Assembly (NCBI RefSeq): GCF_000011325.1
Contig: NC_003450.3
Location: 30,001 to 62,000, forward strand
DNA length: 32,000 nucleotides
Direction: 5' to 3'
Source of the DNA: Corynebacterium glutamicum ATCC 13032
Lineage (GTDB): Bacteria > Actinomycetota > Actinomycetes > Mycobacteriales > Mycobacteriaceae
Shown here one piece after another: positions 1 to 32,000 of this stretch. The position numbers were made by a program, and so were the translations under genes. The first letter of the stretch is position 1. Each line of letters starts with the position of its first letter. The notes under the pieces are model-generated. The model was not told the DNA's origin and did no database searches. It saw only the letters and a program-made list of their open reading frames with translations.

Positions 1-654
1 GAACTCAGCGTCCGGAATCTCACATGCACATACGGCAATCACATCGCGCTCAACAACATCACGGCACGCTTCCCAACCGGAAAAATAACTGCCCTCATCG
101 GCAGCAACGGCTCCGGAAAATCCACACTGTTGGAAACTTTGGCGGGCATGCTGGCACCCCGCAGCGGAAGCATTAACAACCTTGTGCCAGAAATCGCGTT
201 CGTCCCCCAACGCAGCCACGTCTCCCATAATTTGCCCATCACGATCAGACAAACAGTCAGCATGGGGCGATGGTCAGCCAAGAAAAACTGGCAACGACTC
301 ACTGCCGCAGATTGCAACATCGTGGACAGCTGCCTCGACCGGCTCGAAATCTCCGGCCTCGCCGACCGCCCCCTCGGCGAAGTATCAGGCGGGCAGCGCC
401 AACGCGCCCTCATAGCGCAAGGTTTAGCGCAACAGGCGCCCTTATTGCTTCTCGACGAACCCCTCGCCGCCGTGGACTCCCACGCGGCAAGTCTTATCGA
501 AGATGTCATTAACCAACAACGCAACCAAGGAACCACAATTATTCTTGCGACTCACGATCTTGATCAAGCACATCAAGCAGATCAGATTATCGCCTTGGAA
601 AAAGGAATCATAAAGCCACAGCGCAAAGCCACTGAATCAATAAAGAAGCGTTAA
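1..654 (+). CDS. ABC transporter ATP-binding protein, metal (Mn/Zn, ZnuC-like) type; 5' end lies outside the window
   Basis: Frame 1 is open from base 1 (ELSVRNLTCTYG...). Walker A GSNGSGKST, ABC signature VSGGQRQR, Walker B LLLLDEP and H-loop ATHD are present. Stop at 652-654. Confidence 0.85.
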   Translation, partial: ELSVRNLTCTYGNHIALNNITARFPTGKITALIGSNGSGKSTLLETLAGMLAPRSGSINNLVPEIAFVPQRSHVSHNLPITIRQTVSMGRWSAKKNWQRLTAADCNIVDSCLDRLEISGLADRPLGEVSGGQRQRALIAQGLAQQAPLLLLDEPLAAVDSHAASLIEDVINQQRNQGTTIILATHDLDQAHQADQIIALEKGIIKPQRKATESIKKR

Positions 655-696
655 TAAAGTTTGACTTGTGCCTCTGACCTGCGTTGACTTGAGTAA

Positions 697-1680
697 ATGA
701 AGCTACCAAGACTCGCCGCAGCGCTCATTGGTGCTGCGCTGTTAATCACGGGTTGTTCAGCTACCGGGGGAGCACCACGGGCAACAGATGGGGCATCAGG
801 CGGAGGAACCGTCGATACGCCTCGGTTGGTTGTCGCGATGGTGAGCCACGGCGCGCCGGGCGATACTTTTTGGGATTTGGTCCGAAAAGGTGCTGAAGAC
901 GCCGCCCAAAAAGACAACGTTGAACTCCGCTATTCCTCTAATCCGGAAATCCCTGAACAATCCAACCTCGTGCAAAATGCCATCGATTCACGCGTCGACG
1001 GCATCGCCATGACCATGCCTAATGCTCAATCACTAGGACCGGTCGCTCAAAAGGCCGTGGATGCGGGCATTCCTGTGGTTGGTCTCAACGCTGGAATGAA
1101 CGAATACCAAGATTATGGAATGACAGGATTCTTTGGTCAAGATGAATCCGTCGCAGGAGCATCCGCAGGAGCGCGCCTTGCCGAGGAAAACGCACAAAAA
1201 GTTTTGTGTGTGATCCATGAACAGGGCAACTCCTCCCAGGAAGCTCGCTGTGGTGGCGTGTCTGAAGGTTTGGGCAAACAAGTAGAAACCCTGTATGTCA
1301 ACGGCATGGATCTCACCTCAGTGAACTCCACCCTGCAGGCAAAACTTGCTCAAGACCGCAGCATTGATTGGGTTGTGGGACTCCAGGCTGGTGTATCAAT
1401 GGCTATTTCTGATGCGGCAGACGCTGCGAACTCAGAAGTAAAGATCGCCACCTTTGATACAAACGCACAGCTCATGACCGCTATTCGTGATGGCAAGATC
1501 CAATTCGCCATTGATCAGCAACCATATCTGCAGGGCTACATGGCCGTGGATTCGCTGTGGTTGGCGCACCGAAACGGCACCACTGTTGGTGGCGGACGAC
1601 CCGTGTACACAGGACCAGCCATTGTGGATGCCACCAACGTTGATGTCATTGCTGAAGCCGTTGGGGAGGGTCTGCGATGA
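697..1680 (+). CDS. Sugar ABC transporter substrate-binding lipoprotein (type I periplasmic-binding fold, RbsB-like)
   Basis: 327-aa ORF. N-terminal signal peptide with lipobox LITGC. Overall resemblance to ribose/monosaccharide binding proteins. ATGA stop/start overlap with the next gene. Confidence 0.8.
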   Translation: MKLPRLAAALIGAALLITGCSATGGAPRATDGASGGGTVDTPRLVVAMVSHGAPGDTFWDLVRKGAEDAAQKDNVELRYSSNPEIPEQSNLVQNAIDSRVDGIAMTMPNAQSLGPVAQKAVDAGIPVVGLNAGMNEYQDYGMTGFFGQDESVAGASAGARLAEENAQKVLCVIHEQGNSSQEARCGGVSEGLGKQVETLYVNGMDLTSVNSTLQAKLAQDRSIDWVVGLQAGVSMAISDAADAANSEVKIATFDTNAQLMTAIRDGKIQFAIDQQPYLQGYMAVDSLWLAHRNGTTVGGGRPVYTGPAIVDATNVDVIAEAVGEGLR

Positions 1681-2702
1681 CAAAAATCAAGAGTGGGGAG
1701 GCGTCGACAAGCATTGTTGAGCGCGCCTTAAAGCGCCCCGAACTGACCAGCCTGCTTGGCGCCGTGCTTGTTTTTACGCTGTTTATGGTGGTCGCGCCGG
1801 CATTTAGGTCATGGGATTCGATGGCGACCGTGCTGTATGCGAGTTCCACGATCGGCATCATGGCGGTTGCCGTGGGCCTGCTGATGATCGCTGATGAATT
1901 CGACCTGTCCACCGGCGTTGCCGTGACAACTGCAGCGCTGGCGGCCTCGATGTTTAGCTATAACCTGTGGCTGAACACCTGGGTGGGCGCGCTGATTGCA
2001 TTGGTGATTTCGCTGGCCATCGGCTTTTTCAACGGCTTTTTGGTAGTGAAAACCAAGATTGCATCCTTCCTGATCACCCTTGCCACTTTCCTTATGCTGC
2101 AGGGTATTAATCTGGCGGTCACCAAGCTGATTTCCGGCACCGTGGCCACGCCAACCATCGCGGATATGGAAGGTTTTCCTTCAGCGCGTGCGGTGTTTGC
2201 CAGCTCGATTCCCATCTTTGGTGTGAATATTCGCATCACTGTTTTTTGGTGGCTGCTGTTTGTTATCGTCGGCACTTTTGTGTTGTTTAAGACGCGCATC
2301 GGCAACTGGATTTTTGCGGTCGGTGGCGATGAAGAGGCAGCTCGCGCAGTCGGCGTTCCCGTGCGTGGCGTGAAAATCGGCCTGTTCATGTTCGTTGGTT
2401 TTGCCGCCTGGTTTGTGGGCATGCACAACCTGTTCCTCTTTGATTCGATTCAGGCTGGTCAAGGCGTGGGTAATGAGTTCCTCTACATCATCGCTGCGGT
2501 GATCGGAGGCATCTCCATGACTGGTGGCCGCGGAACAGTGGTGGGCACAATGATTGGTGCACTCATCTTTGGAATGACCAACCAAGGCATTGTTTATGCA
2601 GGTTGGAACCCTGACTGGTTCATGTTCTTCCTCGGCGGCACCCTACTTCTGGCTGTTTTGCTCAATCACCGATTCGAGCGTTTCAACAAGGAGCGATCAT
2701 GA
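1677..2702 (+). CDS. Sugar ABC transporter permease (RbsC/AraH-type)
   Basis: 341-aa polytopic hydrophobic ORF. Translationally coupled on both sides (ATGA overlaps at 1677-1680 and 2699-2702). Confidence 0.8.
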   Translation: MTKIKSGEASTSIVERALKRPELTSLLGAVLVFTLFMVVAPAFRSWDSMATVLYASSTIGIMAVAVGLLMIADEFDLSTGVAVTTAALAASMFSYNLWLNTWVGALIALVISLAIGFFNGFLVVKTKIASFLITLATFLMLQGINLAVTKLISGTVATPTIADMEGFPSARAVFASSIPIFGVNIRITVFWWLLFVIVGTFVLFKTRIGNWIFAVGGDEEAARAVGVPVRGVKIGLFMFVGFAAWFVGMHNLFLFDSIQAGQGVGNEFLYIIAAVIGGISMTGGRGTVVGTMIGALIFGMTNQGIVYAGWNPDWFMFFLGGTLLLAVLLNHRFERFNKERS

Positions 2703-3460
2703 CAGACCTCATTCAACTCCGCGAAGTATCCAAAAAATACGGTGCTTTCCAGGCCCTCAACGACATCAATTTGAACGTCCGCGCAGGCGAAGTCACCTGT
2801 GTTCTGGGTGACAACGGCGCCGGAAAATCCACCCTCATCAAGATTCTCTCCGGCCTGCATCCCGCCACCTCCGGCGAAGTAATCGTGGCCGGCGATGTAG
2901 TGAATTTTGGATCCCCCCGCGACGCCCTCGACGCCGGAATCGCCACCGTCTACCAAGACCTAGCAGTGGTCGGGCAGATGAGTGTGTGGCGCAACTTCTT
3001 CCTCGGCCAGGAACTCACCGGCCGATTTGGCGTTCTGAAACAAGAAGAAATGCGCCGCATCACCGACGAACAACTCCGCGAAATGGGCATCGAACTCCGC
3101 GATGTCGACGTCCCTGTGGCCTCCCTTTCAGGTGGTCAACGCCAAGTTGTCGCCATCGCCCGCGCCATCTACTTCGGCGCGCGCGTCCTCATTTTGGACG
3201 AGCCCACCGCAGCGCTGGGCGTGAAACAATCTGGCATGGTGCTGCGCTTTATTGCCGCAGCACGCGACCGGGGGATCGGCGTCATTTTCATCACGCACAA
3301 CCCCCACCACGCCTACCTTGTCGGTGATCACTTCATCCTGCTCAACTTAGGCAAGCAGGTCATGGACAAATCCCGCGCAGAAGTCGAGCTGGAAGAACTC
3401 ACCCTCGCCATGTCCGGCGGCGGCGAGCTCGACTCACTCAGCCACGAATTGAAGCGTTAA
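2699..3460 (+). CDS. Sugar ABC transporter ATP-binding protein (single-cassette)
   Basis: Walker A GDNGAGKST, signature LSGGQRQ, Walker B LILDEPTAAL, H-loop ITHN. Confidence 0.85.
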   Translation: MTDLIQLREVSKKYGAFQALNDINLNVRAGEVTCVLGDNGAGKSTLIKILSGLHPATSGEVIVAGDVVNFGSPRDALDAGIATVYQDLAVVGQMSVWRNFFLGQELTGRFGVLKQEEMRRITDEQLREMGIELRDVDVPVASLSGGQRQVVAIARAIYFGARVLILDEPTAALGVKQSGMVLRFIAAARDRGIGVIFITHNPHHAYLVGDHFILLNLGKQVMDKSRAEVELEELTLAMSGGGELDSLSHELKR

Positions 3461-3461
3461 C

Positions 3462-4280
3462 CTACTTCTTCTTTTCGCTCTGGGTGCGCTGAGGTGCATT
3501 CTTCTTATCAAACTCAGCCTGAATGGCCTCAGCTTCCGCCTCTTCTGCCGCTTCCTGCTCCGCATCGGCCTCAGCCTCGAGCTCTGCCTCTAGTTCAGCT
3601 TCGGTTTTGGCTTCTTCTTCGGTGGTTTCTGCTGGAGTTTCGGTGGCCTCAGCTGGGGCTTCAGTGGTTTCTGGGCTTTCTGTGGAGTACACCAACTCTG
3701 GCTCCTCCACAGCAGCCTCAGCCACAACCTCAGGCTCATCCTGCTCCACGGCCTTCTTCAACTGAACCTCAACCCGTGGAGGCTGGGTGCCTGGGGTTTC
3801 CTTCTTGGTCTTGTTCAAAAACGCGTAGGCCACCGCGACGATGCCGGAGGTCGCTAGCGCCGCCAACGACAGATTGCGCACCCAGTGCGACTCCTTCTTT
3901 TCAGTCGCCTTGCGGGCTGCCTTAGCGGCCTTGTCTGCTTTTCGACGCGCCTTCCGGTTCAATTTCTTGCCCGATTCACGTGCGTCCTTCAACGCAGAAG
4001 TGCCCTGCTTGTCAGCCTCAGCGAGCGCCTTTTCCAGACGAGCACGAGCAGCCTTGGTGACATTTCCAGCCTTATCGCGCGACTCAGTATAAAATTCCTT
4101 CGCTGATTCCCGCGCAGTCTCTACAGCCTGCTCAGCTTTTGGTGCATATTCACCAGCAGCTTGGGACAACGCATCATAAGTCTCAGACACCTTGCGGTCG
4201 CGGTAATCCGCATAAGTTCCATAAGCTTTACGTGCGCCATCCACTACTAACTTGAGGTTGCCAATCGTGCTCATATTCAA
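3462..4280 (-). CDS. Hypothetical membrane-anchored protein with a charged helical N-terminal region and an Glu/Ala-rich acidic C-terminal region
   Basis: 272-aa ORF. One predicted TM segment (LSLAALATSGIVAVAYAFL). K/A/E-rich helical N-terminus. Low-complexity tail EAELEAELEAEADAEQEAAEEAEAEA. No recognisable catalytic motif. Confidence 0.55.
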   Translation of the reverse strand: MNMSTIGNLKLVVDGARKAYGTYADYRDRKVSETYDALSQAAGEYAPKAEQAVETARESAKEFYTESRDKAGNVTKAARARLEKALAEADKQGTSALKDARESGKKLNRKARRKADKAAKAARKATEKKESHWVRNLSLAALATSGIVAVAYAFLNKTKKETPGTQPPRVEVQLKKAVEQDEPEVVAEAAVEEPELVYSTESPETTEAPAEATETPAETTEEEAKTEAELEAELEAEADAEQEAAEEAEAEAIQAEFDKKNAPQRTQSEKKK

Positions 4281-4377
4281 CTCTCCTTAAATTGGTCGCG
4301 TTCTTCTAAGACCCCACATTAGTAAAAGCATGGGACATGTGGTTGGCATTTCGCTCGATGTAGTTATGATGGGCGTT

Positions 4378-4902
4378 ATGACTTCTAAGACCGCAACTGC
4401 GATTCTGCATACAAATCGCGGAGACATCACCATCGACCTGTTCGGCAACCACGCTCCAGAGACCGTCGCTAACTTCGTTGGCCTGGCACAGGGCACCAAG
4501 GACTACCAGTCCGCAAACGCTCAGGGCGACAGCGAAGGTCCGTTCTACAACGGATCTGTCTTCCACCGCGTCATCGACGGCTTCATGATCCAGGGTGGAG
4601 ACCCAACCGGCACCGGCCGTGGCGGCCCTGGCTACACCTTCGCTGATGAATTCCACCCAGAGCTGCGCTTCGACCGCGCATACCTGCTGGCAATGGCAAA
4701 TGCGGGCCCAGGCACCAACGGTTCCCAGTTCTTCATCACTGTGACCCCAACCCCTCACCTGAACAACGCTCACACCATCTTCGGTGAGGTCACTGACGCT
4801 GAGTCTCAGAAGGTTGTGGATGCAATTGCAACCACCGCAACCGATCGTTACGACCGCCCAGCTGACGCAGTTGTCATCGAGTCTGTAGAGATCACCGCGT
4901 AA
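4378..4902 (+). CDS. ppiA: Peptidyl-prolyl cis-trans isomerase A (cyclophilin type)
   Basis: Cyclophilin signature FHRVIDGFMIQGGDP and NGSQFFIT. The ORF is open from 4330, but homology starts at MTSKTATAILHT (ATG at 4378). Confidence 0.9.
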   Translation: MTSKTATAILHTNRGDITIDLFGNHAPETVANFVGLAQGTKDYQSANAQGDSEGPFYNGSVFHRVIDGFMIQGGDPTGTGRGGPGYTFADEFHPELRFDRAYLLAMANAGPGTNGSQFFITVTPTPHLNNAHTIFGEVTDAESQKVVDAIATTATDRYDRPADAVVIESVEITA

Positions 4903-4927
4903 CAGCCACCTCTACGTACACTAATCT

Positions 4928-4965
4928 TCAGGTTATGCCGCAAGCCGGTATGACCTGATTTTTTT
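4928..4965 (+). terminator. Rho-independent terminator downstream of ppiA
   Basis: Stem tcaggttatgccg / cggtatgacctga (with G-U pairs) followed by a T7 run at 4959-4965. Confidence 0.7.
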
Positions 4966-4981
4966 ATGCCACAAAAACCTG

Positions 4982-5671
4982 TTGAAAGACCAGTTGAAGA
5001 TTGTTGGATTCATGAATGTAGAACGGATTTATCGACAAGCGCCAGCAAGTACGTTGATCTCTTTAGCCATCATCGCTGTGTACGCAGTGACGGCCATTCA
5101 ATCGAGATCAGTGACAGACAACCTGGGTTCAACCAGTATCGGTGACGCGTGGATTCTGTACGCACCGCTGATGGATGATGGTGGCTTTGGTCCACTGCGT
5201 GCCATCGGAGGAATGTTCCTGCACATTGGCCCCGGGCACATGCTGTTGAACCTTGTGTTGTTGTGGTTGCTGGGAAGAGAAATTGAACGAGACTTCGGTT
5301 CTGCGCTTTTCACTGCGATGTACTTTGTGGGCGGTATTGGTGCGTCTGCAGCTGTCATCTGGATGGATCCCTATTCACCGACAGCAGGTGCTTCCGGCGC
5401 CATTTACGCCATGATGGCTATTTTGGTGGGGCTTTTTGTGTTAAGAAGCGCGGATATCCGAGCACCCTTGATCCTTATCGCCATCAACATCGCCTATACC
5501 TTGATGTCCACCAATGTTTCTCTGTGGGGACACCTTGGAGGTTTGATCACTGGAGCTTTAATTACTTGGCCAATGGTTAAAGCGAAAACTCAAAGAACAC
5601 GGTGGATTATCGTGCTCATTGGTTTTGCTGTAGTTGTGGCTGCTGTCATTCTAGGAATTGACCGGGTGTAG
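4982..5671 (+). CDS. Rhomboid-family intramembrane serine protease
   Basis: HxxxN motif (HMLLN), catalytic GxSG (GASGAIYA), TM6 His motif (HLGGLITG), multiple TM segments. The track start is TTG at 4982; an alternative ATG is at 5012. Confidence 0.85.
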   Translation: MKDQLKIVGFMNVERIYRQAPASTLISLAIIAVYAVTAIQSRSVTDNLGSTSIGDAWILYAPLMDDGGFGPLRAIGGMFLHIGPGHMLLNLVLLWLLGREIERDFGSALFTAMYFVGGIGASAAVIWMDPYSPTAGASGAIYAMMAILVGLFVLRSADIRAPLILIAINIAYTLMSTNVSLWGHLGGLITGALITWPMVKAKTQRTRWIIVLIGFAVVVAAVILGIDRV

Positions 5672-5688
5672 ACACATTCCGCCCATTG

Positions 5689-5733
5689 CCCTCACCGGGG
5701 TCAAAAATTTGACATCCGGTGAGGGTATTTCTG
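5689..5733 (+). terminator. Probable terminator hairpin downstream of the rhomboid gene
   Basis: 10-bp perfect stem ccctcaccgg (5689-5698) / ccggtgaggg (5716-5725), followed by a T-rich tail tatttctgt. Confidence 0.5.
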
Positions 5734-5761
5734 TATCTATCGCTTGACAGGAATTGAACTA

Positions 5762-5779
5762 AATTACAATTTTGTAATT
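5762..5779. repeat. AT-rich 7-4-7 palindrome AATTACA-ATTT-TGTAATT, copy 1 of 2; function unknown
   Basis: Read directly. It is followed by CACCGA. The second copy at 5953-5970 shares 15 of 16 nt across TTTTGTAATT(C/T)ACCGA. Confidence 0.6.
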
Positions 5780-5806
5780 CACCGAGTGAATTAACCCCGT
5801 GTTAGC

Positions 5807-6242
5807 TTTTCCACAGAATGTGTAATTCCAAGTTTCCTCTTTGTACACATAACAACATTGAGCTTCCCACACGCCTGTGCACAGTTCTGTGGATGAATGT
5901 GGATAACTCACAACAGTTCAAGTTATCCACAAAAGTTATCCACACTGTGGATAGTTACATTTTTGTAATTTACCGATACATTGAGCCAATTTATTATTCG
6001 AACACGTAGATGGCTTGGAAACACTGACGTCAGCACCTGTACTATTCGAACAAATCACAACCCGGTGGAAACTGTTCACAGAGTTATCCACAGGCTGTGA
6101 AATGGTAGGTATACCTGACAGTGTCAGTCTAAAACTGTTCCATTCACAACTTGTTCCACAGCCTGTGGATAACTTGAGGAAAAGCGATTAACACACACTT
6201 GTCCACAGATCGATGTGTATAACTCCGAACCCCTGTGGATAA
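5807..6242. promoter_or_regulatory. DnaA-box cluster: 6 perfect TTATCCACA boxes plus 5 one-mismatch boxes, on both strands
   Basis: Perfect boxes: 5898-5906(-), 5923-5931(+), 5936-5944(+), 6084-6092(+), 6164-6172(-), 6234-6242(-). One-mismatch boxes: 5807-5815, 5888-5896, 5946-5954, 6199-6207 (TTGTCCACA), 6214-6222. A weaker box lies at 6152-6160. All six perfect boxes share the extended 12-mer (A/G)AGTTATCCACA. Confidence 0.85.
5953..5970. repeat. AT-rich 7-4-7 palindrome AGTTACA-TTTT-TGTAATT, copy 2 of 2; function unknown
   Basis: Read directly. It is followed by TACCGA and sits immediately after DnaA boxes 5936-5954. Confidence 0.6.
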
Positions 6243-6243
6243 C

Positions 6244-7242
6244 TCAGGGGGTAGGGATGCGCGCACAGTCAGCTTGGTACTGCATCGGTGTGCAACCATG
6301 AGTGGCGGTGAAAGCACGGTTGAAAGCAGGTAAGTGTGAGTATCCGAGGTTCCGTGCGACTACCCCCGGGCTTAGCCCTTTGCTTAATTGAATGCGCGCC
6401 AAAGTCATTCTTCGCAGAAGTCCCCAGCGCTGCACCGCAATGCCAGTCATGTGTGCAAACTCTTCCGCAATTCCGCCGCGAATAGCAGAAACATTAGTTT
6501 CTCGGGAGACTGCAAGATCAACTGCCAAAGAAATTAATTCATCATTGTGATTTTTGGTTGGCGTGTTTTTCGTGGAGCATTTTGGAAAAGGTAGGGAGAA
6601 GCACTGATCCGGGGCCGCTTTGTGCGGGTGAAAAGGAGTGTAGGCAGAAATCGTGCATTGCAAAAGCTGCTGAATAGAGCAATCAAACTGAATGATGTCC
6701 ACATGTTGGGCACTGATTGAATGGGAATCTGGAACTTGGTAGCCCAACGGCAACATGAGTCCGCCCGCAGGAGTGTGAAGATCCAGGCGCATTCCAGCTG
6801 GAAGAATTAACCCTTCACCTTGATGAACAGTGAGTTCTCTATCAGCTACTCGAACGGTGGATGTTCCTTGAAAAGCCCACACCATGATGTGAGATCCATT
6901 GATCCGAGACCATGTTTCATTTGCTGGAATCTCTAAAGATGCGAGTTGGGGCAGTGGTGGATCAAGATGTTGCGGTTCTGGAAGTGTAAGAATCTGATTG
7001 GGTGAGATCCCCATATGAGTGCGAAATGCTTTGGAGAGGTTGCTTGCTCCAGAAAAACCAACGTGATGAGCTGCCCATTCTGCGCTGTCGCCATCGGAAA
7101 GATAGGCAACTGCAAGGCTTAACCGGGTGCGTGTTCTCCAGGTGCTGATGTTTAGCCCTGTTTCATCGAGAAAACGGCGCTGTGAAAAGAAACCAGACGA
7201 TTCGGGTTGCAAAGCTTTCTGTGCAGTTCCGTCCCCGGACAC
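6244..7242 (-). CDS. AraC-family transcriptional regulator with an atypical N-terminal extra half HTH domain; start uncertain
   Basis: C-terminal full AraC DNA-binding domain (…GLSPGVVARNLGYSHLPAFNRAFTATHGCTPMQY). Central cupin-like segment (HIMVWAFQGTSTVRVADRELTVHQGEGLILPAG). The N-terminal 80 aa look like the second half of another AraC HTH domain (VGFSGASNLSKAFRTHMGISPNQ). The 5' end overlaps the divergent permease ORF by 61 nt. Confidence 0.75.
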   Translation of the reverse strand: MSGDGTAQKALQPESSGFFSQRRFLDETGLNISTWRTRTRLSLAVAYLSDGDSAEWAAHHVGFSGASNLSKAFRTHMGISPNQILTLPEPQHLDPPLPQLASLEIPANETWSRINGSHIMVWAFQGTSTVRVADRELTVHQGEGLILPAGMRLDLHTPAGGLMLPLGYQVPDSHSISAQHVDIIQFDCSIQQLLQCTISAYTPFHPHKAAPDQCFSLPFPKCSTKNTPTKNHNDELISLAVDLAVSRETNVSAIRGGIAEEFAHMTGIAVQRWGLLRRMTLARIQLSKGLSPGVVARNLGYSHLPAFNRAFTATHGCTPMQYQADCARIPTP

Positions 7243-8201
7243 TGATGGTAGTGCTCATCGCGGTTACGTTGGTGGTGATTCTTATTCATTTGAGTCTGAC
7301 TGTTGGTTCCATCACTGCATCGCAGGCGTGGTCGGCGGTCGTAGGAGTGGGTGATGCTTCTGATATTCGTTCAGTGCAATCACGGCGCTTGCCTCGAGTG
7401 CTGACAGCGGTAGGAGTGGGCGCTGCGCTGGGATTATCTGGCGCTTGTTTCAGTCCGTGTCACGTAACAGTGCTGGGCTCACCAGACATCATTGGATTTA
7501 CCACGGGAGCTGCCACAGCTGCGGCGATCAGCATTATTTTCTTTGATGCAGGTGTGGTCTTAACCGGAGTGGCAGCCATTCTTGGTGGACTTGCGACCGC
7601 AGTTTTTGTCTATCTCATGGCCAGACAAAATAGCAATACCGGCGGGTTGCGTCTGGTGTTGGTTGGTATCGGAACAGGTGCATTTTTGGGTGCTGCTCGT
7701 GATTTCTTCATGGTGCGCGCAGATATTACGGGTGCTTCGACGGTACAGCTGTGGTCTGCCGGTTCGTTGAGCGGGCGCGACTGGAATCATGCCCTGTTGG
7801 TGTTGATTTCGTGTGCAGTGATTGTGCCAGCACTGTGCATTATTGTCCGCCGTTTACGCCTGATGGAAATGGGTGATGATGCAGCTGGGGCACTTGGAAT
7901 TTCAGTGGAGAGAACACGGTTGATAGCCATTTTGTTGGCTGTGCTGCTGGTGGGGATCGCCACCGCAGCTGCAGGTCCCATCGCTTTTATTGCACTGGCA
8001 GCACCTCAGATTGCCCGGGCTCTGGCCCGGGAGGATGGAGTGCTGGTGGCTGCGTCGATAAGCATTGGCTCTGGGCTGTTAGTTGCGGCGGATTGCCTAG
8101 AGCAACACGTTGATACTGAGCTGCACACGCCCGTTGGCCTGGTGACCAGTTTGCTGGGCGGGGTGTATTTGATGTGGCTTTTGAGCCGAAAGGAGGCATA
8201 A
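7182..8201 (+). CDS. Iron-siderophore-type ABC transporter permease (FecCD family)
   Basis: 339-aa polytopic ORF with typical FecCD organisation. GTG start at 7182; alternative ATG at 7245. Stop directly abuts the next start at 8202. Confidence 0.8.
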   Translation: MKRNQTIRVAKLSVQFRPRTLMVVLIAVTLVVILIHLSLTVGSITASQAWSAVVGVGDASDIRSVQSRRLPRVLTAVGVGAALGLSGACFSPCHVTVLGSPDIIGFTTGAATAAAISIIFFDAGVVLTGVAAILGGLATAVFVYLMARQNSNTGGLRLVLVGIGTGAFLGAARDFFMVRADITGASTVQLWSAGSLSGRDWNHALLVLISCAVIVPALCIIVRRLRLMEMGDDAAGALGISVERTRLIAILLAVLLVGIATAAAGPIAFIALAAPQIARALAREDGVLVAASISIGSGLLVAADCLEQHVDTELHTPVGLVTSLLGGVYLMWLLSRKEA

Positions 8202-8981
8202 ATGCTGCAAGCGCATGATCTCACGCTGAGTTACGGCGGGCGAAATATTGTAGAAGGGCTCAGTCTGGACCTTCCGGAAAGAGGCCTCAGCATCATCATT
8301 GGCCCCAACGGATGCGGGAAATCAACCGTTTTGAAAGCGTTGGGCAGACTGCTGAAACCACAATTGGGGAAGATCACGCTAGGTGGGCGAGATATTTCCA
8401 GCATGGGCACCAAGCATGTGGCGAAACACATCGGGGTGCTTCCGCAACCCCCATATGCGCCCGATGGGGTGAGCGTCACGGAGCTGGTCAGCCGCGGGCG
8501 GTATCCGCACCAACATCTGCTGTCGCAATGGTCAAAAGACGATGAAGCCATTGTGGCGCGCTCGCTGGCGGAAGTCGGCATGCACACCCATGCTGAGCAT
8601 TTAGTGTCGGAACTTTCAGGCGGCCAGCGCCAACGGGCGTGGATCGCCATGGCGCTCGCTCAGGAAACAGACATTTTGCTTCTCGACGAGCCCACCACGT
8701 TCCTCGACGTAGCCCACCAAATATCCGTCCTCGATTTATGCTCCGACCTGCACCAACGTGGTCGCACCCTGGCCATTGTTCTACACGATCTGAACATGGC
8801 TGCACGGTATGCCACCCACATCATCGCCATGCGGGACGGCACCATCATCGACCAAGGAAAACCCGAAGAAATACTCACTAAAGCGCTGCTCAAAGAAGTT
8901 TTTGACCTCGACGCACTCATCCTCAAAGACCCCAACAACGGCCGACCACTCATCGTGCCCACAGACAGGAGAAACTCATGA
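8202..8981 (+). CDS. Iron-siderophore-type ABC transporter ATP-binding protein (FepC/FecE-like)
   Basis: Walker A GPNGCGKST, signature LSGGQRQR, Walker B LLLDEPTTFLD, H-loop VLHD. ATGA overlap with the next gene. Confidence 0.85.
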   Translation: MLQAHDLTLSYGGRNIVEGLSLDLPERGLSIIIGPNGCGKSTVLKALGRLLKPQLGKITLGGRDISSMGTKHVAKHIGVLPQPPYAPDGVSVTELVSRGRYPHQHLLSQWSKDDEAIVARSLAEVGMHTHAEHLVSELSGGQRQRAWIAMALAQETDILLLDEPTTFLDVAHQISVLDLCSDLHQRGRTLAIVLHDLNMAARYATHIIAMRDGTIIDQGKPEEILTKALLKEVFDLDALILKDPNNGRPLIVPTDRRNS

Positions 8982-9802
8982 AAGAAACCGACAACCTACT
9001 GCGCGAAAACTCCCACGACCGCGACATCTCTGAAATCGTCGCCACCATCACTGCCCTTGACCACCCATCACCCTCACTTCTGCGATTCACAGCTTTTGTT
9101 CCAGGATCAGCAAACAACCCAGTGTGGGCAGAAGCCAACGTGGCAATCAGGCTTTACCTCAGCGAAGAATTCGACGACGCCACCCGCGTCTACACCGTCC
9201 GATCCTTTGATGCCGCAACTGAAAGCATCGTGGTGGATGTGGTTCAACACCACCACGAAAGCCCCATGATGCGCTGGTCAGACACCGTAAAAATCAACGA
9301 CACCCTCGTGCTCACCGGACCCCGCCCACACTTTGTCATCCCCGAAGGCGAACAAGCAGCACTCTTCCTTGATGACACCGCCATCCCCGCTCTCGCCGCT
9401 ATTTTGGATCAATGGCCAACAGATCTTCGTGGCAAAGGATGGGTTGTCACTGACGATCCCGCAGCCTTCGATGAACTACCCAGCATCGACGGACTGGAAC
9501 TGAACCTGCTCGCGCCGGGATCAGATCCAACTGTTCAGCCACTTGCCCAACAGGCATATGACCTGGAAAACCCAGAAACTTACGTGGTGTGGGCAGCCGG
9601 CGAGCGAGATGAAATAAAATCCATCCGCAGGCACTTCCGCAAGCAGGTGGGATTGGAAAAAGATGCAGTGGCCGTGTTTGGGTACTGGAAATACAACACC
9701 ACCAACACTCAGATCGATGCAGTCCGCAAAGAAAACTACATGAAGATGCTCTCTGAAGGGCTACAGCTGGAAAACTTCGACGACCTCTCATTGGAGATTT
9801 AA
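8978..9802 (+). CDS. Siderophore-interacting protein / ferric-siderophore flavoreductase (ViuB/SIP family)
   Basis: FAD-binding motif RVYTVRSFD. C-terminal NAD(P)H-type region YVVWAAGERDEIKSIRRHF. Operon context with the FecCD/FepC-type genes. Confidence 0.8.
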   Translation: MKETDNLLRENSHDRDISEIVATITALDHPSPSLLRFTAFVPGSANNPVWAEANVAIRLYLSEEFDDATRVYTVRSFDAATESIVVDVVQHHHESPMMRWSDTVKINDTLVLTGPRPHFVIPEGEQAALFLDDTAIPALAAILDQWPTDLRGKGWVVTDDPAAFDELPSIDGLELNLLAPGSDPTVQPLAQQAYDLENPETYVVWAAGERDEIKSIRRHFRKQVGLEKDAVAVFGYWKYNTTNTQIDAVRKENYMKMLSEGLQLENFDDLSLEI

Positions 9803-9920
9803 GGGGTCGAGTTTTTAGAATGGGTGTTTGCATTGATTGGCGTCTGATGAGCTCTTAGAAGCGATTCTGGGAGGGCATGATTTTTGGGATTCGGAGCTGA
9901 ATGTGGACTGATTTTGGGGG

Positions 9921-10098
9921 AACCAGACTGGCGTGCCCAAATGTCGTGTCTTCAGTCCACATGGGCATGCCTGTCTGGTTTCTCGGCTCTCAAACCGAAC
10001 AGGAGTGCCCACGGCTGGCAAAAAGTTCAGTTCTTGGGCACGCTAGTCTGGTTTTACCTTTTTGAGTGCCCCGAACTGCCAAACGAGAGTGCCCATGA
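9921..10098. repeat. Array of six copies of a ~20-bp motif (consensus about AACCAGAC(A/T)GG(C/A)GTGCCCA) arranged as two inverted pairs plus two partial direct copies
   Basis: A 9921-9940(+), B 9961-9980(-), D 9993-10012(+), C 10034-10053(-). A and C are reverse complements with 1 mismatch in 20. Partial copies carry the GAGTGCCC core at about 10064-10071 and 10087-10094. Confidence 0.7.
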
Positions 10099-10130
10099 GG
10101 GGCTAAATCTGGATCCGCCCGCACAAAACA

Positions 10131-10179
10131 ACTGCCGCAGCACAACGAATCAACGCTGTGCTGCGGCAGTCACTTTTTT
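10131..10179. terminator. Bidirectional rho-independent terminator (crgA on the minus strand; plus-strand read-through from the repeat region)
   Basis: Perfect 14-bp stem actgccgcagcaca / tgtgctgcggcagt with a 12-nt loop. T6 run at 10174-10179 on plus; tgtttt on the minus side. Confidence 0.8.
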
Positions 10180-10185
10180 GAAGGA

Positions 10186-10458
10186 TTAACGCCAACCCAT
10201 GGTCATGAGTAGGCCGATGATCATCAGACCGAAGCCGATGCCATAGTTCCATGCACCAAGATCAGCCATGAATGGGATCTGTGGGCCCACGAGGTAGTTA
10301 ATGATCAACCAGGCTAGGCCGACGATCATGAAGGCAAACATGATGACCTTGTACCACATTGGGGTTCCGGCGGAATTGATCTTAACCGGGGTGCGGTTTG
10401 CGCTTGGGTTGCTTGAAACCGGTGCGGTCTCGTTTTTAGTTACTCTTGCCTTTGGCAT
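10186..10458 (-). CDS. crgA: Cell division protein CrgA
   Basis: 90-aa ORF with two TM helices, a WYK motif before TM1 and C-terminal GWR. Conserved position downstream of pknB, as in other Actinobacteria. Confidence 0.85.
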
Positions 10459-10572
10459 TGTTCACACCTTCATAATTTATTGTCTTGGAAAAACCCCAGC
10501 AACTGGTACTTATCTTGTTTGAGCTTAACGTATCAGTTGCCGGGCCAGCTACCTTGACGGTTTCCTTGTTGG

Positions 10573-12513
10573 CTATTGCACGAGTGCAGCGAGATCGAAT
10601 TCGAAGAGTCGCACTTGCACTTGGGCGTCTTTGCGGAAGAGGGTTGCAGGGGTTGGGGATTGGAATCCGATTTTGTTTTGATCCACGAGGGCTGCGGTGT
10701 GGATGGGGTCGCCGACGATCAGGGATTGATCTGGGGCGGTCCAGCCAGCAGCGCGGAGGGCACTGATGGCCTGTTCGGTGGACATGCGGGCGAGATCGGG
10801 GGCTTGGATGAGCATGCCGTTGGAGACTTCCACTGTGATGGATGAACCCTTGGGTAGTTCAGTTCCTTGGCTGGAAACTGAGAGGACTTCGCCTTCTGGT
10901 TCGCTGCTGTCTAAGTAGGAAGCTGTGGGGTTAAAGCCCATGGAGATGAGGTTTTGTTCTGCTTGTGACCAGTTCATGCCGGTGAGGTTGGGCACTCGGA
11001 TGCTCTCGGTGCCTGAAGACATGGTTAGAGATACAGAGGAACCCACGACTACTTCTTGGCCGGCTTCGGGGTTTTGGTCGATGACGAGGCCAGATTCGAC
11101 GTCGTCGGAGGTTTCTTCCCGAACGTTTTGGTTGAGTATGAGACCAACGTCTTCGAGGGCGCGGGCGGCGTCCTCAAGTGTCATGCCGGAGACGTCTGGG
11201 ATGTTGATCATTTCTCGGCCGGTGGACACGGTGATGGTGACGGTGGCCCCTTGGCGGATTTCGGATCCAACGCTTGGGTTTGCTCGGATGACGAGGCCTT
11301 CGGCGACGTCGGCGCTGGCTTCTTCGACGATGTTGACAACAAATCCTGCTGCTTGAAGTTCTGTGAGAGCTTCTTGCTGCGGGAGGCCTTCCACATTGGG
11401 GATCGCGCTGGTTGCAGTGGAGGAGCTGTTGGCAAAGTAGTCGTAGGTGAAGGCACCGGCAACGCCGACGACACCTAGGGATAACACGATGGCCAGGGCG
11501 GTGAGGCCTCTGGATCCACGTTTACGCGAAGAAGACCCTGACCCCGTACTGGCCGCAGCCACGCCTGCGGCGGGGGCCACTTGGGTGGAGGTGCGCGTCG
11601 AGAAGCGAGTTTCGGGCTCTTCTGGGGTTTCTTCTGTTTCTACATGCGCGCGTGCGGCATGGGAGACTGCATTGCGGGATAGCCGGCCCAGGTCAGCGGC
11701 CATTTCGGAGGCTGTTTGGTAGCGGTCGGCGGGGTGTTTTGCCATGGCGGTGAGTACCACGGCATCCACGTTGACAGCAGAGGTCGGGGTGAGGTCCGCG
11801 ATGAAATCCGAAGGAGGGGTGGGGTCTTCCTGGACGTGTTGGTAGGCCACGGCGAAAGGGGACTCGCCTTCAAAAGGTGGCTTACCGGTGACTAATTCGT
11901 ACATGACGCAGCCGGTGGCGTAAATATCGGAACGCGCATCGGCGGGTTTGCCGCGGGCCTGCTCAGGGGAGAGGTACTGGGCGGTGCCGATGACTGCGGA
12001 GGTTTGAGTCATGGCGGAGGTGGAATCGTTGACCGCGCGGGCGATGCCGAAGTCCATGACTTTCACGCCACCGGTGTTGGTGATCATGATGTTGGCGGGT
12101 TTCACATCGCGGTGAATAATGCCGGCGTCATGGGATGCCTGCAGCGCTTCACACACAGGGATGAGGATGTTGGCTGCCTCAACTGGGGTGAATACGCCGT
12201 CTTCGGTGACAACTTCGCGCAGGTTTCGACCCTGCACGCGTTCCATCACAATGTAGGGAACAGAGGTGCCGTCTTTGTCTACTTCGCCGGTGTCAAAAAC
12301 AGCGACGATCGAAGAGTGGCTCAACCTTCCGGAGTTTTGGGCTTCCCTGCGGAAGCGTTCTCGGAAATTGGGATCTTTCGCAAGGTCGATGCGCAGCATC
12401 TTTACCGCGACCTCCCGACCAATGAGCGTGTCGGTGGCCGCGAACACCTCGCTCATGCCACCGGAGCCGATGACGGCATCCAGTTCATAGCGATCAGCGA
12501 TCACGAAGGTCAC
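10573..12513 (-). CDS. pknB: Ser/Thr protein kinase PknB with a TM segment and four extracellular PASTA repeats
   Basis: Hanks kinase motifs GSGGMSEV, VAVK, HRDVKPAN, DFG, SPEQ. A TM helix is followed by repeated PASTA-like modules. 4-nt overlap with pknA. Confidence 0.95.
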   Translation of the reverse strand: MTFVIADRYELDAVIGSGGMSEVFAATDTLIGREVAVKMLRIDLAKDPNFRERFRREAQNSGRLSHSSIVAVFDTGEVDKDGTSVPYIVMERVQGRNLREVVTEDGVFTPVEAANILIPVCEALQASHDAGIIHRDVKPANIMITNTGGVKVMDFGIARAVNDSTSAMTQTSAVIGTAQYLSPEQARGKPADARSDIYATGCVMYELVTGKPPFEGESPFAVAYQHVQEDPTPPSDFIADLTPTSAVNVDAVVLTAMAKHPADRYQTASEMAADLGRLSRNAVSHAARAHVETEETPEEPETRFSTRTSTQVAPAAGVAAASTGSGSSSRKRGSRGLTALAIVLSLGVVGVAGAFTYDYFANSSSTATSAIPNVEGLPQQEALTELQAAGFVVNIVEEASADVAEGLVIRANPSVGSEIRQGATVTITVSTGREMINIPDVSGMTLEDAARALEDVGLILNQNVREETSDDVESGLVIDQNPEAGQEVVVGSSVSLTMSSGTESIRVPNLTGMNWSQAEQNLISMGFNPTASYLDSSEPEGEVLSVSSQGTELPKGSSITVEVSNGMLIQAPDLARMSTEQAISALRAAGWTAPDQSLIVGDPIHTAALVDQNKIGFQSPTPATLFRKDAQVQVRLFEFDLAALVQ

Positions 12514-13919
12514 TGCGCTCCTCCTACATCCAATAGGCCATTTACGGCGTCGATTAAATCATCAGCCGGTGCATTAGTCTCAACTGGAACGCTAGCACTC
12601 GTCCTAGGTGTAGAGGTAGGGATTTGAGGCACAGTTCGGCTACTTGTTGGAGCTTCCGTGGTTGGTTCCTCGGATGTGCTCTCTTCACTTGTCGTCGGAC
12701 GGTGTGAAGTTGTTTCAGGTTCGGTGAATGTTGACCGTGTTGGAGGCGTTGGCGGTACCCACTGAGAGGTGGTTTCCTCCACGGTTGGGGTGTATGTTTC
12801 CGTAATGGTTTCAGGTGTGGTGGTTTCTTCCGGAGTGTCGTTGAACAAAATTCCGGTGGTGCCCGCATAGATCACCGCGCCAATAATCACGGCAAGCAAA
12901 GCTGCGATGAACAGACCAATGCCAATGCCGGAACCGCGTTTCGGGGCCGCTTCTTGGGTGATTGTTGCAGGCCGGGCCACCCTGCCCAGCATCGCCGTTG
13001 ATTCGCTTGGCGACGGCGCCTCCGCCTGCGCCATCATCGCGCTCGTGCGCGGTTGAGGCGGGCGCTTGCCAAGGCGCACAGCAGAAACAGCTAGCGCCAT
13101 TTCATTTCCATCAGGGAAACGGCGACCCGGATCCTTGCGCAACGCAATGCCAATCAACTCGCGAGTCTGTGCCGAAATGCTGGTGGGCATCTGCGGCGGA
13201 GCTTGGTTGATGTGCGCGATCGCCACAGACACCGAAGAATCTCCAGTGAACGGGCGGCGGCCAGCCATCATCTCATAGCCGACCACACCGAGAGAATAAA
13301 TATCAGAAGCCGCGGTGACTTCCTTGCCCTGGGCTTGCTCAGGTGAAACATATTGAGCAGTACCCACCACCATGCCGGTGCGGGTCAAAGGCACAGCAGC
13401 GGCAGCCTTAGCGATACCAAAGTCCGTGATCTTCACAATGCCATTGGCTGTGATCAGCATGTTGCCCGGCTTGATATCGCGGTGCACCATGTCCATCCGG
13501 TGAATCACCGACAAACCATGTGCCGCCTGTTCCATCACATCAAGAGCCAGGTCTTCCGGCAGTCTGCCTTCGCGCTCTAGAAGATCCGCAAGCGATTCAC
13601 CGCGGACAAATTCCATGACGATGAAGCAGAAAGTATGCCCAGCAGGGTCTGGAACCTCACGGTAGTCATAGGTGGCCACCACGTGTTCAGAATCGATATT
13701 CTCAGCCGCTTGCGCTTCATTGCGGAAACGGTTCAAGAACTCCTGGTTGTCGGAAAATTCCGGGCGCAGTACCTTGATGGCTACTTCGCGATCATTGACC
13801 ACATCATCTGCGAGCCATACGGTGGACATGCCACCGTGTCCGATGATCCACTGCAGACGATAATCAGCGCCGATGAGTTCTTGGAGTCGATCTTTTCCAG
13901 TGATGTCTTCTTGACTCAT
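12510..13919 (-). CDS. pknA: Ser/Thr protein kinase PknA
   Basis: Kinase motifs GHGGMSTV, VAIK, HRDIKPGN, DFGIA, SPEQ. TM helix and a Thr/Pro/Glu-rich C-terminal region. Confidence 0.95.
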   Translation of the reverse strand: MSQEDITGKDRLQELIGADYRLQWIIGHGGMSTVWLADDVVNDREVAIKVLRPEFSDNQEFLNRFRNEAQAAENIDSEHVVATYDYREVPDPAGHTFCFIVMEFVRGESLADLLEREGRLPEDLALDVMEQAAHGLSVIHRMDMVHRDIKPGNMLITANGIVKITDFGIAKAAAAVPLTRTGMVVGTAQYVSPEQAQGKEVTAASDIYSLGVVGYEMMAGRRPFTGDSSVSVAIAHINQAPPQMPTSISAQTRELIGIALRKDPGRRFPDGNEMALAVSAVRLGKRPPQPRTSAMMAQAEAPSPSESTAMLGRVARPATITQEAAPKRGSGIGIGLFIAALLAVIIGAVIYAGTTGILFNDTPEETTTPETITETYTPTVEETTSQWVPPTPPTRSTFTEPETTSHRPTTSEESTSEEPTTEAPTSSRTVPQIPTSTPRTSASVPVETNAPADDLIDAVNGLLDVGGAQ

Positions 13920-13922
13920 ATT

Positions 13923-15347
13923 TTAAAATCCTCCGGCTGCCTGAAGCACAGCTCGGCCAATTGGGGCTGCGACCTGACCACCAGTTGCACTGGTGCCAAA
14001 TCCACCGCCGTCTTTCACCAACACAGCAACAGCAATGTCGTTGTTGAATGCCACGTACCAGGTGTGTGGTGGTGTGTTTTCATCACCATGTTCCGCGGTA
14101 CCAGTCTTGGAAGCGATCTGAATTCCGGTGTAGCCCGAAGTATTGCGCTCTGAGGCTTCCATCAAAGTCTTCAACTGTTCTGCAATTTCTGGCTCGACTC
14201 CACCAACTGATTTCGGCTTGTGGGTGCTCAGTTCGCTCAGGTCCTGACCGGTGACGCGGGATACCAAATATGGTTCCATGCGTACGCCACCGTTGGATAC
14301 GGTTCCTGCCATGACAGCGGCCTGCAGCACGTTCATTTGCACGTCGCGCTGGCCAATGCTGGATTGTCCAAGGGCGGCATCGTCGGGGATTTCACCCAAG
14401 CCGCCAGGAACGTTATCTAGTCCCAAGCTGTAGGTTTGTCCCACTCCGAAGTCCTCGGCAGACGCGCGCAAAGCATCCGCGCCAACATCAATGCCGGTCT
14501 CCACAAACGCAGTATTGCAGGAGAGCTGGAAAGCGGTGAGCAGGGTAGTGGTGCCACCGCCCGCACATGTCTGACCGCCGTAGTTGGTCAAGGTGGTGTT
14601 GGTGCCAGGCAGGGTCACTGCTGCCTCTGCAGTCACGGTGGAATCAGCAGAGTAGCCGTTTTCCAAAGCTGCCGCAGTAGTGATGATCTTGAAAATAGAT
14701 CCAGGAGGCAGTGATTCCTGCGTTGCATGGTTGAGCAGCGGTGCACCTTCAGTGGAGGTGTACTCAGCCCAAGCGTCCTCTGCGGTTGCTGGATCCACGA
14801 TCTGGTTGGGGTCATAGCTTGGCGATGACGCCATGGCCAGCACCTCACCAGTGCTTGGGCGAAGCGCCACCACAGCACCCTCGTAGCCGCTTTGGCTCAG
14901 CTGTTCATAAGCAGTTTGCTGCGCATTGGGATCCAAGGTCAGCTCAATGTTTGCGCCATGGGTAGGGCTGCCAGAAATGACATCCAGCCACTGGGAGGTA
15001 AACAGGGAAGAGTCACTGCCGTTGAGGATAGAGTTGTATCCCAATTCCAGGCCAGCTGCTCCATAAACATCAGAGAGGTAACCAACCACCGGTGCGTAGG
15101 CAGTCGGGTTGGTGATGTAGCTGCGCTGGTAAAAACCCTGATCGTCCTGGGAGGACTCTGCGAGTACTTGGCCACCAGTTGAAATCTGTCCACGCGGAGT
15201 GGACTTCGCCTCCAGGAAACCACGTGCGTTCAGTGGGTTCTGAGCAAGATCATCGTCCCTAAAAGCCTGAATCCAGGTGAGGTTTGCTACGAGCACCAAG
15301 ATCAGGAGCAAAGAGAAGAGGGATGTGATTCGAATCGAGCGGTTCAC
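13923..15347 (-). CDS. pbpA: Class B penicillin-binding protein (transpeptidase) PbpA
   Basis: SxxK (SIFK), SxN (SCN) and KTG (KTGTA) motifs. N-terminal membrane anchor. Confidence 0.9.
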   Translation of the reverse strand: MNRSIRITSLFSLLLILVLVANLTWIQAFRDDDLAQNPLNARGFLEAKSTPRGQISTGGQVLAESSQDDQGFYQRSYITNPTAYAPVVGYLSDVYGAAGLELGYNSILNGSDSSLFTSQWLDVISGSPTHGANIELTLDPNAQQTAYEQLSQSGYEGAVVALRPSTGEVLAMASSPSYDPNQIVDPATAEDAWAEYTSTEGAPLLNHATQESLPPGSIFKIITTAAALENGYSADSTVTAEAAVTLPGTNTTLTNYGGQTCAGGGTTTLLTAFQLSCNTAFVETGIDVGADALRASAEDFGVGQTYSLGLDNVPGGLGEIPDDAALGQSSIGQRDVQMNVLQAAVMAGTVSNGGVRMEPYLVSRVTGQDLSELSTHKPKSVGGVEPEIAEQLKTLMEASERNTSGYTGIQIASKTGTAEHGDENTPPHTWYVAFNNDIAVAVLVKDGGGFGTSATGGQVAAPIGRAVLQAAGGF

Positions 15348-16669
15348 GCAGCCACCTCCGATGCTTGCTTGGACATGACAGGTCGGCGGGCACTGTCAGA
15401 AATACGCAAGATGATGGCCATCAGAATGTAGTTAGCCATCAGGGATGAACCACCCTGGGACATAAACGGAGTGGTCAAACCTGTCATGGGCATCAGTGAA
15501 GAAATACCTGCCACGACGACGAAAATCTGGATCATGATGGTCATCGACAGACCAGATGCCACGAGCTTTCCGTAGCTGTCACGAGCCAGGGTAGCGGTGC
15601 GCATACCGCGGGTGACAAACACACCAAACAGCACGATGATGGCCGCCAGGCCAATCAGACCAAGCTCCTCACCAATGGCTGCGAGAATGAAGTCCGAGTG
15701 CACGACAGGGATCATGTTGGGGTAACCCTGACCAATGCCGGTGCCGGTGATTCCGCCCCAACTCATGCCAAACAAGGACTGGGACAGCTGGTAACCGGTG
15801 GTGTCATAGTGGGCCACAGGATCCACGAAGTTTTGCACGCGTTCCTGAATCTTGCTTGAAACTTGGTACACCGCGAACGCGCCGACAGCCACCAACACAG
15901 CACCAATCAACAGCCAGGAACCACGGCCGGTAGCCAGGTACACCATGGCCAAAACGGTAGTGAAAAGCAGCAGTGCAGGACCGAAGTCGTTGGCGCCAGC
16001 CATGATCAAAATAGCCAACGCCCACACCACAAGAATCGGCGCGAGGTCACGCAAACGAGGGAAATCCATGCCGAGGAAACGGTAGCCCGCAACAGTAAAC
16101 AAAGCACGCTTGGTGGCTAGCAGCTGAGCAAAGAACAGCAGCAGCAAAATCTTGGAGAACTCACCTGGCTGGATGGAGAAAGGTCCAAGCCAAATCCAGA
16201 TGCGGGCTTCCACGCCGCCTGGCTGCGGCCACACGAGAGGCAGCGCCAGCAGCACGATGCCCACCACACCGAGGAGGTAGGAATAACGCGAAAGCGACTT
16301 GTAATCACGCAACAGCAACAACACAGCCACCATCAGCGTGACGCCAACAACCGTCCACATCAATTGGCTATTGACCGTGCTGTAGCCCGTGGCCTCATCA
16401 AGGCGATAAATCATCACCAAACCAATGCCATTGAGCACCGCCACCACAGGCAGCATGATTTGATCAGCAAACGGCGCCACCCATGCCATGGCTAGGTGCG
16501 CGACGATGAAGATACCGATATATCCGCCCATCAGCATCAAAATATGGGTACCCAACTCATTGCCCATGGCCAGCTCGAGGCTGATGAACATGATCGACAC
16601 AACGAGTGTGGCAAGTATCAGCAGCCACATTTCCGTGCGACGAAGCTTTAATCGTTCAAGCGTGTTCAT
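15344..16669 (-). CDS. rodA: SEDS-family peptidoglycan polymerase (RodA/FtsW family)
   Basis: 441-aa polytopic ORF with FtsW/RodA/SpoVE-type conserved blocks (QPGEFSKI, SDFILAAIGEELG). 4-nt overlaps with both neighbours. Confidence 0.9.
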   Translation of the reverse strand: MNTLERLKLRRTEMWLLILATLVVSIMFISLELAMGNELGTHILMLMGGYIGIFIVAHLAMAWVAPFADQIMLPVVAVLNGIGLVMIYRLDEATGYSTVNSQLMWTVVGVTLMVAVLLLLRDYKSLSRYSYLLGVVGIVLLALPLVWPQPGGVEARIWIWLGPFSIQPGEFSKILLLLFFAQLLATKRALFTVAGYRFLGMDFPRLRDLAPILVVWALAILIMAGANDFGPALLLFTTVLAMVYLATGRGSWLLIGAVLVAVGAFAVYQVSSKIQERVQNFVDPVAHYDTTGYQLSQSLFGMSWGGITGTGIGQGYPNMIPVVHSDFILAAIGEELGLIGLAAIIVLFGVFVTRGMRTATLARDSYGKLVASGLSMTIMIQIFVVVAGISSLMPMTGLTTPFMSQGGSSLMANYILMAIILRISDSARRPVMSKQASEVAA

Positions 16670-18021
16670 GAGACCTCCCTACAATTGACTCCGGGTTCGT
16701 TTCTATCGCCACCGGTTGTTACTTCTAAGTTCACGCACACTGGCAAAGCTTGAGCAGCCAGCCGTTGCATTTGCGCCTGGACCTCGTCATACGACCCAGA
16801 CGGTAATCCTGCGACACTACCGCGAACAGATGCCGGTAAATCATCCAATTTGAAAGACGTACCGTTTTCACAGGATTCCTTGAGTGACAAGGTGCCAGCT
16901 TCATTCAGGCACGCCACCTGGAATTGCGAATGTAAATCCTTGCCAAAGATGCGGTAATCCACACCGTGTTCCACGGTGATGGCTTCCTCATCATTGACCG
17001 CGACGTAAAAAGTGCTGTCAATACGGGAGTAGCCCCACCATCCTGCGGCAACTACACCGATGAGGATGACCAGGGCTACGATCAATACCGCAAGTTTGCT
17101 GGAACTTTTCTCTGGTGGCTCCTCAATTGTGGGAATATCCTCCGTTCCAGCATCAGATATCTTTGGTGCCGGATCAATCACTTGAGCTCGCCGTGTGATC
17201 GCCGCAGCGCGTCCCGCAGCGGTATCAGGCCGCGGATCTTCAGGCTGCTCACCATTGAGCGCACCAGCCGTGACAGGCACTGATGCTTCCGCTGCTGCTT
17301 CCGCCTCGGTGACTTCTACAACATCGGCCACAATGACCGTCACATTGTCCGGACCGCCAGAACGCAGCGCCAACTCCACCAACTTGGTGGACGCATCCTG
17401 CGGGGTGCCTACACGCACTGTTTCTTCAATCGTGGAGTGTGTAACCGGATCTGATAGACCATCAGAGCACAACAACAAACGATCCCCAGGCAAGGCCGGG
17501 AATTGCTCCAGAGTGGGCTCCACAGGATGGCCGGTGTAAGCCTTCAGAATCAAAGAACGCTGAGGGTGAGTTGAAACATCTTCTGGATCAAGCTTGCCCT
17601 CAGCGACCAACGACTGCACAAAAGTATCGTCGACTGTAACCTGTACCAACTTATCGTCGCGAAGCACATAACCACGACTATCGCCGACGTGGCACATTGC
17701 CAGGTCACGCCCGTTAAACATGAACGCCGTCAACGTAGTGCCCATGCCGTCGCGCGCCGGGTCTTCGGCGATGCCCTCAGCAATCGCCGCGTTGGCTTCG
17801 CCTGCCACCATGCCCACCAGCGCCAACATATCGTTATCACCAGGATCAACATCAAGCGCACGCAAATGGTTGATCATGGTTTGGGAAGCGATCTCACCAG
17901 CAGCATGGCCGCCCATACCATCAGCCAGCGCCAACAAATGCGGGCCAGCGTAAGCGGAATCCTCATTGTTCCCGCGCACTAACCCTCGGTCAGATGCCAC
18001 CGCATATTTAAGTTTCAACAT
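16666..18021 (-). CDS. ppp: PP2C-family Ser/Thr phosphatase with TM segment and extracellular domain (PstP/Ppp)
   Basis: PP2C motifs ALADGMGGHAAGE and LLCSDGLSD. One TM helix (LAVLIVALVILIGVVAAGWW). Confidence 0.9.
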   Translation of the reverse strand: MLKLKYAVASDRGLVRGNNEDSAYAGPHLLALADGMGGHAAGEIASQTMINHLRALDVDPGDNDMLALVGMVAGEANAAIAEGIAEDPARDGMGTTLTAFMFNGRDLAMCHVGDSRGYVLRDDKLVQVTVDDTFVQSLVAEGKLDPEDVSTHPQRSLILKAYTGHPVEPTLEQFPALPGDRLLLCSDGLSDPVTHSTIEETVRVGTPQDASTKLVELALRSGGPDNVTVIVADVVEVTEAEAAAEASVPVTAGALNGEQPEDPRPDTAAGRAAAITRRAQVIDPAPKISDAGTEDIPTIEEPPEKSSSKLAVLIVALVILIGVVAAGWWGYSRIDSTFYVAVNDEEAITVEHGVDYRIFGKDLHSQFQVACLNEAGTLSLKESCENGTSFKLDDLPASVRGSVAGLPSGSYDEVQAQMQRLAAQALPVCVNLEVTTGGDRNEPGVNCREVS

Positions 18022-18485
18022 CAGGGAACAAGCCTCACTGTTGTACGACCAATACGGATATCCGTGCCCACCGCAATCTGCTCAGGCTGATCAATGCGCG
18101 TACCACCGACAAAAGTGCCGTTGCGCGAATCCAGATCCTCCACAAACCACTCCGAACCACGCTTAAACACCCGCGCATGCATGCCGGAGGCGTAATCATC
18201 GCCCACCACAAACGTGCACTCAGGGCTACGGCCCATCGTCATATCCTCCGACACCTCAATCGAGGAGCCCGCCAACGGGCCCTCGACCACCGTCAAAAGA
18301 CGAGGCGGGCTGGAGCGATTAAAAGCCCGGGCAAGGCCCTGCGGTGCCGCGACGGAGGAGCTGCTTGTCGACGCTTGACCCGTCACTTTCAAATCTGCCC
18401 TCATAGCGCGCAGCGCCATCAAGACGAAAAACCACAACACCACAAGCAAAGCGATGCGAAGCCCAAGAAGGACCAGAGAATCCAT
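18021..18485 (-). CDS. fhaB: FHA-domain protein FhaB (FipA-like), membrane anchored
   Basis: N-terminal TM helix. C-terminal FHA domain (GRSPECTFVV…SGMHARVF…VEDLDSRNGTFV). Its stop overlaps the ppp start by 1 nt (TGATG). Confidence 0.9.
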   Translation of the reverse strand: MDSLVLLGLRIALLVVLWFFVLMALRAMRADLKVTGQASTSSSSVAAPQGLARAFNRSSPPRLLTVVEGPLAGSSIEVSEDMTMGRSPECTFVVGDDYASGMHARVFKRGSEWFVEDLDSRNGTFVGGTRIDQPEQIAVGTDIRIGRTTVRLVP

Positions 18486-18501
18486 TGATCAACCTCTCCC
18501 T

Positions 18502-19398
18502 CTAGGGACTAACAATACGAACTTCGATATTGGAATGACCCACCGTAATGACATCACCATCAGCCAACAACCAATTATCCACAGGAGTGTCATTCACCGT
18601 GGTGCCATTAGTCGACTTCAAATCAACCAAAATGGCATCCCGGCCATCCCACGTGATCTCCACATGCTGACGAGACACACCAGTATCCGGCAAACGAAGA
18701 TCCGCATCATTACTACGACCAATGATGTTCGAACCCTCCCGAACCAAATAAGTCCGGCTCGAACCATCCTGCAGCAGCAAAGTCACCGTAGGGCCCGCGG
18801 GCTTCATCGCAGCCTGGCGATTCGCATCAACCTGAGACTGCGGCACACCCTGAACCAAAGGGCGATCCGCTGATTGCGCCGGCAAAAACTCCGTACCAGT
18901 GTAAGGGGAACTGTCAGACACGTTCTTAGACTCACTTTCTGCGACAGGCAGGATGCCGTCGCCTTCCAAAGGCAGATAACCGCTACTTAACTCCGGATCC
19001 GGATCCTTCTCCGAAACCGACTTCAACTGGCCCGTGTGCAACGAAGAATCCTCTTCAATCAACACAATCACCGGCCCAACCAACGTCCAGCCACTGTTCC
19101 TGCAGAACCTCATCATCTGATCACCAAAACGAGCCGGCTGATCAGGAAAACGATCGACAAGATTACTAAAATCGTTCGGGCTCACCGAAACCTTAAAAAC
19201 ATTCGGCGCCTCAACATAGCCAAACTCAGTATGAACCACATTGTCCTCAGCCTCTTGCTTCAAAAGCTCCTCAAGCTCAGCCGGAACAACGCGACCACGG
19301 AAAACAAACGCCAACGCATTATCAAGGCCGCGTTGCATAGAACTGTCCAGCTTGGCCAAACTGTTCATAGCATTAGCTATCCGATTCGAAGTAGCCAT
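18502..19398 (-). CDS. fhaA: FHA-domain protein FhaA
   Basis: C-terminal FHA domain (IIGRSNDADLRL…VSRQHVEI…LVDLKSTNGTTVN). The track ORF starts at TTG 19422, but AAGGAGG lies 7 nt upstream of ATG 19398 (MATSNRIAN), so 19398 is preferred. Confidence 0.9.
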   Translation of the reverse strand: MATSNRIANAMNSLAKLDSSMQRGLDNALAFVFRGRVVPAELEELLKQEAEDNVVHTEFGYVEAPNVFKVSVSPNDFSNLVDRFPDQPARFGDQMMRFCRNSGWTLVGPVIVLIEEDSSLHTGQLKSVSEKDPDPELSSGYLPLEGDGILPVAESESKNVSDSSPYTGTEFLPAQSADRPLVQGVPQSQVDANRQAAMKPAGPTVTLLLQDGSSRTYLVREGSNIIGRSNDADLRLPDTGVSRQHVEITWDGRDAILVDLKSTNGTTVNDTPVDNWLLADGDVITVGHSNIEVRIVSP

Positions 19399-19704
19399 AA
19401 CTTTGCGACCTCCTTTTCTCAATAAGTTGGGTGTTCCATAAGTGTCTTCTCCTAGAAAACGCCTAAGGGCATGGCTTTGTCCCTCCCTGTGACTGAAATT
19501 CCATTTAGAAAAACCTTCACACGGTCTAAACCAAAGCGCACGATAGCGTCATTATAGAGGTGAACGGCGCCAGAGTTATAGGCCAAACCACCGGGATGCA
19601 TAAATTTACAACTTTGTTGCCATTCAGGAAACCGCTATTTAGCTGCCGATTTGGTATTCAACGCCAAGTGCGTGCTATCTTTAACAAGTCGCAAAAGACA
19701 CCCT

Positions 19705-19791
19705 GCCCGGGTGGCGGAATTGGCAGACGCGCTGGCTTCAGGTGCCAGTGTTCGCAAGGACGTGGGGGTTCAAGTCCCCCCCCGGGCACCA
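19705..19791 (+). tRNA. leuT: tRNA-Leu (anticodon CAG), class II with long variable arm, encoded CCA
   Basis: Acceptor stem GCCCGGG/CCCGGGC. Anticodon stem CTGGC/GCCAG with loop TTCAGGT. T-arm GGGGGTTCAAGTCCCCC. 3' ACCA. Confidence 0.95.
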
Positions 19792-19815
19792 AGAGCGGTT
19801 CTCGAACTGCACAGG

Positions 19816-19862
19816 CCGGAGATCACAAACTCGAAAGAGACTGTGATCTCCGGTTTTGTTTG
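19816..19862 (+). terminator. Rho-independent terminator after tRNA-Leu
   Basis: Perfect 12-bp stem ccggagatcaca / tgtgatctccgg followed by ttttgttt. Confidence 0.8.
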
Positions 19863-19893
19863 TCTTTGAGTATGACTGTGAAATGTGATGGAT

Positions 19894-20616
19894 TTATTCG
19901 AAAGGGGAGGAGTCTTCTTGGAGGTAGGGGCGCCCTGATTGGAACCGCCAGATGGTGTGGTCGAGGTAGATGTAGTTGACGCACATAATGTCCGCAACTT
20001 CCTCAATCAACCGTGAAGCTTCGTGCCTGGAAATCTCTTTCGGACGCTCGAGCACGTGAGTGACGAAACGGACGATCATTCGGTCTGCTTTCACTCCTGG
20101 GACACCTACGAGCATAAGGAAGTAACTCCAGGTCAACGCACTACTTTGGCCGGTTATCATCAACCATTCTCTCGCGATATCTGAGTGTTCACGGCTTTCG
20201 CGCGAATCGAACCTGCCGACAACATCGCTGATGGATTCGATGGAATGACCCGCAAGTACCTTTGCTGCTTCCAAAGCTGCGTATGCCTTATAGGGTGCGT
20301 GAATCTTGGAGGAAGTTCTCCACCGATTATTCGTTTTGAGAACAAATTCGTCGACCCCTCCCCACCGGTAGAATGTCTCGATGAGATCAGTGGCAGTATC
20401 GGCTTCAGGGTGTGATCCTTCATTTGCGCGCAGCCCGCAGTATCGATTGACAAGGTTGAGTACACCTGTATAGCGATTACCAGTCGAGTAAATGGAGTCA
20501 AGAATCGCTAGGGCAATGCTTTGGTAGCCTTCAGGATGAAACCATCTTTCAGGGTCAACACCAAAGTGTGAAGTGATGTAGTTTAACAGCTTCTGAACGT
20601 CTTGCTCATGAATCAA
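19894..20616 (-). CDS. Hypothetical protein with a possible helix-hairpin-helix-like segment
   Basis: 240-aa ORF with a TTG start and AGGAA 5 nt upstream. The segment LMLVGVPGVKADRMIVRFV resembles the HhH LPGVG.K.A motif. Lower GC than the flanks. No family recognised with confidence. Confidence 0.6.
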   Translation of the reverse strand: MIHEQDVQKLLNYITSHFGVDPERWFHPEGYQSIALAILDSIYSTGNRYTGVLNLVNRYCGLRANEGSHPEADTATDLIETFYRWGGVDEFVLKTNNRWRTSSKIHAPYKAYAALEAAKVLAGHSIESISDVVGRFDSRESREHSDIAREWLMITGQSSALTWSYFLMLVGVPGVKADRMIVRFVTHVLERPKEISRHEASRLIEEVADIMCVNYIYLDHTIWRFQSGRPYLQEDSSPFE

Positions 20617-20750
20617 CGGAGTTCCTATCTGTGCTAGTGGAGCTAGATAGATAGGATGTACTTTCGTCCCTGATTGACGACGGAAAATCTGCAGGATTTG
20701 AGGGGCGGTAAGACCTGAGAAAGATGCTCAATTACCCCTCTGAATGAAGT

Positions 20751-20972
20751 TTATTTCTGGCTAAGTTGCGTGTCTTGTTTTGCGCTGATGGCTTCGTTTA
20801 CACTTTGATCGCTTTCGCTTCTAAGAGTGGCGAGTGCAGCAGAAAGGCAAACCTGCTCTTCAAATCCAAAGACCCAAATGAAGTATGGAGAAAAATAATC
20901 TTTCTTGGAAAAGTGATATCCCCTAGTAGGTAGCCTCAAGGGGTATTCAAATTTGAAGCTGGCTACATCCAC
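20751..20972 (-). CDS. Possible small hypothetical protein (73 aa), GTG start overlapping the upstream stop
   Basis: ORF only. It overlaps the end of the 157-aa gene by 10 nt. No recognisable motif. Confidence 0.3.
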   Translation of the reverse strand: MDVASFKFEYPLRLPTRGYHFSKKDYFSPYFIWVFGFEEQVCLSAALATLRSESDQSVNEAISAKQDTQLSQK

Positions 20973-21436
20973 TTTTCAATTTCCGGGTTTAACCACATCG
21001 GAATCTCCGCGGCGTAGTCCAATAATTCCTCTAAATCTGCCGGAGCTTTTAGACCATCGAATGCATTTCTCCAATGTATCTTTTGCGGAGCCTTGAGATC
21101 GATCTTCCAAATAAACCCATCACCTGCCATCCAGTCGGCATACATTAGCTCTACTGCCCCAAATTCGATATTGTCAGGAATGTATTGGGGGTAAATCTTG
21201 CAAAAGTAGCCCACGAAAGTCGCACCATCCATTGGCGCAACTCTTCTTGGATCAGCCCTAAATACAACTATGAGACAGTCGTCCTGTACCCATGTTGCAG
21301 CCATGGTCAGAGTCGGCCACGTTGATTTTTTGTATGGGTCGTAGGCGTTTTCTGACGGGATGAGATCTTCAAACAGCTGTGACATGCGGAAGACTACTTT
21401 TTCAAAGTCAAGATCATAGTCTGCTTTGTAAGTCAT
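20963..21436 (-). CDS. Hypothetical protein (157 aa), Trp-rich, no recognised domain
   Basis: Clean ORF in a low-GC segment, same orientation as the two downstream ORFs. No motif recognised. Confidence 0.55.
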   Translation of the reverse strand: MTYKADYDLDFEKVVFRMSQLFEDLIPSENAYDPYKKSTWPTLTMAATWVQDDCLIVVFRADPRRVAPMDGATFVGYFCKIYPQYIPDNIEFGAVELMYADWMAGDGFIWKIDLKAPQKIHWRNAFDGLKAPADLEELLDYAAEIPMWLNPEIEKWM

Positions 21437-21559
21437 GATTACTGATCTTATCTCAGCACACAGTTGCGTTTGGGAAATACGGCGATGTCAGGTTTTCTCA
21501 CTGAAGTCGGTGTTAAGAAGTCGAACTTAACGCAGACCTACTCCACAACTGCAGCTCCC

Positions 21560-21606
21560 AAAACACAAAAAATCCACCACAAACATCCCAGTGTTTGCGG
21601 TGGATT
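21560..21606 (-). terminator. Rho-independent terminator of gabD
   Basis: 15-bp stem (21571-21585 / 21592-21606, one G-U pair). On the minus strand it is followed by ttttttgtgtttt. Confidence 0.8.
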
Positions 21607-21622
21607 TGTAAAGGGGCAGATG

Positions 21623-23095
21623 CTAGCCGGCGTAAGGATCCCGGATACCGATGTACTGCACGGAGGTGTACTCCTCGATTCCTTCGAGACCACCTTCGCG
21701 GCCCATTCCGGATTGTTTTACGCCACCAAAAGGTGCAGCAGCGTTAGAGATGACACCGGAATTGACGCCCACTAGGCCGAACTCGAGACCATCGGAGACG
21801 CGGAAAATACGTGAGGTGTCCTGGGTGAACACATAGGAGGCCAGTCCGTATTCGGTGGAGTTGGCTAGACGCAGGGCTTCTTCCTCGGTTTGGAAGGTGA
21901 CGATCGGTGCGACGGGACCGAAGATCTCTTCGTTCAGGATAGCCGCATCTGTTGAAACTCCCGTGAGCACCGTTGGTTCGTAGAAGTAGCCTGCACCTGT
22001 GCCGGCCTTGCCGCCGGTGAGGACGGTGGCACCTTCGGCGACGGCGGCGTCGACAAGCGATGCAACGCTGTCTCGTGCTTTTTCCTCAACCAGGGGGCCC
22101 ACGGTGACGCCTTCGTCGAGGCCGTTGCCTAGGACTTGCTCTTCAAGGCGGGCAGCGAAGCGACGGCCGAATTCATCGGCGACGGATTCGTGGACTAAGA
22201 AACGGTTGGCTGCGGTGCAAGCTTCGCCGATGTTGCGCATTTTGGCACCCATGGCACCTTCGATCGCGAGATCTAGGTCGGCGTCCTCGAAGACAATGAA
22301 AGGTGCGTTGCCACCAAGTTCCATGGAGGTGCGCAGAACTTTATCGGCAGCCTTTTTGAGCAGCTGCTGGCCAACTGGGGTGGAGCCGGTGAAGGAGACT
22401 TTACGAAGGCGATCGTCTTCCATAATCGGGTTGGAAATCGCAGAGGCGGAAGCACCGGAGACCACATTGAGGACACCTGCTGGAAGACCGGCATCAAGCA
22501 TGGTCTGAGCAAAATACTGGGAGGTCAGCGGGGTAAGTCGAGCTGGCTTGAGCACCATGACACAACCTGCAGCGATCGCAGGTGCGACCTTGCGGGTAGC
22601 CATTGCTAGTGGGAAGTTCCATGGGGTGATCAGGAGGCACGGGCCAACTGGCTTGAGGGCGGTCAGCATCCGCAAGTTGCCTTCTGGTGTGGTTCCGTAA
22701 CGGCCATACAGACGAACTGCTTCCTCAGAGAACCAGCGCAGGAATTCGTTGCCGTAGGTGACTTCGCCGCGAGCTTCAGCCAAAGGCTTGCCCATTTCCA
22801 AGGTCATGAGGGTGGCGAACTCTTCTGCACGTTCTGCTACGAGCTCAAAACCGCGGCGTAAAATATTAGAACGCTCGCGCGCTGGCATCCTAGCCCACTC
22901 GGCCTGAACAGCGCATGCAGCATCAAGAGCAGCCAGTGCATCCTCGGAAGTAGCAGACGCGAGCGTTGCGATTGTTTCACCCGTCGCTGGGTTTTCCACA
23001 TCGAAAGTACCGCCGTCGGATGCTTCCACCCAGGAATCACCAATCAGTAGACCCGTGGGGACTTTGGCAAGTAGTTCGGAGACATTAATAGTCAT
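21623..23095 (-). CDS. gabD: NAD(P)+-dependent succinate-semialdehyde dehydrogenase (aldehyde dehydrogenase superfamily)
   Basis: 490-aa ORF. ALDH motifs FTGSTPVG, MELGGNAP and catalytic Cys in GEACTAANR. Overall GabD/Sad-like sequence. Confidence 0.85.
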   Translation of the reverse strand: MTINVSELLAKVPTGLLIGDSWVEASDGGTFDVENPATGETIATLASATSEDALAALDAACAVQAEWARMPARERSNILRRGFELVAERAEEFATLMTLEMGKPLAEARGEVTYGNEFLRWFSEEAVRLYGRYGTTPEGNLRMLTALKPVGPCLLITPWNFPLAMATRKVAPAIAAGCVMVLKPARLTPLTSQYFAQTMLDAGLPAGVLNVVSGASASAISNPIMEDDRLRKVSFTGSTPVGQQLLKKAADKVLRTSMELGGNAPFIVFEDADLDLAIEGAMGAKMRNIGEACTAANRFLVHESVADEFGRRFAARLEEQVLGNGLDEGVTVGPLVEEKARDSVASLVDAAVAEGATVLTGGKAGTGAGYFYEPTVLTGVSTDAAILNEEIFGPVAPIVTFQTEEEALRLANSTEYGLASYVFTQDTSRIFRVSDGLEFGLVGVNSGVISNAAAPFGGVKQSGMGREGGLEGIEEYTSVQYIGIRDPYAG

Positions 23096-23111
23096 GATGC
23101 GTTATTTTCCT

Positions 23112-23294
23112 TCACTTTTCGTATCCAGCAGCGTTGAGTTGCTGGACATCGGCACCGACTCGGACAAAGTTGGCGCCGGCGTCGAGGTAGTCCTGTGCTT
23201 AGTTCAAATCAAAGGCATTGACACCCACAGGTTTACCAGCATCACGGAAAGTTTGGATGGATTTTTACTCCGGCCACAACGTCTGGCTGGAAGC
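23112..23294 (-). pseudogene. C-terminal remnant of an HpcH/HpaI-family aldolase with two in-frame stops
   Basis: My minus-strand translation reads LWPE*KSIQTFRDAGKPVGVNAFDLN*AQDYLDAGANFVRVGADVQQLNAAGYEK*. The block GK..G……AQ..L..GANFV.VG.D is the conserved C-terminus of HpaI-type aldolases. It ends 16 nt upstream of the gabD start. Confidence 0.65.
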
Positions 23295-23300
23295 TCAGCC

Positions 23301-24011
23301 ACGTGCTTTCTGGTCGTGCGCCACGACGAGCACTACCCAGCTGCGGCAAACCTCATTGCTTTCGATAAGGGATGGTCCACCCTCATCGCCCCTCAGCTGG
23401 AAGATCCAGAGGCGGAGGAGTTCACCGCCGGATTCCTCACCGAATACCAGGACAATCTGATCACTGCGGGCATGGAGCACCAGGCGCTCGCGAGCGGCTT
23501 CCCGGTGGGGCGTCGCTTCAAGTCCGATATTGCTTTACGACGCTGCGATGCGGTGACCACCCACATCGGCCACGAACACTCCGCCGATGGTCACTGGAGG
23601 ATCTACGTATTCGCTGGCCAAGCCACCCCACAAGATTCCGAGTCTGCACTGAACAAGTGGGCGCAGTGGATGGAGGAAAGCGAAGACTCACCACTCAACC
23701 GCTTCACCCCAGAAGCCGGCGACCGCAACGCAGTCTTCGATATCAAGGCTACCTACCAGCAGCATTACCACTCCTTCGACCTGTTCGATGCGCCAGAGGT
23801 CTTCTTCCCACGAGTTGGACCATACAAGCTGCAAAACCTCGAAAACGTTTGGACCGCACTGGATTCCCAAGACATCTTTGAGTCCCGTGGCATCAGTCGC
23901 GATGGCGCAATTGTTGTCGTTCGCCCAGACCAGTACGTCGCAGCAGTCCTCCCACTCGAAGACACCGCAGCACTGGCTGAGTTCTTCAATGGCAATCTGC
24001 TTGAGCCATAA
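23301..24011 (+). pseudogene. C-terminal fragment of a FAD-dependent phenol 2-monooxygenase-type hydroxylase; N-terminal FAD domain missing
   Basis: The sequence …LIAFDKGWS…GFPVGRRFKS…DGHWRIYVFAG…IVVVRPDQYVA… matches the linker plus thioredoxin-like C-terminal domain of PheA/TfdB-type hydroxylases. The first ~80 codons of the track ORF (23055-) are antisense to gabD and the aldolase remnant. Confidence 0.6.
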
Positions 24012-24102
24012 ACCCTAAATTCTAGGAACGATTCCCCGGAACCTTGAGTGGTTTCGGGGTTTTGTGCTTTTTCGACAGAATGAGTGAACCTGCGCTTGAA
24101 CT

Positions 24103-24118
24103 ATACCCCCTGGGGTAT
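24103..24118. promoter_or_regulatory. CsoR/CstR-type operator palindrome ATACCCCCTGGGGTAT
   Basis: Read directly. 7 of 8 symmetric half-sites. Lies between a TTGAAC (-35-like, 24096-24101) and TACTGT (-10-like, 24119-24124). Confidence 0.7.
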
Positions 24119-24133
24119 TACTGTAGATTCTCA

Positions 24134-24149
24134 ATACCCCGAGGGGTAT
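24134..24149. promoter_or_regulatory. CsoR/CstR-type operator palindrome ATACCCCGAGGGGTAT
   Basis: Read directly. 31 bp centre-to-centre from the first operator. 30 nt upstream of the GTG start at 24179. Confidence 0.7.
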
Positions 24150-24178
24150 CTAGTTTTTACGTTGAGAAGGAGAGCTCA

Positions 24179-25549
24179 GTGCTTATTGAACGCATCTACG
24201 ACGAAGACCTTGCGCAGGCCAGCTATTTCATTGGCTGCCAAGCCCACAACACCGCAGTCGTGGTTGATCCGCGTCGCGATATTGCCGTCTATCTGGACAT
24301 GGCCAAGAAAAACGGAATGGAGATTGTTGGAGTTACCGAAACCCATATCCATGCGGACTATTTGTCAGGAACCCGTGAGTTAGCTGCTGCAACTAATGCC
24401 ACCATGTACGTCTCAGGGGAGGGCGGCGCCGATTGGCAGTATGAATTCGACGCCGAGCGAATATGCGACGGCAGCGAGATTCGCCTGGGAAATCTGGTGC
24501 TCACAGCTGTTCACACCCCAGGCCATACCCCGGAACACTTATCGTTCCTGCTGAAGGACGGCGCGTTCGCAGATGAGCCAGGATTCATGCTCACTGGCGA
24601 TTTCGTTTTCGCGGGTGATCTTGGCCGACCAGATTTGCTCGATGAAGCAGCTGGGGGAGTGGACACTCGTTTTGAGGGGGCTCGCCAAATGTTCAAGAGC
24701 TTGAAGGAAAAATTCCTGACATTGCCTGATCACATCCAGATCTTCCCTGGTCATGGTTCCGGTTCCGCGTGTGGCAAAGCCTTGGGTTCGGTTCCTTCAA
24801 CAACACTTGGATATGAACGTCAATTTGCGTGGTGGGGAAAGTATCTGGAGGCAGATGATGAACAAGGATTCATTGATGAGCTTCTGGAAGGCCAACCTGA
24901 TGCACCTGCATACTTCGGCAGGATGAAGAGGCAAAATAGGCAAGGGCCCGCAATTATGGGCGCTCGCGAGCTGTTGCCACAGCTGGAAGCTTCTGATCTG
25001 CACGACGTCATTGTTGTTGATACCCGCTCAGCCGATGAAGTTCACCAGGGCACTGTAGCTGGTGCAGTGAATATTCCTGCGGGCAATTCGATGGCGAAAT
25101 TTGGCTCGTGGACCGTTGATCCCGAGAAGGATTCCCGAGCTTTGGTTCTGCTCGCGGCAAGCCAAATTGGTGCCATGGAGATGTGGGACCACATGGTTCG
25201 CGTGGGAATCGATAATGTTGCTGGTTTTATCACCAACTTTGATGGGGTGGACCTAGTTGCACCGCAAACTGTGTCCCCAGATCAGCTGGATGAATTGGAA
25301 TACGATCTACTTCTTGATGTCCGCAACCGCAGTGAAGTCGAAGAAGGCTACATCCCAGGAGCACTCCATATTAATGGTGCATCCGTGCTGTGGAATCTGG
25401 AGAAACTGCCACGTGACGGAAAGATCGTGAGCTACTGCAAGAGTGGAACACGCAGCTCAATCGCCGCAAGCACCCTGCGTAATGCTGGTTTTGATGTGGT
25501 GGAACTTCAAGGATCCTATGACAACTGGGTCCGGCACAACGCACAATAA
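24179..25549 (+). CDS. Metallo-beta-lactamase-fold persulfide dioxygenase fused to two rhodanese domains (CstB-like)
   Basis: MBL motif ETHIHADYLSG and downstream His/Asp ligands (HTPGHTPEH, GDFVFAGD, PGHG). The C-terminal rhodanese has the active-site loop CKSGTRS. GAAGGAG precedes GTG 24179. The track ORF start at 24044 would read through the operators. Confidence 0.8.
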   Translation: MLIERIYDEDLAQASYFIGCQAHNTAVVVDPRRDIAVYLDMAKKNGMEIVGVTETHIHADYLSGTRELAAATNATMYVSGEGGADWQYEFDAERICDGSEIRLGNLVLTAVHTPGHTPEHLSFLLKDGAFADEPGFMLTGDFVFAGDLGRPDLLDEAAGGVDTRFEGARQMFKSLKEKFLTLPDHIQIFPGHGSGSACGKALGSVPSTTLGYERQFAWWGKYLEADDEQGFIDELLEGQPDAPAYFGRMKRQNRQGPAIMGARELLPQLEASDLHDVIVVDTRSADEVHQGTVAGAVNIPAGNSMAKFGSWTVDPEKDSRALVLLAASQIGAMEMWDHMVRVGIDNVAGFITNFDGVDLVAPQTVSPDQLDELEYDLLLDVRNRSEVEEGYIPGALHINGASVLWNLEKLPRDGKIVSYCKSGTRSSIAASTLRNAGFDVVELQGSYDNWVRHNAQ

Positions 25550-25560
25550 ACAATAGTAAA

Positions 25561-25596
25561 AGGAACCCTCACGGATTGTGAGGGTTCCTTTTTTTG
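25561..25596. terminator. Rho-independent terminator between the convergent MBL-rhodanese and tauE genes
   Basis: Perfect 12-bp stem aggaaccctcac / gtgagggttcct, 5-nt loop, T7 run at 25590-25596. Confidence 0.85.
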
Positions 25597-25625
25597 GGTT
25601 TCGCCGGAGGGAGACGTCGAAAAGC

Positions 25626-26372
25626 TTATAAAAGCTCCAAGCCGAGCACGAACACGCCCATGACCAGCACGAACACCCCGAACCCTTTGCGGAGCAAAGT
25701 CTCAGGCACGCGCCCCGCAAGGCGCGAACCGGCAAGCGAACCGACGATGGCGGCCGCAGTCACCATCAGCACCAGCCCCCAATCCAGCTGCACGCTGGTC
25801 AGATACCCGGCAAGCCCCGCAAACGACTTCATCGTGATCACCACCAACGACGTGCCCACAGCCACCGGCATCGACAGCCCGCCGAGCAGCGCCAGCGCCG
25901 GCACCACCAAAAAGCCGCCGCCCGCACCAACAAGCCCGGTCACCGCGCCGACCACCAGGCCATCAACAAGGACGCGCCAAAGAGAGCTTTTCGACGCCCC
26001 CTTCTTCTGCTTACGCCCCCGCAACATCGCAGTCGACGTGGCGATCATCATGAGCGCAAACGCGATCATCAAAATCGTGCCAGGAATGTAGCCCCCGAGA
26101 ACGCCACCGCCAAACGCGCCAACCATGCCCGCGGCACCAAACAGCAGGCCAGTCTTCCACCGGACCCGCCCATTTCTTGCGTGACTAATGGCACTGACCA
26201 GCGACGTTGTGCCCACAATAAACAGCGAGGCGGCAATAGCTTCACGAGGCTCCAACCCCGCCACATACGTCAGAATTGGAACAGTGAGGATCGAACCACC
26301 ACCGCCCAACAGTCCTAGCGAAATGCCAATAAAAAGAGATAGAAAAAGAGTGAGGAGCAAAACGGCGGTCAT
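25626..26372 (-). CDS. TauE/SafE (TSUP) family sulfite/sulfonate exporter
   Basis: Polytopic ORF with Gly-rich repeats (LLGGGGSILTVP, GLVGAGGGFLVVP). Preferred start is ATG 26372 (MTAVLLL) with AGGAAG upstream; the track start at 26417 would overlap the upstream rhodanese gene. Confidence 0.8.
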   Translation of the reverse strand: MTAVLLLTLFLSLFIGISLGLLGGGGSILTVPILTYVAGLEPREAIAASLFIVGTTSLVSAISHARNGRVRWKTGLLFGAAGMVGAFGGGVLGGYIPGTILMIAFALMMIATSTAMLRGRKQKKGASKSSLWRVLVDGLVVGAVTGLVGAGGGFLVVPALALLGGLSMPVAVGTSLVVITMKSFAGLAGYLTSVQLDWGLVLMVTAAAIVGSLAGSRLAGRVPETLLRKGFGVFVLVMGVFVLGLELL

Positions 26373-26382
26373 TGGGGACTTC

Positions 26383-26676
26383 CTACTTAATCGGCAGATT
26401 GTTTTGGTACCACGCACTCATTCCGCCAGTCATAGAGTACGCGGTATATCCCGCCTGTTTAAGTGCATTTGCCACCTGTGTACTGCGGTTACCGCTGCGG
26501 CACACCACAATGACCGGCCGATTCTGATCTAGCTCTTTGAAGCGAAAGTTGAGCTCACCCATGGGAATATGTACTGCCTCGGGGATTATGCCCTCGGCAA
26601 TTTCAAAATTTTCGCGCACATCCAGGATCTGATCCAAATTTCGGCGCTTGTTAGTTTCAGTAATGGTGATAGACAT
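26383..26676 (-). CDS. Single-domain rhodanese sulfurtransferase
   Basis: 97-aa ORF with active-site loop CRSGNRS. Its start codon directly abuts the stop of the upstream gene. Confidence 0.85.
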   Translation of the reverse strand: MSITITETNKRRNLDQILDVRENFEIAEGIIPEAVHIPMGELNFRFKELDQNRPVIVVCRSGNRSTQVANALKQAGYTAYSMTGGMSAWYQNNLPIK

Positions 26677-27270
26677 TTAGTTCTCCTTAGGGCTTGGAAG
26701 CTTGCTCAATGTCTCGGTTTCGGTAGGAACTGGCTTAGTTTTATTCCACGGCAAGGCGGACAGAGCTTTGCCCATGGCACAGGTGTTGGAAACGCCAGAA
26801 AATGTCAGACCCGCACCAATAATTCCCGACAGGGTGCGAACTTTTGGTGAAAGGAATTTACCTCCCGCAAGCCCTGCGAGCACCAATGATCCAGCGGCAA
26901 AACGCACCTGACGTTCGATATCCCACACCTGGGTTCCGCGGACCACATCACCGTCAGCCTTAGCAAAACTATTGATGCCACCCTCCAAAACAGCCACGGT
27001 GGAAATTCCCAAAGGTGCCAGCTTTTGTTGTGCCTGACCTGCTCGAATGCCGGATTGACACACCAAAACAACATGTTCTCCAACACGAGAGGAAATCTCT
27101 TCGGAATGCTCAGCAAGTGTAGTTAGAGGCACGTTGTAAGAGCCTTTAATGTGCAAATTTGAAAACTCATGTGCAGTGCGGACGTCAATGACGGTGAGTC
27201 CTTCATGCTTATCGATCCACGATTTTAGAGTCTGTGCATCTACGGAAGTAATCGGTTGAGCGGAAGTCAT
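26677..27270 (-). CDS. Rhodanese domain fused to a YgaP-like (DUF2892) membrane domain
   Basis: Active-site loop CQSGIRA. C-terminal hydrophobic region with GAGLTFSGVSNTCAMG, typical of the YgaP/DUF2892 module. Confidence 0.75.
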   Translation of the reverse strand: MTSAQPITSVDAQTLKSWIDKHEGLTVIDVRTAHEFSNLHIKGSYNVPLTTLAEHSEEISSRVGEHVVLVCQSGIRAGQAQQKLAPLGISTVAVLEGGINSFAKADGDVVRGTQVWDIERQVRFAAGSLVLAGLAGGKFLSPKVRTLSGIIGAGLTFSGVSNTCAMGKALSALPWNKTKPVPTETETLSKLPSPKEN

Positions 27271-27297
27271 ACCTTGTCCTTTTCAATCTCAAAGTGA

Positions 27298-27654
<357 letters not shown>

Positions 27655-27693
27655 CTATGGCCTAGTTCAGGGCGTTTGGGTGTTTCGGGCGTC

Positions 27694-27803
27694 AAGGGGC
27701 GACTTCACGTGTGCTGACTTCTCATGCTCAACTTCTTATCCTCGGCTTCGCTGGGAAAGCCCGGGTTTACCTAACGAAGTCGGCGACGTGAAGTCGTCCT
27801 TTT
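27694..27803 (+). other. Long imperfect hairpin followed by a T run; possible terminator or structured RNA downstream of the repressor gene
   Basis: Arms aaggggcgacttcacgtgtgctgacttc (27694-27721) and gaagtcggcgacgtgaagtcgtcctt (27776-27801). They form an 11-bp and a 6-bp perfect block, followed by tttt. Confidence 0.5.
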
Positions 27804-27824
27804 GATTAGGTGTTTAAGTTCGAG

Positions 27825-27997
27825 ACCTTTAGTTCGATTTCACGGTACCGATTTCGCAAGTTCGATACCTTGGCGCTCAATTTCTTAAGAGCGATTTCGG
27901 TCGGTTTTTGGCGTTTTTCCTAGTGGTCTCGAAGGTAAGAAATTGAGGATGCGAAACTGTAAATGCGAAATCGCTGTTGAGAAATCGAACTTTAGGT
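27825..27997. repeat. Large imperfect inverted repeat (~63-bp arms) with three conserved blocks
   Basis: The left arm 27825-27887 and the reverse complement of the right arm 27936-27997 share, in order, agttcgatttc, cgatttcgca and ctcaatttctta. Confidence 0.6.
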
Positions 27998-28086
27998 AAC
28001 CGGCGGGAGCTGAACCTTTTCAAAACCTCTCAAAACCGGGAGCCCCCGCTCTAACCCCCACTAGGTGCACTGATACCTTTGCACTA

Positions 28087-28944
28087 ATGAGAACTGTTTT
28101 TCAATTGGTGCAGGATTTCCACAAGGAAGCTAGGGGAGAGGGGCTTCCAATCAAGTGGGGTCCATCGCGTGGAGAATTTGGCATGCTGGAGTTTCCTGCA
28201 GATGTCATTCCCGAGAACATCAAACACATTGCGCAGACAAAGTTCCAGACTGAAGCAACTTCGGTGGAGGATATTCGTCGTGCGATTAACCTGCTGAGTG
28301 ATCAGGCGGAGCGTGCGGGTGCGTCCTTTAATCCTGGTTTCATTCTTGCGCAGGTGGGCTCCACCATCGTGGAGGTTTATGGCGGTGCTCCGGTTGCTTG
28401 GCTGGATGCGGTTGAGCTGTTGATTAGTCCTGATGTGGAGTGGGTTGGGGTTCATGGCTCAAGGAAGCTCGATATTAATGTCAGCGGAGAATTGTCCGGG
28501 GTGATTTCTGCTGGTGACAAGTTGGGTGAACTGCTTGGCGATGATTGGACAATCAACATTGTTCACGGCGAGTACAAAATCCAGATCGAAGATGCTCGAC
28601 CAAGTACTGCATTCCTTGCGGACGCGACTGAACTGATTAATCAGGCAAACTCTGAGATTGTTCCGTTCCATGTTCGGATGCTCAGCAACTCGAAAATTGT
28701 GATGTCTGGCTTTAGTGATTATTCACTAGCGGGTGATGCGATTACATCTGCGGGAAAACTGGCTGAATTGGCGAGGCCTTTTGCCCACTGGAAAGAAAAC
28801 GTCATTCCTACGATAGAAATAGCCATGGACTATGAACCATCACCGGTGGCAGATCTTTGGCAGGGAGATTCTTCGGAGACACCTGAGCCTTTCGACGATT
28901 TTGAGCGCTTATTGCGGGAAGAAATGCTTATTCCTGAGATTTAG
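28087..28944 (+). CDS. Hypothetical protein (285 aa), acidic C-terminus, no recognised domain
   Basis: Long clean ORF with GC-typical codon usage. No motif recognised. Confidence 0.6.
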   Translation: MRTVFQLVQDFHKEARGEGLPIKWGPSRGEFGMLEFPADVIPENIKHIAQTKFQTEATSVEDIRRAINLLSDQAERAGASFNPGFILAQVGSTIVEVYGGAPVAWLDAVELLISPDVEWVGVHGSRKLDINVSGELSGVISAGDKLGELLGDDWTINIVHGEYKIQIEDARPSTAFLADATELINQANSEIVPFHVRMLSNSKIVMSGFSDYSLAGDAITSAGKLAELARPFAHWKENVIPTIEIAMDYEPSPVADLWQGDSSETPEPFDDFERLLREEMLIPEI

Positions 28945-29090
28945 CTGGTCATAGACCTGCTGTTTTCCTATAAGGGTAGATGGCAGGTAAACAAACTCTT
29001 AATTTAATGAGACGTAAGTAGTTGATAGTTAGGGGAAATACTCCCAAATCCTCACAGGAAACGCTCTGAATTCTTTCAAAAAAATGTTTC

Positions 29091-29933
29091 ATGCTTATTG
29101 GCATGAGCAATCAAACAGTCAATCAAGCAGTGTCGTCAGGGGTGAAAGCATCCCCGCACAGGTTCAATCGTTTTGAAATCAAATACTTGATTACAGAGCA
29201 AGATGTACCTGCACTCCGCGAGCAGTTGGCAACGAGGATGAGCACGGATCCGCTTTCCCCACCCGGAGGCTACCGAGTGGAATCCCTTTACTTCGATTCA
29301 GCCGATTTACGGTGCTACACCGAAAAGATCGAGGGTCTGAAATTCCGAAGGAAACTACGGATCCGTACCTACGGTGATGGAGTGCTCACTCCAGAATCCA
29401 CCGTGTCGGTAGAGATCAAGCAGCGGGTTAACAAAGTAACTCAAAAGCGTCGGCTGGATTTGCCCTTTATATATGCGCTCGCCCTGGGCGATAGCACGGG
29501 CGCCGCGGTAGGCGAGCAGGTGGACGTCGAGAAGCTTCTTGAAATCTCTCCGGAAAACCAGCACGCTTTGATTCACGAAATGGCGTCGTTTGCTAAAAAT
29601 TATCGGCTGCGACCCATCGCCACCACGAAGTATCACCGCGAGGCATTCGTCGGCGCTGATGCGGAGGAAAGTTCGCGAGTCACCATTGACCACGGTGTTT
29701 CAGGCCGTGATCGTGATTTTCTGCTTGGCCAAGACCTTGAAGACCGCCCAACGGTGGCGCAAGGATTGGCAGTCGTGGAAATCAAATGCGATGAACGCGT
29801 GCCGTTTTGGCTCACTGATATGACTGCTCAACTGGAAATGTCCGTGATTCGGATGTCCAAATACTGCGAAACCATCGAAGCGTTTCACAACCGTCCGGCA
29901 TCAGCTTTCGGCGCTGTCGACCCCATCTTCTAA
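29091..29933 (+). CDS. VTC-domain protein (polyphosphate-polymerase-like triphosphate tunnel fold)
   Basis: Strand motifs with alternating charged residues typical of the VTC/CYTH tunnel (RFEIKYLI, YRVESLYFDS, KFRRKLRIRTY, VSVEIKQR, AVVEIKCD). Alternative start ATG 29106. Confidence 0.75.
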   Translation: MLIGMSNQTVNQAVSSGVKASPHRFNRFEIKYLITEQDVPALREQLATRMSTDPLSPPGGYRVESLYFDSADLRCYTEKIEGLKFRRKLRIRTYGDGVLTPESTVSVEIKQRVNKVTQKRRLDLPFIYALALGDSTGAAVGEQVDVEKLLEISPENQHALIHEMASFAKNYRLRPIATTKYHREAFVGADAEESSRVTIDHGVSGRDRDFLLGQDLEDRPTVAQGLAVVEIKCDERVPFWLTDMTAQLEMSVIRMSKYCETIEAFHNRPASAFGAVDPIF

Positions 29934-29951
29934 ACAAGAAAGGCCCCTCCA

Positions 29952-30665
29952 ATGTTGAGCGATCTGAGCTCCATTTTTGACTTCCAAGACCTCTCCGGCA
30001 CCTTCTCTGTCGTCGACGTTCTCATCACTTTGGTCTTGTCCTTCGTCCTGACCTCCATCGTGGGTGTGGTGTACCAAAAGACCCACCGCCACATCTCCTA
30101 CAGCCAGTCATTCGTACAAACGTTGGTGCTGGTGGGAATGGTCATTGCAATCATCATGCTGGTGGTCGGCTCCAACATTGCACGTGCATTCGCCCTGGTT
30201 GGCGCGCTTTCGGTGATTCGATTCCGCAACGCAGTGAAAGAAACCCGAGATGTGGGCTTCCTTTTCCTTGCCATGGCAATCGGCATGACTTGCGGTACCC
30301 GCTTCTACGTTCTGGCGATCGCTGCAACCATCGTTGTCTGTGGCGTTCTGTTCATCATGTACCGCTTCGACTGGTTCAAGGCTGATATCCAGCGCCAGGT
30401 CATCAAGGTGCAGGTCCCAGCCGATGGACAAGCTGATTCCGGCAGGTCCTACGCAGAAGAAGTTGAACTGATCCTCGCACAGTACTGCACTTCCTTTGAG
30501 ATGATGTCCGCTGAATCTGTCCGCGGCGGAGCCCTGACCGAGTTCTCCTACACCGCTCAAATGCGCAAGAACGTGAAGCCACATGAGCTGGTCGCCAAGA
30601 TGCGCGATGTGAACTACGGCCAAAAAGCGACTGTCCTGACCGGTCACGATCAAACGGATGTATAG
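29952..30665 (+). CDS. DUF4956-family integral membrane protein
   Basis: About 4-5 TM helices followed by a soluble tail of ~80 aa. AGAAAGG precedes the ATG. Canonical partner of bacterial VTC-domain and CotH genes. Confidence 0.7.
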   Translation: MLSDLSSIFDFQDLSGTFSVVDVLITLVLSFVLTSIVGVVYQKTHRHISYSQSFVQTLVLVGMVIAIIMLVVGSNIARAFALVGALSVIRFRNAVKETRDVGFLFLAMAIGMTCGTRFYVLAIAATIVVCGVLFIMYRFDWFKADIQRQVIKVQVPADGQADSGRSYAEEVELILAQYCTSFEMMSAESVRGGALTEFSYTAQMRKNVKPHELVAKMRDVNYGQKATVLTGHDQTDV

Positions 30666-30668
30666 AAA

Positions 30669-32000
30669 ATGCCTAGCTTTAAATCTGCTCGATGGAGGAT
30701 GAACAGACGCCTCTTCCTAGGAACTTCCGCAGCTATCATCGCTGTCGGTGGCGTGCTCGGTGGAGTGCAGGTTGTACCTTATATTTCCTCTGGTGAAATC
30801 CAAACGTCAGCATCATCGACTGCCACGATCGATGTCGGTGCAGGCAATGTCGATATTTTTGATACCTCCGTTTCCCATGAAATCAGCCTGCAGGTTTCGC
30901 AGGAAAGCCTCGATGAGATGCTCGCGGACTATCAAGAAGACGGTTCCAAAACCTGGGTGAAAGCAACCATCACGATTGATGGCGTGACCATTGAAAACGT
31001 CGGCATCCGCCTCAAGGGCAACTCCACGCTGTCCGGGTTGGGTCGAACATCTGAAGAAGGCGGACCTCAGGCACCAGAAGGCGTCGAAGAGTTTACAGAT
31101 CTCAGTGAAGAGGAAATCGCCCAGTTTGAGGAACAGTTCGCGGCGCAGCAAGAGACTACTGACGCTTCAGAGACCGGTGAAACTGCGGAAAATGAAGAGA
31201 CTCGCGGCCCCGGCGGTGGCATGGGTGGTGGCGGCATGGGTGGCATGACTTCGGTCGATGCCGACGATGTCAGCACCTGGCCACTTCTGATCAGCTTCGA
31301 CAAATACGAAGACGGCCGCGTCTACCAAGGCATGACCCAACTGGCACTACGCCCCGGCACCACCGTGGTCAACGAAGCAATGGCGCTGGCCCTGACCGCA
31401 GAAACCGGCCAGGTCTCGCAGCAATCCAGCTTCACAACGTTTTCGCTTAACGACGAGCCCTCCACCACTCGACTCCTTTTGAAGCACCCCGATGAAAATT
31501 ATGCCGACGCGCTCGGCAACGGAGTCCTCTTCAAAGCAGATTCCAACAGTTCCTTCACCTACCAAGGCGAAGACCAAACTGAATACGACGGACAGTTCAA
31601 GCAGATCAACGGTGACGGCAACGGAGACATCCAACCGATCATCAACCTGCTGAAATGGCTCGACACCGCAAGCGATGAAGAGTTTGCTGAACACCTCTCT
31701 GACTACGTCGATGTGGAAAGCTTTGCTCGCTACGTTGCCACTCAAAACCTGTTGGTAAATTCCGACGACATGGCTGGTCCCGGTAGTAATTACTACCTGT
31801 GGTACGACTACGACACCGGCCTGATCAGCGTGATCTCTTGGGATTTGAACCTCGCAATGTCCGGCTCAACTGATGCTGGCCCAGATGATGAAATCTCCAT
31901 GGGCGGAGGTGGCGGTGGCGGAATGCGTCCTGGTGGAACGACCGACACTGAAATTGAAGGTACTGCGACCGAGGATATGCCTGACATGGGCAATATGCAG
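30669..32000 (+). CDS. CotH-family atypical protein kinase homologue with an N-terminal twin-arginine signal/anchor; 3' end outside the window
   Basis: My translation of frame 3 is open from ATG 30669 to the window end (444 codons). N-terminus MPSFKSARWRMNRRLFLGTSAAIIAVGG. CotH blocks VKATITIDGVTIENVGIRLKGNST and NYYLWYDYDTGLISVISWDLNLA. This ORF is absent from the track because it has no stop in the window. Confidence 0.8.
   Translation, partial: MPSFKSARWRMNRRLFLGTSAAIIAVGGVLGGVQVVPYISSGEIQTSASSTATIDVGAGNVDIFDTSVSHEISLQVSQESLDEMLADYQEDGSKTWVKATITIDGVTIENVGIRLKGNSTLSGLGRTSEEGGPQAPEGVEEFTDLSEEEIAQFEEQFAAQQETTDASETGETAENEETRGPGGGMGGGGMGGMTSVDADDVSTWPLLISFDKYEDGRVYQGMTQLALRPGTTVVNEAMALALTAETGQVSQQSSFTTFSLNDEPSTTRLLLKHPDENYADALGNGVLFKADSNSSFTYQGEDQTEYDGQFKQINGDGNGDIQPIINLLKWLDTASDEEFAEHLSDYVDVESFARYVATQNLLVNSDDMAGPGSNYYLWYDYDTGLISVISWDLNLAMSGSTDAGPDDEISMGGGGGGGMRPGGTTDTEIEGTATEDMPDMGNMQ

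Follow-up and report, generated by a model that had tools for sequence, protein, structure and literature searches.

A DnaA-box cluster outside oriC in Corynebacterium glutamicum, the enlarged form of a probable non-origin DnaA regulatory locus of Actinobacteria

The 32-kb window analysed here (32,000 nucleotides of the Corynebacterium glutamicum ATCC 13032 chromosome) contains a rhomboid gene (4982-5671, + strand) and a gene for an AraC-family regulator (6244-7242, - strand) that converge on a gap of 572 bp (5672-6243). This gap holds a dense cluster of DnaA boxes, which gene order and identity to CP005959.1 place at ~35.8-36.2 kb of the chromosome, that is, ~36 kb from dnaA and to its right, if the record starts at dnaA. 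Neither dnaA nor dnaN is present within the window. The elements of the gap and its right flank, in order, are:

5689-5725, + strand: inverted repeat, a hairpin CCCTCACCGG...CCGGTGAGGG with a T-rich tail; likely the rhomboid terminator and left boundary of the element
5761-5782, no strand: palindrome P1, AAATTACAATTTTGTAATTC, from the repeat search, with TTACA-N4-TGTAA at 5764-5777; AAATTACAA is invariant in four species
5807-5827, no single strand: convergent pair of TTTTCCACA (+, one mismatch), 3 bp and the weak inverted partner TGTGTAATT; TCCACA and TGTG columns invariant
5875-5906, no single strand: weak + box CTGTGCACA (5875), then tandem - boxes TCATCCACA (5888) and a perfect TTATCCACA (5898), from the box scan
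5923-5972, no single strand: ancient core of box 1 (5923-5931, +), 4 nt, box 2 (5936-5944, +), 1 nt, inverted box 3 (5946-5954, -) and palindrome P2 TTACATTTTTGTAA (5955-5968); invariant in the four-species alignment and matched base for base in Mycobacterium tuberculosis (Mtb) and Mycolicibacterium
5992-6052, + strand: two direct copies of TAYTATTCGAACA (5992-6004 and 6040-6052), kept in three of four close species
6065-6106, no single strand: element B, a block of ~40 bp with a perfect box (6084-6092, +), 3 bp and the weak inverted partner TGTGAAATG (6096-6104); 6065-6093 invariant in four species
6152-6172, no single strand: element C, weak + box TGTTCCACA (6152), 3 bp and a perfect - box (6164-6172), from the repeat search and partner-box analysis
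6199-6242, no single strand: right-hand triplet of TTGTCCACA (6199, +), 6 bp, TTATACACA (6214, -), 11 bp and a perfect TTATCCACA (6234, -), from the box scan
6244-9802, no single strand: block of AraC-family regulator, FecCD permease, ABC ATPase and siderophore-interacting protein; outside the element, separating the cluster from crgA

The stem of the rhomboid-side hairpin is kept, with base changes, in C. suranareeae. The palindrome motif TTACA-N4-TGTAA has two matches in the window against 0.02 expected, and P1 lies in one of the region's two most AT-rich 30-mers. The sequence agagTTATCCACAggc of element B is found across the genus Corynebacterium, and elements B and C together form a 21-nt inverted repeat (6082-6102 and 6154-6174) that is 95% complementary. 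The right-hand triplet stops 1 bp short of the stop codon of the AraC-family gene (6244-6246), and crgA itself lies at 10186-10458 (-), parted from the cluster by an insertion of 3.9 kb.

Boxes were searched for as TTATCCACA with no or one mismatch. The cluster comprises six perfect copies, at 5898 (-), 5923 (+), 5936 (+), 6084 (+), 6164 (-) and 6234 (-), and five with one mismatch, at 5807 (TTTTCCACA), 5888 (TCATCCACA), 5946 (CTATCCACA), 6199 (TTGTCCACA) and 6214 (TTATACACA), all within 436 bp; six is also the number of consensus boxes in an annotated corynebacterial oriC, that of C. variabile. The whole window has seven perfect copies against 0.15 expected, a number (at least seven) reached in none of 100 shuffles. 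The seventh stands isolated at 18575, outside the cluster, and is not preceded by the RAG found directly 5' of all six clustered perfect boxes. Both the rest of the window and ~900 kb of related loci have few such boxes, which rules out chance and a dispersed repeat as explanations. The gap holds a genuine, selected DnaA-box cluster outside oriC. A preliminary description of this DNA had placed all eleven boxes exactly where we find them, and its reading of head-to-head pairs at 5936-5954 and 6156-6168, of a longer 12-mer common to the clustered perfect boxes, of a density beyond chance, of a convergent gap between rhomboid (+) and AraC-family (-) genes and of the missing dnaA and dnaN likewise holds.

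Other explanations of the gap found little to build on. No similar DNA was detected among 72,556 plasmids in a search for a mobile-element origin. Rfam gave no family in the gap, only sub-threshold matches to miRNA hairpins caused by the inverted boxes, and a small-protein reading was rejected, as the ORFs of the gap (at most 63 amino acids) merely translate the boxes themselves. Counts of predicted promoters and terminators in the gap do not exceed those in shuffled sequence, and no convincing promoter was found. The GC skew of the window tracks gene strand and is uninformative on origin function.

Comparison of the ppiA-crgA interval across Corynebacterium, which the preliminary description had proposed, shows that the 800 bp following the rhomboid gene hold 8.9 boxes per kb in 17 loci, against 0.19 per kb elsewhere, a 47-fold excess. 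Footprinting across four species found 85% of box columns invariant versus 35% of non-box columns (Fisher p = 1e-19); in the same alignment, spacer lengths are kept while spacer sequence drifts and the boxes stay invariant. In C. crudilactis, C. pollutisoli, C. pygosceleis, C. kozikiae and C. riegelii, rhomboid and crgA flank the cluster directly, and where insertions displace crgA by 2.5-6 kb, the cluster remains beside rhomboid. The AraC-FecCD-ABC-SIP block is present in C. glutamicum and C. suranareeae and absent from C. crudilactis. By these gene orders, the cluster is the ancestral occupant of the ppiA/rhomboid-crgA gap, with the block inserted to its right, before crgA; the earlier proposal that the cluster itself sits inside an insertion between ppiA and crgA is reversed by the five species in which it directly adjoins crgA. 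BLAST homology between C. crudilactis and C. glutamicum stops at window position 6244 and the crgA-side remainder has no detectable BLAST match between the two, so GGGGTAGGGAT, which MAFFT aligned after the last box, is only tentatively placed. Two Corynebacterium genomes (L024, and L086, in which the region is rearranged) are without the cluster, which is therefore dispensable in some lineages.

The association extends far beyond the genus. Groups of DnaA boxes occupy the ppiA/rhomboid-crgA gap in Corynebacterium, Nocardia, Rhodococcus, Mycobacterium, Amycolatopsis, Micrococcales and Streptomyces. At least one box lies within 130 bp 3' of crgA in 27 of 31 non-Corynebacterium loci, against a background of 0.067 per kb (binomial 7.5e-52, for loci that are not phylogenetically independent). 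The element is reduced to two or three boxes in the outgroups; the two Streptomyces loci examined have four boxes, all in the rhomboid-crgA gap. In Nocardia, Rhodococcus, Mycobacterium and Amycolatopsis, the boxes stand directly upstream of a bPH_6 (Rv0010c-like) gene, which is absent from the window and from all Corynebacterium loci examined; the Micrococcales, like Corynebacterium, keep the boxes and have no bPH_6 gene. Corynebacterium has lost the Rv0010c-like gene, yet its boxes persisted and multiplied and the site was enlarged, which, like its place beside rhomboid when crgA is displaced, marks the element as independent of the neighbouring genes. Among the non-origin DnaA sites of the phylum, it appears to be the one conserved most widely.

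The core of ~50 bp aligns base for base with the Rv0010c-Rv0011c intergenic site of Mtb, and with Mycolicibacterium as well, and the composite of two tandem boxes, inverted box and palindrome has the same order and spacing in Mtb and C. glutamicum. The GAATC target of IS6110 in the Mtb site maps to H37Rv 13624-13628, matching the published position. At the level of sequence, these alignments confirm the C. glutamicum core as the ortholog of the Mtb Rv0010c-Rv0011c DnaA site and its SNP-hotspot palindrome. Binding of DnaA to that site was demonstrated by IDAP-seq, EMSA and M. smegmatis ChIP-seq (Hicks 2020, PMC7738170). SNPs in the Mtb site phenocopy dnaA mutants, with longer cells and raised isoniazid tolerance; the site mutants resemble hypomorphic dnaA alleles, and the initiation rate is unchanged (PMC7738170). 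DnaA binding and a phenotype in cell length and isoniazid tolerance had thus been described for the mycobacterial ortholog of this position, where the preliminary description knew of no described function. Point mutations in the Mtb palindrome are under convergent selection in patients. Both sites lie between a ppiA-side gene and the 3' end of crgA, near oriC and apart from it, and share TTATCCACA, N4, a second box, N1, an inverted box and the palindrome. In Mtb, the site occupies a gap of 155 bp upstream of Rv0010c, with a single perfect box beside degenerate ones; C. glutamicum has six perfect and five near-perfect boxes over 436 bp, two palindrome copies, added phased convergent pairs (B and C) and no Rv0010c homolog, and its crgA is cut off by the 3.9-kb insertion.

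HigA2 was considered as the conserved ligand of the palindrome and rejected: it binds the Mtb palindrome in vitro, but it is known only as a toxin-antitoxin protein of Mtb and so cannot be the conserved ligand. By eye only, the MtrA motif RTAACA of C. glutamicum (PMC6265350) resembles the ATTACA of the palindrome.

The arrangement of the boxes is constrained as well as their sequence. A convergent partner is present for 74 of 115 strong boxes, against 16.6 expected. The spacing between elements B and C takes the values 49, 60, 70/71 and 80 bp across species, which a period of 10.4 bp fits best (R = 0.97; none of 20,000 simulations as extreme), and the core-to-B spacing follows a period of ~10.9 bp (P = 0.004). 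Spacings that change only by whole helical turns point to a structured complex rather than a plain sink, the needs of which are exceeded by so strict a geometry and phasing.

Several known systems offer points of comparison. Smulczyk-Krawczyszyn et al. in 2006 reportedly described S. coelicolor clusters H69, H24 and D78, near but outside oriC, D78 being said to bind DnaA strongly and to restrain replication. The cluster in the Streptomyces rhomboid-crgA gap may be H69; D78 is a different locus from this crgA-side cluster, which, unlike that of Corynebacterium, has neither the TTACA-N4-TGTAA palindrome nor the exact spacing of the core. The Bacillus subtilis DnaA-box clusters (DBCs), like that of C. 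glutamicum, are dense groups of consensus boxes near but outside oriC; their stable binding depends on local density and affinity, and their deletion leads to early initiation (PMC2533591, PMC3245932). The gcp-ydiF DBC likewise sits at the 3' ends of convergent genes. The DBCs differ in being unrelated loci of a different phylum, and neither a conserved three-box-plus-palindrome core nor helical phasing is known to be described for them. Escherichia coli datA is, like the cluster, non-coding, downstream of both flanking units, in a promoter-poor gap and replicated soon after initiation, and has an optimised spacing and orientation of its boxes. Its essential boxes 2, 3 and 7 share one orientation, with an IHF site between, whereas convergent pairs dominate in C. 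glutamicum, where the IHF consensus WATCAANNNNTTR is absent from 5740-6260; of the datA traits, the untranscribed, early-replicated gap is found here and the one-orientation boxes with an IHF site are not.

Taken together, the locus is best described as a structured DnaA regulatory element outside the origin, which would act either as a brake, like the DBCs and datA, or as an activator, like DARS. We consider it somewhat probable that 5760-6243 is the enlarged C. glutamicum form of an ancient actinobacterial non-origin DnaA locus that acts in trans, most likely as a brake, and that probably helps to time chromosome replication rather than to start it. DnaA, which binds the mycobacterial ortholog, very probably binds the cluster too; action in trans on the DnaA pool is reasonably likely; as to its sign, a negative action is plausible without being assured, and a positive one is doubtful. 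Our literature search returned no DnaA-binding or genetic study of the C. glutamicum cluster. The proposed sequence of events is that DnaA would bind the high-affinity RAG-TTATCCACA boxes, and bound DnaA would recruit more DnaA to their conserved weak partners, the boxes set opposite the strong ones across 1, 3 or 6 bp. With the pairs held on one helix face, the ~440 bp might then fold into a defined multi-DnaA complex. Lying ~36 kb from oriC, the locus would be copied within a minute or two after initiation, as estimated from typical fork speeds, and would then act in trans on the DnaA pool. The most likely action of the 11-box corynebacterial form would be to hold or inactivate DnaA after initiation. 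In this it would resemble the B. subtilis DBCs, Streptomyces D78 and E. coli datA, as a brake that may couple the timing of initiation to growth and division. Actinobacteria are not known to possess the Hda, SeqA, YabA and IHF/Fis systems through which the model organisms control DnaA. Some considerations weigh against a brake of this kind. Unless oligomers spread, no more than a small part of the cell's DnaA can be held on eleven boxes, and, if the SNPs do not strengthen binding, a positive or architectural role agrees at least equally well with the Mtb mutant phenotype.

That phenotype, a phenocopy of hypomorphic dnaA as loss of an activator would give, is one reason to weigh a DARS-like activator, which we regard as unlikely. 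Its three-box core would assemble DnaA head-to-head, promote exchange of ADP-DnaA to ATP-DnaA and stimulate initiation, the extra boxes and the palindrome being regulatory. The E. coli DARS1 and DARS2 cores (read from NC_000913.3) run box, 5 bp, inverted box, 3 bp, inverted box; the actinobacterial core, on the opposite strand, runs box, 1 bp, inverted box, 4 bp, inverted box. Both thus pack three boxes, one opposed to two in tandem with the CACA ends facing, beside a regulatory region at fixed spacing, and the dominance of convergent pairs, so foreign to the one-way essential boxes of datA, and a function dependent on geometry, typical of DARS2, point the same way. Against this, the two gaps measure 1 and 4 bp here but 5 and 3 bp in DARS, and because the head-to-head gap is 1 bp and not 5 bp, the protein geometry cannot be the same. 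Nothing in the element matches the IHF or Fis system (no IHF consensus, no IHF/Fis sites), and these proteins are not known from Actinobacteria; a preference for ADP-DnaA and release of ADP are predictions of this reading; and the many perfect high-affinity boxes, far more than in DARS, suit sequestration better than turnover. An action in cis seems improbable: bound DnaA would regulate or insulate the neighbours, as a roadblock to convergent read-through (rhomboid versus crgA/AraC) or as a remnant of Rv0010c-like promoter control. The boxes directly upstream of bPH_6 in four genera, the terminator-like score of the palindromic box pair at 5934-5956 with its T-run, and the regulation of sda, ywlC and yydA by B. 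subtilis DnaA from such clusters all favour it. However, Corynebacterium and Micrococcales keep the boxes without the bPH_6 gene, both C. glutamicum neighbours end at the cluster, with no convincing promoter there, expression of Rv0010c and Rv0011c is unchanged in Mtb dnaA mutants (PMC7738170), and eleven phased boxes are excessive for a roadblock.

Still less probable, in our estimate, is a purely architectural role, in which bound DnaA would bridge to oriC or other DnaA sites via domain I dimers and shape the origin domain or segregation, not DnaA activity. Actinomycetes share a conserved DnaA domain I dimer, for which a role in linking distant boxes has been proposed (PMC13270200), the locus is always near oriC (at 13.6 kb in Mtb and, if records start at dnaA, at ~26-36 kb in the C. 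glutamicum group), the phasing implies looping, and the Mtb mutants show altered cell-cycle coordination at an unchanged initiation rate. Yet no parS-like site was found near the cluster, and local looping inside the cluster accounts for the phasing without long-range contacts. A secondary or relic replication origin is very improbable, even with a box density that equals or exceeds that of annotated corynebacterial origins and two rare AT-rich 30-mers (at least 75% AT; 0.11% of windows) flanking the left sub-cluster. Both AT-rich stretches are conserved palindromes, not simple unwinding repeats; no DnaA-trio arrays lie beside any box in a scan run without a true oriC as positive control; dnaA and dnaN are absent from the window; the outgroup element has two or three boxes, too few for an origin; and in Mtb the ortholog belongs to a set of four DnaA sites outside oriC, which is separate from them (PMC7738170). 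The functional proposals of the preliminary description accordingly survive in part. A regulatory locus of the datA/DBC type remains the best class, and a relic or secondary origin falls with the missing trios, the missing dnaA and dnaN and the non-origin ortholog. Titration keeps its place within the DnaA-regulatory class and loses it as the sole option, given the conserved geometry, helical phasing and DARS-like topology of the core.

A conserved non-origin DnaA locus bears on how Actinobacteria time initiation. The mycobacterial DnaA site was already known; the expanded corynebacterial form and the orthology read from sequence are what the present comparison would add. A bolder conjecture, of slender probability, is that the ~50-bp core is the actinobacterial counterpart of the DARS/datA switches, a catalytic DNA able to alter DnaA in its nucleotide state or oligomeric form, perhaps together with a conserved palindrome-binding protein; it would have been kept from Streptomyces- to Corynebacterium-grade lineages over hundreds of millions of years and elaborated by Corynebacterium into a phased, looped, multi-pair machine. 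If true, it would be the first such element defined outside Proteobacteria and would explain the drug-tolerance SNPs of Mtb. C. glutamicum carries the most elaborate version of the locus in a fast-growing, non-pathogenic and genetically easy host, and since its comparative anatomy (invariant boxes, weak partners, palindrome and whole-turn spacers) supplies precise mutations to test, the role of the Rv0010c-crgA DnaA site becomes directly approachable.

Direct reading of 5500-6600, followed by a search of the whole 32-kb window, reproduced the six perfect and five one-mismatch DnaA boxes of the preliminary description, together with their convergent intergenic setting between a rhomboid (+) and an AraC-family (-) gene.

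DnaA boxes (sequence search of the window) and the genes that bound them
4982-5671, +, rhomboid gene, left neighbour of the gap
5807, 5888, 5946, 6199 and 6214, one-mismatch boxes
5898, -, perfect box TTATCCACA
5923, +, perfect box TTATCCACA
5936, +, perfect box TTATCCACA
6084, +, perfect box TTATCCACA
6164, -, perfect box TTATCCACA
6234, -, perfect box TTATCCACA
6244-7242, -, AraC-family gene, right neighbour of the gap

The gap spans 572 bp (5672-6243), and its final box ends 1 base short of the AraC stop codon. Seven perfect boxes are found in the 32-kb window, against 0.15 expected from shuffles, and all six clustered ones share a RAG 5' flank. The sole perfect box outside the cluster (18575-18583, +) is without this flank and falls within an fhaA-like ORF (18502-19422, -), the last gene of the pknB operon. 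Genes run in the order ppiA, rhomboid, cluster, AraC, FecCD, ABC ATPase, SIP and crgA, and, from crgA on, pknB, pknA, pbpA, rodA, ppp, fhaB, fhaA and tRNA-Leu; as first described, neither dnaA nor dnaN is among the genes of the window. The cluster lies at about 35.8-36.2 kb on the C. glutamicum chromosome (window coordinates equal those of strain MB001, CP005959.1, minus 29,979), and identical copies of the AraC protein are present in MB001 (CP005959.1) and K051. The annotated oriC of another species, C. variabile, carries six boxes. Elsewhere in the window, a 318-aa ORF (23055-24011, +), the start of which overlaps the end of an aldehyde dehydrogenase ORF on the opposite strand, matches the phenol hydroxylase C-terminal dimerisation domain (PF07976) alone and lacks an FAD-binding domain; the gene may be truncated, or its start mis-called.

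The gap was aligned among C. glutamicum, C. suranareeae, C. crudilactis and C. callunae, whose rhomboid proteins are 63-83% identical. Box order, strand and spacing agree within 1 bp across the four species (offsets 0, 81, 91, 116, 129, 139, 277, 357, 392 and 427), and invariant columns make up 84 of 99 box positions versus 134 of 385 non-box positions (Fisher p = 1e-19); judged by this alignment, the boxes are under selection. Conserved DNA outside the strong boxes is of two kinds, namely weak inverted partner boxes (TGTGAAATG beyond the 6084 box and TCCACAG ahead of the 6164 box) and the palindrome TTACA-N4-TGTAA. The two copies of the latter (5764-5777 and 5955-5968) are its only matches in the window (0.02 expected) and mark the region's two most AT-rich 30-mers. 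A direct repeat, TAYTATTCGAACA, at 5992-6004 and 6040-6052, between the core (5920-5973) and the 6084 box of element B, is not kept in C. crudilactis in this alignment; it includes TCGAAC, half of the actinobacterial LexA box, and the matching second half is absent at both copies.

To place the cluster in a broader context, rhomboid homologs were aligned and 80 genomic loci were retrieved, along with those of C. suranareeae, C. crudilactis and C. pacaense. In 15 of 17 Corynebacterium loci (window included), a DnaA-box cluster begins about 50-350 bp from the rhomboid stop, with a density of 8.9 boxes per kb there versus 0.19 per kb over the remainder of these loci. The cluster is absent from Corynebacterium sp. 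ACRPH (L024, 10570-10752), where the 3' ends of rhomboid and crgA are merely tens of bp apart with no intervening box, and from C. pacaense (L086), where the DNA beyond rhomboid has been rearranged, with no crgA close by. Five species (C. crudilactis, C. pollutisoli, C. pygosceleis, C. kozikiae and C. riegelii) have crgA directly beyond the cluster; an AraC/siderophore-uptake block separates the two in C. glutamicum and C. suranareeae, as does unrelated DNA in several other species, and adjacency to rhomboid is retained in every case with inserted DNA. Comparison of the ppiA-crgA interval across Corynebacterium thus finds the cluster in most loci but reverses the initial idea that it sits inside an insertion, because five species have it directly between rhomboid and crgA and the inserts adjoin it on the crgA side. 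On these comparative grounds, the cluster is ancestral, the AraC/siderophore-uptake block having been put in between it and crgA.

In C. glutamicum this block (6244-9802) has a 332-aa AraC regulator and one FecCD permease, and in C. suranareeae (L084, 7228-12657) it has a 471-aa AraC, two FecCD permeases and a periplasmic binding protein; the block looks decayed in C. glutamicum. The SIP-crgA gap of C. glutamicum holds six copies of a repeat of about 20 nt in both orientations (AACCAGACNNGCGTGCCCA / TGGGCAYGCNNGTCTGGTT; 9921-10106), followed by a strong hairpin (10131-10170) resembling a crgA terminator, and does not resemble at the DNA level the gap beside crgA in C. crudilactis.

The association with crgA extends well beyond the genus. 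Outside Corynebacterium, 27 of 31 crgA-containing loci have at least one box no more than 130 bp 3' of crgA, for a total of 49 boxes (29 perfect) in genomes whose G+C content is 65-72% and whose background is 0.067 per kb; the binomial probability for these crgA-side boxes (7.5e-52) overstates independence because the loci are phylogenetically related. When sequences are stacked on the second tandem box, one composite is common to Corynebacterium, Nocardia, Rhodococcus, Prescottella, a Mycobacteriaceae MAG, Amycolatopsis and Actinosynnema. It consists of TTATCCACA, N4, TTATCCACA, N1, a box in inverted orientation (TGTGGATAG in Corynebacterium, TGGGGATGA in outgroups) and, abutting it, the palindrome (A)TTACA(C), N2-4, (G)TGTAAT. 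Micrococcales retain one to four boxes at the equivalent place, and two Streptomyces loci have four boxes in the convergent rhomboid-crgA gap, with no others in 10 kb and no palindrome in these gaps.

The boxes of Nocardia, Rhodococcus, Mycobacterium and Amycolatopsis are separated from rhomboid/ppiA by a bPH_6 membrane-protein gene (Rv0010c-like) and so occupy its upstream region; no such gene was present in any Corynebacterium locus examined. Corynebacterium thus lost this gene while retaining and multiplying the boxes. Added there are element B, a '+' box (agagTTATCCACAggc) 116-139 bp from the core, and element C, a converging '-' box 49-80 bp past B, each with a weak inverted partner box across a 3-bp gap; together, B and C form a 21-nt inverted repeat in C. 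glutamicum. The C. glutamicum group has extra box pairs at either end and the second palindrome copy. In C. kozikiae (L008, 10676-10918), all six cluster boxes are the variant TTTTCCACA rather than TTATCCACA, which suggests a lineage-wide shift in the preferred box or concerted change inside the cluster. In C. pollutisoli (L006, 10655-10961), the cluster appears inverted relative to rhomboid/crgA, with the B/C pair first and the core second, and there are three tandem TTATCCCCA boxes spaced 10 bp.

Partners (at most 3 mismatches, gap 0-8 bp) were counted for the 115 strong boxes of 14 Corynebacterium clusters, with the expectation taken from shuffled flanks.

Strong boxes with a partner in 14 Corynebacterium clusters
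Convergent partner, 74/115, expected 16.6
Tandem partner, 67/115, expected 18
Divergent partner, 20/115, expected 11

Convergent-pair gaps concentrate at 1, 3 and 6 bp. B-to-C distances across lineages (80, 71, 70, 70, 60, 49, 60 and 70 bp) vary by whole helical turns only (best-fit period 10.4 bp, R = 0.97, 0 of 20,000 simulations as extreme), although, because some lineages are related, they amount to four distinct classes, all in phase. Core-to-B distances (138, 125, 117, 126, 116, 139, 117 and 126 bp) have a period of about 10.9 bp (P = 0.004). Placement on one face of the helix, despite spacers that drift in sequence and length, is to be expected if several proteins assemble into a looped or wrapped complex; such phasing would be superfluous in a passive sink.

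In M. tuberculosis, DnaA binding has been mapped by IDAP-seq (Hicks et al. 2020), with the homologs of the same five sites recovered by M. smegmatis ChIP-seq and binding to the Rv0010c-Rv0011c fragment confirmed by EMSA (PMC7738170). A small palindrome located 65 bp upstream of Rv0010c has been hit convergently by clinical SNPs and by 22 independent IS6110 insertions, and engineered SNPs there yield longer cells and higher isoniazid tolerance, like dnaA mutations (PMC7738170). Rv0011c is crgA. We compared an Mtb-complex locus (L087, gene sizes as in H37Rv) and one Mycolicibacterium locus. The core reads aagTTATCCACAgacgCTATCAACAgTGGGGATGAATCACAtgcgTGTGATTg in the Mtb gap and aagTTATCCACAaaagTTATCCACAcTGTGGATAGTTACAttttTGTAATTt in C. 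glutamicum (5920-5973), the insertion target reported in that study, GAATC, falls at H37Rv 13624-13628, and some 65 bp separate the palindrome from the start of Rv0010c, in agreement with the published distance. Given these matches, the Mtb hotspot palindrome is the ortholog of 5955-5968. HigA2, to our knowledge restricted to Mtb, was for this reason rejected as the palindrome's conserved ligand. It binds the Mtb palindrome in vitro in an independent study (PMC11205783). A C. glutamicum strain (L003, SRR13204272) carries a 44-bp insertion at the equivalent of 5954/5955, precisely at the junction between the inverted box and the palindrome, so that TTACA-N4-TGTAA loses its left half; in M. tuberculosis clinical strains, the 22 independent IS6110 insertions fall at the orthologous junction, GAATC (PMC7738170).

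Among known DnaA elements, E. coli datA shares the setting, an untranscribed, early-replicating gap downstream of both neighbours, but its essential boxes all point one way and flank an IHF site, whereas convergent pairs dominate the cluster and no IHF consensus was found in 5740-6260. The B. subtilis DBC gcp-ydiF likewise lies between convergent 3' ends, and deletion of all six DBCs causes early initiation (PMC2533591, PMC3245932). Among Actinobacteria, Streptomyces D78 is the precedent for a negative regulator. The DARS1 core, read from the E. coli K-12 genome, is TTATCCACT-attcc-TGTGGATAA-cca-TGTGTATTA, with equal geometry in DARS2; the core of the actinobacterial site, read along its other strand, is CTATCCACA-g-TGTGGATAA-cttt-TGTGGATAA. 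The two have an identical topology, one box opposed to two tandem boxes with facing CACA ends, but the head-to-head boxes are 1 bp apart here and 5 bp apart in DARS.

DnaA very probably binds the cluster region in C. glutamicum. We consider it reasonably probable that the cluster influences the availability or activity of DnaA in trans, and acts neither on neighbour genes nor as an origin. At the mycobacterial site, neither the initiation rate nor Rv0010c and Rv0011c expression changed, and the authors, weighing titration against a DARS-like role, chose neither (PMC7738170). As to sign, we tentatively favour a post-initiation brake exerted by the box-rich corynebacterial form. A DARS-like activating role is a serious rival, if an unlikely one, to which the core topology, the strict geometry of the cluster and the resemblance of Mtb site mutants to hypomorphic dnaA (PMC7738170) all point. 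A cis role in transcription seems improbable, long-range architecture slightly more so, and a secondary origin would be most surprising.

Extra-oriC DnaA-box clusters as a class and the mycobacterial ortholog of the site are already known, and our literature search found no description of the Corynebacterium cluster, which is therefore new in itself as an expanded version of a known class. Apparently new, too, are the pan-actinobacterial distribution, the shared composite core, the retention of boxes after loss of the Rv0010c-like gene and the helical phasing, all of which offer precise experimental handles.

What the first reader, a model, noticed from the sequence alone, without database searches (positions are those of the whole stretch)
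29091..32000. VTC-domain / DUF4956 / CotH-kinase three-gene module: a candidate split polyphosphate-polymerase-plus-channel system coupled to an exported atypical kinase
Three co-directional genes have 18-nt and 3-nt gaps. The first is a soluble VTC-type triphosphate-tunnel protein, the catalytic fold of the eukaryotic vacuolar polyphosphate polymerase. The second is a multi-pass DUF4956 membrane protein. The third is a CotH-family protein, a family shown to be atypical protein kinases in Bacillus spore coats. In yeast the VTC tunnel domain is fused to a membrane channel that moves nascent polyphosphate across the membrane. Here the tunnel domain and a membrane protein are separate but translationally linked, and the third partner appears to be extracytoplasmic. 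This organism does not sporulate and has separate PPK-type polyphosphate kinases, so the module's role is unexplained. My hypothesis is synthesis-coupled export of polyphosphate, or of a phosphorylated product, for use by a cell-envelope CotH enzyme.
Basis: partly seen in the sequence, partly recalled or inferred. Interest (0 to 1): 0.75.

Follow-up and report, generated by a model that had tools for sequence, protein, structure and literature searches.

The report
Conserved polyphosphate-tunnel, membrane-protein, surface-kinase operon
Corynebacterium glutamicum carries a tightly packed three-gene operon (a yeast-type polyphosphate polymerase domain, a membrane protein, and a kinase anchored on the outside of the cell) that is conserved in other bacteria and in Asgard archaea, and it may be how cells deliver phosphate-bond energy to the ATP-free cell surface, though no experiment has shown this.

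Summary
Window 29091-29933 encodes a soluble VTC protein (Pfam E=6e-56). Window 29952-30665 encodes a DUF4956 membrane protein (E=2e-24). From 30669 a CotH kinase gene runs off the window (551 aa in full). The gaps are 18 and 3 nt. The window is C. glutamicum chromosome.

The linkage is far beyond chance. All 81 actinomycete loci anchored on VTC carry all three genes, 80 of them in the same order. VTC-DUF4956 is also adjacent in seven loci from Firmicutes and Asgard archaea.

The VTC tunnel residues are invariant, and its model matches yeast Vtc4 best. The CotH catalytic Asp/Asn/Asp residues are invariant, and the domain sits outside the membrane behind an N-terminal anchor. DUF4956 has five helices, a cytoplasmic ACT-like domain and an invariant GAxSxxRFR motif.

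A Streptococcus VTC deletion had no phenotype.

The gene trio is already noted in the literature as a Pel-operon accessory set of unknown function. Here it stands alone, without pel genes. I rate it an uncharacterised variant of the VTC principle, interest about 0.6.

The parts
28945..29090 (+). 146-nt region upstream of the VTC gene; presumed promoter region of the operon (not mapped)
   Evidence: It is the gap after the unrelated 285-aa ORF at 28087-28944. That ORF is conserved only in C. glutamicum and C. callunae. The sigma-70-type scan found no + strand promoter-like site here.
29091..29933 (+). Soluble VTC-domain (triphosphate-tunnel) protein, 280 aa; predicted polyphosphate polymerase
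   Evidence: Pfam VTC E=6e-56. A family profile hits yeast Vtc4 at E=2e-7. The AF2 model has pLDDT 88.9, and its top 13 PDB matches are all yeast Vtc4/2/3 tunnel domains (E=1e-16, TM about 0.67), against YgiF at 1e-8. No hydrophobic segment.
29169..29186 (+). VTC residues 27-32, RFEIKY: first tunnel strand; K31 aligns with yeast Vtc4 K200
   Evidence: R27, E29, K31 and Y32 are invariant from Actinobacteria to Firmicutes and Asgard archaea.
29346..29372 (+). VTC residues 86-94, RRKLRIRTY: R90 and R92 align with Vtc4 R264 and R266
29934..29951 (+). 18-nt spacer with a GAAAGG Shine-Dalgarno-like site in front of the DUF4956 gene
29952..30665 (+). DUF4956 membrane protein, 237 aa: five predicted helices (20-44, 52-72, 75-93, 96-114, 119-138) plus a cytoplasmic beta-alpha-beta-beta-alpha-beta (ACT-like) domain
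   Evidence: Pfam DUF4956 E=2e-24; MgtC 26 bits, below its cutoff. AF2 secondary structure, with low confidence (pLDDT 63). The C-terminal part resembles ACT-like folds only weakly.
30168..30251 (+). DUF4956 residues 73-100, GSNIARAFALVGALSVIRFRNAVKETRD: the most conserved block. G84, A85, S87, R90, F91 and R92 (GAxSxxRFR) are invariant across Bacteria and Archaea
   Evidence: The positive-inside rule places the RFR...KETRD turn at the cytoplasmic face (inference).
30669..32000 (+). CotH-family kinase gene, first 444 of 551 codons (continues 323 nt past the window end)
30669..30791 (+). CotH residues 1-41: basic N-terminus with a Tat-like NRRLFLG motif plus a single hydrophobic helix; a signal anchor that puts the kinase domain outside the cell
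   Evidence: A basic N-terminus plus one transmembrane helix is found in 79/81 orthologs. The RR motif is largely confined to the corynebacterial subclade.
31008..31031 (+). CotH residues 114-121, RLKGNSTL: invariant N-lobe motif
   Evidence: 100% conserved in 79 orthologs.
31758..31844 (+). CotH residues 364-392, NSDD...SNYY...SWD: catalytic loop and metal-binding Asp. D366 and D392 correspond to B. subtilis D228 and D251
   Evidence: Alignment to B. cereus CotH 5JD9 with the same 23-residue spacing. D228Q and D251A are inactive (PMC7821199).
31032..31268 (+). CotH residues 122-200: non-conserved acidic and Gly/Met-rich low-complexity insert
31866..32000 (+). Start of a second variable insert, rich in Gly, Met and Pro (MPDMG repeats continue beyond the window)

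Best explanation
The three genes form one operon whose products work as a unit at the cytoplasmic membrane.

Proposed chain of steps:
1. The soluble VTC protein is a Vtc4-type triphosphate-tunnel enzyme that polymerises polyphosphate from ATP in the cytoplasm.
2. It docks on the cytoplasmic face of DUF4956 (the ACT-like domain and the invariant RFR turn), an MgtC-like five-helix membrane protein.
3. DUF4956 passes the nascent chain to the outer face.
4. There the membrane-anchored, outward-facing CotH kinase domain uses polyphosphate, in a compartment with no ATP, as its phosphoryl source. Its targets would be envelope or exopolymer components, either glycan or protein.

Shown here: the gene unit, the folds, the conserved catalytic residues, the topology, and conservation across phyla.

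Inferred: polymerase activity, translocation by DUF4956, polyphosphate as the CotH donor, and the identity of the target.

VTC plus DUF4956 appears to be the core. The exported third partner can be swapped: CotH in most cases, a Cthe_2159 lipoprotein in a Paenibacillus, and a PLD/cardiolipin-synthase-like protein in an Acetoanaerobium.
For: Gene unit:
- 18-nt and 3-nt gaps.
- In 81 species-level actinomycete loci, all three genes are present on one strand, 80 of them in the order VTC-DUF4956-CotH.
- The DUF4956 stop to CotH start distance is -1, -4 or +2 nt in 49 of those loci, which is translational coupling.
- No other gene is universally adjacent.
- VTC is followed by DUF4956 in 7 of 7 further loci from Bacillota and Asgard archaea. 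CotH is present in five of these.
- cg0077 and cg0078 (probably VTC and DUF4956) rise together, 11.7- and 10.0-fold, in one microarray condition.

VTC:
- Full-length Pfam match.
- K31, R90, R92, E108, K110, Y181, R183, E230, K232, S256 and K257 are invariant or nearly so over 50 distant representatives.
- K31, R90 and R92 align with Vtc4 K200, R264 and R266.
- The model matches Vtc4 at E=1e-16, against 1e-8 or worse for other tunnel enzymes.

CotH:
- The catalytic D366, N374 and D392 are invariant.
- 79/81 orthologs have a basic N-terminus plus one helix.
- In other phyla the third partner always has a lipoprotein signal, signal peptide or membrane anchor.

DUF4956:
- Two arginines in GAxSxxRFR are invariant across domains of life.

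Precedents (established knowledge, not tested here): yeast VTC couples polyphosphate synthesis to translocation, and Actinobacteria have polyphosphate-dependent kinases (PPGK, PpnK).
Against: - No biochemical data exist for any prokaryotic member.
- DUF4956 shows no detectable relation to the yeast VTC channel domain or to any solved transporter. Its model is poor (pLDDT 63, pTM 0.39).
- No VTC-DUF4956 fusion was seen among 314 VTC and 120 DUF4956 sequences.
- No protein-kinase-fold enzyme is known to use polyphosphate as donor.
- C. glutamicum CotH is very acidic (net charge -71), which is awkward for binding a polyanion unless metal-bridged.
- In S. intermedius the VTC deletion kept wild-type aggregation, while the DUF4956-like and CotH deletions did not.
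- Some loci replace CotH with non-kinase partners, so a kinase donor role cannot be the only use of the core pair.
Confidence: 0.4

Rival explanations
1. Polyphosphate export is itself the end point. VTC and DUF4956 put polyphosphate into the envelope or matrix as a polyanion, for metal and cation buffering or for cross-linking cationic exopolysaccharide such as Pel. The exported partner (CotH, Cthe_2159, PLD-like) anchors, trims or attaches the polymer and does not use it as a kinase donor.
For: - The third partner is variable while the VTC-DUF4956 core is constant.
- In Firmicutes the trio sits in polysaccharide loci: Pel, a chitin-synthase-like glycosyltransferase, and EPS clusters.
- The probable VTC and DUF4956 genes are induced 10-12-fold under copper stress in a copRS mutant.
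- Many CotH orthologs carry Met-rich repeats of the kind that bind Cu(I).
- C. glutamicum CotH is strongly acidic, so it binds cations.
Against: The CotH catalytic Asp/Asn/Asp residues are strictly invariant in 79 orthologs, which argues for catalysis and against a merely structural role. The copper link rests on one indirect microarray result, and CopR binding was located only in the cg3286-copR intergenic region.
Confidence: 0.22
2. This is a regulatory module without export. DUF4956 acts like MgtC, as a membrane regulator of phosphate or ATP homeostasis. VTC makes or senses cytoplasmic (poly/tri)phosphate at the membrane. CotH is an ordinary ATP-dependent kinase or a non-catalytic surface protein, co-expressed only because it shares a regulon.
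For: - Weak MgtC similarity (E=1e-5) and an MgtC-like architecture of five helices plus an ACT-like domain.
- A two-component system lies next to the module in about 30% of actinomycete loci and in three of three extra Firmicute loci.
- The S. intermedius VTC deletion lacks the phenotype of the other two deletions.
Against: An outward-facing kinase has no ATP supply. The near-absolute three-gene linkage with start-stop overlaps across Bacteria and Archaea suggests stoichiometric partners more than a loose regulon. The MgtC hit is below Pfam's cutoff.
Confidence: 0.18
3. The VTC protein is not a polymerase but a tunnel-fold triphosphatase or nucleotide cyclase (like YgiF, CthTTM or CyaB), producing a small-molecule signal or product that DUF4956 handles.
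For: Most prokaryotic triphosphate-tunnel enzymes that have been characterised are hydrolases (established knowledge). Vtc2 and Vtc3 tunnel domains, which are catalytically inactive, also match the model.
Against: The fold match to Vtc4 is eight orders of magnitude better than to YgiF or ThTPase. The Vtc4 residues that contact the polymer and nucleotide (K200, R264, R266 equivalents and the C-terminal SK motif) are invariant.
Confidence: 0.12
4. The adjacency is a chance or hitch-hiking arrangement of three unrelated genes.
For: None found.
Against: 81 of 81 actinomycete species-level loci carry the arrangement, with independent occurrences and shuffled gene orders in Bacillota and Asgard archaea.
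Confidence: 0.01

Closest known systems
Yeast VTC complex (Vtc4/Vtc3 or Vtc2/Vtc1), the vacuolar polyphosphate polymerase-translocase
   Same: Same catalytic tunnel fold and tunnel residues. The catalytic domain is soluble and cytoplasmic and is genetically tied to a membrane protein, which suggests that synthesis is coupled to membrane passage.
   Different: There is no SPX domain. The tunnel domain is a separate 280-aa protein and is not fused to the membrane part. The membrane partner is DUF4956 (MgtC-like, five helices plus an ACT-like domain), not the three-helix VTC/DUF202 domain, and no homology is detectable. A third, exported enzyme (CotH) belongs to the unit. Activity is untested.
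Accessory genes of Gram-positive pel loci (cotH, polyphosphate polymerase, DUF4956, DUF4832), e.g. S. intermedius SIR_1594/1593/1592 (Whitfield et al. 2020; PMC12345266)
   Same: The same three families are adjacent, with a secreted CotH and a membrane protein carrying an intracellular ACT domain. These are the only members with genetic data: the DUF4956-like and CotH deletions alter Pel level and aggregation.
   Different: Here there is no pel operon and no DUF4832 hydrolase nearby. The 81 actinomycete loci have no conserved polysaccharide genes within 7 kb. The gene order also differs. That paper reports not finding the trio outside Pel loci; this work finds it standing alone in many genera.
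C. perfringens NELoc-2 and the Planococcus plasmid cluster (VTC, DUF4956, CotH, 685-aa protein, HEAT-repeat protein, glycosyltransferase)
   Same: Same trio in the same order.
   Different: Those clusters continue into a conserved hypothetical/HEAT/glycosyltransferase set on mobile or strain-specific DNA. The C. glutamicum operon ends at CotH, with a convergent CorA gene after it.
Bacillus CotH spore-coat kinase (5JD9; Nguyen et al. 2016)
   Same: Pfam CotH domain. The catalytic Asp, Asn and metal-binding Asp are conserved.
   Different: Bacillus CotH works in the mother-cell cytoplasm, where ATP is available, on CotB and CotG. The protein here has an N-terminal membrane anchor that places it outside, carries large low-complexity inserts, and comes from a non-sporulating organism without cotB/cotG context.
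MgtC/SapB family membrane proteins
   Same: Five N-terminal helices plus a C-terminal ACT-like domain, and a weak Pfam hit.
   Different: The hit is below Pfam's gathering score. The defining DUF4956 motif GAxSxxRFR and the obligatory VTC neighbour are specific to this family.

Membership tests
VTC / Vtc4-type triphosphate-tunnel polyphosphate polymerase | Pfam VTC domain above the gathering score, matched over its full length | tested here: met
   190 bits against a cutoff of 23; profile positions 1-235 of 235.
VTC / Vtc4-type triphosphate-tunnel polyphosphate polymerase | Closed beta-barrel tunnel fold closest to Vtc4 among tunnel enzymes | tested here: met
   AF2 model pLDDT 88.9. The top 13 Foldseek hits are Vtc4/Vtc2/Vtc3 (E 1e-16 to 3e-13, TM 0.61-0.69). 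YgiF scores 1e-8 and ThTPase 3e-6.
VTC / Vtc4-type triphosphate-tunnel polyphosphate polymerase | Catalytic and polymer-binding tunnel residues (Vtc4 K200, R264, R266 and others) | tested here: met
   K31, R90 and R92 align to K200, R264 and R266. These, plus E108, K110, Y181, R183, E230, K232, S256 and K257, are invariant or nearly so across phyla. The C-terminal equivalences to Vtc4 are inferred from the Pfam match and were not aligned residue by residue to the yeast protein.
VTC / Vtc4-type triphosphate-tunnel polyphosphate polymerase | ATP-dependent polyphosphate synthesis | not testable with these tools
   Needs an enzyme assay.
Eukaryotic VTC complex architecture | SPX domain and a fused or partner three-helix VTC (DUF202) membrane domain forming the channel | tested here: not met
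   The protein is 280 aa with a single Pfam domain and no hydrophobic segment. The neighbouring membrane protein hits DUF4956 and MgtC, not DUF202.
DUF4956 (PF16316) | Pfam model above the gathering score | tested here: met
   86.8 bits against a cutoff of 30.6.
MgtC family (PF02308) | Pfam model above the gathering score | tested here: inconclusive
   26.3 bits against a cutoff of 31.4, E=1e-5. The architecture (five helices plus an ACT-like domain) agrees.
CotH kinase family (PF08757) | Pfam model above the gathering score | tested here: met
   98.7 bits against a cutoff of 23.8 for the full protein.
CotH kinase family (PF08757) | Catalytic Asp and metal-binding Asp (B. subtilis D228 and D251) | tested here: met
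   D366 and D392 align with the B. cereus equivalents at the same 23-residue spacing and are 100% conserved in 79 orthologs. The mutant data are in PMC7821199.
CotH kinase family (PF08757) | Spore-coat setting (cytoplasmic action on CotB/CotG) | tested here: not met
   The N-terminal signal anchor places the domain outside. That the organism does not sporulate is established knowledge.
Pel-locus accessory set (cotH / polyphosphate polymerase / DUF4956 / DUF4832) | Contiguity with pelDEA(DA)FG and a DUF4832 hydrolase | tested here: not met
   The flanks are CsoR-like and rhodanese genes upstream and CorA, tautomerase and CLC genes downstream. No conserved flank gene was found in 81 actinomycete loci.
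Tat-exported protein | Twin-arginine motif before the hydrophobic region, conserved among orthologs | tested here: inconclusive
   NRRLFLG is present in C. glutamicum and close corynebacteria, but an RR motif is matched in only 12 of 81 orthologs. No cleavage site is evident.

The most novel reading that the evidence does not exclude
A prokaryotic two-protein polyphosphate synthase-translocase (a Vtc4-like tunnel enzyme plus a DUF4956 conduit unrelated to the eukaryotic channel) is conserved from Actinobacteria and Bacillota to Asgard archaea. It exports phosphoanhydride energy to the ATP-free cell surface, where CotH-type ecto-kinases (or alternative exported partners) spend it on envelope or matrix components. 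This would be the first polyphosphate exporter in prokaryotes, the first polyphosphate-driven protein-kinase-fold enzyme, and an answer to how extracytoplasmic kinases are fuelled.
Probability: 0.33. Interest if true: 0.87.

Novelty: new variant of a known kind. Interest (0 to 1): 0.62.

Why it matters
Bacteria are thought to make polyphosphate with PPK1 and PPK2 and to keep it inside the cell. The VTC route is treated as eukaryotic, and no prokaryotic polyphosphate exporter is known.

Kinase-fold proteins on the outside of bacteria also have no obvious phosphate donor.

A conserved operon that joins a Vtc4-like enzyme, a membrane protein and a surface CotH gives both questions a concrete, genetically tractable test system, because C. 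glutamicum is easy to manipulate.

It would also bear on several other points:
- biofilm-matrix chemistry, since the same trio accompanies Pel and other polysaccharide loci and affects aggregation of a pathogen
- metal-stress physiology
- the prokaryotic roots of the eukaryotic VTC enzyme, since the trio is present in cultured Asgard archaea

Tried and rejected
- A single-sequence PDB search with VTC gave only E=0.27 to Vtc2. The family profile was needed.
- The 50-sequence diverse VTC alignment was too divergent for the locus finder, so a 14-sequence alignment was used. The 80 loci returned were therefore all actinomycetes. Other phyla were sampled through plasmid tblastn and Asgard look-ups only, so there is no global co-occurrence statistic.
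- The DUF4956 structure model was poor (pLDDT 63). Its Foldseek and PDB-profile searches found nothing significant for the membrane part.
- I looked for VTC-DUF4956 or DUF4956-CotH fusions among the sequences held and found none.
- I tested whether Asgard VTC proteins are closer to yeast Vtc4 than bacterial ones are. There was no such signal.
- I tried to type the neighbouring two-component systems. Actinomycete ones score best against heavy-metal CztS/CopS, and Firmicute ones against PnpS/RppB/PhoR. All are below cutoff, so no assignment is possible.
- The upstream 285-aa ORF and the downstream CorA gene were considered as module members and rejected. They are conserved only in C. glutamicum and C. 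callunae.
- A conserved Tat signal was considered and rejected as a general feature.
- The CotH PNAS 2016 paper could not be read, so the catalytic residues were taken from PMC7821199.
- The locus-tag mapping (cg0077 = VTC, cg0078 = DUF4956) rests on counting genes between cg0067 and cg0083, on the zero transmembrane helices reported for cg0077, and on my recollection that NCgl0049 = cg0067. It is probable, not proven.
- A linker-fusion structure prediction of VTC plus DUF4956 was considered and dropped, because the tool returns no interface metrics.


Full report
**1. What is in the sequence**

The window matches C. glutamicum chromosomes exactly: 0 mismatches over 12,910 nt to CP115148 and CP025533, with window position 29091 equal to genome position 59091.

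Three + strand genes lie at the window's end:
- 29091-29933, 280 aa.
- 29952-30665, 237 aa.
- From 30669, 444 codons inside the window and 551 aa in full.

The gaps are 18 and 3 nt.

Pfam confirms the three domain calls:
- VTC, E=6e-56, matched over its full length.
- DUF4956, E=2e-24, with a sub-threshold MgtC hit.
- CotH, E=6e-28 for the full protein.

NCBIfam has no model for any of the three. VTC has no hydrophobic segment, DUF4956 has four or five, and CotH has one at its N-terminus.

The operon is bounded upstream by a 146-nt gap after an unrelated 285-aa ORF. Downstream it is bounded by a convergent CorA gene.

**2. Is the linkage more than chance?**

A scan of one genome per species with a VTC alignment confirmed 568 relatives. 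The 80 best are all actinomycetes: Corynebacterium, Rhodococcus, Mycolicibacterium, Gordonia, Dietzia, Nocardioides, Micromonospora, Glycomyces and others.

I searched six-frame ORFs of these loci, plus the C. glutamicum locus, with the three proteins. All 81 loci carry all three genes on one strand. Eighty have the order VTC, DUF4956, CotH. One Rhodococcus locus has DUF4956, CotH, then VTC.

The DUF4956 stop and the CotH start overlap or abut (-1, -4 or +2 nt) in 49 loci, which is the signature of translational coupling.

Clustering all flanking ORFs found no other universal neighbour. The upstream 285-aa ORF and CorA are confined to C. glutamicum and C. callunae.

Outside the Actinobacteria the pattern is as follows.

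| Organism | Arrangement |
|---|---|
| Planococcus plasmid | VTC, DUF4956, CotH, then a 689-aa protein, a HEAT protein and a glycosyltransferase. The same set was published for C. perfringens NELoc-2. |
| Pseudobutyrivibrio plasmid | CotH, VTC, DUF4956 inside a polysaccharide cluster. |
| E. faecalis plasmid | VTC, DUF4956, response regulator, histidine kinase, CotH lipoprotein. |
| Paenibacillus replicon | VTC, DUF4956, then a Cthe_2159 lipoprotein in place of CotH. |
| Acetoanaerobium replicon | VTC, DUF4956, then a PLD/cardiolipin-synthase-like membrane protein in place of CotH. |
| Promethearchaeum syntrophicum and Lokiarchaeum ossiferum (cultured Asgard archaea) | CotH (with a lamin-tail domain), VTC, DUF4956. 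|

So VTC plus DUF4956 is an invariant core. The third component is always exported or surface-anchored, and it is usually CotH.

**3. The parts**

*VTC.* A profile of homologs hits yeast Vtc4 at E=2e-7. K31 aligns with the essential K200, and R90 and R92 align with R264 and R266.

Across 50 representatives down to 26% identity, and across Bacillota and Asgard sequences, the following are invariant or nearly so: R27, E29, K31, Y67, D69, R90, R92, Y94, E108, K110, K119, R183, R196, T198, D200, E230, K232, S256 and K257.

The AlphaFold model (pLDDT 88.9) finds yeast Vtc4, Vtc2 and Vtc3 tunnel domains as its 13 best PDB matches, at E about 1e-16 and TM about 0.67. Other tunnel enzymes score 1e-8 or worse.

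An exhaustive search found 4,941 clusters of relatives. Those listed are nearly all free-standing proteins of 230-300 aa.

*DUF4956.* It is more conserved than VTC, at 60-70% identity across actinomycete genera. The model is of low confidence. Its secondary structure is five helices plus a beta-alpha-beta-beta-alpha-beta C-terminal domain, which weakly resembles ACT-like folds.

No solved structure is related. The block GSNIARAFALVGALSVIRFRNAVKETRD is invariant in actinomycetes. Within it, G84, A85, S87, R90, F91 and R92 are invariant in Bacillota and Asgard archaea too.

By the positive-inside rule the N-terminus is outside, and the RFR turn and the ACT-like domain are inside. This is an inference, and it agrees with the prediction published for S. 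intermedius SIR_1592.

*CotH.* Alignment with B. cereus CotH (5JD9) places D366 and D392 opposite the residues that correspond to B. subtilis D228 and D251, which are 23 residues apart in both proteins. D228Q and D251A are inactive.

In 79 orthologs N364, D366, N374, W391-D392 and the N-lobe motif RLKGNSTL are 100% conserved.

79 of 81 orthologs start with a strongly basic segment and one hydrophobic helix, followed by a conserved RPYITGD. This is a signal anchor that puts the domain outside. The Tat-like NRRLFLG is mostly a corynebacterial feature.

Two inserts are not conserved. One is acidic. The other is rich in Gly, Met and Pro.

**4. What the literature already says**

The trio is not new as an observation.
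- Whitfield et al. (2020) listed cotH, a polyphosphate polymerase gene, DUF4956 and DUF4832 as an accessory gene group next to pel operons of streptococci, clostridia and bifidobacteria.
- Lepp et al. (2010) listed the genes in C. perfringens NELoc-2.
- An mBio 2025 paper deleted the S. intermedius genes. Loss of the DUF4956-like gene or of CotH reduced aggregation and changed Pel levels, while loss of the VTC gene did not. The authors state that the mechanism remains to be determined and that they did not find the trio outside Pel loci.

Full-text searches found no paper that characterises a prokaryotic VTC protein or proposes polyphosphate export to CotH.

In C. glutamicum, cg0077 and cg0078 were co-induced 11.7- and 10.0-fold in a copRS mutant under copper excess. 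CopR binding was located only in the cg3286-copR intergenic region. cg0077 also rose at pH 9. These tags are probably VTC and DUF4956, but that mapping is partly from memory (see Tried and rejected).

**5. Most likely mechanism**

The data best fit one membrane-centred machine. VTC polymerises polyphosphate in the cytoplasm. DUF4956 receives and passes it outward. The outward-facing partner uses it.

The appeal of this model is that it explains three things:
- why a catalytically intact kinase domain sits where there is no ATP
- why it is locked to a polyphosphate polymerase fold and a membrane protein across two domains of life
- why the exported partner can be exchanged while the core pair stays

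Every functional step is inferred. DUF4956 is not related to the yeast channel. No kinase-fold enzyme is known to use polyphosphate. The streptococcal VTC deletion was silent.

I give the full chain 0.4. I give the narrower claim, that the three proteins act together at the membrane in one phosphate-related envelope process, about 0.85.

Rivals:
- Export of polyphosphate as an end product, for metal buffering or matrix cross-linking (0.22).
- An MgtC-like regulatory module without export (0.18).
- VTC as a hydrolase or cyclase (0.12).
- Chance adjacency (0.01).

**6. Comparison and novelty**

Functionally, the closest system is the yeast VTC complex. The membership test fails on the SPX domain and the VTC membrane domain, so this is not a VTC complex. 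At most it is an analogous split system with a non-homologous membrane partner and an added ecto-enzyme.

It is a member of the gene set described beside pel loci, but here it lacks pel genes.

I classify it as a new variant of a known kind. The locus itself is an ordinary, already-annotated member of a widespread but functionally uncharacterised operon.

- The trio stands alone in 81 actinomycete species.
- VTC plus DUF4956 is the invariant core, with a swappable exported partner.
- The trio occurs in Asgard archaea.
- The signature motifs and the topology.

**7. Verdict**

Interest is 0.62.

Noticed in passing
L087 3338-7568 (Promethearchaeum syntrophicum) and L088 3316-7560 (Lokiarchaeum ossiferum): Both cultured Asgard archaea carry CotH (with a lamin-tail domain and a C-terminal anchor), VTC and DUF4956 as adjacent genes. 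A yeast Vtc4 fragment does not score Asgard VTC proteins above bacterial ones, so there is no sign yet of a special link to the eukaryotic enzyme.
   Followed up: partly
window 31866-32000 and beyond (CotH residues about 400-475); same region in L008, L013, L017 and others: A variable loop inserted after the catalytic WD motif is rich in Gly, Met and Pro, with repeats such as MPDMG, PEGMTPP and PAGMEPP. Met reaches 10% or more in 23 of 79 actinomycete orthologs. The loop resembles Met-rich Cu(I)-binding motifs and may connect with the copper-stress induction of cg0077 and cg0078.
   Followed up: partly
L009 4676-6864; L018 11195-12727; L089 4718-6828; L090 4756-6664; L091 8620-10639: An OmpR-type response regulator and histidine kinase pair lies next to the module in about 24-26 of 81 actinomycete loci and in three of three extra Firmicute loci. 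The sensor type could not be assigned: the best matches are heavy-metal CztS/CopS in actinomycetes and PnpS/RppB/PhoR in Firmicutes, all below cutoff.
   Followed up: partly
L089 8461-10359; L090 8513-10069: In a Paenibacillus the gene after VTC-DUF4956 is a Cthe_2159-family lipoprotein. In an Acetoanaerobium it is a PLD/cardiolipin-synthase-like membrane protein. Neither locus has CotH, so the exported partner is exchangeable.
   Followed up: partly
window 24044-27654: This is a sulfur-handling cluster: a metallo-beta-lactamase plus rhodanese fusion, a TauE exporter, two rhodanese proteins (one with a YgaP-like membrane tail) and a divergent CsoR/CstR-type repressor. It looks like a persulfide/sulfide detoxification unit and is unrelated to the finding.
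   Followed up: no
L048 3293-7807; L038 7330-9190: One Rhodococcus locus has the permuted order DUF4956, CotH, about 1.2 kb, then VTC. One Dietzia locus has DUF4956 split into two ORFs, which is either a frameshift or an assembly error.
   Followed up: no
window 28087-28944: A 285-aa acidic ORF just upstream has no Pfam or NCBIfam match and is conserved only in C. glutamicum and C. callunae.
   Followed up: partly
L027, L032, L034 and other Glycomyces loci, about 1.7 kb upstream of the VTC stop (e.g. L032 5268-6842): Nine Glycomyces loci have a 524-aa calcineurin-like phosphoesterase directly upstream of VTC on the same strand. It is a possible lineage-specific phosphate-related addition.
   Followed up: no
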